From IMG/VR virus record IMGVR_UViG_3300032092_000008: DNA of 64,000 bases, one strand, 5' to 3'. The position numbers and the translations under genes are program-made. The notes under the pieces are model-generated. The model saw nothing but the letters and a program-made list of their open reading frames with translations. It did no database searches and was not told the origin of the DNA. This document shows, in pieces, positions 1-64,000 of the stretch. Source of the stretch: an uncultured virus (IMG/VR IMGVR_UViG_3300032092_000008) (Duplodnaviria; Heunggongvirae; Uroviricota; Caudoviricetes). How positions within the stretch are numbered: position 1 is the first letter of the stretch; each line of letters opens with the position of its first letter.

Positions 1-221
1 GGCTGTCGTGTAATGTTTTGTACAGCAACGCGTTTCATTATTTCCTGATGATCAGTGTTATTAGGTTCCAATGCATCCATAGGAGTATTTCCCCATGGTA
101 ATGAAACAATCTGAATATCATACTTATCTGATTTAATTAAACTAGTTACTAAATCTCGAGTGTGATTTCCATAACCAGATCTGGTCGCTACTGGACCTTG
201 TACTACTACAAATGGTTTCAT
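1..221 (-). CDS. Glycosyltransferase (GT-B/GT4-like), N-terminal part only; runs off the window
   Basis: Translated by hand from ATG at 219-221: MKPFVVVQGPVATRSGYGNHTRDLVTSL... The SGYG loop is typical of GT-B N-termini. ATGA overlap with the stop of the upstream GT. Confidence 0.7.
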   Translation of the reverse strand, partial: MKPFVVVQGPVATRSGYGNHTRDLVTSLIKSDKYDIQIVSLPWGNTPMDALEPNNTDHQEIMKRVAVQNITRQ

Positions 222-1672
222 ATAATTCCTACTTTATCAAATTTTGGTTCTTGTTCTACTTTAAATAATGTAAATCGTTTTCTTGGAGTCCAGTTTGTTA
301 AACATGTATTAATACATTCAATAAAACGCTCACTCATACGACGGGCCGACATCATTGATTCTTTACCATTTACCCACGCATGTCCTTTCAATCCATTTTC
401 TTTTCTTTGGTCTGGCGACATTTCATACCAATATATAATAGCATCTGCTACATCTTCAAATCGAACACGATCATCAAAGATATATGGTGTAGGAATAGAA
501 CCCTGAAGCGATCTATTAGTTGGAAATACTGGTTTTGCCCATGGGCCACATTTAGTATACTTACCATTATGGTTACTAGGAAACTCTGTCGTAAATGCAA
601 TCCAATTACCTGACTCATCTTCGAACCGACAATGATCTTGCAGACCACCAGTTACATTATTAATGATAGGTGTTCCTGCCATCAATGATTCTGCGCCTGA
701 TAAACCAAATCCTTCGTTAGATGCAATATTAACAGTTACATCTGCCATGTTATAATAAAAGTTCATAGTTTTATTATCAACGGCGCGATCACTAAAAATT
801 ACTTTATAATTAGGACAAATAGCATTTTTAACAGCAAATAAATCCGTACCATTTTCATCTACGGGCTGAGTATGCATTAGCAAAGCACATTTATTGGCTT
901 TTTCTTTTGGTAATTTATCACAGAATGATTTATATGCTAGAATTAAATCACCTGGTTGTTTTCTTCTGATATTACGATTGTTCCAGAATACTACAAAGTC
1001 AATATCATTTTTAGACTTAAAATCAGTACTAAATTTTTCAAACTCAGTATACTGTTCATGTTCTTTGTTAATTGGAAAGTATTTTGTTTCATTGATACCA
1101 TGTGGTACATACTGTACTGCCCATTCTTCTTTAGGAAATTTGCGCAACACATTCTTAACAATGTTTTGAGTCTGGCGTGATATATTCATAATTAAATCAC
1201 ATGACTCATAAAATGGTTCATTCCAATGAGGATATGGCAAATCATCCCATATGTTATAATACATTATTGGAATATGTTGACGAACACTATGTTCTAATTG
1301 ATACAACCATCCCCAGAATCTAGGATCTGTAAAATGTAATATAGCATCTGGTTTTTCTGTATTAATCAAATAATTTAATACATTCGCATCACCATATCCA
1401 TTATATGGCATTAATTTAACCGAGGCATCATCGACGCCAGTTTCTTTAGCAACATCCGCAGATAAGTCTAACATTTTTCCTGCATCTGGATGATTAATCG
1501 CTGCTCCTAATTGTACCCAATCAAACTCTTTTACGGTACCTAATACAAACTCTCGAGACATTGTGGCTATACCAGAATGCATTCGAAGGTCGTCGGAAAG
1601 TAAAAGAATTTTCTTTTTCTTAGGTCTGTTTGGATCGATTTTACGTAATTTTGGTAACTGTAACTGATTCAT
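218..1672 (-). CDS. Glycosyltransferase family 4 (GT-B fold)
   Basis: N-terminal HSGIA loop, RNIRRK, and the GT4 donor-binding motif EGFGLSGAESLMAGTPII; AGGAG RBS. Confidence 0.9.
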   Translation of the reverse strand: MNQLQLPKLRKIDPNRPKKKKILLLSDDLRMHSGIATMSREFVLGTVKEFDWVQLGAAINHPDAGKMLDLSADVAKETGVDDASVKLMPYNGYGDANVLNYLINTEKPDAILHFTDPRFWGWLYQLEHSVRQHIPIMYYNIWDDLPYPHWNEPFYESCDLIMNISRQTQNIVKNVLRKFPKEEWAVQYVPHGINETKYFPINKEHEQYTEFEKFSTDFKSKNDIDFVVFWNNRNIRRKQPGDLILAYKSFCDKLPKEKANKCALLMHTQPVDENGTDLFAVKNAICPNYKVIFSDRAVDNKTMNFYYNMADVTVNIASNEGFGLSGAESLMAGTPIINNVTGGLQDHCRFEDESGNWIAFTTEFPSNHNGKYTKCGPWAKPVFPTNRSLQGSIPTPYIFDDRVRFEDVADAIIYWYEMSPDQRKENGLKGHAWVNGKESMMSARRMSERFIECINTCLTNWTPRKRFTLFKVEQEPKFDKVGII

Positions 1673-1715
1673 TAAACTCCTTATAACCGTTCTTTTTATT
1701 TATTATAAATATGGG

Positions 1716-2117
1716 TTACGATATGATAACCACCTTTTTATTTAGTTTTTCTGCGTATTTGATAGCACTCACTGTCCCAGTTGATTTAATATCTTTTGGA
1801 ACAAATGCAACCATAATATCACAATCTCTTGCAATCAATTGATTGCGATGATGAAATTGACTTACGTGATATGGTTTGCTATAATATTCGTCTGACATGG
1901 CACTATATAAATTCCTAGGAGTATGAGCTGGGTTAAATTCTTTATACTTAATTCCAAACTCCAATGCAAACTTCCTAGCGTATTTATCTGCTCCGTCTTT
2001 TGCTCCACCTGATATTATCACTAATTCATTGCCAAACTTTCTACGTAACTCAGATAACATATCTTTAATCTTACGTACGTTTTCATACTCTCGACTTCCG
2101 ATAATAGCTACCTTCAT
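1716..2117 (-). CDS. SLOG-superfamily protein (YspA/DUF2493-like)
   Basis: KVAIIGSR...ISGGAKDGAD...RNQLIA...GT motifs. Start moved to ATG 2117, just past the upstream stop. Confidence 0.7.
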   Translation of the reverse strand: MKVAIIGSREYENVRKIKDMLSELRRKFGNELVIISGGAKDGADKYARKFALEFGIKYKEFNPAHTPRNLYSAMSDEYYSKPYHVSQFHHRNQLIARDCDIMVAFVPKDIKSTGTVSAIKYAEKLNKKVVIIS

Positions 2118-2119
2118 AC

Positions 2120-3058
2120 CTATTTTAATTTTATTCTGTTTTTCATTGGACATAATTCATCATCTTCTGCAAATTCACAATATTTGCAATGTTTATAATT
2201 CTTACCAGCGATAGCAGGATATTCACGTTCTGTATTATAACTGCCATCTTCTTTAAATGACGACTCTACAAATGCATTAATTTCAGTTAACAACTTCTTT
2301 CGAGTAGGCTTACCACTAGCAGGAATAAACTCTTGTACACGCTTTTGTGGAAACATGGCACCTTCGATTAACTTGCGCTTAACAATAAAGTATTTAATAT
2401 CAATACTCTCTTTGTCAATGCCAAACTGTTCACCAAAGTACTCTTTATATAAAACTAATTGAGATGCTTTAAGTTTATCTGCTTTTTGATATTTGTTCCA
2501 GCCATTACCGCTAGTCTTGATATCTAATATAGTTATTCTATTTGTCTTGGTATTGCGAATAACAACGTCTAAGAATCCCATCATAAATACTGGACGACCT
2601 TCATGACCTACTGGGTGATAGATAGGAACTTCGATACCTACAAGCTCTTCATGTTTAGATGAAAAATACTCAGCTCTACGTTTACGTATCCATTCTAATA
2701 TTGCTACGCCGTCATCATAAAACTCATTGAGTTCAAACTTGTTAGAAAAATGTTTACCCATTTGCTCCATGGCTTTTTTATACTGAGTAAACATTTTATC
2801 TTTTAATACAGCTTTGAAATCAATACTATCTGCTTTCTTAATAGACTCTGTATACATTACCGTTAAATACTCTTGCAGTGTTTCGTGTAAACATGTACCG
2901 AACAATGTATGTATACTTTGATTAAATGTTCTTAAACCCTTTACATATGCCAATTCCCAATGTTTTGGACATGTTGAATACATGGAGAATTGAGAATATG
3001 ATATCTTACATTCGCCTTCTTTAGGCTCACGCATATTGAATTGTAGGAAATTTTTCAT
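2120..3058 (-). CDS. Cas4/AddB-like PD-(D/E)XK exonuclease with putative Fe-S cluster
   Basis: SYSQ..CP N-terminus, G-F-L-D...D-I-K-T catalytic motif, Q-L-x-L-Y, C-terminal CKYC-x8-C. Confidence 0.8.
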   Translation of the reverse strand: MKNFLQFNMREPKEGECKISYSQFSMYSTCPKHWELAYVKGLRTFNQSIHTLFGTCLHETLQEYLTVMYTESIKKADSIDFKAVLKDKMFTQYKKAMEQMGKHFSNKFELNEFYDDGVAILEWIRKRRAEYFSSKHEELVGIEVPIYHPVGHEGRPVFMMGFLDVVIRNTKTNRITILDIKTSGNGWNKYQKADKLKASQLVLYKEYFGEQFGIDKESIDIKYFIVKRKLIEGAMFPQKRVQEFIPASGKPTRKKLLTEINAFVESSFKEDGSYNTEREYPAIAGKNYKHCKYCEFAEDDELCPMKNRIKLK

Positions 3059-3062
3059 ACCT

Positions 3063-3094
3063 TAAATATAAGGACATGATTTCAATTTAACAAA
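3063..3094 (-). promoter_or_regulatory. Bacteroidota-type promoter TTTG-N20-TATATTTA
   Basis: Resembles the -33 TTTG / -7 TAnnTTTG architecture; same 20-nt spacing recurs at 10953, 16623, 23817, 28045 and 61330. Confidence 0.6.
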
Positions 3095-3098
3095 TGTT

Positions 3099-3353
3099 TT
3101 ATTGAATTTGTTGGATACGTCTATTAAGATACCAAACTGCTTTATTAAGATCTTCTAACTCTTTAGCCGGATCTTTTTTACCAGCTCTAGAAATATACTT
3201 AACAGCGTTGCCTAAACAAAAGTCTAAGTCCCACGCTTCAATTACTTTAATAGCTTCATATACACTATTCTCGCCGCCGTAATGAGTAGGATGATTTACC
3301 ATTTCTTTATGAGGCTGGGTTTTTGATAAATGACGTAATAATTCTTGTTCCAT
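3099..3353 (-). CDS. DUF3310-family protein
   Basis: VNHPTHY...GNAVKYISRAGKK...EDLNKAVWY signature. Confidence 0.85.
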   Translation of the reverse strand: MEQELLRHLSKTQPHKEMVNHPTHYGGENSVYEAIKVIEAWDLDFCLGNAVKYISRAGKKDPAKELEDLNKAVWYLNRRIQQIQ

Positions 3354-3354
3354 G

Positions 3355-3804
3355 CTATGCTGGTTTTAATAATTTTTTAATTTCTTTTTCATCCTTACCA
3401 TACTTACGTAATAATTCAGTAATGGCTTTTGGATTTGAATCTTGCAGCATCGCAATATATTCAAATGCCTCACGACGAGATACCTGGTAATGCGATGCTA
3501 CAATTTCAATTAATTCTTTATTAAACTTATCTTCAGACTTGCCTTTGATATACTTACTAAAGAATCTTTGCTTGGGAAGAATATCATGATATAATTGATA
3601 TACATGCTTTGTATCCAGCTCACCAATAGTATACTGTTGAAACATATCAACGATTTCAATTAACTCTATATTCATAGATAACCAACGATTAACTATGTAT
3701 GGAGAAAATGATTTGCGATCTGCTTCTGACAGTTTACTCCAATCACGCTTTTTATCAGTAATACCGGCAAGGTGATCAAAAATAGTAGCTGGTTTAGTAC
3801 TCAT
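3355..3804 (-). CDS. Clamp-loader A subunit (T4 gp62-like)
   Basis: F-x-P-Y-I-V-N-R-W-L-S pattern and size; lies near the clamp and clamp-loader ATPase genes. Confidence 0.65.
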   Translation of the reverse strand: MSTKPATIFDHLAGITDKKRDWSKLSEADRKSFSPYIVNRWLSMNIELIEIVDMFQQYTIGELDTKHVYQLYHDILPKQRFFSKYIKGKSEDKFNKELIEIVASHYQVSRREAFEYIAMLQDSNPKAITELLRKYGKDEKEIKKLLKPA

Positions 3805-4034
3805 ATAGGCATAAATTCTTCGTTAATATGTCCACAGTCATCACAACGGAAAGTTGGTATTGGAATAATTTCTTCCTTTCCTTGTTGAGATAAAATAGCA
3901 GGCACTTGCTTAAATGCATGTACCTGTCTAAAAAATCTGCCGCCACAATTTTCACATGTGATATTTTTAAGGTCTTCTGCGCTTATACGCTTACCTTCCA
4001 TTGGACCAGTTCCTGATATATCTTTCTTTGCCAT
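3801..4034 (-). CDS. Small zinc-ribbon protein
   Basis: CENC...CDDC pairs in 77 aa. Confidence 0.6.
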   Translation of the reverse strand: MAKKDISGTGPMEGKRISAEDLKNITCENCGGRFFRQVHAFKQVPAILSQQGKEEIIPIPTFRCDDCGHINEEFMPI

Positions 4035-4072
4035 AATATTCTTTTGTTTTAATATATAAACTATTTATCAAA

Positions 4073-6631
<2,559 letters not shown>

Positions 6632-6632
<1 letters not shown>

Positions 6633-6958
6633 TATAATCGTTTTTTAGCTGATTTAATAACTGATGACATTAATATTAACATGGATGATACATCATTTTT
6701 AGCCGATATCTTATATTCTTCATCTAATGCAATATATAAACTTTCTGCCATATCAACAATTCTTTGCCATGTATTTTCTACAATTACCGGCTCAGGCTGT
6801 AGTTCTATAATAGGTTCTGATTCTATAATAGGTTCTGGTTCTATAACAACCTCTGTTTCAATAATAGGCTCTTCTTTTACTTTTGTGACACGCGGCCTGC
6901 GTTGTTTAACAACAGGCTCTTCCATGATTATTTCTTCTTTTACTTTTTTCTTTGCCAT
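6632..6958 (-). CDS. Hypothetical protein with EPII(E) low-complexity repeats
   Basis: Fills the gap between dUTPase and clamp loader; likely start MAKKK at 6958; TAATG coupling to the clamp loader. Confidence 0.55.
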
Positions 6959-6962
6959 ATTT

Positions 6963-7400
6963 TTATTTATTTGTACTTCCAAACCCACCGTTATCACGTT
7001 CTGTACTAGATAATTCTGCAACTTCTTCTAGTTCAATTATAGGATAAGGAATAATTAATAACTGACCAACACGGTCTCCTTCTTTAAAACGACGCATTGA
7101 AGCAAAATGCTCATTGCGTTTAAATTTATATCTAAATATAATTTCACCTCGATAACCAGAATCAATTACGCCAACGCTATTAGCTAATGATAAATCTGTT
7201 TTAGAAACTGATGATCTTGGGAATAACAATCCAACATACCCTTGTGGTATCTCAACTGCTAATCCCGTATAATAGTTAATAAAATTATGTTCGGGGTCAA
7301 CAGTATATTGAATAGCTGTTAAATCAAGGCCAGCATCCCCCGGCATCGCATAGCTAGGGGTTACTGCCTTCAATGATAATTTTTTAAATCTAACTTTCAT
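6963..7400 (-). CDS. dut: Trimeric dUTPase
   Basis: AGLDL, PRSS, GVIDSGYRGEI, R-x-x-GGFGST motifs. Confidence 0.97.
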   Translation of the reverse strand: MKVRFKKLSLKAVTPSYAMPGDAGLDLTAIQYTVDPEHNFINYYTGLAVEIPQGYVGLLFPRSSVSKTDLSLANSVGVIDSGYRGEIIFRYKFKRNEHFASMRRFKEGDRVGQLLIIPYPIIELEEVAELSSTERDNGGFGSTNK

Positions 7401-7401
7401 A

Positions 7402-8121
7402 TTACGCTGTTTGTAATTGAACTAAATAATAAGTTGATGAATAAGTTTTTGATCGGAATGATACTCGAGCTAACCCAGCAGCCGAAATTTCAATCTCTCC
7501 TGACTCAGCATCTTTGTTAGCTTGCAAGATTTCTTTAAACAAGTTACTTGAGAAACATACAACACTCATATCAGAACATGCATCATTTTCACATAACATT
7601 TCAAATTTAATACGACTAGTATTAATGGATGAGTAATTAATAATGAACTCTACCTTACCGTTTTTACATTGAGCTCCAAAATTCTCAGACTCTGGCAATG
7701 CATTCTTGGCTTTGATAAATTTACCCATAAAGTCTTTATCAATGTTAACCTTTACATTCCAATCTGGCAATTGTTTAAGTTCAGGTACCTGACGAATAAC
7801 TGAAAGGTCGGCTAACATAAATGTCATGTTAACATCATTATCAGTGATATCAACACTAACAGCTTTTTCGCTAATTGAATTAACTTTCATTTCCAAATCT
7901 TCAGAAACGGCTGAAAGCATTTTTACTAATTGCGGAGTTGCATAAACACCTAATGTATTTTCTCCCATATCAATATTACTAGATACCTGTCCAATAACAT
8001 TTTGGTCATCCGTAATAAATGCGGTTTGTACTGCTCCATTACTTGCATTCCACTTCACTGAAGTAGTTGCGCCGGCTAAATGGTAACGGCTAATAAAATT
8101 TAATAGATCTGTTTTTTTCAT
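7402..8121 (-). CDS. Sliding clamp (T4 gp45 / PCNA-like)
   Basis: 239 aa, two-domain beta-rich pattern, C-terminal ISAAGLARVSF...STYYLV like gp45; clustered with clamp-loader genes. Confidence 0.7.
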   Translation of the reverse strand: MKKTDLLNFISRYHLAGATTSVKWNASNGAVQTAFITDDQNVIGQVSSNIDMGENTLGVYATPQLVKMLSAVSEDLEMKVNSISEKAVSVDITDNDVNMTFMLADLSVIRQVPELKQLPDWNVKVNIDKDFMGKFIKAKNALPESENFGAQCKNGKVEFIINYSSINTSRIKFEMLCENDACSDMSVVCFSSNLFKEILQANKDAESGEIEISAAGLARVSFRSKTYSSTYYLVQLQTA

Positions 8122-9305
8122 ATTTCAAAGAATTGAGTTATTACACTGTTATTTACCATGTCATTAGTTGTTCCACCATACTTACTATATAATTGTATAT
8201 TCTTTTCATAGATATGTAAAGCCTGGTCTGGGTTTTGGAACATTTCTTCCATACTCATTAATATATTATAAAAATCTGTAGGTACAACCGTTTGTAGCAA
8301 TTCGTTATGACAATGTACAATTTGTTCTACTTGCTTAACAGTTTCATTGTATACAAATAGATTATTCAAAGTCATCTTCATTGTTACGTCACCTTTGTAG
8401 TTAGCAACCTCACCAAATGTAAATCCTTCGCTTACCGGATGTCCATATGGATTAGGAACTAGGTCAGTTGGATTATAAGGAAGATTATCACCTTTAGGAA
8501 AATACAAATGAGTGAATGTCATTTTAGTTAACTGAGGCGAATGAAGATAAGTTCCATATACTGGATATTGACCTGGCGAACTAGAATCTGTTGATACTTG
8601 TATACGACCTCCATGATACTTATTTAGCATCTTCTGAAAGAAACTTAGTAAGAAGAAATCAGATATTTTTGAAATACCTAGTACGTGTACATACATGTTA
8701 CGTTCTTTTTCAAACTCTCTATGCTTTAACATTGGTACCAAGGCTGCCATGAACAATGCTATACCTTTCTGAGTACCTCCGATAGACCAACCATTAAAGT
8801 CAAAGTCTTTAACACGGTTATACCAAATCTCATACTCGTTAACATTGTTACCTTGCACTACATTTAAGAACTTACACTTACCAGTTTGATTCTCAGCAAA
8901 GTATTTAAAGTTATCATAGCTAATATCTAAACACTCATAGAACTTGCCATCGTATTTTACACGAGGTGGAATATCAAGATTAACACCAATATCACAATTC
9001 TGTTCTAACCATTGGAAAATAGTTTCTTTGAATTTCGGATCCCATTTAATGGCACCAGTAGCTAACTGGAAACCTCCAGAGTCACCTAATACTTTTACAT
9101 CTTCATCTAATCCATATCGCTGACGAGCATCCATCCATTTATAATGGTGACCTGCTGTAATTAGGAAATATGGATGACGCCATGGCTCCGGGAAATCCTT
9201 TGAATAAAATCGACTAGTGAGGCCTGGTTTGACTTCTTTATTATTTTTGAAGTCTCCAGCACAGCCACCGGCCGAAAGGGAAGGGTAATAAATTAAATTT
9301 TTCAT
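8118..9305 (-). CDS. dpdA: DpdA/TGT-family 7-deazaguanine transglycosylase
   Basis: TGT motifs in order: GDSGGFQ, LDIPP, VVQG, WSIGG, HVLG, STDSSS. Lacks the CxCxxC zinc site of tRNA TGTs; lies near folE/queD/queE. Confidence 0.8.
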   Translation of the reverse strand: MKNLIYYPSLSAGGCAGDFKNNKEVKPGLTSRFYSKDFPEPWRHPYFLITAGHHYKWMDARQRYGLDEDVKVLGDSGGFQLATGAIKWDPKFKETIFQWLEQNCDIGVNLDIPPRVKYDGKFYECLDISYDNFKYFAENQTGKCKFLNVVQGNNVNEYEIWYNRVKDFDFNGWSIGGTQKGIALFMAALVPMLKHREFEKERNMYVHVLGISKISDFFLLSFFQKMLNKYHGGRIQVSTDSSSPGQYPVYGTYLHSPQLTKMTFTHLYFPKGDNLPYNPTDLVPNPYGHPVSEGFTFGEVANYKGDVTMKMTLNNLFVYNETVKQVEQIVHCHNELLQTVVPTDFYNILMSMEEMFQNPDQALHIYEKNIQLYSKYGGTTNDMVNNSVITQFFEI

Positions 9306-10513
9306 TATAGTTCTAACTCCAATTGGTTATTTTTTATTTCTGCGCTTATAAGTGCCTTGCAATATTCTGTTTCATACCAAATACAAATTTCTTTATCAAA
9401 ATCATTGGCAATGATATATCCTTCCATTTGTCTACCTAAATCAGATCGATCAACAATATCATAATGAGTTTTGGTATTAGTTAATACAGTAACCAATGTC
9501 TTCAATGCGTCATTCACATCAAATGGCTTATATAATCTACTTGAATCGATAAACTCTGGGAATGATCTAAAATTAGGAAATACAATATCAGCCCCAAATG
9601 CAGTCGATTCAATTACTGTCCATGACACATAATCTTGTAATGATGTATTGAATTGCACTTTACATGTTGCTAGTTCCAAATAATACTCTTGCTTGGTTAA
9701 GCCTTTAAGCATTTTAAATCTAGGCTGACGGTTTGCTAACCCATTCATTGCATCAATAACGCCTGGTAACATACTTCTAAATTCTTTACCGGATGTAGTT
9801 ACATGCCATTCATAGTCAGGATATGCTTGTAAAAACTTCTCCGCTACTTCTAACATAAAGAATGGATTCTTTTCTTTATCAAAACGACTTGAATATACAA
9901 TTACATTTTTCTTTTTAAGCAAACCATGAGCCATTGCATCAGCATAATTTGGCAATACATCTAAGGTAGCTTGTTTATGAATTGGCAATGATACGACATG
10001 GATTGGAGCTTTAAACCCAGCTGCTCTCAGTTGTTCTTTGTGAATTGTACTTCCAACAAAAATACCAGACATGCGTTGATCTAAACCTAACTCATAATGA
10101 CGCATCCAATATGCCATTGGATATGTAAAGTCATATTCATCAACAGATTGAGCATGCAACATACCATATACTTTAACTTTAATATTATATAAATCCAAAG
10201 CATACCATATGGCATCTAATCCAGGTGTCCAATAGTCTTGCAAGAAAATAATATCACCGTCTTTAACTGTACCATCATAAATCATCTTCAAGAAGTTCTG
10301 ACATTGAGTTAAACTATATTTACCTCTACCAATAGCATCGAGTACAGCACCTACTTTAATTTCTTGGTCAGGATCAAATTCTCCTGGTATTGGAATAAAG
10401 TTTAAACGATCCTTATATACCTCAAATGTTTTAGGCATCCATTCTTCACATAGCTGATAAGTATATCTAGCTTTTAAAGGCTCTAAGCCAAAGTAAAATA
10501 CATTTCTTTTCAT
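9305..10513 (-). CDS. GT-B (GT4-like) glycosyltransferase coupled to dpdA
   Basis: SSRFDKEKNP, LQDYVSWTVIES..G..VFP...SFPE donor-binding region; TAATG overlap with dpdA. Confidence 0.75.
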   Translation of the reverse strand: MKRNVFYFGLEPLKARYTYQLCEEWMPKTFEVYKDRLNFIPIPGEFDPDQEIKVGAVLDAIGRGKYSLTQCQNFLKMIYDGTVKDGDIIFLQDYWTPGLDAIWYALDLYNIKVKVYGMLHAQSVDEYDFTYPMAYWMRHYELGLDQRMSGIFVGSTIHKEQLRAAGFKAPIHVVSLPIHKQATLDVLPNYADAMAHGLLKKKNVIVYSSRFDKEKNPFFMLEVAEKFLQAYPDYEWHVTTSGKEFRSMLPGVIDAMNGLANRQPRFKMLKGLTKQEYYLELATCKVQFNTSLQDYVSWTVIESTAFGADIVFPNFRSFPEFIDSSRLYKPFDVNDALKTLVTVLTNTKTHYDIVDRSDLGRQMEGYIIANDFDKEICIWYETEYCKALISAEIKNNQLELEL

Positions 10514-10929
10514 TACTTCAATCTATCAAATTTATAATCATCTGGATTAATTTCCATTAAGTTACATTTCATGATCTGGTGTACTCGATACCAACCAGCA
10601 TCAATTGATAATGTATCTGTCTTCTTTAATTTAGCAAGATGGCTATCAGGAATGCGATAAATGATATGCGCTCTATTAAACACTGACATTGGAATATGAT
10701 CTAATGTATCTGCGGTAGCTTCAACTGTTACAATTTGTCTTGTCTTAAGAACCATATGAACAATGCTCCAATCATTCTTTTTGATCATTTCACGTACATA
10801 TTCAATTGTAAAATATGCATGCGGATATTCCAATATATCTGTTGGAATACCACTTCTTATAAAAACTGTTTCAATGTCAGAGTATCGTCCTTCGACCTCT
10901 TTGCCATACCAATACTGTTCGCCGTACAT
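10513..10929 (-). CDS. Hypothetical protein, first gene of the GT-dpdA-clamp unit
   Basis: 138 aa, TAATG-coupled to the GT, AATAAGTTATG leader, promoter directly upstream. Confidence 0.7.
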   Translation of the reverse strand: MYGEQYWYGKEVEGRYSDIETVFIRSGIPTDILEYPHAYFTIEYVREMIKKNDWSIVHMVLKTRQIVTVEATADTLDHIPMSVFNRAHIIYRIPDSHLAKLKKTDTLSIDAGWYRVHQIMKCNLMEINPDDYKFDRLK

Positions 10930-10952
10930 AACTTATTATTTTTAATTATGAT

Positions 10953-10984
10953 TAAATATAAGAATAAAATTTCAATTATCCTAA
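10953..10984 (-). promoter_or_regulatory. Host-type promoter (TTAG-N20-TATATTTA)
   Basis: Same -7 box and spacing as the other instances; -33 box is imperfect. Confidence 0.5.
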
Positions 10985-13533
10985 CCAAATGCAAAGAATT
11001 TATTAACATTTTTATTATTAGGAATATCACCCCAACGCATAGCATCATAATATGATTGCAACTTCTTTGTCATGATCTTTTCATAAATCAAGTTGTTATT
11101 AAGATGCTCTTCAATAAACTGCATGATCTCTGTCGGAACAGATTCATCTGGAATAGCTATTGTATCAAACCCATATGCATTGGCTCTTATATATGCCCAC
11201 TTAATCTTTTGTCCTATTCCTAAAGTAGGAACAGATTGCATCTTAAGAATATGCAACATGTTATTATAGTTAATAGCTGACTTGATATGTACCGGCGTTC
11301 CTTTCTTTGTTTCTAGGAAACCGTCTTTGCGTGTCACTACATATGTATCAAACTTCTTGATCGAACTAGCAGGCATGATTTCAGTTACATTTTCAACCGT
11401 TAACAGATATTCTTTGAAGTCTAATACAACTTCATCTACCTGAGCTTTTGTTTGATTATCTAATAAACGTATCAATATATCAGACATATACTCACGGAAC
11501 TTCTTTGGGAAGTTAGATCTCACAACATCCAATCCTTTAACATCAAGTTTAAATTGCTTGGCTCCTTTTGTCATAGCTGATATAGATACTCCTTTCTCAG
11601 AAATGATCTTTTGCGCATATCGTTTTTTGGCAATCCATATTGCAGCTTCAGCGACATATTCCTGTTTAAATGTCCAGAAGTGAGTTGATACATTACAATA
11701 TAGCTTTGCGAATTCATCAAATGAGCTATTGATATATTTTTCTACTTGCTGAGATGTCTTGAAAGTAATAGTAGCTTTTTCATCGTAACTCATTTTCTTG
11801 TTTTGCTTTTTCTCAAGCATCTCAATAATTGGTACGGCTGAAAAGAAATTACTATCTGTATCAACATATATCACATAATCTTTTTCAATACCAGTTGCAT
11901 TAGTAAACCATTCATTACCCTTCTTCATGGCATGCTTAACAACTGCCTGGCCGGTAATTGTAGTTGCCTCAGCATTGTCCAAATCATAGAAACGGAAACC
12001 TCTATTACCTAATACTCCATATAAAGAGTTTGAAATGATCTTTTGAGTTAACTGACGAGATTCATAATACTCATATAACTCTTTGTTACCTTCTTCTTTA
12101 TATTGTTTTGCCAGTGCTCGGAACTCCTCACGCTCCTTACTCCAAAGTTCCAAAATAGTTGGTATAACACCTTTCTTAGTTAAGTCATATACAACACCAC
12201 TAGCTGAAATAGAACAGTTATGCTCAATAAGATATGCTCTTAACTCCTCTGGAGTAAATGATAATCGTTTTGATTGCACATTGAATTTAACATTTTTATT
12301 TTCAACAAATGCTTCCATAGACCAATTGTCTATTTTAAATAGCTTTGTTTCTGGTGACATGTTCAATGTACGTTGACATGATGGATATAGACCCGAGGCA
12401 TCTTCGTCAAATACCCATTCATACCTACCTGGTATCGGATCTTTTACAAATGCTCCAGTAAAGCCGTCTTCATCAGAATCAGAAGTATCAACATCACTAT
12501 CATCAATAGCTTGACGATTAGGTGCTACAATCTCTGCTCGTTTTAAGAATGTTAAACAGGCTCCATCTAATGTCCTTGTTGCTGCATACACATCTGAATA
12601 TGGTACATGGCCTTTATGGCAAATACTTCTAGCCAAATCAATAAACTTGAGCTTGTCATCTAGTTCAACCATTAGTTCAACGTCGACTCGGTTGTATTCA
12701 ATAAACTTATCAACATCCGTTTCATATAATGTATCCAAGCTTCCTTCATACTCAACTTTACCTTTACCTAACTCTTTCCTAGATATATAATCCAATGCAT
12801 ATGATGGCTCTTCATTATATGTATACTGTCGATACAATCGCATTAAATCAAATACAGTAACGCCGGCAATAATATATTGCTCATACATTCTATCTTTTTC
12901 AATAATACTAATCGGACTTAGTTTAACAACATACTCATCACCTAGAACAATCTTCATACGATTAACTAGGTACGGAATATCGAACTTATCACAGTTCCAT
13001 CCGACGGCAATAGTTGGTTTAAACTTATTCCATGACTTAAGAAACAACATAAGTAAATCAGACTCATTAGGACATTTAAAGATATTACCAGACTCTGTTT
13101 GTTCCTTTGATATCTTTTGTACCTTAGTGTCAATAACAAGAATGTTATACTCTTGATTTACATTGTCATAATATGCGATAGAATTGATTACATTAGCAGC
13201 ATCTTCAACAGATGAGAATCGACGAGCTTCATCTCGTTGTACCTCAATATCAAAAAATAGAATACGATGATCTTTAGATACATCATCTGTTTTATAGAAC
13301 ATATCTATCAATACACGAGTATCAGGTCGTACATCTGATTCATATAAATGGCCCGGGTCGACATCTGAAAATGATGTAATACGTGTTACTCTGGATCCGT
13401 CTAGTGCAACTGCTTCACCATGTTGAGATTTTTTATATGCATACTTACGATATGGTATACGCATATAACCTTTTTCATCATCCCATAGATGTACCGTATT
13501 TGAACTACGATGATAGAATACTGATTGATACAT
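10981..13533 (-). CDS. Family B DNA polymerase (T4 gp43-like)
   Basis: Exo motifs FDIE, GWN..FDIPY, YN..D; polymerase motifs DASGLYPS, K..SNSLYG, YVDTDS, KKRY. Confidence 0.97.
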   Translation of the reverse strand: MYQSVFYHRSSNTVHLWDDEKGYMRIPYRKYAYKKSQHGEAVALDGSRVTRITSFSDVDPGHLYESDVRPDTRVLIDMFYKTDDVSKDHRILFFDIEVQRDEARRFSSVEDAANVINSIAYYDNVNQEYNILVIDTKVQKISKEQTESGNIFKCPNESDLLMLFLKSWNKFKPTIAVGWNCDKFDIPYLVNRMKIVLGDEYVVKLSPISIIEKDRMYEQYIIAGVTVFDLMRLYRQYTYNEEPSYALDYISRKELGKGKVEYEGSLDTLYETDVDKFIEYNRVDVELMVELDDKLKFIDLARSICHKGHVPYSDVYAATRTLDGACLTFLKRAEIVAPNRQAIDDSDVDTSDSDEDGFTGAFVKDPIPGRYEWVFDEDASGLYPSCQRTLNMSPETKLFKIDNWSMEAFVENKNVKFNVQSKRLSFTPEELRAYLIEHNCSISASGVVYDLTKKGVIPTILELWSKEREEFRALAKQYKEEGNKELYEYYESRQLTQKIISNSLYGVLGNRGFRFYDLDNAEATTITGQAVVKHAMKKGNEWFTNATGIEKDYVIYVDTDSNFFSAVPIIEMLEKKQNKKMSYDEKATITFKTSQQVEKYINSSFDEFAKLYCNVSTHFWTFKQEYVAEAAIWIAKKRYAQKIISEKGVSISAMTKGAKQFKLDVKGLDVVRSNFPKKFREYMSDILIRLLDNQTKAQVDEVVLDFKEYLLTVENVTEIMPASSIKKFDTYVVTRKDGFLETKKGTPVHIKSAINYNNMLHILKMQSVPTLGIGQKIKWAYIRANAYGFDTIAIPDESVPTEIMQFIEEHLNNNLIYEKIMTKKLQSYYDAMRWGDIPNNKNVNKFFAFG

Positions 13534-14045
13534 TATTGTTTCTTGATATTATAAATGTTTCTGTAATTTCTTTTTAACCCATTATCGTCAAATCCATAAC
13601 CAACAACCCACTCATCTTCAATTTCAAATGCTGTAAAATCAACATGATGCTTGCTTCCTTTGCGGTGTACCAATGTTACAATGCGTATTTCAGTTGGTTG
13701 TCTTGAATCTACTCGTTGTAATATTTCTAACATTGTAGCTCCAGTATCAACCATATCCTCGACAATATAAACCCTTTTTCCTTTAAGATCAAGTTCAAGT
13801 TCTTTCATAAAACGAACACCGCCTGAATTATCTTGGCCATGATATGATTTAGGACGTATAAAATCAATTTCACAATCAATGCCCATGTCCTTTATCAAAT
13901 CAGTAAAGAACATAAAGGCACCATTTAATACACAAATCATAACAGGTGGCAACGAATTACCACTGTTTCTATGATCTTCAGTTATTGAATGCGCCAGAGC
14001 TCTTACCCTACGCTCAATTTTATATTCAGGAATTATTAGATCCAT
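13533..14045 (-). CDS. hpt: Hypoxanthine/guanine phosphoribosyltransferase
   Basis: VLNGAFMF, PRPP loop IVEDMVDTGAT, VVGYGFD...RN. Confidence 0.93.
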   Translation of the reverse strand: MDLIIPEYKIERRVRALAHSITEDHRNSGNSLPPVMICVLNGAFMFFTDLIKDMGIDCEIDFIRPKSYHGQDNSGGVRFMKELELDLKGKRVYIVEDMVDTGATMLEILQRVDSRQPTEIRIVTLVHRKGSKHHVDFTAFEIEDEWVVGYGFDDNGLKRNYRNIYNIKKQ

Positions 14046-14745
14046 AGCCTCTTATAAATTCGTAAAACTCATTTCTTGTTGCTGGATCATCTTTAAATGC
14101 TCCTGTTAGTTTAGATGTCTTCATACTAGCGCCGCCATGTTTAACTCCACGGCATTGTACACAGTTATGAGTAGCTTCCACCATTACTGCCACGCCTTGA
14201 TTATCTTCAATAATAGTACTGACGGCCGTATGAATGGCAACTGTTAGCTGTTCTTGAATAGCGCCGCGTCTACCAAAATGCTCAACAATACGATTAAGTT
14301 TACTCAACCCAACCACCTTGCCATCTTTACCTGGAATATATGCTACATGCACTCTACCCATGATAGTCTGGTGATGATGGCTACACATTGAAGTTAATGG
14401 AATACCACCTTCAAATACCATACCATCATAACCATCACTTGGAAATGCTGTAATATCCGGAGCAGAATTAAATCTACCTGCCCATAGATCATTAACATAT
14501 GCTTTAGCTACTCGTCTAGGTGTATCATTTGAATTAGGATCATTCTCCCAATCTACTCCTAACGCTAATAGGAATCTACCAAAGTAATATGCTGCTTCGT
14601 CAATGATTTGTTGTTTTTCATCTTGAGTTAGCTTAGCATGCTCTCCTTCTATAGATTGTTTTTTAGCTAAATGCGTTGATATGCCATTTGCAAATCCTGA
14701 CGCTACAGTTTCTAATGAACTGCCTAATTGTTTCTTTTCTGCCAT
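14026..14745 (-). CDS. folE: GTP cyclohydrolase I
   Basis: TPRRVAK, CSHH, GLSKL, IQE, HNC..RG; zinc ligands intact. Start set at MAEKK. Confidence 0.95.
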   Translation of the reverse strand: MAEKKQLGSSLETVASGFANGISTHLAKKQSIEGEHAKLTQDEKQQIIDEAAYYFGRFLLALGVDWENDPNSNDTPRRVAKAYVNDLWAGRFNSAPDITAFPSDGYDGMVFEGGIPLTSMCSHHHQTIMGRVHVAYIPGKDGKVVGLSKLNRIVEHFGRRGAIQEQLTVAIHTAVSTIIEDNQGVAVMVEATHNCVQCRGVKHGGASMKTSKLTGAFKDDPATRNEFYEFIRGYGSNNS

Positions 14746-14746
14746 A

Positions 14747-15043
14747 TTATTGTTGATACATTGCGATATCAGATTCACGTACTAATACATATTCCTGATC
14801 ATCAATTTTAATTTTTTTGTTCTCTGTAGTATCATTCTTATGAATCATAACTACGTCTCCGACTTTAATTGTCATTGGAATACGATCTCCAGTTTGGGTA
14901 AACAAACCTTCGCCGACTGCAATAACATCAGCCATTACATAACTTCCTTCGGCTCCATTCATTAGAATAATACCAGAAGTTGTTTTTTCTTTCTTTTCTC
15001 TTTCTTGTAGTAACACTTGGTCACCTAGTGGTTTCATTGTCAT
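14747..15043 (-). CDS. groES: Co-chaperonin GroES
   Basis: MKPLGDQV, TTSGII, VIAVGEG, VGDVV, RESDI; AGGAG RBS before ATG 15043. Confidence 0.93.
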   Translation of the reverse strand: MTMKPLGDQVLLQEREKKEKTTSGIILMNGAEGSYVMADVIAVGEGLFTQTGDRIPMTIKVGDVVMIHKNDTTENKKIKIDDQEYVLVRESDIAMYQQ

Positions 15044-15057
15044 AACTGTTCTCCTTT

Positions 15058-15849
15058 TTATACACATCGTTTAGTATCGAAAGCAATAATATGCTCGCGA
15101 CCTGTAAAATTAAATCCATTATCTCTACAAAAATCCATTACCATTGGATACACTCTAATCAATTCATCTCTATTATCACCCGGAGGCATAATATAAGTTT
15201 TATTTTTTGGAATTCCTAATTCTTGTCTAAAACTTTCAATCTCTTGCCATACCTCAGGCATTTCATCCGGATTGCATACTGGTTTGAAATGATAATCAGT
15301 ATGATACTCCATCATTTGCTTAATAACTTCCTTATTCAATCGGAACTTGTTATGTTGCTTGATCATATTCTCATCAGTAATAGCTCCCTTTGGAGTCTCT
15401 ACGCCAACCTTAGGAATACTATTAGTAAACTTAGGTGACAATGAAATAAGACCAATTGGATAATCCGTTTCAATGAAATGACTGCCTTCTGTTTCAATTG
15501 TAATTAAAATACCACGTTCATTTGCAAAATGCGTTAATTCATTTACTAGATCAGCATGCATAGTAGGCGATCCGCCCGTTAACATCATTTCTTTGATATC
15601 TGGTCTATCATCATACATCTTCTTGATATCATTGAATGAGAATCCACCTTTCTCTGGGTGTATACTAGTATACCATGAATCACACCACCCGCCTTCACCA
15701 AACCAACATCTATGCGTACATCCGGTAGTACGAACACATACCGTAGGCATTCCTGAACGGCTACCTTCTGATTGCACACAGTAGTATAATTCTACAATTG
15801 GTAATTTTTTATCGTAATCTGTTATTCTTCCTGGTTTTTTATTCTCCAT
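15058..15849 (-). CDS. queE: 7-carboxy-7-deazaguanine synthase (radical SAM)
   Basis: E...VQSEG, VRTTGC, TGGSP, IETEG, SLSPK motifs; Cys motif CX3CX7C. Confidence 0.9.
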   Translation of the reverse strand: MENKKPGRITDYDKKLPIVELYYCVQSEGSRSGMPTVCVRTTGCTHRCWFGEGGWCDSWYTSIHPEKGGFSFNDIKKMYDDRPDIKEMMLTGGSPTMHADLVNELTHFANERGILITIETEGSHFIETDYPIGLISLSPKFTNSIPKVGVETPKGAITDENMIKQHNKFRLNKEVIKQMMEYHTDYHFKPVCNPDEMPEVWQEIESFRQELGIPKNKTYIMPPGDNRDELIRVYPMVMDFCRDNGFNFTGREHIIAFDTKRCV

Positions 15850-16303
15850 AACTTGCTGAATTTTTTTCATGTTCATATACTTCTACTTTTGTAGCTTTAA
15901 CTCTGCCATTGGTCTCTTCTGCTAGGAACCTATTGATCACGCTATACAGATATTCAGCAAACCTCTCGCATCCTACAGATGGTAATACACGAAGTTGAAT
16001 GATACCGTCTTTATCCATTTGAATAAACTTATCCATGTAAGGATCATCCTGAGCTATGATGGTAGTGTGATCAAGTAACCAAGAAAAGAACTCCTTTGGT
16101 TGCATGTGGTTGATTTCTGTCTTAGATCTTTTCATACCACCAAAATCAAATACCCAATTACGGTGATCTAAATCTCCTTCAAACCATACTCGAAATGATA
16201 CAGCATAACCATGCAAAAATCTACAATGAGTACCATCTGCTTTCCACTGACGGAAACAAGTTGAATAGCCATCAAATAATTTTGTTGAAACGTATCTGTG
16301 CAT
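15839..16303 (-). CDS. queD: 6-carboxytetrahydropterin synthase (QueD/PTPS family)
   Basis: HCRFLHGY, DFG, LDH, CE, E...NSA motifs; adjacent to queE. Confidence 0.9.
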   Translation of the reverse strand: MHRYVSTKLFDGYSTCFRQWKADGTHCRFLHGYAVSFRVWFEGDLDHRNWVFDFGGMKRSKTEINHMQPKEFFSWLLDHTTIIAQDDPYMDKFIQMDKDGIIQLRVLPSVGCERFAEYLYSVINRFLAEETNGRVKATKVEVYEHEKNSASYGE

Positions 16304-16311
16304 ATAACTCC

Positions 16312-16599
16312 TTATTTTTTATAAGTCCAAGCAAAATAATATTTCTTACCATGTAATAAATGCGAAGCTGTATTCGCGACTTTACCAGCAAACTCTGACA
16401 TATAGCCATGCATTGTACTGTCATCACTAAAGATAGTAAAGTTACTAGCTCCTTTGAATAATTCATTAAAACTCTTCCCAGAATGCATATAAGATTTAGC
16501 ATTCACTGTTTCATAACACATTGTTTTAAGATACTCTTGATCATAAAACGGTAACTGCTTCATATCGAAGGTTACTTCTACATCTTTGAATTTAAACAT
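16312..16599 (-). CDS. Hypothetical protein
   Basis: 95-aa ORF immediately after a promoter; AATAAGTTATG leader. Confidence 0.6.
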   Translation of the reverse strand: MFKFKDVEVTFDMKQLPFYDQEYLKTMCYETVNAKSYMHSGKSFNELFKGASNFTIFSDDSTMHGYMSEFAGKVANTASHLLHGKKYYFAWTYKK

Positions 16600-16622
16600 A
16601 ACTTATTATTTTTTGATTTAAT

Positions 16623-16654
16623 TAAATATAAGATCTTTCTTTTAATTTTCCAAA
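16623..16654 (-). promoter_or_regulatory. Host-type promoter TTTG-N20-TATATTTA upstream of queD-queE-groES-folE-hpt-polB
   Basis: Exact TTTG and TATATTTA boxes with a 20-nt spacer. Confidence 0.6.
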
Positions 16655-17274
16655 TCTTTTGTAACATTTTTTATATCATAATAAAATGAATCTGTATCCT
16701 CGGATACCCATCGATCTGAAACAGTTTCGGTACTAAGTAACTCGGTATCTACTTTTATTTCTTTTTTATCGATTGGAAAATCACGAGTGACCCAATTCGA
16801 GTCCTTCCAGTAAATTCTATTGTTTGGCATACATAATAAATAGCCATCATCTGCAACTAATACATGTCCACATTTATAATCAGTAGGCTCATTACTATAA
16901 GGATTATGTTGCCAGTCAATTGTAAACATATATGTTGCCCATGCCAATGTTTTATCACGTAATATTACCTGACAACGTTTATATTGTAAATACTCAAATT
17001 CTGTAACAGTTACATCATTACCGAAGCAGTCCCATAGTTGTTTATAATGATATGGTATATCAATTTCAGTAGGATGTAAATATATTTCAGATATTGGAAC
17101 ACGAGATCGTAACATGCCATAGTCAGTCATGATATGAAATGTTAAAATTTTACCGGCAATAGATTGTATTCCAAATGCATAACATGGATGAAATATGTTT
17201 GAATCACTTTCTTTTTTTGTAAAGTATGATTGCCGTACAAAACATTTAAAACTAGGTATATTACTATTAAGCAT
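16642..17274 (-). CDS. Hypothetical phage protein
   Basis: 210-aa ORF tiling with its neighbours; no function recognised. Confidence 0.7.
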   Translation of the reverse strand: MLNSNIPSFKCFVRQSYFTKKESDSNIFHPCYAFGIQSIAGKILTFHIMTDYGMLRSRVPISEIYLHPTEIDIPYHYKQLWDCFGNDVTVTEFEYLQYKRCQVILRDKTLAWATYMFTIDWQHNPYSNEPTDYKCGHVLVADDGYLLCMPNNRIYWKDSNWVTRDFPIDKKEIKVDTELLSTETVSDRWVSEDTDSFYYDIKNVTKDLEN

Positions 17275-17276
17275 AA

Positions 17277-17432
17277 TTAATCTTTATATGGACAGTGTCT
17301 ACATCCATTATTACAACAGTAACCACGTTTACGCAGAAAGTGGGCGGTAAAAACTACACGCCCATCTTCTTTGTAATAATCTTGCATTGTCTCTTCTAAA
17401 GCTAATTTAGAAATCCAATCATCTGTCCTCAT
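17277..17432 (-). CDS. Small cysteine-rich protein (DUF5522-like); missing from the ORF track
   Basis: Translated by hand: MRTDDWISKLALEETMQDYYKEDGRVVFTAHFLRKRGYCCNNGCRHCPYKD; ATGA overlap with the nrdJ stop. Confidence 0.8.
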   Translation of the reverse strand: MRTDDWISKLALEETMQDYYKEDGRVVFTAHFLRKRGYCCNNGCRHCPYKD

Positions 17433-19291
17433 ACTGCTGCTATCTCACATGCGCCACCTGCACAAGCAAGTTCTCCAGATAAGTTAGTTGAGTCATCTAA
17501 TTCAATTACTTTAGACAAATCAATACTATGTAATGAATTCATGAGTTCATCAAAACGCTCTTTGGTGATATCTTCAAATGGAGCTTGTTTATATGTTCCG
17601 CCATCAAAAGGCAATACCGAAAGACCATTATAATATTCTCTGTTATCCCACATCCATTGACCAGCTGCATCCCATTCATGTTCGCGTAATGATACAGTTG
17701 CTGATACATTATGTGTATTGTTACCACTACGATGTCCAGGGCGAACCCATTCCAAAGTAATACGTTTAATACGTTCTAACAATTGGAAAGGAGATTCAGT
17801 TCTTAGAATAGCTCCTACTGGTGCTTTTTGTGGTATTGAAATTACTGCGGTATCATGAGGACGGAAATATTCATCTTCAATTAGCTCTGGATGGTAGATT
17901 GACAAGTAAGAGTAAATTGCTTCGTTCTTACCTACACGTACACGACGTATATAATAATCATTATGCCATGCATGAATACCTGAACTAGTACCTAATGTTA
18001 ATGAAGTTGTTCCGGCTGGTTTAACGGTAGTTGATCTAGCTGCGCTATTAATACCTAATATACCTGCTATGCGAGCATTTTCTTCTTTAACTGTCTTGGC
18101 AGCTTCTTTCATGTTATATCCTAACACTGTACCAGAACCAATACCAGTCATTGATACTCCAATCAATGCATCTTTTTCAGTTGTACGTTTCCATACCGGA
18201 CGAAGATAATGGAAATCAGTGTAACCGGCTTGAAGTGTTCCAATAAATGCAGCTGCCTTAACTCGATTATTCAAATCTTCCTGAGATTCAATATCTGATA
18301 CATTTACCTCGCATAGGTTACAGAATTGATATGGACGAAGAGCAATTTCGCAACATGGATTAGTTCCCCAATCTTTATCGTTACTTAAATAAATACCAGG
18401 TTCACCAGCTCCACTCAATTCAACACGCTTCCAAAGTTCCATAAAGAACTCTTTGGTAACCTTATGGCGCATTAATACTGCTGAGTTATTAGCACGGCCT
18501 CTTTGTGGATTCAATTCCCACCAAGCTCCGGACTTACAAGAAATCATTTCATCATCATCGGCGCTAAACAATGATATGAGAGCTGCACGACGTATACCCC
18601 CAGCCAATACAGCGTCTGCAATGTGACAAACAACATCGTGCACTTCAATAGGTGATAACTTTTCTCCATCTTCTTTTGCATCTAAAATACCTTGAATTTT
18701 AATTAAACATTCTTTAAGAGGTTGAGGTCCTGGTGCTTTACCACCGGATGTAACCAAACGAGCTCCTTTAGGACGAATATCTGAAAAATCAAATTTAATC
18801 TTTGACCCACCAGTATAATAAGACTTCATCAATGCTTTAATGGCATCTGCCCATCCTTCAATACTATCAGCGATAAGGAAACGACGTTCTCTGGCCGTAT
18901 TTGGTTTATGAAGTTCTGGTAGTTGTTCTGCATGATGACGTTGAACACTATATCCTACACCAGTACCGCCTAATAATAAAAACATCACTTCGCCAAATGC
19001 TCTCCAATCATCAATAGGAAGATAGGCACAGTTATAAATACGGTTAGGTGAAATTTCAATTGGCTTACCACCAAATTGCAAACTACGCATTGATGGAAGT
19101 ACTTTTTTATCGTATACAAACTTATATACATTTTCAATTTCATCTGCTAAGTTTGGATATTTCTTTTGATGCATGTTTTTATTTCTGGTTACCAACTCGG
19201 CCCATGTTTCTCTCCGTTGGAGTTCCGGAACATATTTTGCGTACTTCATGTGTACGGTTATGTCGGAGAGTATTTGATTAGATACGTCCAT
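17429..19291 (-). CDS. nrdJ: Class II (adenosylcobalamin-dependent) ribonucleotide reductase
   Basis: LPSMR, YNC, TNPCCEI active-site loop, TVKPAGT, C-terminal CAGGAC; no beta subunit nearby. Confidence 0.9.
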   Translation of the reverse strand: MDVSNQILSDITVHMKYAKYVPELQRRETWAELVTRNKNMHQKKYPNLADEIENVYKFVYDKKVLPSMRSLQFGGKPIEISPNRIYNCAYLPIDDWRAFGEVMFLLLGGTGVGYSVQRHHAEQLPELHKPNTARERRFLIADSIEGWADAIKALMKSYYTGGSKIKFDFSDIRPKGARLVTSGGKAPGPQPLKECLIKIQGILDAKEDGEKLSPIEVHDVVCHIADAVLAGGIRRAALISLFSADDDEMISCKSGAWWELNPQRGRANNSAVLMRHKVTKEFFMELWKRVELSGAGEPGIYLSNDKDWGTNPCCEIALRPYQFCNLCEVNVSDIESQEDLNNRVKAAAFIGTLQAGYTDFHYLRPVWKRTTEKDALIGVSMTGIGSGTVLGYNMKEAAKTVKEENARIAGILGINSAARSTTVKPAGTTSLTLGTSSGIHAWHNDYYIRRVRVGKNEAIYSYLSIYHPELIEDEYFRPHDTAVISIPQKAPVGAILRTESPFQLLERIKRITLEWVRPGHRSGNNTHNVSATVSLREHEWDAAGQWMWDNREYYNGLSVLPFDGGTYKQAPFEDITKERFDELMNSLHSIDLSKVIELDDSTNLSGELACAGGACEIAAV

Positions 19292-19414
19292 AATGTTTCC
19301 TTAAAGTTAATTTAATAATGTGTTTGTAAATGTTTTAAAACTACGTAATTTTATACATAAATATGCCGTCGTGATTAAGCTCAGTTCAGTTTTGATAACT
19401 TTTTCTTTACTTTT

Positions 19415-20770
19415 TTATTCAAAGTCATTGTTCTGAATTTCCTGGAATTTCCTAGCCAGCATCTTACGAGCTAACTCATTACCATTATCCATTTGCTTCT
19501 GAGCATCCTTTCCTTGTACTGACGTATCTGCATATATGTTAATTTGTCCACTACTGGTATTCATTTTACTAGGTAATGTAATACCATCTGGTCCGAATCG
19601 ATTTTTAATGACATGCCATCTACCAGTACCAGCTAATTTATCTTGTACCTTTCGAGACAATGAAATAACAAAATCTGCAACCATTACCTTACCATATGAC
19701 TCAGCAATCTTCTCAGCTCCAATAACATCTTCCTCAAGAGCTGATCTATTTGCTTGAGATGCTGTCCATACTGGTACTTCATATTCACCTGCCATACCGC
19801 GGAGGTCTTCATATATACCTTCCAACTCATGTCTCTTTTCAACACCAGGGCCTCTTAACAAATCCGCATAGTCAACAATGATAACATCTGGTTTCTTTCC
19901 TTGCATTATACATTTTTCAATATGACTACGCAAGCCCATTACTGATACTGTCTTGGTTGGATAGTATTTAATAATAAGATTACCAGTTAATTTTGACAAC
20001 TCTGTTTTAACCTGATCTTGATAATGTTTAAGGTTCTGATTGGCAATGCCGGTTACTACTGAATCATAACGTAATCCTACATATGCTTCATTTAACTCTA
20101 ATGTATAATGGATAACTGTCATACCTTTCTTAATGGCATGCGCTCCTATATTAATAAGTCCCCACGACTTACCAATACCGGCAGGTGCTACAAACACTCC
20201 TAGTTCACCTTTACCTAACCCACCAGATGTCAATTCATTAATAACTTCCCATGGCGTTTCTTTGGTATCACGTACTGACTCTGTATATCGCTCATCTATA
20301 CTAGTCATGTAATCATGTCCTATTTCTTTATCACCGCCGGCCTTTAAGGCATTATCAATTTGCATTTTAATATCATCATATCTTCCTATCTTTAATAATT
20401 CAACGGATGATAAAATTGCTTTTTTAATTTCTTGATTCTTACAGAAATCCAAAGCTTGCTGTTTAATAAAATCCAAATCGGTTGCCTCGGCATATCTCCA
20501 GGCTTCTTTTAAATGTTCTTTGATCTGAGTTTTTAGTACATCATTATCAACATCTGATAACTTTACCTTCATTACTTCTAATGTCGGATTGGTCTTATAT
20601 TGTTTATGATACTCTAACGCCGTTTCAACAATCCATTCATTGGCGTCACTTTCAAAATACTTTGCTGAAAGTATGTCTGAGATCTGCTGCATAAATGCCT
20701 TATCTGTAAACAAAGCCGTAATAACTTTGATCTGGAAGGCATATCCATAACTACTTAATCTATCTGTCAT
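19415..20770 (-). CDS. Replicative DnaB-like helicase (T4 gp41-like)
   Basis: Walker A APAGIGKS, VDYADL, TASQANR, KNRFG. Confidence 0.93.
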   Translation of the reverse strand: MTDRLSSYGYAFQIKVITALFTDKAFMQQISDILSAKYFESDANEWIVETALEYHKQYKTNPTLEVMKVKLSDVDNDVLKTQIKEHLKEAWRYAEATDLDFIKQQALDFCKNQEIKKAILSSVELLKIGRYDDIKMQIDNALKAGGDKEIGHDYMTSIDERYTESVRDTKETPWEVINELTSGGLGKGELGVFVAPAGIGKSWGLINIGAHAIKKGMTVIHYTLELNEAYVGLRYDSVVTGIANQNLKHYQDQVKTELSKLTGNLIIKYYPTKTVSVMGLRSHIEKCIMQGKKPDVIIVDYADLLRGPGVEKRHELEGIYEDLRGMAGEYEVPVWTASQANRSALEEDVIGAEKIAESYGKVMVADFVISLSRKVQDKLAGTGRWHVIKNRFGPDGITLPSKMNTSSGQINIYADTSVQGKDAQKQMDNGNELARKMLARKFQEIQNNDFE

Positions 20771-20799
20771 ACTTTATTATAATAACTATTTTCGTAAAA

Positions 20800-21846
20800 T
20801 CAAAGACTTGTGTAACTATTTAATGTATTAAATGCTGTTAACCATGTATCCACATCTTTAATAATGGTATACATTTTATCACGCATAAACATTCTTTTGA
20901 ATTCATATACGTTAGTTCTTTGTATAGGTTGGTTAACAATATCAACAGCTAATAACTTTGTATTACCGGGAATATCAACATTTTTAAGTTGCATTAGATC
21001 ATGGTTACGTTCTAATATATGAATGTTATCACGTACTGTTTCATGAATTCGTGTAGGCTTATCTTGCTGACTAATATATTCAGTAATAGCTTCAATTGTC
21101 ACTTCTTGCGGTCGTTGCATGATAGGAAAATGCTTGAGCATTGTTTTTAGAGCCACGCCGTTGATACCTGGAATATTATCTGATTTATCGCCGATAAACG
21201 AACGATACATCAAGTAATTAAGTGACGGAATACCTATTTCTTCTTGTAGCACACTTGGAGTGTATAAGATCTTTTTTACAGGACTCCAAACATTGATACG
21301 GTCATTTACTAGTTGTAAGAAATCTCTATCAGTTGAAACTATAGTTACTCGATGTTTGTCTTCTGTATATATTTCATTGGCTATATATGCAATGATATCA
21401 TCGGCTTCAACATTGTCAATAGACAATACTGTTACCGGTAGTTGATGTAAATATTCTATGGTACAACCAAATTGCCGTTTCATAGATTCTGATTCATCTT
21501 GTAGATTGGCAAACTCTTCATATCTGTTAAATTGAGTTTTAACAGCTCGATTAGCTTTGTAATCTGGGTATAACTTTTTACGCCTAGCCGAACCGCCCTT
21601 ACCATCAAAGACAATAATGCATCGACTAGGTTTGAATTGCCGGATAGTGGCAGCAACAGACCTTAAAAAGCCTGTTACTCCACCGATATGCTCACCGTCA
21701 TCGTTTAATGCAGGTACTGCAGAAAACACTCGGATAAACGTATTTAGTCCGTCAATAATTAAAACATTGCTATTGATATCTGTCGATCTCTCCTGCGAAC
21801 GTTCTACTTCTAATTGTTTAAAAATCTCTTGAAACCTATTGTTCAT
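20800..21846 (-). CDS. 5'-3' exonuclease / flap endonuclease (T4 RNase H-like)
   Basis: IIDGLN, VFDG, YKANR, EADD, STDRD, GDKSDNIPGI motifs. Confidence 0.93.
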   Translation of the reverse strand: MNNRFQEIFKQLEVERSQERSTDINSNVLIIDGLNTFIRVFSAVPALNDDGEHIGGVTGFLRSVAATIRQFKPSRCIIVFDGKGGSARRKKLYPDYKANRAVKTQFNRYEEFANLQDESESMKRQFGCTIEYLHQLPVTVLSIDNVEADDIIAYIANEIYTEDKHRVTIVSTDRDFLQLVNDRINVWSPVKKILYTPSVLQEEIGIPSLNYLMYRSFIGDKSDNIPGINGVALKTMLKHFPIMQRPQEVTIEAITEYISQQDKPTRIHETVRDNIHILERNHDLMQLKNVDIPGNTKLLAVDIVNQPIQRTNVYEFKRMFMRDKMYTIIKDVDTWLTAFNTLNSYTSL

Positions 21847-22982
21847 GATTCTTCATTAATAAAATCCTCATCAATCTCAATATCATCAATGCCAATAGCT
21901 CCAGATTGATAACGGAAAATATAAGCATCACAAATAGCACTGTAAATCTCATCTTTCAAAGTCGGGTCATTTTCAACCGCTCCTTGGAAATCTTTAGATA
22001 AGAACTTTACCGGAGTTCCATTTGTTCGAGTATATGTATACCAAGCACCCGCCTGAGTTACTAATTTATACTCTTTCATCACTTCAAGCCAACCACCAAA
22101 GTTATCAATACCAGACTCAAAGTAAATATCATAGTCAATTGACTTCAAGGGCGGACCCATACGATTTTTAATTACTTGAGCTCTAGTTTTAATTCCTATG
22201 ATTTGCTCTACACCTTTGGCATCTTTAGCTTTGATCTGTCCTACAGACTTTAATCGCAAACGTACCGATGCATGGAATGGAATTGCTTTACCGCCGGAAG
22301 TAGTCCATGGATCACCAAAGCTTACTCCTAAGCGAGAACGTAACTGGTTGGTAAAGATCAAACTAATCTTTTCACGAGCAATCATATTAGTAATTTTACG
22401 CATACCTTTTGACAAGATAATTGCTTTACTAGTTGCCCAACCATCCTTATCAAACTCAGCTGCCATTTCAACTTTAGTAGATGCGCCCATTACTGAGTCA
22501 ACTACAATAGTTACTAAACGATCTTTGTTTGACTTACGAACTGATTCAACAATAGATTCAATTGCTTCAAATATATCTTCCATAGTCTCCAATGGAACAT
22601 ATAACATTTTTTTAAGATCAACACCTATTGCTTCTAGAAACTCACTGCTAACAGCACTTTCTGTATCAATATAAACTGCTAATCCGTCCTGTTTCTGTGT
22701 ATTAGCCAAGGCATGTGTTGCTAACAACGACTTACCAGAAGCTTCTAAACCCGTAATCTCTACAATACGACCAATTGGAAATCCTCCATTAGGTCTATTT
22801 GAGATTGCTAGATCTAGCATACTAGAACCAGTACCTACCCAACCGGATACATTAGAGGGAGAATCTACATCCCCCTCCAAAAAGTATGCCGTTTTGTATC
22901 CTGATCCTTTAAACTTCTTGTTTAAGTTGCTAGCTAATTCGCCGGCCAATTCATCCGACAGTTCGCTTTTAGATACCGCCAT
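21843..22982 (-). CDS. recA: RecA/UvsX recombinase
   Basis: GRIVEITGLEASGKS, YIDTE, VVDSV, NQLR, TSGG, KNR. Confidence 0.95.
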   Translation of the reverse strand: MAVSKSELSDELAGELASNLNKKFKGSGYKTAYFLEGDVDSPSNVSGWVGTGSSMLDLAISNRPNGGFPIGRIVEITGLEASGKSLLATHALANTQKQDGLAVYIDTESAVSSEFLEAIGVDLKKMLYVPLETMEDIFEAIESIVESVRKSNKDRLVTIVVDSVMGASTKVEMAAEFDKDGWATSKAIILSKGMRKITNMIAREKISLIFTNQLRSRLGVSFGDPWTTSGGKAIPFHASVRLRLKSVGQIKAKDAKGVEQIIGIKTRAQVIKNRMGPPLKSIDYDIYFESGIDNFGGWLEVMKEYKLVTQAGAWYTYTRTNGTPVKFLSKDFQGAVENDPTLKDEIYSAICDAYIFRYQSGAIGIDDIEIDEDFINEES

Positions 22983-22999
22983 TTTGTAACTCCTTTAGA

Positions 23000-23773
23000 T
23001 TATTCATTAAACAATTCATCGAATGCTGCACTTACGTCATCCACTTTGCTCACATTGGGTGAAAATGGTGCTTCATCTTCATCATGTGATGCAGTGCCAA
23101 CAGATGTATTAGTATCATCTTCTTCTCCACCATTCAACCATTGAGTCAAAGCATCTTTCAACTCTTCGTAGCTTGGTTCTTTGAAGATCTCAGAAAGATT
23201 TGGTTGCTGTTGAGCAATCTTTTCTGCAACATTACGATCTGTCGTTAATGGTGTCGTATTAGGCTTAATACGAAGAACTGTTTTTGGATATGCTCCACCC
23301 TCAGCTGGGGTGAATTCAATTACAATGTCACGGCCGTTCATTGGATCCGTTAAATCACCATAATCAGGGTCTGCAATGAACCCTAACAATTCAGTATAGA
23401 CTGTTTTACCAAAACCCCAAAATTTAACACCTTCTGATTCTTTACCACGCACAACAATTGGAACATAACAACGCATCTTCGGTTCCAACTTCTTGCCCAA
23501 CTTCCATTCATCAGAATTACCAGAAGATTTAAGCTTCTCTGCAAATTCTACTACCGGATCCGGATTACCATGAGTGATTGGAGATAAAAAATTCTTCTTA
23601 CCTAGATCATAATGGAAATAAAGTTCTTGGAATGGATTGTCTTTGTTGTATTGATATGGAACAATACGAATTTGTTGCTTGCCTGGTTCAGGCTTCCACA
23701 GATTGTTTTGACGGGTGGTCTGTGTTTGTAATTTGTTAAGTTTTGCTTTGATAGCATCTAAATTAATTGCCAT
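23000..23773 (-). CDS. Single-stranded DNA-binding protein (T4 gp32-like)
   Basis: WKP...IRIVP, acidic tail ending FDELFNE; position upstream of recA; AGGAG RBS. Confidence 0.8.
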   Translation of the reverse strand: MAINLDAIKAKLNKLQTQTTRQNNLWKPEPGKQQIRIVPYQYNKDNPFQELYFHYDLGKKNFLSPITHGNPDPVVEFAEKLKSSGNSDEWKLGKKLEPKMRCYVPIVVRGKESEGVKFWGFGKTVYTELLGFIADPDYGDLTDPMNGRDIVIEFTPAEGGAYPKTVLRIKPNTTPLTTDRNVAEKIAQQQPNLSEIFKEPSYEELKDALTQWLNGGEEDDTNTSVGTASHDEDEAPFSPNVSKVDDVSAAFDELFNE

Positions 23774-23816
23774 TTTGTACTCCTTTTTTTATTTATTGGT
23801 TATTATTAATTTTCTT

Positions 23817-23848
23817 TAAATATAAGTACTTACTTTTCATTTTCCAAG
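23817..23848 (-). promoter_or_regulatory. Host-type promoter CTTG-N20-TATATTTA upstream of ssb-recA
   Basis: Same boxes and spacing as the other instances. Confidence 0.55.
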
Positions 23849-23910
23849 AGAAATGTAAGATATTTTTTAGTTGTCATTTATTATTTTATATAAATATATC
23901 CTTAGCCAAT

Positions 23911-23934
23911 AAAAAAGCCGGCTTATAACCGGCT
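23911..23934 (-). terminator. Rho-independent terminator
   Basis: AGCCGG-loop-CCGGCT followed by a U run on the minus strand. Confidence 0.75.
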
Positions 23935-23959
23935 CTAATATTCTGGGGGCGTGTAGTTT

Positions 23960-24304
23960 TTATCTTAATATTTTATATCGAGTTAACAGCACCGTCAATC
24001 CTTGCCATAGATCATTTTCTGCTGATCCTTCTGGCGCTGCTTTCCACTTTTCTACCAGTTCAAGTGTCAATATACCCTTCCTCTCGAGTTTAGCCATTGA
24101 TACAGTTACCATTGCATCTCCATTAAAGTTTAAGCTTGTATTTTGTTTTGCTGCAGCTTGTTTGGCCCAAGCAATAAACTTACGCTGTTGTGCTAAGCGT
24201 TCTGCTTGTATTTGTTTTGCTATTTCGTCTCCAAAAGAATCCTCTTCTCTTAACACTTTAGCAATCTCTTCACGTATTAGTTTTCTAAATTCAGATGCTT
24301 TCAT
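23960..24304 (-). CDS. Hypothetical protein, putative internal head protein
   Basis: N-terminus MKASEFRKLIREEIAKVLREE with I/L-x-E motifs; own ATATTTAT motif and terminator. Confidence 0.6.
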   Translation of the reverse strand: MKASEFRKLIREEIAKVLREEDSFGDEIAKQIQAERLAQQRKFIAWAKQAAAKQNTSLNFNGDAMVTVSMAKLERKGILTLELVEKWKAAPEGSAENDLWQGLTVLLTRYKILR

Positions 24305-24334
24305 ATTTTCCTTTTTATATTTTTTAAATAAATA

Positions 24335-24721
24335 TTACAAATCAACTCGTTTAAACATTTTTAATCGCACATGCCGTAAACTATCATCTGAAGTTAACAG
24401 TATGGAGTTACGATATGCATTCCAATTAATGATAAACGATTTATCTAGTACACCATTATTTGCTTCTCGTATAATAACATTTAAAGCATTAACGGTATAC
24501 ATGGTATTGGTTTCTTTTTTGCGATGAACCAATATGGTATTGGCTATGCGTTTGGTATCGGCTGTCTCCACATTAAATGTTACATACATATCATTGTATA
24601 TAGTCTCATCAGAAAATACAAACAAACGTTGTTCACTGATTACATATGATGATACAATATAATCAAGTATTAAATCTAAATCTTTACGATGTGCAAATGT
24701 ACATAACAATTGTGGCTTCAC
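24335..24721 (-). CDS. Hypothetical phage protein
   Basis: 128-aa ORF (QLLCTF...HRKKETNTMYTVNALN). Confidence 0.7.
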   Translation of the reverse strand: MKPQLLCTFAHRKDLDLILDYIVSSYVISEQRLFVFSDETIYNDMYVTFNVETADTKRIANTILVHRKKETNTMYTVNALNVIIREANNGVLDKSFIINWNAYRNSILLTSDDSLRHVRLKMFKRVDL

Positions 24722-24738
24722 TAATCGACCTCTCTTAC

Positions 24739-26154
24739 TTAATCTAACGCCAGCTGCGCTTTAATAAATTCATATTTACTGGCTAAACGACCAATCATCA
24801 TCTTTCCCATATTTTGAGATATACCATATATGATAAAATCTTTAGGATATCCTAAATATGGTTGCGGATTACCAGATAAATAATATACAAAACCCGGAAG
24901 AGCATCGTCTGCGAAATAAGCATACTTTCTGTCATTAAAATCTTTAGGTAATAACTCTGGGTCTTGTACCATAGGTGATTTTATAATTTTAAGTATGTTA
25001 TATAAAAATACACGTATATCTTGTTTTGCTGGTGTAGAAACTTTGATACTTACTGATTGATCGGGTTTGGCTTTTTGTATTTTTGTGGCATCATCTGAGC
25101 TAATAAAAAATTGTCCTTCTGCCTTTGCTGTTTGTATAATCAATTTGGCATTGTTAATTAAATCTTTATTTTTAACAATTAACTTACCTAATCTATTTAA
25201 TTCCTTATAACCTAAATAATGTAATTCTATAACACCAGATGGTAACTCAGCTGCTTTTGAAACGCGTTCAAAAAAGTTTTCTGCTGTTACATCTTCTTCG
25301 CCTTTTTTCTTTTTTGCTTTAAAGCCATCGCCGCGAAAATTAACAGTCAAAACTTTCATGAACTCGTCAGCTATTTTTTCTGAATTAAATACTTTATTAA
25401 GATTTTCTATAATTGTAGCATCTTCGCCGCCATTTAATCCAATACTGTCTAATAACTCGTAAAACTTCTTAGTTTCTTTTACATATCTAAATTTACCACC
25501 AAAACCAGATTTGGCCATTCGAATATTATCCGGGTCTTCTTTTACTTCCCAGGTTGCGTTCGGAAGTATTAAATCCTTTTGCTCGGTACCGCCAGAGGCA
25601 GCTCCTTTGATAGCTAGCACTGCCATCATTTCTCCGCGGCCCATACCCTGAGGCGCAATGTCAAAGAAATCTACAAACTCTTTCCAGCCACTAGTAATAT
25701 ATTGTTTTAAATTATATGTTTGAAATAAACTATTCCATTTTGCTTGCTGAGATGCCGGTGCATGTGATACTATATACTCTATACGTCGGTATGCTTCGTC
25801 TCGTATAGTTCCGTTATCATACACCTTCTGCATAAATTCTTTACCGGCCGGACTTAGTCCAGATTTTGGTTTTGCTTCATTAATAACTGGTTTAAACTCA
25901 CCTACCTTGTATTCCACGATAACTTGATCTAAAACTTCAAGTTCAGACTCCGTATAAGGTTGTTCCGCAAATCCTTTTGGCAACCGATAAAACCACTCAG
26001 CAATTACTTCATCCCAATCCGCTGTAACTGTTTCTGTTACAGGCTCAGTGTCTTGTATGGACTCTGTTATTATTGGAGCAACTTCTTTTTGCACCGGTAT
26101 TGGATTGAGTATATCATCCAAATCAATCATCTTAACCAAAGTATCTTTCTTCAT
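24739..26154 (-). CDS. Hypothetical protein
   Basis: 471-aa ORF; acidic N-terminal region with IITE/VINE motifs. Confidence 0.7.
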   Translation of the reverse strand: MKKDTLVKMIDLDDILNPIPVQKEVAPIITESIQDTEPVTETVTADWDEVIAEWFYRLPKGFAEQPYTESELEVLDQVIVEYKVGEFKPVINEAKPKSGLSPAGKEFMQKVYDNGTIRDEAYRRIEYIVSHAPASQQAKWNSLFQTYNLKQYITSGWKEFVDFFDIAPQGMGRGEMMAVLAIKGAASGGTEQKDLILPNATWEVKEDPDNIRMAKSGFGGKFRYVKETKKFYELLDSIGLNGGEDATIIENLNKVFNSEKIADEFMKVLTVNFRGDGFKAKKKKGEEDVTAENFFERVSKAAELPSGVIELHYLGYKELNRLGKLIVKNKDLINNAKLIIQTAKAEGQFFISSDDATKIQKAKPDQSVSIKVSTPAKQDIRVFLYNILKIIKSPMVQDPELLPKDFNDRKYAYFADDALPGFVYYLSGNPQPYLGYPKDFIIYGISQNMGKMMIGRLASKYEFIKAQLALD

Positions 26155-26680
26155 AATGTAATAAATCCAATTTGTTACTTACATCTACCAACTGAGCAGC
26201 ATTTAATAAATCTGATGATTCTGCTATTGACTCATTTTGAATATCCACAAACTCTTGCAAGAAGTTAAATGTCATTAAATGTGTATTGAACATTTGACTT
26301 GCCCATTTCATATATTTTTCGCCTAACTGATATTCAATTGCATAAGTCTTGTTAACAGTGTCAATTAAATGAGCAAATTGACCGTTAAACTTAACTGCCG
26401 GTAATATCGGTGTTGCATTCCAATCCACAATGTATTTTTGCAATTTCATTGCATGCTCTAACTCAGCATTTGCCTCATTGGCATAAAATGCAGCTGCCTT
26501 GGTATAACCAACACCCTGCGCCCAATTAGCAGCACCTCTATAAAAATAATGTGCTGTATACTCTTCTGCAATTGCAGCATTTAATATATCTACAATTTCA
26601 GGTGTTAATGTTTTTGGCAATAAAACACCTTCCTGTGATGATACTACTGTTTGTACTATTGATTTTGGTAACTCTGCCAT
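26132..26680 (-). CDS. Ferritin-like protein
   Basis: Four-helix-bundle ferroxidase residues: E..A..Y, E-L-E-H, E, Q-x-E. Confidence 0.8.
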   Translation of the reverse strand: MAELPKSIVQTVVSSQEGVLLPKTLTPEIVDILNAAIAEEYTAHYFYRGAANWAQGVGYTKAAAFYANEANAELEHAMKLQKYIVDWNATPILPAVKFNGQFAHLIDTVNKTYAIEYQLGEKYMKWASQMFNTHLMTFNFLQEFVDIQNESIAESSDLLNAAQLVDVSNKLDLLHYEERYFG

Positions 26681-26731
26681 ATAATTTCTTTTTAATAAAT
26701 ATTGTCAAAACTTTTATTATAAAATAAATAT

Positions 26732-28039
26732 CTAGCTGACTTTGGAAGTCATGTCATGCATTTCATGATAATTGGTTCCGGCTTTAATTTTAACTGGAAA
26801 CTTACCTTGTAAGCTCATGCTATCTCTTATATCAATTAACAGTTGACGGCCGTCATGCATATCATAATCAAACAGAAATGAGTCATAAGTATACAATACC
26901 ATTTTGGTTTGATATGACAATAACAATTTATTGAGATCCAATACTCGCTTAATATTATATTCGGTTTCTGATGCCTGTAATAAATAGTTAAACAACTTGT
27001 TGGCATTCATATCTGCTAGATTACGTTGAAACATATGCCGTTGATATATTGGCGTTACGATATAACCTTGACGCTTAAATGACTTCCATAATGTGGTAAT
27101 ATACTTTTGTACAGCTGCAAAGAATGGTATCTGAGCAAATTCATCATCTATACCACCGTATAATAAACGGAATGTTATTTGCTTGCTTTGTTCATACTGC
27201 TCGGCCGTTAATTGCTTGGTATCAAAATATTGTTTACCAAAATACTCATGCACTGAACCAGTTGGTAAATGATATCCTATCAAGTCAGCAATTAACCGTA
27301 CATGATAAGCATCATAGTCATACTCAACAAGCATTCCCTTTGCATGTCGACTACAGTATAGTTTTCTACTGCCATCTTCTTTATTCAATGCCGCAAAGTT
27401 AACACCGCCAAATTTATTACTTGGTCTGCCAGTACTAGTGTACAAGTTATATTCTGTATAAGCCAAGGACTTGGCACTTTGATATACACCATTATATTCT
27501 ATATCAGAAAAAGCTTGACATGTTTCCATATCATATGTGATAAACTCTGGGGATATTTTATTTGCATTATATACTTGCATAAATACCATACGCATTGCCA
27601 CACATCGTTCTAAATGCTTTGTTATTGGAAGCCAGTCATTGATATTGGTTTCATTGTGCCACCAACGCTGCCAGAAGTCATGAGCTGTGGTATTGGTTTC
27701 ATCTAATGGTAACATTTTATTGGTATACCACCATGCAAACAGATCCGCATCATAACATGTATTACCGAACGTCTTTTGGAATCGCTTTTTACCTAATACA
27801 AAGATACTTGCCTGACTTTGTAGTTCTTGTATTTGTTCGGTATTGAAGGTTAAACAATCCAAATGATGGAATGGAACGACATAGTCCTGATCTTCTGCAA
27901 CACTATATATGTAAATAAAGCTTATGCGGTTTTCTCGATAATGACGATAAGCATCAGAATAAACCGGAATCCAGAAACTATCACCTGCTCGTATAGCATC
28001 TTTAACATGTTGTAACTCTTGACTTGACTCAACTATCAT
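26732..28039 (-). CDS. Truncated family A DNA polymerase-like protein
   Basis: TSTGRPS, motif A EYDYDAYHVR, motif B KQITFRLLYG, NYLLQ, motif C YTYDS; only 435 aa. Confidence 0.8.
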   Translation of the reverse strand: MIVESSQELQHVKDAIRAGDSFWIPVYSDAYRHYRENRISFIYIYSVAEDQDYVVPFHHLDCLTFNTEQIQELQSQASIFVLGKKRFQKTFGNTCYDADLFAWWYTNKMLPLDETNTTAHDFWQRWWHNETNINDWLPITKHLERCVAMRMVFMQVYNANKISPEFITYDMETCQAFSDIEYNGVYQSAKSLAYTEYNLYTSTGRPSNKFGGVNFAALNKEDGSRKLYCSRHAKGMLVEYDYDAYHVRLIADLIGYHLPTGSVHEYFGKQYFDTKQLTAEQYEQSKQITFRLLYGGIDDEFAQIPFFAAVQKYITTLWKSFKRQGYIVTPIYQRHMFQRNLADMNANKLFNYLLQASETEYNIKRVLDLNKLLLSYQTKMVLYTYDSFLFDYDMHDGRQLLIDIRDSMSLQGKFPVKIKAGTNYHEMHDMTSKVS

Positions 28040-28044
28040 TGATC

Positions 28045-28076
28045 TAAATATAAGATCAAAGCTTTACAATACCAAA
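28045..28076 (-). promoter_or_regulatory. Host-type promoter TTTG-N20-TATATTTA
   Basis: Exact boxes immediately upstream of the PolA-like gene, at the structural/replication boundary. Confidence 0.6.
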
Positions 28077-28643
28077 TTATTGTTGATAAAATTCCAAAGA
28101 ATCAAAAAGATAGTTTCGCAAACCAGGCATTTTGCGTTCCATAAATGCAAGTACTCGATCATTAACAGACTGAACATGTTCTTGTTTGCCTCGGATGGTC
28201 CATTCAACAGATACAATATTCCATAGATTTAAATCTATACCTTTACGGTTCTGTGCATTTACATTGATAGCTTGGGTTCTATCAATCTCCATTATACGCT
28301 GAGGTTCATTACGTTTCTGACAAATAAATCGTGTCATGACACCAGTTTCAATTTCTTTCGCCGTTGGTTTGGCTATATAAAAAACTGGGTCTAGATGATT
28401 ATAAAACTCTAATTTGGATAACTGTCGATATGTCAAGTTACTACGTGAAGCAAAAAATGATCTAGTAACACGTTCCAATTGCAAACTTCCTCGTGTAAAT
28501 GTATCGCCAGAATAAATAGCTCCATTTGGATATGTATGAAAAAATCCAATATACTCATCTTGTGAAGCAACTATGATATATTCCTGGCCAGGAGTATATC
28601 CCTTTTTAATTTTATATGCTGGTGTATGTAGTTGTGGTAACAT
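28077..28643 (-). CDS. Hypothetical protein, baseplate region
   Basis: Last ORF of the tail/baseplate gene run. Confidence 0.55.
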   Translation of the reverse strand: MLPQLHTPAYKIKKGYTPGQEYIIVASQDEYIGFFHTYPNGAIYSGDTFTRGSLQLERVTRSFFASRSNLTYRQLSKLEFYNHLDPVFYIAKPTAKEIETGVMTRFICQKRNEPQRIMEIDRTQAINVNAQNRKGIDLNLWNIVSVEWTIRGKQEHVQSVNDRVLAFMERKMPGLRNYLFDSLEFYQQ

Positions 28644-28647
28644 AATA

Positions 28648-30699
28648 TTATGGTCGTGCTAAATCATCAAGTTGCTGTTGCGTGGATTGATTGTTTGTTT
28701 TGTTATTTGCTTTTACTTTCTTATTCTGTTCTTGTTGTATCTTAGTTGTCATATTAGTTAATAATGTATTGGTTTCATCTTCATCATTCCATTGAGTTGC
28801 CCCAGAATAATTTGGTTCGATGTATTTATTAGCTGGCATAAATCTTAACATTGTTTTTATCAATGTATACCATTGACCAGACCCACCTGTACCCTCATAC
28901 TTATGTTCTAACTCATATACAGTAAATATAACACGAGCTCCGGACACTTCCTTTTTATACCTAGCTGGTAGAAATGATGTTGTAACAGCGTCGCCGAATC
29001 GTAATTTATCTAATCCATAAATAGTCGCCGTAAACTCTATAGGATATAACACACTGGTTTGTTTGGTTTTTTCTACAGCTGATTGCTCAGAAACTAATCG
29101 TTTTAATACACCCGTGCAGGCTTGTACACCATCTTGTTTAAATCCACTTGCAACTAAACGTAAACTACGAGCATCACCTAACTCTTGAAAAGTAGGCAAT
29201 CCAGTACCCTCTTTTTTCATTTCGGCTTCATCGCGAGATAATGTCGTTGTAGCTGCGCTAGAATCTCCCTTACTACTTACTTGTGAACCATATGCAGCTG
29301 CAATTAAGTCTTGTGTTACTTTGGATTGTATTGTGAAGTCCAATGTACTACCATCTCTTGGTTCAAACACAGCCGGTGTTACAGATGCGTCTGCTATCTC
29401 ACGACGGTTGCGTATTTCATATATTGATTTACTTGGCGTTGTTTCTTCACTATTAACACGCAGTTCTAAATCAAATGCTCCGCCTGACAATTCTTTGATA
29501 CTATCAAATATCTTTTTAAAGAATACATCTAACGGTAATTTAGATACATCTTTGTTTTCTGATACATCGTTACGTTGACTTTGCAATGATTCTCCGATAA
29601 TCTTTTTTAATAGATCTATATTAATCATGATACCAGATAAATCTCCGCTGCCAATATCACAAGCTTGAAGCATTGTTTTAGCTAATGAACTTTTTGATAG
29701 TTCAAAGAACTTACCTTGCTGTATACTTGTTGGCGCATCGCCAAATGCTACATAATCTGAAGCCATTGGATCAGTATAAGGAAAATAAACAACCATTGGA
29801 TTGGCACTATAAATTTTAAATGATCCGCCATCTGCTGTTTTATAACTGACAACACCACGTGGATTACATTTAATTTCAAGTGGTTTATCGCTACCACCTG
29901 TACCGCCAATATAATATTTGTTTATTGTTTCTACAATTCCTATCAATGAAACATATTGTAAACTAGTTTTTGCATCGCCAACGCTCTGTTCGGGTGCTTC
30001 ATAAAATTCTTCTGCCATATCTACGACAAGCCATCTAGACTTATCAGAAAATCCTGCTTCAAGTACACCGTTAGATCCATGTCGCGGATCAAATGATATA
30101 GCATTCATTGTGTTTGTTTCTGTTTGAATTTTCCAATAAAAATAATCAGATAATGTTTCAACAGGTTTTGCCGTATTTACCCAGTTATAATCGCTTATAA
30201 ATGTTCCGCCAAACCGAACAAATGCTGTATCAAAAACGTTGACGCTCATGGCGGTACTACCAGCTCCTATACCAGACACATTTAATAAAATACTTCCATC
30301 GGCATTGTATTTAAACGATGGATCTAATATACGAAACTGCCATGGTCCTCCCACCTCAGCATCACTATAAGGATCATCCCATTCAAATTTTATATTAACA
30401 TTTTTCTTGGCATCAATATATCCATAAGCTGGTTCAATGATATTATTAAAATCATTGATATCCAAACATGTAATAGCAATTTGACATTTACGGGCTGTCA
30501 TGTAATCGCCGTTTTCAGATACAGTAACTAACTCTAACAGTATATTTGGATTAGAATTTGGAAAGCTAGCATTGGGGTGCCCGTCAACTGTTATAGTAAC
30601 ACGGCAACCACGAGCTATAGGACTCCACGAATTACGACGTTTTGTAATAGCAGACTGAACTGACCCAACCGGTGACTTTAAAAAGAAATCTGATGCCAT
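28648..30699 (-). CDS. Putative baseplate hub protein
   Basis: Position after the gp53-like gene; C-terminal TIYG...FGD...LP...F.V..H.....W.T pattern typical of hub proteins. Confidence 0.5.
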   Translation of the reverse strand: MASDFFLKSPVGSVQSAITKRRNSWSPIARGCRVTITVDGHPNASFPNSNPNILLELVTVSENGDYMTARKCQIAITCLDINDFNNIIEPAYGYIDAKKNVNIKFEWDDPYSDAEVGGPWQFRILDPSFKYNADGSILLNVSGIGAGSTAMSVNVFDTAFVRFGGTFISDYNWVNTAKPVETLSDYFYWKIQTETNTMNAISFDPRHGSNGVLEAGFSDKSRWLVVDMAEEFYEAPEQSVGDAKTSLQYVSLIGIVETINKYYIGGTGGSDKPLEIKCNPRGVVSYKTADGGSFKIYSANPMVVYFPYTDPMASDYVAFGDAPTSIQQGKFFELSKSSLAKTMLQACDIGSGDLSGIMINIDLLKKIIGESLQSQRNDVSENKDVSKLPLDVFFKKIFDSIKELSGGAFDLELRVNSEETTPSKSIYEIRNRREIADASVTPAVFEPRDGSTLDFTIQSKVTQDLIAAAYGSQVSSKGDSSAATTTLSRDEAEMKKEGTGLPTFQELGDARSLRLVASGFKQDGVQACTGVLKRLVSEQSAVEKTKQTSVLYPIEFTATIYGLDKLRFGDAVTTSFLPARYKKEVSGARVIFTVYELEHKYEGTGGSGQWYTLIKTMLRFMPANKYIEPNYSGATQWNDEDETNTLLTNMTTKIQQEQNKKVKANNKTNNQSTQQQLDDLARP

Positions 30700-30705
30700 A
30701 ACTTA

Positions 30706-30993
30706 TTATCTATTTGTTTGTAATTGATTTAATCGTTCTGATAAATTACCAATGTTTCTAGGAATACGTATTTGTAAACCAGGTGGAACTATCATACTGC
30801 CTTTGCCTAGGTTATTTGCATTTGCAATTATCCACCATAAACTTGTATCATCATAAAATGTAAATGCCAATGAATCTAAACGGTCTCCTTCCCTAGAAAA
30901 TATATATAGATCTGTTGGCGACACTTCTATATTAGGTAATACAGCAGTTAAATACTTTCCATTTTGCTGTGGGGTTGCTTGATATCTATTCAT
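30706..30993 (-). CDS. Baseplate wedge protein (gp53/LysM-like)
   Basis: GDRLDSLAFTFY...WWIIANAN...GLQIRIP. Confidence 0.8.
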   Translation of the reverse strand: MNRYQATPQQNGKYLTAVLPNIEVSPTDLYIFSREGDRLDSLAFTFYDDTSLWWIIANANNLGKGSMIVPPGLQIRIPRNIGNLSERLNQLQTNR

Positions 30994-30994
30994 A

Positions 30995-33256
30995 TTATCC
31001 TACTGTTGGTAAACTAGTTTTACTTGATGGCAATACACGACATGATACATCTACAGATATATACATTGGCCGTTGATATGTATCAGTAATCTCCCACGGT
31101 GATTCATTGTCAATAGAGAATGAAATACTTTCTAATATAACTGGTAATGAATTGTATATATCACCAATCGTTAAACTACTTGTTTTTGGTCGTATCATTC
31201 CACTACTTATATTGACCGGCCCAGATTGTTGTTGCAATTGTCTTAGTTTACTCCATTGACGTTCTAATTGAGCTGCAGAATCTGCAACGACCATAAATGA
31301 TACATCGACGCTACGTGAATGATCTGAGTATAAAAACTGACCATATGGTGCTAACAATTCTTTTTTCTCATCAGTACCAAAACTATCTGACATGGATAAA
31401 CTAGTTAAATATGCAAAAAACGCAACACCACCAATATTAAATTTAATTAAATCTCCATATGCACGATCCCAACGATCTGAAACATTTTTATCTTTACTGC
31501 TATCAACAATCGTATTTATTTTTTTCTCAGCTGCTAATAATGCAATTGGTGTTTTATCAAATTTATATTCAACACTACCGTTTGTAGTATTAATATCTAA
31601 ATTACTTTTTTTACCGTTACGAGTTGGTATACTTGCATATGCCAATACACGATAGTTTTCAATATTAGCAGCTTTGTTTACTTCACGTTGAGGTATTGCG
31701 GTAAACTCATCATCATTAATAACTCTACTATATAATCCATTAATTTTAGACAATTCATCTATTTGATCAGTAACATCGGCGTTTATTATATCATCATCAT
31801 TAGTAGATCGGTCTTCGCCAATATATGGGTTAGTATAGCTATTTTTAAGTAAAGTTGTTTCATAACCTCCATATCCTTTAATCTCACCATTATGAAATGC
31901 TAACTGAGCTCTGATACCTGTTAAATTAAAATCATAACCAATTGTTACAGATTCTTCACGATTTTTAATTACTAACTGTTTTAAAGAATTTTTTGGTCTA
32001 GAATTTAAAAAATTAAACAAATTGAGTTCAGTATATGCGCGATCTGTATACGCACGATTAATTGTGATAGTACTACTTTTTCTGTTATCAATATTTTCTT
32101 GATCATTGTTTGATGCATCAACTGTAGCTACTAATCCAGAGCGTGTTTTAAGATATGGTGTAGTATAATCATATTGAGGGTTTAAGAATTGATCTACCTT
32201 GTCCAATGTTCTAGTTGATTTGCTAAATATTGTAGGTCCTAATCCACCCAATGAATCAGGTCCACCTGATAATGAACTAATAGAATTCCAATATGGTAAT
32301 AAACTTAATACCGAGCGCTCACGCTCTTCAGTTAATCGACCTAATCTATTATATCCAACTTTCATTGAGTCTAAAACACGATTTTTAACTACTACATCCT
32401 CGTACCGTGATATTCCGTCATCTATTGGCGTAACGCCAAAATTTCGAAAACGTGCTCCTATAGGTAATCCTAATATACTTGCTATGGTATTTAATGGATT
32501 GTATAATGATTGTGAATTTACTTTGGCAACAGACCCACCTGGTATAACTGGGTTTAATGTAATTGTTCCTTCTAAGTTAGGAAGCATTTGACGCAGTATT
32601 TGCTGTTTGGCAATAAACATTAAACCGTCGGGGCGTATTAAAAATTTACCAATACGAACAATATCATCAGCCGTGCGTGTAGCATTTACTATGATACCAC
32701 CATTAGGAACATTTAATGATGGGAGTGTTACTCCAGACATTCCATAACGTTCTGGATCTGAACTACCATCACGCTGTATACCTTTTAGTATAAATGGTGC
32801 TTTAGCATATCCATATGGATCATGTACTTCTTCACGTACCTTGTATTTATTATACATATCATCAATAGGAGATGCGGCAGTATATGTTGCAGCTAATCCT
32901 TTCAATACCTTATTATTAAAAATATCACCGTAACGAGCATTGATACTAAATCCAGTACGTTTAGTATCAAAGTCATGTATCTGACCTTCTGGGCCTATAG
33001 GAAATTTACTACCTTCGCCTAATTGTGATAATCGGGTTGCAGTTCCTTGCCCATTGATATTAAAAGCATTACCGGAAATTCTAGGTATAAAAGCATTGCT
33101 TTGAAATCCTGCATTATTAAATCCTCTTGGTGCAGATGATACTGTTAAATCTCCTTGATCATATGTGAATCGGGTTTCTTCAACATTTTGAGCAGCACGG
33201 AATCCAGCATTAGTGCCGTACCATGATAAGTTAGATGTTAATTCAGATAGTGCCAT
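30995..33256 (-). CDS. Putative baseplate / tail-tube initiator protein
   Basis: Directly after the tape measure gene; C-terminal LTIGD...SISF....PWE...P..I.V domain resembling tube-initiator folds. Confidence 0.45.
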   Translation of the reverse strand: MALSELTSNLSWYGTNAGFRAAQNVEETRFTYDQGDLTVSSAPRGFNNAGFQSNAFIPRISGNAFNINGQGTATRLSQLGEGSKFPIGPEGQIHDFDTKRTGFSINARYGDIFNNKVLKGLAATYTAASPIDDMYNKYKVREEVHDPYGYAKAPFILKGIQRDGSSDPERYGMSGVTLPSLNVPNGGIIVNATRTADDIVRIGKFLIRPDGLMFIAKQQILRQMLPNLEGTITLNPVIPGGSVAKVNSQSLYNPLNTIASILGLPIGARFRNFGVTPIDDGISRYEDVVVKNRVLDSMKVGYNRLGRLTEERERSVLSLLPYWNSISSLSGGPDSLGGLGPTIFSKSTRTLDKVDQFLNPQYDYTTPYLKTRSGLVATVDASNNDQENIDNRKSSTITINRAYTDRAYTELNLFNFLNSRPKNSLKQLVIKNREESVTIGYDFNLTGIRAQLAFHNGEIKGYGGYETTLLKNSYTNPYIGEDRSTNDDDIINADVTDQIDELSKINGLYSRVINDDEFTAIPQREVNKAANIENYRVLAYASIPTRNGKKSNLDINTTNGSVEYKFDKTPIALLAAEKKINTIVDSSKDKNVSDRWDRAYGDLIKFNIGGVAFFAYLTSLSMSDSFGTDEKKELLAPYGQFLYSDHSRSVDVSFMVVADSAAQLERQWSKLRQLQQQSGPVNISSGMIRPKTSSLTIGDIYNSLPVILESISFSIDNESPWEITDTYQRPMYISVDVSCRVLPSSKTSLPTVG

Positions 33257-35598
33257 TATGATGAATATCCCCCGTTATATGATGTACGAAACGAATCATT
33301 TGCTTTTAATTTATTACCTAATGTACTTGTGTCACGATCACCCCAATTGATAACTGCAACAGATTGCTTACCTAATAACTGACGCAATAAGTTGTTAGTT
33401 TCAGTCATATCAGTATTACTACCGTTATTAACAACCGTTTGAGTACCAGTACCAGATTGTTGAGCCATTCCAATAACACCAGGACCCATGGCAACTTCGT
33501 CGTTTTTAGTTCCTTGGAATATTGTTCCTTCTCGTGGATTGGTAACTATAGGGCCACCGCCGGATGGCATTGCCAAGTCACCAGTTTTAGTTGTAAATTT
33601 GCTTATCAAAGCAGTTAAACCACCAACTACTCCAAATGCTAATGGAATTCCTACACCAAACGGATATGATGAGAAACTAGTAAATATACCAGCAATTGCT
33701 TGAGCTACCATTCTATATGCTCCTACTACTGCCTTTCCAGCCATCAACGTTAAATATGGAATTAAAACTCCTCCCAAGACGCCTCCAATTGATGACAATA
33801 CATCAAATATAAAACTAAATACTGTACTAATACCATTAATAACAGGCTCTAGGAAAGAAAACTTTTGGCTCATCAAGTCAATACCAGATTGTATATAATC
33901 AATTATCATTCCTAAGAATTTAAACGGAGCAACAATACTTTCTACTAATTTACCAATAACTATTAATACTGGTTTCATTAATTTGAATATTGGCATAATA
34001 CCAGCAATTGCACTAGCAAACATTTCGGCCGCTGGTACTAATGCTACTAACAACTGTGATTTTATATTATCAAAGGTTGATTCTGCTTTCATTAAAGCAT
34101 CTTGCTGAGCTAACAAAGCTTGTAATTGTTCAGGCGTTTTATCATTTAGTTCAGCTGCTGATAAATTTAATCCTGACATAGCAGCTTTTTGATCTTCGGT
34201 TAAATCGCCTAACTTTTCTTGAATAACCAATGATCGCTGTAGTTCATCAACTTCCATTCCAACAGCTTCGGCTAATTTTTTACGTTGAAGCATGTTCATG
34301 CTATTAAACTCAGCCGTACTACCAACTGCGTTTAATACTTCTTTAGCAGCTCCTGCAATATCACCTTCAAGTGCTAGTTGACGCGCTAAATCTAAATCAA
34401 TTTGACGACCTGATAACGCTTGAAATTCAAACTGTGCGGTTAAACTACTTTGTACATCAAGTAACTTATCAGATATCTTGGCCATGGTATCTAATGTCAT
34501 GCCCATTTTTGCAGCTTGTATTGCTGAGTCTTTTAGGGCTTGAACATTGCCTCCAAAGTATTTAGCCGTTTGTTTTGAATTTTCTGCAATATCTTTTGTT
34601 ACTGCTCCTACATTAACGCCGGCCTTAAGTGCTTCAGCTGCTAAACTTTGTTGCGCTTCATATGCTGTTGTAGCAGTAGCGCCCATTGACATAAATGCAT
34701 TATTTACCGATGCAGCTTGTTGTGCTCCATATCCAAATGATTTACCTAAATCAGCTACATTAGCAGCTTGCTCTCCGGTTAACATAGCAGTAGTACCAAA
34801 TGCTTTAATAGTTTCTTGTTGTACTGCTAATATATCTTTCTGGGTTGCTAGCTGATTATTATAGCTTAAAGAAGCTTTTCTAGCCTCATCTGCAATTTGC
34901 CGGGCTTGGCCATATGTTACTCCAGTAGCAGTTGCAAATTCTCTTGCTTCTTTTGTTATACTTGATAATACTGCATATAAAATACCAGCTACCGCAATTA
35001 CTCCGACTATACCTAATTTGCCACCCTCGAGTATTGAATTTTGTATTTTTTCACTTAGTTTATCTAATCCCAAAGCTTTAGATAACATTTCTCCGCCGGG
35101 TAACTTTTTCATAAAGTCATTAATACTACTTTGCATGGAATCTAGTGTATCAACGGCGCTCGTAAATCCTACTTTTGCAATTGGATTTGATGCTATTTTA
35201 TTTATTGTTTCTAACTGCTGTTTTAATCTATCTGCTTGATCTTTAGTAATTTGTTCAAGTTCTAATGCTTTATCTATTTTCTGTATATCTTTTTGTAAAG
35301 TATCAGCTGATATTTTTTTCATTTTATTTAACGGCGTCAATGAACTTTGTAATACCTCTGCATAATCTTCTGCTGCTTTTTCTTGCTCCTGTTTAGTTTT
35401 TAACAGATCTTTTTCTTCCTTAAGATGTTTTCTAACTATTTCAAGTTGTTCACGTAATTGTGCTTTGTTTTGTATAATGCCAGATAAAATTTCAGCTTGA
35501 ATATCAGCTTGTTTTTCCATATCAATGCCGATAAGCCTCGACATTTTTTGCGCTTCCGCTAATAAAGCTAATTGTTCTTTAGTATAAGTTTCTGCCAT
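33256..35598 (-). CDS. Tail tape measure protein
   Basis: Long Ala/Gln-rich helical protein with hydrophobic C-terminal segments, downstream of tube and chaperone genes. Confidence 0.75.
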   Translation of the reverse strand: MAETYTKEQLALLAEAQKMSRLIGIDMEKQADIQAEILSGIIQNKAQLREQLEIVRKHLKEEKDLLKTKQEQEKAAEDYAEVLQSSLTPLNKMKKISADTLQKDIQKIDKALELEQITKDQADRLKQQLETINKIASNPIAKVGFTSAVDTLDSMQSSINDFMKKLPGGEMLSKALGLDKLSEKIQNSILEGGKLGIVGVIAVAGILYAVLSSITKEAREFATATGVTYGQARQIADEARKASLSYNNQLATQKDILAVQQETIKAFGTTAMLTGEQAANVADLGKSFGYGAQQAASVNNAFMSMGATATTAYEAQQSLAAEALKAGVNVGAVTKDIAENSKQTAKYFGGNVQALKDSAIQAAKMGMTLDTMAKISDKLLDVQSSLTAQFEFQALSGRQIDLDLARQLALEGDIAGAAKEVLNAVGSTAEFNSMNMLQRKKLAEAVGMEVDELQRSLVIQEKLGDLTEDQKAAMSGLNLSAAELNDKTPEQLQALLAQQDALMKAESTFDNIKSQLLVALVPAAEMFASAIAGIMPIFKLMKPVLIVIGKLVESIVAPFKFLGMIIDYIQSGIDLMSQKFSFLEPVINGISTVFSFIFDVLSSIGGVLGGVLIPYLTLMAGKAVVGAYRMVAQAIAGIFTSFSSYPFGVGIPLAFGVVGGLTALISKFTTKTGDLAMPSGGGPIVTNPREGTIFQGTKNDEVAMGPGVIGMAQQSGTGTQTVVNNGSNTDMTETNNLLRQLLGKQSVAVINWGDRDTSTLGNKLKANDSFRTSYNGGYSS

Positions 35599-35603
35599 GA
35601 TAC

Positions 35604-35846
35604 TTATTTACAACTTGGAAAATGAGGATATTTTGCGCAAATATCTTCTAAATCTTTTCTTAACAGCTTATAATTTTGGTAAAAACTAGCTAGCCCGGCT
35701 TTTAACTCTGGGTCATCTTTTTTCATCTTTTCTAACTCAGACATGGCACTGCGAAACTTACCACCTAGAAAAAACTTAGCTATTACTGAAACCAATCCTT
35801 CATTAAGATTAATTTGCTGATATGCTTTACGTTCTAATTTATTCAT
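35604..35846 (-). CDS. Hypothetical protein (resembles 36985-37239)
   Basis: 80 aa, ATATTTAT motif upstream, INLNE motif. Confidence 0.6.
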   Translation of the reverse strand: MNKLERKAYQQINLNEGLVSVIAKFFLGGKFRSAMSELEKMKKDDPELKAGLASFYQNYKLLRKDLEDICAKYPHFPSCK

Positions 35847-35875
35847 AGATATCCTATATTTCTAATAAATATCTA

Positions 35876-36107
35876 TTAACGTCTAATGTTAGGTTTTTTA
35901 GGTTGTTTGCTTTTGGCGTCACGTATAGACTTTTCATGCGCCTTTTTTTCCTCAGAATAGATATGCTGAATTTTTCTTACATAGAAATGCCGTAGATATA
36001 CTGGCATTGAGTACACTTCATGATAAGTGAATCCTTTACCATGATAAACTAGATCAAATACTTGATCATGTAATTGTACTTTATAGGTTTGCGTCAGGCC
36101 AAAAAAA
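35876..36107 (-). CDS. Tail chaperone C-terminal extension, probably reached by frameshift
   Basis: Open +1 frame from the T7 run (FGLTQTYKVQLHDQVFDLVYHGKGFTYHEVYSMP...) with no convincing independent start or RBS. Confidence 0.6.
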
Positions 36108-36944
36108 GTCCAATCCGATGGTAATCGAACGACGAAAGGGCTCCCCGTCCTCCTCATCAGTGAACTCATAACTCAAATCAATATCAGGTGTTATGGTTTT
36201 AATGTATTGGCGGATGGCACGAGAATCAATGGCTAGCAATTCTGAGTCAACAAATCTACGTATTTTAGATTGCTCTGTTTCTCCATCCAATGCAACTATT
36301 ACATGCTTGAGCATGGTAGTTAAAGTGGAATCCTGTTGCTTGAGTTTTGCTAAACCTTTAAGTTCTGCATCTATTTTCTTTTGTATACGATTGGTTACTA
36401 ATTGCACAGTTACCACATGCTTACTGGCTGGTAGTTGAAAGTCAAATGTCGTTTTACCAGCTGTATATAAAGATTCATCAATTTCTTTGTCTGATAATTT
36501 AGTTAAATCAACAGTAATTTTTTGATTGTTACCGGAAGGTGTTACCACTTCAGTTTCATAATCTTTACCATAACCTAAAATACGAGCTGCTACCATTACG
36601 GCATTTTTATCGCCAATAAGCAAATCATCATAATCTACTGGTGTTACAATTAAAGATTGAAACAGTTTATCCAATACCACGCCTTGCTTGATATAACTTT
36701 GATTGGTAAGTATATCTTCTTCTTTAGCTGTCATGTATTTCATTTCAATTTTACCTGAACGTAATGCATGTCCGTCTGGGTATAATAATCCACGACTAGG
36801 AAGTTCTACAATTTCTGTTGGGAATGTTGATGTTTTAGCTTCTGGTGCAGAGTTAGTATATTGTGCTATTGCGGCCATTTTTAATTCTTCATCTGACATT
36901 TGATGTTGTGGCTTGATTGGGTATTGATCGTTAACTGTTGGCAT
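36081..36944 (-). CDS. Baseplate hub / tail assembly chaperone (T4 gp26-like)
   Basis: VELPSRG..Y, MTAKEEDIL, D....MVAARILGYG, C-terminal FFWP; lies between tube and tape measure. Confidence 0.75.
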   Translation of the reverse strand: MPTVNDQYPIKPQHQMSDEELKMAAIAQYTNSAPEAKTSTFPTEIVELPSRGLLYPDGHALRSGKIEMKYMTAKEEDILTNQSYIKQGVVLDKLFQSLIVTPVDYDDLLIGDKNAVMVAARILGYGKDYETEVVTPSGNNQKITVDLTKLSDKEIDESLYTAGKTTFDFQLPASKHVVTVQLVTNRIQKKIDAELKGLAKLKQQDSTLTTMLKHVIVALDGETEQSKIRRFVDSELLAIDSRAIRQYIKTITPDIDLSYEFTDEEDGEPFRRSITIGLDFFWPDANL

Positions 36945-36984
36945 ATATTCCTTTTTTATAACCTATTTAATATAAATATTGAAT

Positions 36985-37239
36985 TTACTTTTTAGTATGT
37001 CGTTTCTTTTTTTCTTTCTGTATTCTATCAACAGTGTCTTTAAGACGTTCTGACTGCGCTTTATAGTCAGCAACAGCAGCTTCTACTTCTGGATTATCGC
37101 CCATTATTTTTTGTAATGTTTTAATAGCTCTAACCATAGTACTGCCAAATAATATACCAGCTATAGCAGCACTCACTATTGTTATTTCCTCATTAATTCG
37201 AGTACCGTAATGTTCTATTGGATCTACATTCTTTTTCAT
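36985..37239 (-). CDS. Hypothetical protein (resembles 35604-35846)
   Basis: 84 aa, ATATTTAT motif upstream, RINEE motif. Confidence 0.6.
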   Translation of the reverse strand: MKKNVDPIEHYGTRINEEITIVSAAIAGILFGSTMVRAIKTLQKIMGDNPEVEAAVADYKAQSERLKDTVDRIQKEKKKRHTKK

Positions 37240-37262
37240 TCATATATAAATATTAAGATAGT

Positions 37263-37284
37263 AAAAATCCCTCCAGGGAGGGAC
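37263..37284 (-). terminator. Rho-independent terminator after the tail tube gene
   Basis: GTCCCTC-CCTG-GAGGGAT followed by TTTT. Confidence 0.7.
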
Positions 37285-37309
37285 TTTACATACCATATAT
37301 AAATACAAT

Positions 37310-37798
37310 TTAGAATTGCAATATTGCGTAATCGTATTTCAACGTTAATTCAATAGTTACTGGATCTTCTGAACTCCAATCCATGTCACCAAAAGTTGCC
37401 GAACTAATAAATGTTCCTTTAAGAGTCCATTCTTCAACTTTATCTCCTACTGGACCTAAGCTGTTAAATGTAATATCCTTCTTGTAAAAATCAGAATATC
37501 CATCTCTACCGGTTACAGATTCATGGTGTAAACGTACCCATTCCATTACTGCCTGTGCTCCTGATGGAACAACTGGATCATACAATGTAATAGTTACATC
37601 TTGCCAACGACTCTTTCCTTTCAACTTACGCTCAACGTTGATGTGATCTAAAATGACTTCACCTTGGTCAATGCTAGGACGTGATGCAGCTTTAATCAAA
37701 TATGACGGAATTCCTTCCACATACATAATAAAGCGGTTAGCCATTTTAGGCTCATACGCCGTATAAAAAATTTCATTAGGTGATAATAATTCTGCCAT
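37310..37798 (-). CDS. Tail tube protein (gp19-like)
   Basis: EPK..NRF, W..VTITLYD, EWTLKG.F, L.YDYA; directly after the sheath gene. Confidence 0.9.
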   Translation of the reverse strand: MAELLSPNEIFYTAYEPKMANRFIMYVEGIPSYLIKAASRPSIDQGEVILDHINVERKLKGKSRWQDVTITLYDPVVPSGAQAVMEWVRLHHESVTGRDGYSDFYKKDITFNSLGPVGDKVEEWTLKGTFISSATFGDMDWSSEDPVTIELTLKYDYAILQF

Positions 37799-37819
37799 TT
37801 TCTGTTCTCCTTATTTTAT

Positions 37820-37827
37820 ATAAATAT
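37820..37827 (-). promoter_or_regulatory. Late-promoter-like motif ATATTTAT
   Basis: Recurs in at least 16 intergenic gaps upstream of minus-strand genes. Confidence 0.6.
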
Positions 37828-37837
37828 TACTCATCTA

Positions 37838-39955
37838 CTATTCTGGAAAACTAGCACCAGTTGGCATAATATTGAAATCAACAATAATGAATTCAGCAGT
37901 CTTGGCAGGTTGCAAGAAAATCTGTCCTTTCATTTCGTTACGATCAATTACATCTGGAGTATTAGTTGTTTCATCCATTACAACCTTGAAGGCATATAAA
38001 CCTTGACGTTGCTGAATGTTTTCAAAATATGGATTTGCAATACTTAAGAATCTGTTACGAGTTGCTGCTGTATTATTTTCAAATACCAAATACTTAGTAG
38101 TTGATGCAATAAATTTCTTAGCAGCAATTAACAAACGACGCACATTAACACGATCCAATGCAGATGCTTTCTTTTGAAGAGTCTTTTGACCAAACACAAC
38201 TACACCGCTATTAGGGAAAGTTGCAATTGGATTAACAGCTGCTTCATATAATGTATCACGATTAGAGTGAGTTAATTTACGTTCAGTCTGTACAGCGATA
38301 TCAATACCACCACGATTTAAACCAGCTGGCGCAAACCATGGAGCAGCTACTCTATCATTAAATGCATATACGCCAGGAATAACAGTAGATGCTGGCACCC
38401 ATACATTTTTGCCTAAATCTGCATCTGGAATTTTAACCCATGGCCAATACACCGCAGCATAATTAGTATCGCGTGCTTCTGCTTTAGTAACAGCTTGACC
38501 TATAGTTGATGCAAATTCAACTGGATCATACACTAAAAAGCAATCTCCACGACTTTCACACATGTTAACGGCTTCGGTAAGTACTGTTGCATGATTTGTA
38601 AAATTATCAAATAATCCAGGCAATGTTAACAAGTTAATATCATATTCATCTTGATTCTTTAATAATCGTATAGCATCGATATACTCATTTTTGCCGGTAC
38701 TATCAGCTAAATTAAATCCTTGAGTATTGGTATTACTAATATTTTCAAAAAATGCTTTTGGATGAGCTACTGTACCGTCACTTCCGTTTGCAAATGAACC
38801 AGAACTAATAGCCGGTAAACTTCCGCTTGCACTTCCAACTCTTACATTACCATTGCTATCTAAATAGTTAATAGTATTTTTATGTACATCTACACGTATG
38901 TATTTTGAACGGTTTACAAAAGATCCTGACAATTGCAAAAATGGATCACTCGTTCCAGAATCTACCATTGTATAAGTTTGATCGCCAATTACTCGTGCAA
39001 TATAATTTGGAGAATTTGGATCCAAGGTTAAGTTGTTATATTGTTCTAATATAATTTTTCTATTGCTAGTATCATCACCTCTTCTAATAGAAAGATTAAA
39101 TGTACCTTTGGCATCGCTCTTAGATGTTACTTCCCAACGTATATTATTACTTGTACCGTTAGATAATACATTGTTAGTACCTTCAGTCGCAGTATAACTG
39201 TTTTGATCGGCACCATCAGATAATGTATATAATGTAAATATATTTTCAGCGCCAGTCGTATTAGTACCACCTTGAGTAGTAAATTGATTCGTAAATGTTC
39301 CACCTGAACCAGTAGCAAAAACTAATCCATTTCCACCAGTACCAGCTGCTGAACCTGAAATACGTATAAGACCAGCAGTATTTGATGCAGCAAAAGCGCT
39401 TAACTTAGACACAGAATTAAATTCAGTTGCGAAGTTATTTGCAAACTGAGTTATATTAGATCCTCTATTAAAAAATCTAATACTGTCATCTGATGCATCT
39501 GTATTTGGATTACTTTGTCCGATAAACGTTACAACAGATCCTGCAGGAGTCGTAACACGTATTGCTTCAGATTCACCGCTTTGTAATAATGTTACCGAAC
39601 CACTTCCAAATGTCAACCCGGTTGTTACTAGATTAGTTACGGTTGAACTGCCTGGTGTATATGCGCCCGCTAAAACACGAACAACTGTTAATGTATCTGC
39701 ATATTTCAAATACTCCTGCGCCGCGTAATTTGTTAAATATTTATATGATTGTTCACTAGCGCCTGATCCACTGGTAAATACTCCTCCGAAAACTTGTAAG
39801 AATTCAGAATAACTACTTACTGTGGTTGGAATGCCTGCAGGTCCTTTTTGTGTAGGTCCTATAACAGCTGCTCCAATAGCGGCGATACGTGACGGTAAAT
39901 AAGATTGATCAACCTCGTTGGTAAATACCCCAGGTGATACAATTTTTTCTGCCAT
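37838..39955 (-). CDS. Tail sheath protein (gp18-like)
   Basis: SPGVFTNEVD, PWFAPAG.NRG, NPI, GQKT, RVNVRRL, P.KTAEFI. Confidence 0.96.
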   Translation of the reverse strand: MAEKIVSPGVFTNEVDQSYLPSRIAAIGAAVIGPTQKGPAGIPTTVSSYSEFLQVFGGVFTSGSGASEQSYKYLTNYAAQEYLKYADTLTVVRVLAGAYTPGSSTVTNLVTTGLTFGSGSVTLLQSGESEAIRVTTPAGSVVTFIGQSNPNTDASDDSIRFFNRGSNITQFANNFATEFNSVSKLSAFAASNTAGLIRISGSAAGTGGNGLVFATGSGGTFTNQFTTQGGTNTTGAENIFTLYTLSDGADQNSYTATEGTNNVLSNGTSNNIRWEVTSKSDAKGTFNLSIRRGDDTSNRKIILEQYNNLTLDPNSPNYIARVIGDQTYTMVDSGTSDPFLQLSGSFVNRSKYIRVDVHKNTINYLDSNGNVRVGSASGSLPAISSGSFANGSDGTVAHPKAFFENISNTNTQGFNLADSTGKNEYIDAIRLLKNQDEYDINLLTLPGLFDNFTNHATVLTEAVNMCESRGDCFLVYDPVEFASTIGQAVTKAEARDTNYAAVYWPWVKIPDADLGKNVWVPASTVIPGVYAFNDRVAAPWFAPAGLNRGGIDIAVQTERKLTHSNRDTLYEAAVNPIATFPNSGVVVFGQKTLQKKASALDRVNVRRLLIAAKKFIASTTKYLVFENNTAATRNRFLSIANPYFENIQQRQGLYAFKVVMDETTNTPDVIDRNEMKGQIFLQPAKTAEFIIVDFNIMPTGASFPE

Positions 39956-39987
39956 GTTTGCTCCTAATTTATGTTACAGTTTTATTA

Positions 39988-39995
39988 ATAAATAT
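39988..39995 (-). promoter_or_regulatory. Late-promoter-like motif ATATTTAT upstream of the sheath gene
   Basis: Same recurrent motif. Confidence 0.6.
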
Positions 39996-40014
39996 CAGAG
40001 CAAAAAGTCAAACA

Positions 40015-40290
40015 TTACTTGTTTGGAATAAATACACCGCTTTCAATATCAACGGTACCAGAACCATATTTTTCATTTAATGATTGAACTAAAACACGTT
40101 CACGTTCTTGTATACTAAAAAATTGTGCTTCTAGCTTTTCACGCATTTGATCTAGTTCTTGTAATTTACGATTTGTTACAAACCGTTCAATTTCTAATTG
40201 ACCAAATTCTGATACTAATGTGTATCCATTATCTTGTATTGTTTTGATATCACGCAACTCATCTTCTGTAAACTTAATTTCATTTTCCAT
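40015..40290 (-). CDS. Small coiled-coil protein
   Basis: 91 aa helical, ending KYGSGTVDIESGVF. Confidence 0.65.
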   Translation of the reverse strand: MENEIKFTEDELRDIKTIQDNGYTLVSEFGQLEIERFVTNRKLQELDQMREKLEAQFFSIQERERVLVQSLNEKYGSGTVDIESGVFIPNK

Positions 40291-40312
40291 AACTTATCCT
40301 TATTTAATATAA

Positions 40313-41140
40313 TTATGCACCATCCCAATCTGCATCGGCGTTAAATGATTCATTTTCAGATCCAAACACGACACGTTTAATACTATAACGCTTTTGCAAG
40401 CTAGATCTACGAAGTTCATAAGGCATTAATAAAGTAGCTTTAACCGTTAACGGCAATGATGCTCTTACAATACGATCCTCTCCCGGCGAGGACATGGTTT
40501 CAAATGTATAATCTTGAATATAAGTCGCAAACTTCCATGTAGTACCCCAAGCAAATCCACCATTAGGCATTATTTGTTCAACAATGCTATTTAGTTGTTC
40601 GGTATATTCAGCCCATAATAATAAATCATAGCTCACATCTACATATTCAGGTATACTAGACACATATAATTCTCGACGAGGCCGAGTTCCTTGTATTACA
40701 GAAAAACGATCATATCTGTTACGCTTGGAGTATGGATTTTCAAATGTTAACGTGTTACGAGCATAATCATTGTCAGATTCTGGATTCCAGTTTACATCTA
40801 ACTTTTTAAGTGTATCTCGTTCTGTTATGGAATTGCGTTTCAATACAATTGCTGGAGTCATGAGTTTATCACCTTGATCATACATGTAGCCACGTTCACG
40901 AATCTGTGCCCATTTTTCTCCGTTGGCATAAATTACTGGTACTGGTATAACACTGTTATTTTCAATAATCTGAGGCTGTATAATTTCAGAAATATAACTC
41001 ATTATGGCGTTATCAACGTCATAAATTGTGCATTTAGGAGTACGTATAGTATCATTATCACGACGTATTTCCAATGACCTATTTAATTCTTGATTTCGTG
41101 TAAATGTACTATATGTCTTTTTTATTTCTGGCTTACTCAT
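40313..41140 (-). CDS. Tail completion / sheath terminator (gp15-like)
   Basis: VPVIYA..EKW, P.I...R, P.YVDVSYDL......EQLNSIVEQI; canonical position after the neck genes. Confidence 0.7.
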   Translation of the reverse strand: MSKPEIKKTYSTFTRNQELNRSLEIRRDNDTIRTPKCTIYDVDNAIMSYISEIIQPQIIENNSVIPVPVIYANGEKWAQIRERGYMYDQGDKLMTPAIVLKRNSITERDTLKKLDVNWNPESDNDYARNTLTFENPYSKRNRYDRFSVIQGTRPRRELYVSSIPEYVDVSYDLLLWAEYTEQLNSIVEQIMPNGGFAWGTTWKFATYIQDYTFETMSSPGEDRIVRASLPLTVKATLLMPYELRRSSLQKRYSIKRVVFGSENESFNADADWDGA

Positions 41141-41679
41141 AAATTCCTAGGTTTTTTAGCTTGATTCATGTTGACACCAGTACGTATTGGTACAATGTTT
41201 ATAGCATTCATTCTAGTTGCATGTGCTTCCACGATAACAGAAATGTCCATACCAAAGCTTCCACGTTCACCAGTTGTAACACCTAGATCGGTTAACGGAT
41301 CTTTACCAGCGATATAATCTTGTGCATTAGTTTGATTATCAATTTCATAGTATTCACCATCCCATTGTAATATATCACCGACTTGTATTACAACATTTTT
41401 ATCTTCTAAATCAGGTTTAAAGAATGCAAACGTAGCAGTACGTTGTGTATCTATTCCATAATCATCGCCAGTACTAGTACGACTATCACGAGCTATAAGA
41501 CAATTCATACGTACGGGTTGATAATATGATTTACGATCTGCCTCGCCGTATAAATTTGAATCAGTGCTTTCCAAATTTAATTTATATAAAAGTACTTCTG
41601 TGTCTATTAATCTGTTAATCAATTCACGATTAACGCTACGAAATAAACTCATGTCTCGTGCACTACCAAATAAAGCCAT
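41137..41679 (-). CDS. Neck / head-closure protein (gp14-like)
   Basis: NLYGE, VGDIL....YYEI; lies between gp13-like and gp15-like genes. Confidence 0.7.
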   Translation of the reverse strand: MALFGSARDMSLFRSVNRELINRLIDTEVLLYKLNLESTDSNLYGEADRKSYYQPVRMNCLIARDSRTSTGDDYGIDTQRTATFAFFKPDLEDKNVVIQVGDILQWDGEYYEIDNQTNAQDYIAGKDPLTDLGVTTGERGSFGMDISVIVEAHATRMNAINIVPIRTGVNMNQAKKPRNL

Positions 41680-41680
41680 A

Positions 41681-42844
41681 TTATCCTATATAAATTTTAA
41701 GCGGCATTTTATTCATTTGAGCTTGCATGGCATCTGCTTCTGCTTGCTTGCGTTCCAGTTGCGCTTGGCGCGACATGCTATCTAACATTTCTTTTAATTC
41801 TGTTAGTAATGCATCTTTTTCTGTCTGGGCAGCACTTGCTAGGTCTGCTCCATTCAATGTTATTTCTGAATTTGGAATTGGAATTGAACTATACTTGCCA
41901 CGTATATTACCTAGCATTTCTTTTGATAGGGCCGCGGCATATCTACGTATCCACTGACGTCCTACGCTATTAACATATTCATAAGTAACATTTTCATATG
42001 GTACATTGGAAAAGTCTGAAATATTACCGGTATTACCTTTTAACGGATTACTACGTTCTGATTTAATAACATAATCAAACCAAACTTTACTAACACTGTT
42101 TACCATTGGAATAGGCATTATACGTAAACGGTTATTTACAATTTCAAAAGAATACCCAGACCTTCTTACAGTGTCATTGAATTCAATTGCTTGCAAACGA
42201 AGCAAGTCAGCATATATAGGCATCATCATGAAAGATGTTCCTGGCGAATAGCTTCCAAATCCAAATGCATCTAACATTTGTTGAGTACCAATACCAGTTC
42301 CAATAAATGGATCGAAGAACCGCACTAATGCTGGGGGTGCTTCATGATATAAACGTTTTATTTCAATTTGCGTAGTCCCGGGTGTACCAGATTCTAAGCG
42401 TACCACACTTGGGTTTGTAAGGTCATATATTTGTTGGCCGCCAACCAATGTGACACTACCAGTATAGTAAGTTACATTACCTCCAGTTCCTGCAACTTCA
42501 CCATATTCATTTGCCAATGTGATGATACCACCCATGTTAGGCGATATCTGTTTTCCAGTTAAATTGCTTCCAGTGCTTGCACCGTAAAGGTTTAACATGT
42601 TATCACGAATATTGTAAGCATTTAACTGTGCTCCATATTCGGTAACAGCTTCTTCAAAGGCAGTATAGAAATGAAGATCTTGCAATTCCACTTCACTTAA
42701 AGGATAACCTAAACGTTTGGCACACCAATCCGCTACTTTATCAACATCTTGTTGAAACTCATAGTCATAGTCATAGAATCCAAATGGAGTATTACCAGGA
42801 AAAAATGATGAACTACCAGGCCAGATTGGAATATTAACTGCCAT
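41681..42844 (-). CDS. Neck protein (gp13-like)
   Basis: RLGYP...VEL, WIRRYA.A..KE.LG..RGKY, I.LNG, P..IYIG. Confidence 0.85.
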   Translation of the reverse strand: MAVNIPIWPGSSSFFPGNTPFGFYDYDYEFQQDVDKVADWCAKRLGYPLSEVELQDLHFYTAFEEAVTEYGAQLNAYNIRDNMLNLYGASTGSNLTGKQISPNMGGIITLANEYGEVAGTGGNVTYYTGSVTLVGGQQIYDLTNPSVVRLESGTPGTTQIEIKRLYHEAPPALVRFFDPFIGTGIGTQQMLDAFGFGSYSPGTSFMMMPIYADLLRLQAIEFNDTVRRSGYSFEIVNNRLRIMPIPMVNSVSKVWFDYVIKSERSNPLKGNTGNISDFSNVPYENVTYEYVNSVGRQWIRRYAAALSKEMLGNIRGKYSSIPIPNSEITLNGADLASAAQTEKDALLTELKEMLDSMSRQAQLERKQAEADAMQAQMNKMPLKIYIG

Positions 42845-42874
42845 ACCGTATCCTTTTCATATAAATATGTTAAA

Positions 42875-44296
42875 TCAATATAAAGCGTACCAATTGTTAC
42901 CGTCCCAAAAATAAGGTTTTGGTGGCGTACTTGATGATACTGCAAATGAGCCGATAGAAAGATTAACGCTAGGTAATGGATGCTGTGGCGCCAATGTTAA
43001 AACACTTGAAAAAGTTACACTGCCGGTAACTGTTAAAGATCCAGATATACGCGCCGTGCCTTTGACATCTAAGCTACAAGATGGAGACATTGTTCCTACG
43101 CCAAAATTACCATTATTAATATACGAATCGCCAACTGCTCCGAACCAAAAATACGCGCGGCCTGAAGTTCCACCCTGTATAGCTGAATTTGAATACAAAA
43201 ACACGTCACCAAAAAATTGCGTGTTATGATTAATAGTTAACTGGCTAGTAACTAATGTAGGTGGAGTTGGCCCAATATGTACTCTCCCAGTTAAAACACT
43301 ATCACCTGATGCAGTAAATTGACTTGTAGCTCCACTTACAATTAAATTGTTACGTACCGTTGTTTCAGTATTAGCAATACGTAAACGTTCTGTATCAGCT
43401 GTTTGAAATGTATGATAGCCAGTTGATTTTTCATTACTAAATACCATATCACCTGTACTTTGACGTAATGCTATATAACCGGCACTATTATCTGCAGGTG
43501 TAGTAAATGCTAGACCAGCATATACTGTATTTGGCGTTCTAAAATTTATATAATTTGTAGTATCGTTTTCTAATGTTAATGTAATACCATCATCTATTCC
43601 TAATATTGGCGCGCCCGAAGCATCTTTATGTACATGTAAATTACTTAATGGTGTTGATGTACCTATACCAATTTGCCCCGACCCTGATATCATTAATCGA
43701 GTAGCTAAACCCGAAACATCGGTAGTGGTTGTTTTAACATATAATGTACCAGTGCCGTCAATGTCCATCGTGGCTAAATTATTAAACGCTAATCCACCTA
43801 AAGCTGATATTGTTTGAGCAGCAGCATTACCAGTTGTAGTTAATCTGAATGAGCCTTCTAGTCGACTAGCAGTTAATGCAAATGAGCTACTTAATACACG
43901 CATTGAAGATGTGCTTGAAGTTAGTACATACGGTTGAAGCATTGAAGCTGTAATGCTATTTAATACATAACTCGATGTTGCAGTTGCTAAATTATTAACT
44001 TGTGTTTGTATGGACGCAGTAAATAGTTCTAGAGCTGTGAGTTCTGGATCAGACCCACGGTCTCCTTTTATGCCTTGAGGACCAGTTGCTGAAACGATTA
44101 CCGTGTTTCCTACAGCTTCCGTTACGGATACATTGTTAGGTGTTTCTTCTGTAACAATTATAGTAGGTCTCGGAGACTGTGTGATCTCGATAACCTGAGT
44201 AATTGGATGAGTAACAGTTAATTGATTATGTTCGCTGTCAATTACTACAAGATTGTTTTGAGTTGTATTAACATATATTCTGTTATCATGACTCAT
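42875..44296 (-). CDS. Tail fibre / structural protein
   Basis: Short collagen stretch GPQGIKGDRG, GQIGIGTSTP and GNFGVGT..P beta-repeats, SSSFALTAS module. Confidence 0.65.
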   Translation of the reverse strand: MSHDNRIYVNTTQNNLVVIDSEHNQLTVTHPITQVIEITQSPRPTIIVTEETPNNVSVTEAVGNTVIVSATGPQGIKGDRGSDPELTALELFTASIQTQVNNLATATSSYVLNSITASMLQPYVLTSSTSSMRVLSSSFALTASRLEGSFRLTTTGNAAAQTISALGGLAFNNLATMDIDGTGTLYVKTTTTDVSGLATRLMISGSGQIGIGTSTPLSNLHVHKDASGAPILGIDDGITLTLENDTTNYINFRTPNTVYAGLAFTTPADNSAGYIALRQSTGDMVFSNEKSTGYHTFQTADTERLRIANTETTVRNNLIVSGATSQFTASGDSVLTGRVHIGPTPPTLVTSQLTINHNTQFFGDVFLYSNSAIQGGTSGRAYFWFGAVGDSYINNGNFGVGTMSPSCSLDVKGTARISGSLTVTGSVTFSSVLTLAPQHPLPSVNLSIGSFAVSSSTPPKPYFWDGNNWYALY

Positions 44297-44679
44297 CGAG
44301 TAACTTCTTTGCTAAGCTTTACTTGTCCTTCTAATAAACGTGTTACGGTAGACCCTGAATATATTTCTAAATCATATCGTGCAGTATCAAATGTAAATGC
44401 TGATGATGTCGCCGCTGATATATAAATTCCTATACTTCCAGATGTAGTTGGCGTAGTACCGTTACTGCCTTGAAAATCTAAACCAGTACCATCCGTCCAT
44501 TTGCTACTTGATAATGTGGCATATGTAGTCGGATTGCCATCGGCATATCCAGATCTAATAAGCATGCGTCCATGATATCCAGTTAAATCAATTGGATTAT
44601 TACTAGGATCTTTGTATTGAACTTCAAGTGTTAATGTAGCACCTTGTTCTATAGTGAATGAATATTTTCCTGCTGCCAT
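44293..44679 (-). CDS. Virion structural protein (BppU-N-like Ig/beta-sandwich)
   Basis: IEQGAT, PIDLTGY, YDLEI, RLLEG pattern common in phage tail-associated proteins. Confidence 0.6.
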   Translation of the reverse strand: MAAGKYSFTIEQGATLTLEVQYKDPSNNPIDLTGYHGRMLIRSGYADGNPTTYATLSSSKWTDGTGLDFQGSNGTTPTTSGSIGIYISAATSSAFTFDTARYDLEIYSGSTVTRLLEGQVKLSKEVTR

Positions 44680-44707
44680 AATATAGTTTTTTATTAATAA
44701 ATATGTA

Positions 44708-45655
44708 TTACCAACAAACTAAAATAACTAATCCATCGCCTCCATCGCCTCCTGCACCACCGGTTGTACCAGCTCCTCCACCTCCACCTCCACAGCCAAT
44801 TCCACCTTTGCCACCCTTACCACCAGTACCAGAAGCATTAGCTCCTCCACCAGCACCAGGTAATGAAAGGAAAGTTGGTTCAAATAATGTTATACCATCT
44901 TCACCTGCTTGGCCAGTTGCAGCACCTCCTAATAAATTTCTACTCCATACACTTTGACCTGATGTAGTAGGACCTAAAACATTACCACCAGCAGCTGCTA
45001 CGCCGGAAGTTACTCCCCCTCCACCCGCTCCTCCTTGAGGTCTTCCAGCAAATGTGGCGTTTGTGCCTGCTATTAATGTGCCTGCAAATCCAGTTAATAC
45101 AGCAGATATGGATAAATTACTAAACCCAGAAACACCAGGCTGTTGAAGAGTAGTGCTTATTGTATATGCTGTACCTCCGTTACCTCCTGCACCTACGGCG
45201 CCTGCTCGTCCTGATGTAGTTCCCGCCGGAGTAGTACTAGGAAATGCATAATACATTCTTGTAGCAGCTGCAGTAGATCCTACAACAGAATACCACATAC
45301 CAGTTGATAAAGATGGATATCCACCAGCTGTTGCAGCTGCGCCACCAGTCCCTCCTCTAGCAACAGTCATATATAAAACATCAGGCACTAAGTATGCTGG
45401 CTGTATGAATTGTATTATATTTCCAGGAGCACCGCCTCCACCACCGCCTCCTGCTGTTCCAACACCAAAACTATGTCCTCCTCCTCCCCCCGTTCCAGCA
45501 TTAATCAACATGGCATATACAAAATTTATACCTTTAGGCTTTTCCCAACGTTGCATAGATCTAAACGCACTGGGTGATGAGGAAAGATCGGTTGATGTAA
45601 AAATATAAGTTTTAGCATTTCCTTTTGCTATTGGTAAATTAAATGTTCCTATCAT
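44708..45655 (-). CDS. Glycine-rich tail fibre / adhesin (paralog 3)
   Basis: W.KP.G..FV....I.AG.GGGG, polyglycine tracts, C-terminal GG.GGDGLVI. Confidence 0.7.
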   Translation of the reverse strand: MIGTFNLPIAKGNAKTYIFTSTDLSSSPSAFRSMQRWEKPKGINFVYAMLINAGTGGGGGHSFGVGTAGGGGGGGAPGNIIQFIQPAYLVPDVLYMTVARGGTGGAAATAGGYPSLSTGMWYSVVGSTAAATRMYYAFPSTTPAGTTSGRAGAVGAGGNGGTAYTISTTLQQPGVSGFSNLSISAVLTGFAGTLIAGTNATFAGRPQGGAGGGGVTSGVAAAGGNVLGPTTSGQSVWSRNLLGGAATGQAGEDGITLFEPTFLSLPGAGGGANASGTGGKGGKGGIGCGGGGGGAGTTGGAGGDGGDGLVILVCW

Positions 45656-45659
45656 AACT

Positions 45660-46538
45660 TTATCCGCATGTTATTATTACTAGACCATCACCGCCATTGC
45701 CTCCTGCTCCACCTAATCCTGGTCCTACACTTCCTCCTCCGCCACCTGAACCAAAACCTCCCCAACCTCCATTACTTCCACTTATTGTAGTAGACGAACT
45801 TGCACCGGGACCACCAGATGACAAAAATTTTATTAAGTCTTCAACTTTTACTCCATCACTACCAGCTGGTGAGGGTAATATTGCTGAGAAGTATTCGCCA
45901 GCCATAGATACAGACGATCCAGAGCCTACAGTATTAGCGGCATTATTTCCACTTCCACCTCCCCCACCAGTGATTCTATAAGTAGCTGTGGTAGCACCTG
46001 CTCCTGCATTTCCCCCACTTGTGCCAGCCTGACCCGCGATGTATGTTCTTAGTCCTATTTGAGATATAGGTAAACTAGTAGTTGTTAGTACTGCTCCTGC
46101 TGCACCACCAATCCCTCCAGCTGTTCCACCATTACCACCAGCTGCAACACACAAAATATATCCAGCTGTTTGTGCTGGGTAATATCCCGCATATGTTGCT
46201 GTGCCTGCTGCTCCAGCGTTAGCAGTTATAGTATTTGTAGATGCTCCTCCTGCTCCTCCTATTCCAATATTTATATATATAGTATCTGGGATTAAATAGG
46301 CTGGTAAGAATGCTGATGTCATTCCTCCGCTCCCACCTCCTCCACCACCTGTTCTTGCTACTCCGGTTTGCCATATTACTGCGCTACTTCCACCTCCACC
46401 TGCTCCGATTGTTATAATATGTACAAAGTTTATTCCAGGTGGTTTTGACCAAGTTTGAAATCCAGTACTATTTTTATTTCCAGTATAAACCCAAAAACGT
46501 TGATCTTGTTGAGAAGGTAAATGTTGAAATCCGTTCAT
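45660..46538 (-). CDS. Glycine-rich tail fibre / adhesin (paralog 2)
   Basis: Same architecture as its neighbours. Confidence 0.7.
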   Translation of the reverse strand: MNGFQHLPSQQDQRFWVYTGNKNSTGFQTWSKPPGINFVHIITIGAGGGGSSAVIWQTGVARTGGGGGGSGGMTSAFLPAYLIPDTIYINIGIGGAGGASTNTITANAGAAGTATYAGYYPAQTAGYILCVAAGGNGGTAGGIGGAAGAVLTTTSLPISQIGLRTYIAGQAGTSGGNAGAGATTATYRITGGGGGSGNNAANTVGSGSSVSMAGEYFSAILPSPAGSDGVKVEDLIKFLSSGGPGASSSTTISGSNGGWGGFGSGGGGGSVGPGLGGAGGNGGDGLVIITCG

Positions 46539-46539
46539 A

Positions 46540-47490
46540 TTAACTTACTGTTATTATTATTAAACCATCTCCACCTGCTCCACCATATCCACCATTTCCT
46601 AAGCTAGGCAATCCAATAGTATTGAGTGAATTACCTGCTCCTCCGCCGCCACAGCCATATGCTCCTTTACCTCCACTTCCTCCCCATAGGTTTGAATCTG
46701 TAGGTTCAGTACCTCCTCCACCTCCTGTTGCTATAAATGGTTTCCACGAAAAAAATCCATCAGCTCCAGGATTATCGGTTCCAATAGCTCCTCCAGCTAC
46801 AGTTACTGTAATATATGATGATACACTGGCCATATTAATACTACCTCCAGTAGTAACTGTAGATCTACCAGCTCCTCCTGCACCACCTGTTAGTAATCCA
46901 GCATATGTTGGGGATCCTGGAGCTGCAGTACTACCTACCCCTCCTGCTGTTTGAGCTACCGTGTTACCTACTATACCTAACCATTTTAAATCATTTGTAT
47001 TTGCTAGCGTTACAGCGGTTCCAGCTGGAACAGATGTACCATTAGTAGTACCTCCAGTACCACCGCCAGCGGCTGTTTGGCTAGATTGTATTATTACAGA
47101 TCCAGGGTTGATTTCTGGGTAAAGGCATACATAAGATATTTCTCCGTTCCCTCCGTTCCCACCAAAACCTCCAACTGTTGTTGCTCTAGCTCCTCCAGCT
47201 CCGCCAAACCCGACTTGTAAGTATAATGTTTTTGGTAATAGAATAGCTGGTATTGATACTGCTACTAAACCTCCTGGCGCACCACCTCCTGCTCCTTTTC
47301 TAGCAGCACCAGCTGTGACACCTGAACCGCCTCCGCCTCCGCCGCCACCTATTACAGTAAAATGTAAAAATGCTGCATGCTCCGGTACATTCCAAGCTTG
47401 AAAACTTCCAGATGCACTTCCGGAAGCATTGGCATAAAATACAAAAGTATTTTGATCTGATTTGTTTGGCAAATGCCCGAATCCATTCAT
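46540..47490 (-). CDS. Glycine-rich tail fibre / adhesin (paralog 1)
   Basis: Same architecture; MNGF.HLP N-terminus shared with paralog 2. Confidence 0.7.
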   Translation of the reverse strand: MNGFGHLPNKSDQNTFVFYANASGSASGSFQAWNVPEHAAFLHFTVIGGGGGGGGSGVTAGAARKGAGGGAPGGLVAVSIPAILLPKTLYLQVGFGGAGGARATTVGGFGGNGGNGEISYVCLYPEINPGSVIIQSSQTAAGGGTGGTTNGTSVPAGTAVTLANTNDLKWLGIVGNTVAQTAGGVGSTAAPGSPTYAGLLTGGAGGAGRSTVTTGGSINMASVSSYITVTVAGGAIGTDNPGADGFFSWKPFIATGGGGGTEPTDSNLWGGSGGKGAYGCGGGGAGNSLNTIGLPSLGNGGYGGAGGDGLIIITVS

Positions 47491-47505
47491 AACTTAATTT
47501 TACTA

Positions 47506-47919
47506 TTAATAATCACCTGCAATAGTAGTAACGTACAATCCACCTCCTAATGCTGTACCTTGTGTAGCAAATAATCTCCAGTTAGCTGGTAGTGCAATGT
47601 TCATTGGTATTTCAAAATCATTTTGTGCTAGTGTAGCACTTAGTGTAATAGCTGGTAATGAAATTTCTCCGTATAATGAATTATTTGTAGCAGTTGTTGT
47701 TGCTTGTCCGTTATTAAGAAATACACGTATTACCGTAGCCGAAGTTGAGCCAGAAGGTTTGAAACGTATTTTGCTAATATAACTTCCGGATGCTCCAGCC
47801 GTAAATAATGACGAGCTTGTACCAGTAGTCATTGTATAATCTGTATTAACAGCAGATGTTAAAAGTGCAATACCTATATCAGGCGTAACTGTGAAAATTG
47901 GTGCTGTGTTTTGAGCCAT
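47506..47919 (-). CDS. Small beta-rich virion protein
   Basis: 137 aa, MAQNTAPIF...GDY; inside the fibre cluster. Confidence 0.6.
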   Translation of the reverse strand: MAQNTAPIFTVTPDIGIALLTSAVNTDYTMTTGTSSSLFTAGASGSYISKIRFKPSGSTSATVIRVFLNNGQATTTATNNSLYGEISLPAITLSATLAQNDFEIPMNIALPANWRLFATQGTALGGGLYVTTIAGDY

Positions 47920-47945
47920 ATTTGTTTTTCTCTTTTATATAATTA

Positions 47946-49214
47946 TCAAGGCATTAAGTATCCTAATGAAACTGCATATACTAAACCTAAATTAGTTCCT
48001 CCTCCGCCTCCTCCAGTATTTGTAATGGTAACTGCTCCGGTGGATTGATCGACTGATATACCATCTCCTGCTATAATGCTCGTTACACCACCTGCAACAC
48101 CTGCACTTACTAGTGCGTATGATGCTGTTAGTGCTAGAACGGCATATGAAGCTGTACCTTGCATTCCAAAACTAGAAGTGATACGCGAAACTGTTAATGC
48201 ATCTGTTGCAAAATCAAAATTTAGATTACTACTAACCAATGAAGTATTGCCATCAAAGTCGCCGTTGGGATACACTGGAACATTGTACAGACCAGGAGAT
48301 GTATTTTCAGCGACGTATATTTGGGTAGCACTTGTGGCTGTAGTAGCGTTAGTTGCGGTTCCTTGTAAACTTCCAGTTATTCCAGCTGTTACTCGTAAGC
48401 TTCCTGTAACTTGAGTGCTGCTATTGATGGAAACTATTGTTCCAGTATCGCTTATATTACTATCTCCAATATGTTCTGCATTAGTTGATTTTGGTACTCT
48501 ATTAGTGGTTAGATTAATTTCATTACCTAAATCATTGTAAGTTTGTGGAGATTGTATAAATATTGAGGATGTTATTGCGGCTGTGTTGTGTATAAATACC
48601 CATTGATCATTTACTGAGTCAAATAGTATTGACCCTGATGTTCGTGGTGTTGATCCTGAGTCAATAACTGCTAATCCACCAAACCGGTTTGTCGGGTTAC
48701 TAGTGTTAACTGTGATTAGGTTAGTGCTAATATTTAGTTCGGATGATGATACGTTTGTATATGATGCAGTTCCAAATACAGATAAATTTCCGTTAATTGT
48801 AACGTTTTGGTTAAGTGTGTTTACAAAAGATGCTGTAGATGCAAAAGATGCTGACAATACAGACATTGACGCTGTTTGTGAATTTAAAATAAAAGAAGCA
48901 GTTTGACTATTTACTACATAACTACTAGTTGCTATTTTTATTGCATTAACTTGACTTTGAATAGATGCAGTAAACGTTAACATTGAACCAGAAAAAGAAT
49001 TTAATGCTGATATATCAGTTGTACTTCCACCTCCACCTGAGCCAAACCCAGATGCAGCTGCTGAGGCTGATATGAATGTTGGGGATATGTAGCTAGCAGT
49101 AACAGAACTCTGTACTGAATTATTACCTAATGGCCCGTCGACATTTCCAGCTGTTACATACTGTGCTGATGCGGCATCAATTAATAAGCCGTTTATTTTA
49201 CTTATATTACTCAT
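47946..49214 (-). CDS. Tail fibre protein
   Basis: Ser/Thr/Gly-rich, with TASY/TASF and ITGSL repeats. Confidence 0.65.
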   Translation of the reverse strand: MSNISKINGLLIDAASAQYVTAGNVDGPLGNNSVQSSVTASYISPTFISASAAASGFGSGGGGSTTDISALNSFSGSMLTFTASIQSQVNAIKIATSSYVVNSQTASFILNSQTASMSVLSASFASTASFVNTLNQNVTINGNLSVFGTASYTNVSSSELNISTNLITVNTSNPTNRFGGLAVIDSGSTPRTSGSILFDSVNDQWVFIHNTAAITSSIFIQSPQTYNDLGNEINLTTNRVPKSTNAEHIGDSNISDTGTIVSINSSTQVTGSLRVTAGITGSLQGTATNATTATSATQIYVAENTSPGLYNVPVYPNGDFDGNTSLVSSNLNFDFATDALTVSRITSSFGMQGTASYAVLALTASYALVSAGVAGGVTSIIAGDGISVDQSTGAVTITNTGGGGGGTNLGLVYAVSLGYLMP

Positions 49215-52200
49215 ATTTCATACCAATCATTTGAAGGTCTAAATTTCAATATCCAGTTTTTACTTTGCGTGTCTACATTATTCCAATAACAATGTCCTAC
49301 TACTCTCACAATGCCAGAAGTTGGTATTGTTGTCGACATCATACCAGTTGTATCGCCTTCTAAAAAGTATACAGGTCTTCCGGGTGCAGGCGAATCAATG
49401 TTTTGCACTTCATCAATAACAACATCGCCTTCTAATAACACTGAGTTAGTGCCTAGATAAATTCCTAACAAATATGCTGAGTTACCAGAAGCTGCATCTA
49501 CCGCTCTCCATGTACCGTCAGTTCCTAGATATACTAAATTTCCCACTACACATGATCCATGTATATAACCTGAAAACTCTATTGCTTGACCAGAGTATGT
49601 GTATGCGGTACTAGACAAGCTTTCAGCTTTAACCGTTGTTAGTTCTTGACGTTGATATACTCTTGCACGACTTACTGTATCATCACTCCAATCTAAACCT
49701 AATACACTGCCACTGGTTAGTAGATTTCGATTAGCCCAGTCAACGGCTACTGTATTACCAGCTGCTAATAGTTGTTTATTGACCCAATCTATTGAACGGG
49801 TATCTGGGTGTCCTATTACGCCAGTTTCCCAATTAACTTGAGTAACACCTGCGCTGTTAATTAATTTATACTCTCTGGTATCAATACTGCTGGTAGTGAT
49901 ATGTCCACGAAGTGATCCAGTGAATGATGTTGCTGTTACAGACCCAGAAATATTAACAGAACCAGTTACAATTACATTTTGATTTAATCTATTAACAAAC
50001 GATGCAGTAGCAGCAAATGAGCTACTTACTGCATTTAACACATAACTAGCTGTAGCAGCTGTACCTAATAAAGATCCAGTTATGCCAGCAGTTACTTGCA
50101 AGCTTCCAGTTATCTGAACAATATCACCCGATGCGACTAGTAAATTACTACGGTTAGTATTATTAGACCCGTTACCAATAATAAATGCTGCTATATCAGA
50201 TAATTCAATATTATCTTTACCAATAACAGTTTGATAATTAGCTGACGCTGTAACACGAAATCCAGCAGCTATTGAATACAAACCTTCAGTTCGAGAAAAC
50301 CCGCCAAATGCTAAAGATGCATTTTGTGCTGCATATGTATATGCGCCTAATGCAACCGCAAACGTGCCACTTGCAACTGTATTTGTTCCACCGGCAAAAG
50401 AATAATTGCCTAATGCCGTAGTCTGATTTCCATATGCTACGGAATATAATCCGGAAGCTTCGGATTGGAATCCTAACGCAACAGCACGTGTACCAGTTGC
50501 CGTATTTGATTCTTGTGCAATACTTCCAGAAAATACCGCAGGTCCTATATTAGTAAATGTACTTGAACCAGATATAATAAATGTACCATCAATCCTTGCG
50601 CCGGCAGTATCAACCTTCATAATGGTTTTACGGTTGGTATCATTGGTACCGGCGCCAACAACAAATAATGACTGTGTATCAGCCGTATTATATCTACCTA
50701 TTACAACTTGTTCTTCTTTTGAAGCAATAGTACCTTTACCAAATGCTACAGAATTTTCAGCATCTGCCTTACTTCCAGAACCAGCTGTTAATGAATTGCT
50801 TCCGGATGCTATGGTATCTCGACCAGTTGCTACAGAATTGCTTCCAGATGCTACGGTACTTTTACCAGTTGCTAATGATGATGTACCAGCAGCTATAGTA
50901 TCTTTACCAGTTGCTACAGAATTATCTCCAACGGCCGTTGTTGTATCACCAGTAGTTAATGTTCCAGATCCGACGGCAGTTGTATCTTTACCAGTTGATA
51001 CGGCATTAGTACCAGTTGCAGTAGTAGTATCTCCAATACTAAATCCTTGATCACCTATTGCTGATGTATCCTTACCTCCAGATATTGCATCACTTCCAAC
51101 AGCAACTCCCCCAGTACCTAATACTATTTTACCTACGCGATATAATCGACCATCACTTGGTCGAATACCTACAAACGGCAATGATCCGGTAGTTGGCAAT
51201 CCTGGAAAGTAAACATCTTCTTTGTTATAAAAATCGCCCGATGATGACATATAGTTTAGATCCGGTACTACTTCGAAGAAATTGCTTCGAGCAGCTGTAC
51301 TAGTACCGTTACCTATTATAAATGCGCCATCACCATTTGCTTCAATGTCACTATTATATCGACCTATTGTTAATTGATATGGAGCATTGGCTAAAGTGCC
51401 TAGACCTTCGGCATGACTTCCAACTTTCTTGGCTAATGTATCAACACCTTCAGCATGAGAAGCTTGTGCTGTAGCAGCACTGCCTGATCCTTCAGCATGG
51501 GCATAATTAGCATCAACAGATGTGTTATAACCAATGGCTTGGCTATAAGTTGAATTATTTGACATTGTAACATATTGGCCAAATACACTATTATATTGTC
51601 CACGCACTCTGTTGTTTTGACCATGTACAATACTTTGAGATGCGTAATAATATAATAAAGAACTAGTGCCAGCTAGTATGCCATTGCTATTAAATTGAAT
51701 TTCTGTATCATTGCCTCCAGCTGAGACATTAGCTATATACGAAGCTGTTAATGCATAACTAGCAGATATAACAGAATTTCTTCCATATGGTCCAAACACA
51801 TTAGATGAGGTAACAAAACTAGCTGTCAATGCATTTTGTACATAACTTGCAGTTAAAGCAAAACTTGATGATAGAACTGTCATTGAACTAGTCTGACTAT
51901 TTAGTACAAAACTAGACGTGGCAGTATTCAATACATAATTAGGTGCTAATGATGCAGTTAAAGCAAAACTTGATGTACCGGCAAATCTACTAGCTGCAGA
52001 TCCAGACCAAGCAGTAAATATAGGATCTGATTCTGGGCCTCCACCTCCGCCTAAAGCCGCAGATGCTGTATAATACACTTGGCCAGTAGTTGGGTTATAT
52101 GTTAATACGTTACTTGTACTACCCGTTATTAATCCCTTTGCGTATAAATTTGACGCTGATAATATTAATTGATCACTGCCTGACCAATATAAAACAGCCT

Positions 52201-52651
52201 TATCATTTTCATTATATAAACTTCTACTAGCCCAATTAATTGATGTTTTTGATGTTGCTCCATTAAATGCATTTAATGATTTATGCTCCCAATTGACAGC
52301 TTCTATACCAGCATCGTCTCGCAAATACCTATTTAACCAATTTAACGTTACTTCATCATTGTTAGTAACTAATTCCCCAGTATTCCAATATACAGCTGTG
52401 TTGCCATTATCATACGTTAACAATCTATTAGCCCAATCTGCAGCTACTGATGCATCTGATGAAAATAATTGACGGGCGTCCCATTCAACACTCGGTACTC
52501 CATTTGCGGCAAGTTGATGTAGATCCCAATCCAAAACAGTTTGGCCATTGTAAATTAATTCACGATTGATTGTATTTAAACTACCGGTTGCAATAACCGA
52601 GTTCAGTATGGCATCAGAGCCTGATGTTATGACTTTTTTCCAGCTTGGCAT
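49211..52651 (-). CDS. Large tail fibre / adhesin with YadA-like head repeats
   Basis: 1146 aa; 14-residue A.G..T.A.G.NS repeats, about 15-residue Trp repeats, GAGGAG RBS. Confidence 0.75.
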   Translation of the reverse strand: MPSWKKVITSGSDAILNSVIATGSLNTINRELIYNGQTVLDWDLHQLAANGVPSVEWDARQLFSSDASVAADWANRLLTYDNGNTAVYWNTGELVTNNDEVTLNWLNRYLRDDAGIEAVNWEHKSLNAFNGATSKTSINWASRSLYNENDKAVLYWSGSDQLILSASNLYAKGLITGSTSNVLTYNPTTGQVYYTASAALGGGGGPESDPIFTAWSGSAASRFAGTSSFALTASLAPNYVLNTATSSFVLNSQTSSMTVLSSSFALTASYVQNALTASFVTSSNVFGPYGRNSVISASYALTASYIANVSAGGNDTEIQFNSNGILAGTSSLLYYYASQSIVHGQNNRVRGQYNSVFGQYVTMSNNSTYSQAIGYNTSVDANYAHAEGSGSAATAQASHAEGVDTLAKKVGSHAEGLGTLANAPYQLTIGRYNSDIEANGDGAFIIGNGTSTAARSNFFEVVPDLNYMSSSGDFYNKEDVYFPGLPTTGSLPFVGIRPSDGRLYRVGKIVLGTGGVAVGSDAISGGKDTSAIGDQGFSIGDTTTATGTNAVSTGKDTTAVGSGTLTTGDTTTAVGDNSVATGKDTIAAGTSSLATGKSTVASGSNSVATGRDTIASGSNSLTAGSGSKADAENSVAFGKGTIASKEEQVVIGRYNTADTQSLFVVGAGTNDTNRKTIMKVDTAGARIDGTFIISGSSTFTNIGPAVFSGSIAQESNTATGTRAVALGFQSEASGLYSVAYGNQTTALGNYSFAGGTNTVASGTFAVALGAYTYAAQNASLAFGGFSRTEGLYSIAAGFRVTASANYQTVIGKDNIELSDIAAFIIGNGSNNTNRSNLLVASGDIVQITGSLQVTAGITGSLLGTAATASYVLNAVSSSFAATASFVNRLNQNVIVTGSVNISGSVTATSFTGSLRGHITTSSIDTREYKLINSAGVTQVNWETGVIGHPDTRSIDWVNKQLLAAGNTVAVDWANRNLLTSGSVLGLDWSDDTVSRARVYQRQELTTVKAESLSSTAYTYSGQAIEFSGYIHGSCVVGNLVYLGTDGTWRAVDAASGNSAYLLGIYLGTNSVLLEGDVVIDEVQNIDSPAPGRPVYFLEGDTTGMMSTTIPTSGIVRVVGHCYWNNVDTQSKNWILKFRPSNDWYEI
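50760..51080. repeat. Degenerate 42-bp tandem repeats encoding YadA-like head units
   Basis: Recurrent ccagttgcta...gaatt...ccagatgcta / gtatctttacc units. Confidence 0.75.
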
Positions 52652-52658
52652 GTTCTCC

Positions 52659-52716
52659 TCTACAACGGTTGGTTACATCAACGTGATGCCCACTTCCCTT
52701 ACGGGCCTATGGTAGA
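52659..52716 (-). ncRNA. Candidate cis-regulatory structured RNA in the fibre-gene leader
   Basis: UCUAC/GUAGA closing stem, CCC-GUAA-GGG GNRA hairpin, UGG-GCAUC/GAUGU-AA-CCA stem; the 3' end overlaps the GAGGAG SD. Confidence 0.55.
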
Positions 52717-52735
52717 TTTTATATAAATATGCCGT

Positions 52736-52918
52736 TTACTTTTTTGCAGATGGTTTTGCAGGTGGCGTTTCTGCGGGAGGTTGAGGTGATTGTAGATGTG
52801 TGATTTCGTTAGATAATTTGCTTTGTAGATTGGCTATGAATATAGCATCTTTACCAGAAATTGTGATTATGTCTAATGCGTTGCGTAAAGTTTGCATTTC
52901 AGATAAATTGATTTCCAT
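52736..52918 (-). CDS. Small hypothetical protein (possible fibre chaperone)
   Basis: 60 aa; similar pattern to the neighbour 52928-53155. Confidence 0.55.
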   Translation of the reverse strand: MEINLSEMQTLRNALDIITISGKDAIFIANLQSKLSNEITHLQSPQPPAETPPAKPSAKK

Positions 52919-52927
52919 TGTAACCTT

Positions 52928-53155
52928 TTATTTTTTTGATTGTTCGATATATTGATTTTGTAGTTTAATAATCAAGTTATAAAACATTTCAACTTGATAT
53001 CCTTTTAAATTGGCATCTCGTAAATACTGTAACAGGAAGTCTAAATCTTCAATTGATAGATTATTATCAATAGATGATGATTTAATAACGTTACCGGTGG
53101 TATCTGTTATTATTGGTATTGGTTCTTTACGTAAAAATTTGTCTGCTAATCCCAT
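52928..53155 (-). CDS. Small hypothetical protein (possible fibre chaperone)
   Basis: 75 aa, helical C-terminal half. Confidence 0.55.
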   Translation of the reverse strand: MGLADKFLRKEPIPIITDTTGNVIKSSSIDNNLSIEDLDFLLQYLRDANLKGYQVEMFYNLIIKLQNQYIEQSKK

Positions 53156-53175
53156 ATAACTTATTATAAATTTAA

Positions 53176-54942
53176 TTATGCTTTAATATAAATATTACCA
53201 TTAGTATCAATAAACATAAATCCTTTCATATCATTCACCAATTCAGAAGTATTACCACCAGCTGCTGTAAATTTACTTTCAATATCTGATGTACTAGTTA
53301 TACCAACATCAATACCTTGTACAAATGTCATATTAACATAAGCCTGTGGTGCCATTGCTGTATTAGCTACAGAAGCTGAATATCGGAATGCTAGTCGTTT
53401 TGTATCATGATCAAAGAATAAAGCAGATCCAGTACCGACTGTACTACCATATTCAAATACAATTCCAGAATCTTTATCGCCGCCAACATTGGCAGAGCCA
53501 GATGCTAATAAAATAAATTGATCATCAAATGTACTATTGATAGAATTTGCAAATGTACTAGGTCCGGTGAAACTAGCAGATAAGTTAAATTGTATTGTTG
53601 CTAGCGATGGATTATTAGCATTTGTGATTTGTATATAACTTGCATTACCAGGACCCGAACCAAATCCGAAGTCAAATGTATTACTAGTACTATTAAAACT
53701 ATTCTGATCAATAGTAACATTGCCAATGGTTAGTTGGCCGCCATCAGTCGCAGGATTAAATGATAATAATGAACTTCCAGTAACTTGTCCGGTGCCATTT
53801 GATATTAAAATTTGATTATTAGGAGCTACAGTACTACCAACAAATGCAGTACTAATATTACTCGCTGTTGCTGCAGAACTTGCTGTTGTAGTTAATATGT
53901 TAGTACTAGGATTATATGATAATGTACTGGTATCAATTTGTAATCCTTGATTACCCGCGGCTGTTACAAATACTGGATAATAACTAACATTGGTAACAGT
54001 ATTATCAACGATACTTGCCGATACAGCTACTCTTGCCCAACTACCAGTACCTTGTAAACTACCAGTAAAACTAGTTGCAACTACTGGGACACTAAATGAT
54101 GCTGATATGGTACTAATGTTTGCAATATTGGTAGGTGTAGTATCATATGTACCTTGTATTAAAATGCCATCATTACTTGCTGAAACAATATAATCACCAT
54201 TACTTGATGAAATGTAATTACCAGACCCACCACCAGTAGATGTACTAATACCACTAATTACTTCATCAACATAATTGCCAATATATAAATAAGCAGTAAT
54301 ATAAGCTGGTACAGTAGTTAAACTAGGATCTTGTACATATAATACACCTGCAAAAGGATCAAATACCCAGTCAATTAAATCTCCAGGGGTGATTTCTGTT
54401 GAACCATCTGATTTTAATACTTTAGGATCAAATTGACTACTGTATAACGTGGAACCACTGGCAAAACGTGATGGTATTACCTGTAATCTACCATTACTAC
54501 CAGAAAATGCCTGGCCAGCTTTGAACGGAAATGTTCCACGCTTTGCATGATTATATGACGCTTCACTTTCATAATCATCAGGCAATGATAAAGCATATGC
54601 ATGATATAAAGATGCAGCTGCAGATGTTTCACCAGTATCATCAATACTTGTTCCGTTTATACCGCCGGCAGCTGTTGCTACCAATGATGTTCCAATTCCA
54701 GATAATACAAATCGTACTGACTGTACTACTGTTTCTCCTGATGCGTTTGTATATGTATTACCTAATGGAGCTCCAAATGTTGCCTCGGTAGTTGATACGT
54801 CCTGCCCAAACGTTTGCAACGCAGATATTTGTACACCCGATCCGATGGTTTCATTACTTGGACCAAAGTCTACGTTAGTATGCGCTTTACCTGATAGTTT
54901 TTTATATGCAATTGCTAACTGATTATATTGTGTAGTTGCCAT
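53176..54942 (-). CDS. Virion structural / fibre protein
   Basis: Ser/Thr/Gly-rich; DWVFDP..G.L, FTGSLQG and DQFILLASGS modules. Confidence 0.6.
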   Translation of the reverse strand: MATTQYNQLAIAYKKLSGKAHTNVDFGPSNETIGSGVQISALQTFGQDVSTTEATFGAPLGNTYTNASGETVVQSVRFVLSGIGTSLVATAAGGINGTSIDDTGETSAAASLYHAYALSLPDDYESEASYNHAKRGTFPFKAGQAFSGSNGRLQVIPSRFASGSTLYSSQFDPKVLKSDGSTEITPGDLIDWVFDPFAGVLYVQDPSLTTVPAYITAYLYIGNYVDEVISGISTSTGGGSGNYISSSNGDYIVSASNDGILIQGTYDTTPTNIANISTISASFSVPVVATSFTGSLQGTGSWARVAVSASIVDNTVTNVSYYPVFVTAAGNQGLQIDTSTLSYNPSTNILTTTASSAATASNISTAFVGSTVAPNNQILISNGTGQVTGSSLLSFNPATDGGQLTIGNVTIDQNSFNSTSNTFDFGFGSGPGNASYIQITNANNPSLATIQFNLSASFTGPSTFANSINSTFDDQFILLASGSANVGGDKDSGIVFEYGSTVGTGSALFFDHDTKRLAFRYSASVANTAMAPQAYVNMTFVQGIDVGITSTSDIESKFTAAGGNTSELVNDMKGFMFIDTNGNIYIKA

Positions 54943-54959
54943 TTTAATTCTTTATATTT

Positions 54960-56975
54960 TTATGTTAAGGATATACTTGAAATATGTCCAGTCCATGACG
55001 ATCCTGCGGTAATACGTATTAGTACATATTGATTTGCTGCAGCATTTTGGGTTACAAAATTTATTGCACCAGCTAAATTAGTACTATTTGTACTAATACC
55101 TTGGCCGCATCCATATGTATTATCGGTATCAGTTGGATATGCATTTGTAGACCCTGGGTAACCTACAATGACATCTCTCCAAGCTGTTGTACCGGGAATC
55201 TTTGCCGATACTTTAACATTATTTGATAATACCCCAGATTCTGCGACAAATGATAATCCACTACCGGCAATTGCAATTGTAAATATAGCCTTAACACTAG
55301 CACCGTTCTGGAAAGCACGTAAATAATAACGTGTTCCACTGGCTGCGCTGTAATCTGGGTGTGTTACGAAGTTTGGATTAGGAAATAAAGCTCCTATACC
55401 GCTAATATTACCATTTGTTGCTGCGGCGCCAAATGCCTTTGTTGGATATGTTAAACGACCTACTGGCGAACCTCCTGCTGCCAACCAAACTGCTAATTCA
55501 TCTGTTTGATCACCGGCTACTAAACTTGATGCACTTGGATATGCATTTAGGTATGTAGTCACATTTCCTTGGTCATTATATGGGCTAATATCATATGCTA
55601 GTCGATAATTTTCTCCAGTAAATGTTTCTGATGTCGTAGTGTTTGCATTGGAATGTCTATTAACAATGACTTTTGGTGTCGTTACTGCAGATGAATTATT
55701 TGTTTTCCCATGTGCATTTGTAACGGTAAATCTTGATGATAAAGTGGAACCATTAATGGCTTGGCTACTATTAACACTATGTAAACTGGCAACTTGTAAA
55801 CTACTAGATGGCGATGTCGGAGTAGTAATTGTAACTGCCATGGCTGTTAATATGGTGGTTGCTGCTCCACCTAATTGAAATGTATTAAATCCTTGAGTAG
55901 TACTATTTGCGCTTATTGCTGTAGTAGCAAAAGTATTACGATAGTAATTATCTATAGATGATGTAAATGTATAATCAAATTTACTGCAATATGGTATCCC
56001 AGATAGATACACTATACTACCAGTATCAATTGATGCCGATGTAGGTGTTGCTATTGTATACGGAAAAGTTGTATTACCTGATACTGCTATTGGATCATAT
56101 ACCCAATCTATATATGCAGACGATACCCCTAATGATGATGATACAACCGCATAATTAGAACCACTTCTCCACATGGATGTTGGTATTGATACTGTACCGG
56201 TCCTATGTTGCCATAATGTAAATTCTTGACCAGAACTAATAAATGAACCAGTTTGTGCTTTAGCAAGTGTTATAGTAGCAGGGCCAGCGCCTATTGTAGC
56301 AGTGGTTACAGCATTATTATCCGGTGGCGTATAACTATAGTTAACACCATTAACGTTTAATGTATATGTTTCACCAACACCAACACTATCAGTAACTCTA
56401 AATGCATTATTTGGATAATTAGTATATGTACCAGTATTACCGGCAACATCATTATTTAGCGTTATAATAACTGGATTAACACTTGATGCTATGACTCCTA
56501 AACGTCTAAGATTACTAACGTCGCCAGTGGTTTGTGTATAATCTGTTGTAAATGCAGTAATATCAGCAAACCCCGTAGTACTTCCAGACATTGGCGAATA
56601 TGATGCTGTTGTGTTAGTAGCATCAAATGATAATCGTTGACTATTTGCCATAGTACTATTACTAGTAGCGTCTATATAATCTAATAAAGGAGCTTGTAAC
56701 GGAGCTAGTCCTTTCAATACTTCATTGAATCTATCAACCGCGGTACCAACTGGTGTACTTGTTGTAAAGTCAGTGAACAATCCGTCGTTATACGTTCCAT
56801 CTTCGGCCGCTCCGATATTAAAGTTACCAACAAAACTTCCAGAGAATGATCCTGATAGTACTGTAGTCGCGGCTAGATTAGTTACTTGTTGTAATGGTTG
56901 GCCTGGTGCTCTATATAATGATGCACTTAATTCTGCTACACTACCCGATACTATGACTTTTTTCCATGTTGCCAT
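54960..56975 (-). CDS. Virion structural protein
   Basis: MATWKKVIVSGS N-terminus (shared with 49211-52651), IG..EDG.Y.DGL.DF module, beta-rich. Confidence 0.6.
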   Translation of the reverse strand: MATWKKVIVSGSVAELSASLYRAPGQPLQQVTNLAATTVLSGSFSGSFVGNFNIGAAEDGTYNDGLFTDFTTSTPVGTAVDRFNEVLKGLAPLQAPLLDYIDATSNSTMANSQRLSFDATNTTASYSPMSGSTTGFADITAFTTDYTQTTGDVSNLRRLGVIASSVNPVIITLNNDVAGNTGTYTNYPNNAFRVTDSVGVGETYTLNVNGVNYSYTPPDNNAVTTATIGAGPATITLAKAQTGSFISSGQEFTLWQHRTGTVSIPTSMWRSGSNYAVVSSSLGVSSAYIDWVYDPIAVSGNTTFPYTIATPTSASIDTGSIVYLSGIPYCSKFDYTFTSSIDNYYRNTFATTAISANSTTQGFNTFQLGGAATTILTAMAVTITTPTSPSSSLQVASLHSVNSSQAINGSTLSSRFTVTNAHGKTNNSSAVTTPKVIVNRHSNANTTTSETFTGENYRLAYDISPYNDQGNVTTYLNAYPSASSLVAGDQTDELAVWLAAGGSPVGRLTYPTKAFGAAATNGNISGIGALFPNPNFVTHPDYSAASGTRYYLRAFQNGASVKAIFTIAIAGSGLSFVAESGVLSNNVKVSAKIPGTTAWRDVIVGYPGSTNAYPTDTDNTYGCGQGISTNSTNLAGAINFVTQNAAANQYVLIRITAGSSWTGHISSISLT

Positions 56976-57028
56976 GTTATATCCTGTTTTATTTTTTATC
57001 TATCATAAATAAATATCATCACATACAA

Positions 57029-57349
57029 TTAATCCAGTCCGACAAAGAAATTTGTTGATGTGAAATACATTCCACCATTAGGTGCTGTTGTAGTTAGTTC
57101 TGCACTTTGAGTAGCTATTATTGCATATCCACTTTGTGTTACCGAGAATATTGCGTTACCAGTGCTACCTTTTACAAGAAATAAATTTGCAGTATCACTT
57201 TGTATGCTCAATGAACTAGAAATTAAAATACTGCTTGTTGTAAACCAAGTATTATACTCATCTGTTTTTACAAAAAATGGCGGCCCTGATTGACCAGGTA
57301 GTCCAGGAATACCTTGTGGGCCTTGTGAAAATACCTGTATTACACGCAT
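57029..57349 (-). CDS. Small structural protein with collagen-like stretch
   Basis: GPQGIPGLPGQSGPP; ATATTTAT motif upstream. Confidence 0.55.
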   Translation of the reverse strand: MRVIQVFSQGPQGIPGLPGQSGPPFFVKTDEYNTWFTTSSILISSSLSIQSDTANLFLVKGSTGNAIFSVTQSGYAIIATQSAELTTTAPNGGMYFTSTNFFVGLD

Positions 57350-57512
57350 GTAGTTCTCTTATGCAATTCTTTATAATAAATATGTATTAACTATAGTACA
57401 TGCCGTAAAAGAAAGTATGTATTTTCGTTCAACTATGGTATCATTACCGAACAAGTATATAGTTCTATAAGTCCTAGTTAATATCTAATTCATACACAAT
57501 ACACTTTGACTT

Positions 57513-58193
57513 TTAGTCCCGGTATTCTTCATATATTCTTAAGATAGGTTCTACAATTTCATGACGGTGATTTGTCTTAAGAACACAGATACGCACGCCT
57601 TTTACATTTTCTTCTAACCGTACAAAAAACCCAATACCTGAATCTTTTTTACTTTTTAAATCAGTTTGGCTCATATCACCACAAAATACCATTTTACCAC
57701 CTTTACCTAAACGTCCTAACATCATTTCTGTTTGACCGTGTGTGATATTTTGACATTCATCTACTATTACAAAACAATTTGGAAATGTACGTCCACGCAT
57801 AAATGCAAATGGTACCACTTCAATCTCACCATTAATAAGCATCTTGTCTACTTTTTCTTTGTCATATAACATGTAAAGATTAGCATAGATAGGAGCTAAC
57901 CACGGATCCATTTTTTCTTTAAGGTCACCTGGCAAGAATCCAATATCTTCCTTGGCAACGGTTGGCCTTGTGATTATAATTTTTTCAATCTCGCGTTTAA
58001 AAAACATATCTAACGCTGCTTGACAAGCAACTAAAGTTTTACCAGAACCAGCTTGTCCTTTAATTAATACAACTGGATTATCAAACATCAATGACTTGGC
58101 ATTGCGTTGTTCTTCATTAAGTTCAATTTTAAACTTGATAGGGTTCTTTGGTTTTCTTTTATCGAAGTTAGATAACTTTGTAGCTTGTTCCAT
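57513..58193 (-). CDS. phoH: PhoH-family ATPase
   Basis: GQAGSGKT, RP, GFLPG, FMRGRTF, DECQN, GD..Q.D, RH. Confidence 0.95.
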   Translation of the reverse strand: MEQATKLSNFDKRKPKNPIKFKIELNEEQRNAKSLMFDNPVVLIKGQAGSGKTLVACQAALDMFFKREIEKIIITRPTVAKEDIGFLPGDLKEKMDPWLAPIYANLYMLYDKEKVDKMLINGEIEVVPFAFMRGRTFPNCFVIVDECQNITHGQTEMMLGRLGKGGKMVFCGDMSQTDLKSKKDSGIGFFVRLEENVKGVRICVLKTNHRHEIVEPILRIYEEYRD

Positions 58194-58225
58194 AACTATT
58201 ACCTTTTGTATAAATATAAAGACAT

Positions 58226-58254
58226 AAAAAAAGGGAAACCGAAGCTTCCCTTTT
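58226..58254 (-). terminator. Rho-independent terminator after the major capsid gene
   Basis: GGGAAGC-UUCG-GUUUCCC followed by U7. Confidence 0.85.
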
Positions 58255-58276
58255 AATATACAATCTCAGTTAAAGA

Positions 58277-59983
58277 TTATACACGATCTAAACCATGTAC
58301 ATATACTTTACCGTAGAACTCAGGACGTACCATTTTCTTGGCGTAACGAGTCATCACACCTTTTCTTGGAGTGAAGTTAGTTGGATCGTACACCAATGGA
58401 GTCATGATCAATGGAATATATGGAGCATATACAGCACCAGTTTCCAAGAATTGACTTCCACGATATCCCATTAAGATGGTGTTTTCAGTCATATATGGGT
58501 TCTTATAAACTTGGAATCTATTGTTAATAGCACCAACTTTCTGAACACCCATTGCAAACTGCATCTTATCTCCATCAGTATCAGCAGCATATCCTGGGAT
58601 TGATTCCAAAATAGTTGCTACAGTTGGAGAACATACTAAGAAGTTTGCACCACCACGTAAAGTTAAACGGTGAATTTGATTAGATACTTTTTGTATCTTA
58701 GTACCTAAAGTTTGGAACCATGTTCCTTGGTTGTAAGCTTGACCAGCAGCTGCGGCATTTACAAATGTATTTGTTGATCCATCAAACTGATAACCGATAA
58801 TTGCAGACCAACGCTCAGTTGTTTGAGCATTTTGAATTAACATGTCTAAGATTTCCAAATCAATCTCTTGAGAGATGTATTCAGACAACATGCTAGTCAA
58901 TTCTGCTTCAGCATCAATTGAGTGGTAAGCATTTAAGTCTTGAGCAAATTCTGGAGACCAAATAGCTTTCAACTTACGAGTCTTGGCAACAATAGCCTCA
59001 CTACGCATTTCCAAGTTGATTTCTGGGATGTCCAAAGTTGTACCAGCAGCTGGGTCTTCAAAATCACCACGACTGATGTTATCAGCTGGTCCTTTATGAT
59101 AAGCAACTTCAACGCCGCCAGCAGTACATACTACAATTGGAGTAGCAGCTGTTTCAATTAAGAAATACACATATCCAGACTTAACTTCAGTAAACTCAGG
59201 ATAAATAGTAGTAATACCAGAACCAGACACATTAAATGCACGTACACCGTTTTTATCATAGCCAGATAAAGAACTAGTTGAAACTTGCAATACTTGGAAA
59301 TATTTAGGTGTTGATGCAGCTGATGCTGAGAACTCAGAGTTAAAATTAGTAAATAAGTCTAACTGTGCTCCCGTTAAAGCAGCTTTATTTGATGCAAAAG
59401 TGTTTGTAAATGGATTAAATGATCCAGTATTAACGGCTATGTTGGCAGCATTAACATCATTGATGGTATAACCAAAACGACCAGCGCCATACAGACCTTC
59501 GGTTCCAGCTGTACCAGAATTGATATCAGTTCCGCCGTCGCCAGCATCAGTAATACCAAATACAGAATCAGCTTGAGATTTGCGACCTTGAAGTGTCAAG
59601 AAGTCATTACCAGTTGATGTTCCAAATCCGTTTGTACCTTGACCTGTACCGTACTTGAAATCCAAGAAGAATACTAGACCAGATGGCAAGTTCATTGGTT
59701 GTACGCTAACGAAATCTTTTGCGGCAATTTCAGCAAAGATACGACGTACTAATGGAAGAGCTACGCCATTCCATTCTTCAGAACCAGCAGTAGTACCAGT
59801 AGCATTAGCTTCAGTTACCAATTGCTTGGCTTGGTTTTCTAAAAGAACGGCCATGCCGCGTCTTTCTACTTCTCCATTCAAACCTTCCAACAAACCAGTC
59901 TTAGACCACTTCTTTTCCAAAGCGATACTAGCTGCGTTTTGAGTAGTATTTGAATTTTGAGGTAATAATGAGTTTAAATTCAT
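58277..59983 (-). CDS. Major capsid protein (T4 gp23-like)
   Basis: LLENQ, LVRR, VQPM..PSGL.F, A.TRKLKA.W..E.AQDL...H, YAPY.PL, F.P..G..TRY. Confidence 0.97.
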   Translation of the reverse strand: MNLNSLLPQNSNTTQNAASIALEKKWSKTGLLEGLNGEVERRGMAVLLENQAKQLVTEANATGTTAGSEEWNGVALPLVRRIFAEIAAKDFVSVQPMNLPSGLVFFLDFKYGTGQGTNGFGTSTGNDFLTLQGRKSQADSVFGITDAGDGGTDINSGTAGTEGLYGAGRFGYTINDVNAANIAVNTGSFNPFTNTFASNKAALTGAQLDLFTNFNSEFSASAASTPKYFQVLQVSTSSLSGYDKNGVRAFNVSGSGITTIYPEFTEVKSGYVYFLIETAATPIVVCTAGGVEVAYHKGPADNISRGDFEDPAAGTTLDIPEINLEMRSEAIVAKTRKLKAIWSPEFAQDLNAYHSIDAEAELTSMLSEYISQEIDLEILDMLIQNAQTTERWSAIIGYQFDGSTNTFVNAAAAGQAYNQGTWFQTLGTKIQKVSNQIHRLTLRGGANFLVCSPTVATILESIPGYAADTDGDKMQFAMGVQKVGAINNRFQVYKNPYMTENTILMGYRGSQFLETGAVYAPYIPLIMTPLVYDPTNFTPRKGVMTRYAKKMVRPEFYGKVYVHGLDRV

Positions 59984-60004
59984 TTTTTTCCTTTTGTTAA
60001 TTTT

Positions 60005-60883
60005 TTACTTTAAGTTAGCCAATTTCTTCCAACGAGCTGCTAACTGGTTTCCTTCAGAAAGAATTTCTTTCTTTGGAGCAGTACTACGAGTTGGTTTAGA
60101 AGCATAGCTTTCTTTGATTTGTTTTTTTGCTTTTTTTGAAGTCAATGACTCACAAATAGTACTGTAAACTAATTTAACTTCACGCAAATTATTTGCACGG
60201 TCAAAGTTTTCAATTACTTTCATTTTTTGTGATTCATTTAATTCATAGTTTCTAAACAATTTGTTAGAAAATAATAATTTTGCATTTAAGAGATTTACTT
60301 CATTAAGCTTGGTTTGCATGAATTTGATAACACGGTAAGCTTCTTCTAAATCTTTAGATGGTTCTTCTTCCATGTCATCACCTTCAGTTACAGGCTCTTC
60401 TTCCATGTCCTTGTCGCCATCTTCTTCAGTTAAAGAACGGATGATTTCGTTGATGTCAATATCTTCATCCATTTCATCTTTTTCTTCAGCTTCTGTTTTC
60501 ATAGGCTCTTCTTCCATGTCGTCGTCGCCTTCTGTTACAGGCTCTTCTTCCATGTCATCGCCACCTTCCAATTCACGGATAATAGCTTCTAGATCTAATT
60601 CCTCTTCGCCCATGTCATCACCTTCTGGTAAGTTATCAGCTGGAGTACCATCTTCGCCATCATTCATGTAATCTTCTTCGTACATACCATCCATGTCTTC
60701 TTCTTCGTCAACTGGTGCTGGAGCTTCTTCATCATCCATTCCCTCTTCTTCAGCTAAACGAGCAGATAACATGCTTTGAAGTCTTGGTGTAAATGCCTCT
60801 TCTAATGCAATTTTTGCATTTGCCATTGCAGTCTCACGAACAGCTTTAGCATCTGCGATTGCCTCTTTTAAGAGTTTGTTCAT
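60005..60883 (-). CDS. Prohead core scaffold protein (gp22-like)
   Basis: Highly acidic, coiled-coil protein directly upstream of the capsid gene; internal MEEEPVTEGDD repeats. Confidence 0.8.
   Translation of the reverse strand: MNKLLKEAIADAKAVRETAMANAKIALEEAFTPRLQSMLSARLAEEEGMDDEEAPAPVDEEEDMDGMYEEDYMNDGEDGTPADNLPEGDDMGEEELDLEAIIRELEGGDDMEEEPVTEGDDDMEEEPMKTEAEEKDEMDEDIDINEIIRSLTEEDGDKDMEEEPVTEGDDMEEEPSKDLEEAYRVIKFMQTKLNEVNLLNAKLLFSNKLFRNYELNESQKMKVIENFDRANNLREVKLVYSTICESLTSKKAKKQIKESYASKPTRSTAPKKEILSEGNQLAARWKKLANLK
60361..60565. repeat. Repeated ggctcttcttccatgtc units (DMEEEP) inside the scaffold gene
   Basis: Four near-identical copies visible. Confidence 0.8.
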
Positions 60884-61012
60884 AATTGTTCCTCGTATTT
60901 AATTTGGAAATAAGACTATTCGCAGTCTTAATAATGTTTGTATAAAAATATTTGAGTGACCGTATAATAGACTGTTACGGTATCATTAACAATTATATAT
61001 ATAACGCAATGT

Positions 61013-61041
61013 AAAAAAGATGCCGTTTCTGACATCTTTTT
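61013..61041 (-). terminator. Rho-independent terminator after bS21
   Basis: GATGTC-loop-GGCATC followed by U6. Confidence 0.7.
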
Positions 61042-61056
61042 ATAAACTTTGATTTG

Positions 61057-61314
61057 TTAACCGTTTCTTTCTGATTCTCGTTGAGCTAAAAACCTAGCCC
61101 TCTCTCTGGCGATTCGTTTTGTAACTGATGGCGATACATACTCCTGCCTTTCTTTGAGAATTTCCAACTTACCAGAATCCTTAAGTGCTTTTTTCCATTT
61201 ACGCATAGCAAATGAAATGTCCCCACGGTCTCCGACTTTAACAACCTTTACTCCTAGTTCACAACCAGGAATAATACTTTTGAAATGTTTCTGTTTTTTA
61301 CTTATGTAATTCAT
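61057..61314 (-). CDS. rpsU: Phage-encoded 30S ribosomal protein bS21
   Basis: V.V...DI..AMRKWKK....SG.L...K.RQEY..PS..KR pattern; location beside capsid genes is typical of bS21 phages. Confidence 0.85.
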   Translation of the reverse strand: MNYISKKQKHFKSIIPGCELGVKVVKVGDRGDISFAMRKWKKALKDSGKLEILKERQEYVSPSVTKRIARERARFLAQRESERNG

Positions 61315-61329
61315 ATATAACTGTTTTGA

Positions 61330-61361
61330 TAATTATAATAACTATTTTTTTATTTTACAAG
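61330..61361 (-). promoter_or_regulatory. Host-type promoter variant CTTG-N20-TATAATTA upstream of bS21
   Basis: Same 20-nt spacing as the other promoters. Confidence 0.45.
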
Positions 61362-61784
61362 AAAAATACTAGCAATTATTATGGCTTCTGCTATTGCTGC
61401 TATTCTCCAATTCTTTTTTCTAGTTGTCTGTGTATCTAATTTACCTTTGGTAACAGCATGTTCTGCTACTTCTGTTTGATACTTAGTACGTAAACTATCT
61501 GCTTCTGTTTCTAACGCTGTGTATAGTTTATTTAGATCCGTGTAATATTTACGTTCTATGATTAATTGCTTATTGCAATCTTCCCAAGCCGTACGAGTTT
61601 CTGTTAGTTCTACAGTTTGTCCTTCACAGAATTTAATTTTACGTAATAAATCTAATTCCTGCTTATATGTAAAGCAAACCAATGAATCGTTATTATAAAT
61701 TATACGAGTAGGTTTAAAATGTTGTCCAGACACTGTCGCGGCCAGAAGTAGACAACTTGTCAAGGTCATTAATTTCTTGAGCAT
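61350..61784 (-). CDS. Secreted coiled-coil protein with C-terminal transmembrane helix (spanin-like?)
   Basis: Signal-peptide-like N-terminus ending AATVSG-Q, coiled coil, hydrophobic C-terminus. Confidence 0.5.
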   Translation of the reverse strand: MLKKLMTLTSCLLLAATVSGQHFKPTRIIYNNDSLVCFTYKQELDLLRKIKFCEGQTVELTETRTAWEDCNKQLIIERKYYTDLNKLYTALETEADSLRTKYQTEVAEHAVTKGKLDTQTTRKKNWRIAAIAEAIIIASIFLVK

Positions 61785-62028
61785 TTTGTTCTCTTATTTT
61801 TTTAATTTTTATAACTGTTTCGCCTTGTTTGTTATCATAAGCCGTTTGTAGATTTTTTAAATCTGCATTTAGTTTATTAACTTGTTCCCTAAGACGTTCT
61901 ATTTGTTTGGTATCTTCTATAGTAACCGTTACTACCGGTTTATTATATATAGAAAAAAGAGCTATTGATAGTGATATAATTAGTACCGCTATCAATAACT
62001 CTTTCCAATAACTTATTACAAAATTCAT
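61714..62028 (-). CDS. N-terminally anchored coiled-coil membrane protein (i-spanin-like?)
   Basis: LLIAVLIISLSIALFSIY transmembrane segment followed by a coiled coil; overlaps the next gene. Confidence 0.5.
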   Translation of the reverse strand: MNFVISYWKELLIAVLIISLSIALFSIYNKPVVTVTIEDTKQIERLREQVNKLNADLKNLQTAYDNKQGETVIKIKKIREQNAQEINDLDKLSTSGRDSVWTTF

Positions 62029-62029
62029 T

Positions 62030-62440
62030 TTATCTTTCCAATGAGTTGTTTACTGTGTAATACTTATTTAATACAGTACCTATGTCTTCATAGGCAGCTT
62101 CTAAACGTTGTTGCATGCCAGACATTTCACCAGCAGTTTTTTCAAACGTTTTAAATGCCTCTTGTAGTTGTTTCATATGACGACTAACAGTAACATTATC
62201 AAACCAATGTTCAGACTCTTGAATAGTCAATCCTTCAGCCGTATTAACAATATTTCCTAATGTTTCAGAAAGTTCACGTAAATTACTTTCACGGTAAACC
62301 ATTTCTCCTAACTTATGATATTGAGATACTGCTTCTAAAAATGCTTTCTTTTCATCTTTAGACATGGCTGGCTTTTCTTCTTCTCCTAAATATTTTTCAT
62401 TTAGGATATGTTTTAATAATTGTGATTCGTATTTTTTCAT
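62030..62440 (-). CDS. Hypothetical protein, head module
   Basis: 136 aa helical; ILNE motif. Confidence 0.65.
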   Translation of the reverse strand: MKKYESQLLKHILNEKYLGEEEKPAMSKDEKKAFLEAVSQYHKLGEMVYRESNLRELSETLGNIVNTAEGLTIQESEHWFDNVTVSRHMKQLQEAFKTFEKTAGEMSGMQQRLEAAYEDIGTVLNKYYTVNNSLER

Positions 62441-62781
62441 TATAATCCTTGAAGTGTTTTTTCAATTCCTTGTAAATTTTTCATTACAGCTGATGCATAT
62501 CTGTTAATAGTTACACGCGCTTGTTTTGCTTCATAACTCATAGCCATATCATCTTGAAGTTGATTGTCAATTTCTTGTAATACTTGTTCTAAATCCATCG
62601 CAGCTGTTTCTAGACTTTCAATAAAAGTAGTATAATCCATTCCACTTTCCATTGATTCATCTTCGTTAATCTTACGACCAGAATTTCCTATACCTAAAAA
62701 TACACTACCTTCAGTAAGCATCTTATCATTTGACTTAGGCTTACCAGCAAATAGTTTGTTATATTTTTTCTTTAAGTTCAT
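62440..62781 (-). CDS. Hypothetical protein, head module
   Basis: 113 aa; MLTE and KINE motifs; TAATG coupling. Confidence 0.6.
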   Translation of the reverse strand: MNLKKKYNKLFAGKPKSNDKMLTEGSVFLGIGNSGRKINEDESMESGMDYTTFIESLETAAMDLEQVLQEIDNQLQDDMAMSYEAKQARVTINRYASAVMKNLQGIEKTLQGL

Positions 62782-62789
62782 TTAGATCC

Positions 62790-63050
62790 TTATAGTTCAG
62801 GTGGTATATTTGCAAATGGATCTGGAATAAATCCTGCGCCTGGTTGTCCTGGTGTATTATATGGTCCATATATGCTATTATGAGAAGCTTGTTCTAAACT
62901 ATTAAATACAACTGAACTGGCAATTGGATTACCTAGTTGCATGTTTACCAATGGCTCCGCATTTGGACCAGTGGTAAATCCTGTTCCTAATTGGCCAGGG
63001 TTATTCGGACCAAATTGTGATGTATGTGCTAATTCTAATAATGATGGCAT
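62790..63050 (-). CDS. Hypothetical protein with two internal repeats
   Basis: SLLELAHTSQFGPNNPGQLGTGF / SLEQASHNSIYGPYNTPGQPGAGF. Confidence 0.6.
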   Translation of the reverse strand: MPSLLELAHTSQFGPNNPGQLGTGFTTGPNAEPLVNMQLGNPIASSVVFNSLEQASHNSIYGPYNTPGQPGAGFIPDPFANIPPEL

Positions 63051-63051
63051 A

Positions 63052-63657
63052 TTAAAACTCCATTATGATGTCTTGTATAATACGACTAATATTATCGTAT
63101 TTATTGTTTACCGTTCTATTAACGGACTCATTTACTGGTGATAGAAAAGCTCCATGCGTTGATGGATTACTAACAAAGTCAAATGCTATTAATTCAAAAT
63201 CATCTTGTACTTCAAGTGCTGCATTTCCTTCGCGCATTACTTCTTTTACAGATCCCATACCACGAGATGATATACCTAAACGAATTCCAGATTGGAATAA
63301 TGCTTTTAAAATATTACCAGATGGTGTCGGAAGTATTTCTACTTTACCAACCAAGTCATTACCTTGCCATCCCATTGATAATACATTATGAGATACATTG
63401 TTCAAATTGACAACAGATGAATCTGGGTGGTCTAATTCTCCTAACGCTCTACGCTCTGCAATAAATGTTTGACTATAATTTTTTGCTTCACGTTGTAATA
63501 TAGGCATTGGATAAATACGTCCATTTTGATTCTTTGCACCAGCTCTTTGAAGAACACCATTAACAATTAAACGGCCGTTATTTTCGGCTAAGGATTCATT
63601 TATTTGTTGCGGTGATACTTCAAAAATAGTATAATCAACCAAAAGCTGTTTACTCAT
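63052..63657 (-). CDS. Prohead core protease (T4 gp21-like)
   Basis: N.NGRIYP, GELDHP, TPSG, GISSRGMGS, D.V..PS. Confidence 0.95.
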   Translation of the reverse strand: MSKQLLVDYTIFEVSPQQINESLAENNGRLIVNGVLQRAGAKNQNGRIYPMPILQREAKNYSQTFIAERRALGELDHPDSSVVNLNNVSHNVLSMGWQGNDLVGKVEILPTPSGNILKALFQSGIRLGISSRGMGSVKEVMREGNAALEVQDDFELIAFDFVSNPSTHGAFLSPVNESVNRTVNNKYDNISRIIQDIIMEF

Positions 63658-63658
63658 A

Positions 63659-64000
63659 TTATCCTTTACGAGTTAATGTTGTATATGGATACGCAGCACC
63701 ATCAAATTTAACAGCGCCGACATAATAATTAGTATCGTTATAATACTTATCCAATCCATTTGTCGTTACAGAAACAGATGCAGTTGCGGCAACAAAGTTT
63801 GTAGTGATATCAGGTACGCCACCTTCATTAATATGTGTTATTGTCAATGATCCAGAACCAGCTGCAATAGTTGGTGTAAACAATGTACTAGGAGCAATTG
63901 TATTAGTAAATCCAGCGACAACAGCTGTTTCAGACTGATTGGCAATTGCTTCTTTAAATCTACTTACTAAACTACCAGTAATATTTGCTGTTTCTGATCT
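63659..64000 (-). CDS. Hypothetical protein, C-terminal part; start lies beyond the window
   Basis: The frame of the 63659-63883 ORF stays open to the window edge (RSETANITGSLVSRF...). Confidence 0.6.
   Translation of the reverse strand, partial: RSETANITGSLVSRFKEAIANQSETAVVAGFTNTIAPSTLFTPTIAAGSGSLTITHINEGGVPDITTNFVAATASVSVTTNGLDKYYNDTNYYVGAVKFDGAAYPYTTLTRKG

Follow-up and report, generated by a model that had tools for sequence, protein, structure and literature searches.

A conserved three-way-junction RNA before a virion fibre gene of T4-type phages, a candidate translational OFF switch

Why does a compact, G+C-rich RNA fold stand directly before the largest fibre gene of a phage, and what might it do there? 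The locus lies in the window, the whole 64,000-nucleotide stretch that was analysed (IMG/VR record IMGVR_UViG_3300032092_000008), which is part of a T4-type phage with a major head protein at 59983-58277 and a tail sheath at 39955-37838. The nearest cultured capsid proteins belong to Microcystis phage Mel-JY01 (60%) and Flavobacterium phage immuto_2-6A (57%). Read along the minus strand, the features at issue are the following.

54960..56975, minus: paralogous fibre-like gene, starting MATWKKVIVSGS, without the RNA and serving as internal control
52928..53155, minus: small gene A, 75 aa, predicted helical hairpin
52736..52918, minus: small gene B, 60 aa, no known family, related to A
52722..52729, minus: promoter-like motif TATTTATA, 6 bases upstream of the element, putative late promoter
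52659..52716, minus: whole three-way-junction leader RNA, from RNAfold and the consensus fold; 65.7 bits with model R1, whose training set includes the window
52709..52716, minus: 5' strand of P1a, of variable sequence, partner 52666-52659, with one C-U mismatch in the window
52706..52708, minus: one-base bulge (52708) and 5' strand of P1b, GG, partner CC at 52668-52667
52696..52705, minus: hairpin P2, 3 bp and a GUAA loop in the window, 8-24 nt among relatives
52693..52695, minus: junction strand J2/3, AAG, with G as first base in two long-leader variants
52670..52692, minus: P3, with UGG/CCA, a two-base bulge, R-U and C-G pairs and a variable cap hairpin
52659..52669, minus: junction A (52669), 3' CC of P1b and 3' strand of P1a, overlapping the Shine-Dalgarno-like motif by two bases
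52655..52660, minus: Shine-Dalgarno-like GAGGAG, present in the window and not conserved family-wide
49211..52651, minus: putatively controlled gene, 1146 aa, fibre/adhesin-like, starting MPSWKKVITSGS, with YadA-head repeats, the longest ORF of the window

The original prediction described a G+C-rich island that forms a three-way junction with a GNRA hairpin, its closing stem covering the start of GAGGAG, and read it as a translational switch recalling c-di-GMP-II riboswitches. The letters it gave for the element were correct as written. RNAfold returned the same junction as both the minimum-energy and the centroid fold of the 58-base, three-armed RNA (52716-52659, minus strand), and G+C was 51% over 57 bases of the element compared with about 35% across the window. 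In this copy, P1 has a bulged A besides its mismatch and pairs the first two bases of GAGGAG (52660-52659), P2 is capped by the GUAA tetraloop, and P3 carries the two-base bulge. We note that the fold is not unusual for a single sequence, as 46 of 200 shuffles of the element alone folded equally well (z = -0.71, RNAfold), and z was 0.02 with flanks included. It is therefore conservation and covariation in relatives, not stability, that set the element above chance.

For a set selected independently of the RNA, IMG/VR was scanned on the first codons of the fibre gene only. Among the 115 distinct leaders chosen in this way, the window and immuto_2-6A included, 108 parsed as the junction, and the other seven were three long leaders with the RNA further up, two genes in the upstream paralog position and two unrelated proteins. 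A 17-base core pattern gave at least 120 matches in IMG/VR; among the matches listed, 101 had an MP[NS][WY] start just downstream, five were long-leader variants and 14 were chance matches without the remainder of the element. We aligned 76 of 103 distinct elements, with near-duplicates removed by eye, and scored 18 pairs. Across the alignment 95.3% of cells were paired, compared with 82.5% after shuffling and 28–51% in slid registers, and 13 of the 18 pairs changed compensatorily on both sides. RNAalifold, unprompted, predicted the same three-way junction, with double changes in 11 of 17 pairs. Core pairs covaried as well, from G-C to A-U, in P3 (UGG/CCA to UAG/CUA, 84 of 295 elements) and in P1b (GG/CC to GA/UC, 4 of 295). 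Double changes recurred within well-supported (starred) clades of a protein-A tree built on 64 columns and mostly unresolved. The original prediction, which had proposed such a covariation test on leaders of fibre-gene relatives and staked itself on conservation and covariation in related phages, came through clearly on both.

The consensus runs from a variable P1a through a one-base bulge, a two-pair P1b, P2 (8–24 nt), AAG, and P3 with its two-base bulge and variable cap to a single A. Paired and unpaired core bases are near-invariant, while the arms vary freely in sequence and length. On the sense strand, P3b had G-U in 91 and A-U in 11 of 103 elements, P1a had 46 U-G and 51 U-A pairs, and a GNRA loop closed all 12 of the shortest P2 arms. 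The sense-strand G-U pairs and GNRA loops indicate that the structure acts as RNA on the coding strand. The predicted GNRA hairpin was thus borne out in the window but not as a conserved feature of the family.

Pooled scans, including the core-pattern scan, yielded 295 distinct elements from 497 loci. A looser metagenome scan recovered 26 true elements among 120 loci, all in the same fibre-gene context. The cultured Flavobacterium phage immuto_2-6A carries the element before 'putative tail fiber-like protein' 219 (69.7 bits), with compensatory changes in P1b and P2. One strong copy was present in each of five records, three of them IMG/VR records at least 90% complete, and none was found in Microcystis phage Mel-JY01. 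An exact-pattern scan of 185,579 prokaryote genomes, which could miss distant variants, gave 36 matches, of which 33 scored as chance and three were true. The three lie on 8–23 kb MAG contigs with the phage order of small gene, RNA and fibre gene. These GTDB contigs (L379, L391, L398) are labelled Pelagibacter, Bifidobacterium and Flavobacteriales, carry the phage fibre module and are probably phage contigs binned into MAGs. The best chance match (L387, 24 bits) was rejected as a bacterial copy; it has no P2 and sits where a gene ends, in a G+C-rich genome. On these sequence comparisons, the element is a conserved, covarying RNA family that is single-copy and phage-restricted in the scans made.

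The gene behind the RNA is constant only at its beginning. Fibre sequence diverges past about 20 residues, while the leader and first codons stay the same, and a structure of residues 1–300 predicted without alignment was unusable (pLDDT 32). Among leaders of MA-type paralogs with enough flank, the element was found in 0 of 109, and in tandem pairs of MPxWKK genes (L146/L147, L201/L202) the RNA stood only at the downstream gene, after the small genes. Of 69 loci with sufficient flank, 66 have gene A, gene B or both upstream of the RNA. In five contigs A/B stand directly before RNA-less MA-type fibre genes, which start Met-Ala. Protein A is predicted as a helical hairpin (pLDDT 73); it had no family match and no PDB match at E<=0.001, and its atlas matches were unnamed. 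Related helical hairpins beside fibre genes, A and B are possible fibre chaperones or adaptors.

The motif TATTTAT occurred 19 times on the coding strand versus three times on the other in 3991 intergenic bases, and is found before many structural genes. Its reverse complement is the T4 late promoter motif as given in PMC3014915. A scan for sigma-70 promoters and terminators stayed at chance level, and no tRNA genes were found. Below, P2-loop and P3-loop members are those in which the named arm has a loop complementary to the start region. A promoter-like motif was present in 204 of 219 ordinary and P3-loop members, mostly 11–18 bases above P1b and never closer than 10, which makes the RNA probably the 5' end of a late transcript from the putative start site. 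The motif was missing in 74 of 76 P2-loop members. In 65 of 70 promoter-less P2-loop members the upstream gene stops 4–10 bases before P1b, which suggests translational coupling to that gene. In a single RNA run, with 10% of words, relatives' contigs reached into the small gene upstream and the start of the gene, but neither a start site nor strand or level could be read from them.

Three leader layouts bear on how the fold might act on translation. In the simplest, P1 lies over the ribosome site. A Shine-Dalgarno-like motif was present in 95 of 289 short leaders, and P1 overlapped it in 80 of these 95, the window included. The occlusion of GAGGAG by the closing stem therefore holds for the window and for these 80 leaders, but as one of several layouts rather than as a family rule. 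The distance from the end of P1 to the AUG had medians of 9, 12 and 15 bases in three leader classes. We modelled the cost of opening positions -15 to +15 with the junction enforced and with P1b forbidden. Opening was predicted to be dearer with the junction in 127 of 150 ordinary members, in 70 of 75 P2-loop members and in the window (8.5 versus 4.9 kcal/mol), a difference that in short leaders is partly built in, since the footprint includes P1. For the P3-loop class, the sign in the nested model was the opposite, with the junction dearer in only 9 of 64. Predicted junction occupancy had medians of 0.09–0.58.

In the second layout, an arm loop is complementary to the start. A GG(C/U) loop motif, the complement of AUGCC, was present in 75 of 87 long P2 arms and in all 64 long P3 caps, classes that are defined by the motif itself and may each be one or two clades. 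Bases beyond the motif followed the loop: base +6 was a purine in 75 of 75 members where the loop has a matching U (57 of 64 in the other class), and base -1 was U in 60 of the 64 whose loop offers a matching A (3 of 75 in the other class). The start region was the strictly best downstream partner of the loop in 53 of 76 P2-loop and 55 of 63 P3-loop members, compared with 4 of 147 in the remainder. Loop variants were mostly wobble-compatible, with three loops breaking the predicted pair, and no double change is possible for this pairing because the AUG is invariant. The P3-loop class is exactly the class whose P1 misses the footprint (the 9 of 64 above) and also has longer spacers; its OFF polarity would rest on a pseudoknot beyond the model's scoring. 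The window copy has no loop complement to AUGCC. The idea that codon 2 pairs with the 5' bulge base was dropped, as there was no covariation. Met-Pro follows the RNA in 289 of 289 short leaders (one with GUG; three parser artefacts settled by eye), and the codon of Pro2 was CCA or CCG in 101 of 103, compared with 160 of 346 downstream.

The third layout is found in long leaders. One clade comprises seven distinct leaders, 86% identical and counted as one observation, with about 105 extra bases that include a strand complementing the junction on its 5' side. The unconstrained fold of all seven was predicted to be a rod without the junction (P<=0.002), and enforcing the junction raised the modelled opening cost from 2.7–4.7 to 5.8–10.3 kcal/mol. 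The enforced junction would free the anti-junction strand to pair across the start region, and the competing folds were modelled as about 4–7 kcal/mol apart. An unrelated long leader (L558) showed the same behaviour in the models, less cleanly (3.5 to 6.6 kcal/mol), so that in all eight long leaders the forced junction is predicted to bury the start by about 2–6 kcal/mol more. With shuffled inserts, both criteria were seen together in 4 of 120 controls and junction loss alone in 39 of 120. In the middle of the long leader (L404–L413), the insert has a hairpin of its own, flanked by the two switching strands and variable in loop and arms.

In the models, the three different layouts agree on a consistent reading in which the folded junction is the translation-OFF state. 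Our preferred interpretation, drawn from sequence and modelling and given about even chances, is that the element is an operator that acts in cis as a translational OFF switch on a single fibre gene in Immutovirus-like phages of the T4 type, with a phage protein as binder. Folding of the junction would make the start region harder to open, by laying P1 over the ribosome site, by pairing an arm loop with AUGCC in sub-families, or by freeing a sequestering strand that pairs across the start in long leaders. A near-invariant core, free arms and marginal stability imply some binder, and a trans-acting one could read the invariant core, hold the marginally stable junction folded and so repress. We favour a protein because the RNA keeps to a single phage lineage and a single virion gene, with no chromosomal copy in the scan. 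The binder may be a phage-made virion-assembly protein, either unassembled fibre or an assembly partner, so that fibre production would keep pace with assembly. In the sub-family without the promoter motif, a ribosome that terminates on the small gene upstream may melt P1, coupling the two genes.

Among candidate binders, the fibre N-terminus is disfavoured by the presence of the WKK N-terminus in the unregulated paralog. Protein A is a weak candidate, since Mel-JY01 has it after another structural gene, without the RNA and without a WKK gene behind it. A match to RegA was sought in five records and none was found, in a search without positive control. The T4 gp32 and gp43 translational operators set a precedent for a protein-bound phage leader, and the gene 32 pseudoknot, the gene 43 hairpin and the leaders of e, soc, 49 and I-TevI are likewise phage mRNA leader folds that block initiation (PMC3014915). 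Those serve replication or lysis genes, whereas here a covarying junction with several predicted platforms stands on a virion fibre gene. Autogenous control of the P22 scaffolding protein is a precedent for a virion-assembly protein that controls its own synthesis (PMC5529062). That protein is a capsid scaffold rather than a fibre. We know of no RNA structure that P22 scaffold control and the phage fibre element have in common.

Comparison with known RNA families bears on the ligand suggested by the original prediction. Its proposed Infernal search against Rfam, run on the window and 22 homologous loci (16 + 6), matched no family to the element at gathering and E-value thresholds. The c-di-GMP-II model (RF01786) had no match at the element in the same sequences, and its best score in five phage records was 13 bits, elsewhere, compared with 53.5. 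The c-di-GMP-II riboswitch needs a kink-turn as well as a pseudoknot (PMC9495366). The phage element resembles it in its 5' leader position and in a loop pseudoknot that is possible in some sub-families, but this candidate pseudoknot pairs with the start codon, and the consensus holds only a one-base and a two-base bulge, with no tandem G-A internal loop of a kink-turn. Neither is there a conserved aptamer pseudoknot: loops are variable and often plain tetraloops, with a start-codon complement in only 139 of 286 members. No GGDEF gene was found in the five phage records. With no model match, no kink-turn and no conserved pseudoknot, c-di-GMP-II identity is not supported; the original prediction keeps a conserved cis RNA placed for translational control, with switch-like folds in long-leader models, and loses the c-di-GMP-II kinship.

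Glutamine-I (glnA, RF01739) is a closer look-alike than c-di-GMP-II, yet the phage element is no member. Glutamine-I is a three-way junction of about 60 nt in 5' UTRs that is also predicted in T4-like phages (PMC6698751, PMC9004378), and a glutamine-I construct has similar letters on the 5' side of P2 and after P2 (PMC5393176). Its pocket is formed by invariant terminal C-G and G-C pairs (PMC6698751). The phage element has no conserved C1-G59/G2-C58 pocket, as its P1a pairs are A-U rich and variable, and loop E of P3 is absent, with 0 of 295 elements holding both strands and the position covarying from G-C to A-U. The RF01739 model matched 0 of five records at E<=10, while its positive control was detected. 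Loop E absence in 295 of 295, the variable P1a and the lack of a model match rule out glutamine-I identity. A likeness to helix 8 of SRP and to the S15/L18 sites of ribosomal proteins was dropped, as P1b covaries as a helix and no such model matched; among Rfam ribozymes and ribosomal-protein leaders, none matched the element. The GP20-a and GP20-b motifs (RF02991, RF03003) are also candidate cis RNAs immediately 5' of one phage gene (PMC10690425), but of a different gene, and the phage element has no Rfam match to either.

What was found agrees both with a riboswitch, as a conserved structured sensor in a 5' leader, and with an operator, as a structure that sits at, or covers, one gene's initiation region. 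The alternative that survives best, though we think it unlikely, is a true riboswitch, in which a host metabolite, nucleotide signal or ion would bind the junction core and turn fibre translation OFF, so that adhesin output would follow the state of the host. Riboswitches usually combine one core with several expression platforms. Several are predicted for the element, and its compact junction, invariant unpaired bases, interchangeable arms and long-leader folds modelled as about 4–7 kcal/mol apart would all suit a riboswitch, as would its glutamine-I-like topology and letters (PMC5393176) and the glutamine riboswitches predicted in marine T4-like phages (PMC9004378). Set against this are its restriction to one structural gene, the lack of an Rfam riboswitch match or of a GGDEF gene, and the lack of a chromosomal copy before a metabolic gene in one exact-pattern scan that distant variants could escape. 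Stated in full, and unlikely in the same degree, this would be a phage-confined new riboswitch class, through which a small host molecule turns off the host-recognition fibre via at least three separately evolved platforms.

We consider it quite unlikely that the element works without a ligand, as a static damper and 5' stabiliser of the late transcript, or as a coupling or timing structure like that of T4 gene e, opened by an upstream ribosome or by the position of the transcription start. Such a role would fit the promoter-less class, where P1 begins at the upstream stop, and the RNA-less relatives in which the start of the fibre gene is coupled directly to A/B. Folds of this kind serve T4 e, soc, 49 and I-TevI (PMC3014915), and mRNA structure tunes translation in Flavobacterium (PMC6847099). 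It would leave unexplained why paired and unpaired core bases are near-invariant amid diverging neighbours. The anti-junction strand evolved in long leaders also implies that something must tip the balance, and, unlike gene e, a promoter motif at least 10–11 bases above P1b would keep most of P1 in the late RNA, given the putative start site.

Improbable, next in order, is that a host factor, whether protein or machine (ribosomal protein, nuclease or chaperone), reads the core, or that the RNA has chemistry or a virion role of its own (self-cleavage, a processing signal or an assembly RNA). A core that is invariant across Shine-Dalgarno-using and Shine-Dalgarno-free leaders would fit a universal host factor, and the 5'-terminal position would suit processing, but no Rfam ribozyme or ribosomal-protein leader matched, and the fixed position and complementarity to the start favour cis translational control. 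A role at the DNA level, for example as a conserved anchor for recombination that swaps fibre genes, would agree with constant leaders and first codons before fibres that diverge after about 20 residues and with homing endonuclease genes inserted at the same place, but is very improbable given the sense-strand G-U pairs, the GNRA loops in 12 of 12 shortest P2 arms and the varying arm lengths.

Judged from sequence and folding models, then, the element is an uncatalogued cis-regulatory RNA family, in no known family and predicted to act like a translational OFF riboswitch or operator. It is not in Rfam 15, and literature searches found neither the motif nor a printed precedent for virion fibre translation controlled by a dedicated, deeply conserved RNA. 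It may be present, unnamed, among the 8,495 IMG/VR candidate RNAs of Fremin et al. 2023 (PMC10690425) or in the Weinberg 2017 supplement. If the binder is a protein, the element would represent a new feedback loop between fibre synthesis and assembly; if it is a metabolite, a new riboswitch class inside a structural operon, with the virion surface set by the metabolic state of the infected cell. The family is large, its core is sharply defined, and its natural variants offer three ready-made candidate switches, which are testable now in the cultured pair of immuto_2-6A and Flavobacterium sp. LMO8.

Additional reading frames were seen at the locus and near it. Three HNH homing-endonuclease genes, at L003:118-360 (-), L462:3-278 (-) and L566:374-574 (+), have inserted downstream of the RNA and ahead of the fibre gene, and each begins with the first three codons of the fibre fused to it; the endonuclease frames of L003 and L566 overlap at their ends with the fibre start. 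Retention of these codons may reflect the insertion site or a need to keep AUGCC. At ~240-300 (+) of L743, a 17-codon upstream ORF stands between the RNA and the fibre start, which it overlaps; only here, among the cases seen, does something other than Met-Pro begin at the first AUG past the RNA. At 44708-47490 of the window, downstream of the fibre genes, are three tandem glycine-rich proteins of about 300 aa, with GGGGG/GxGG repeats and a common C-terminal GGDGL.
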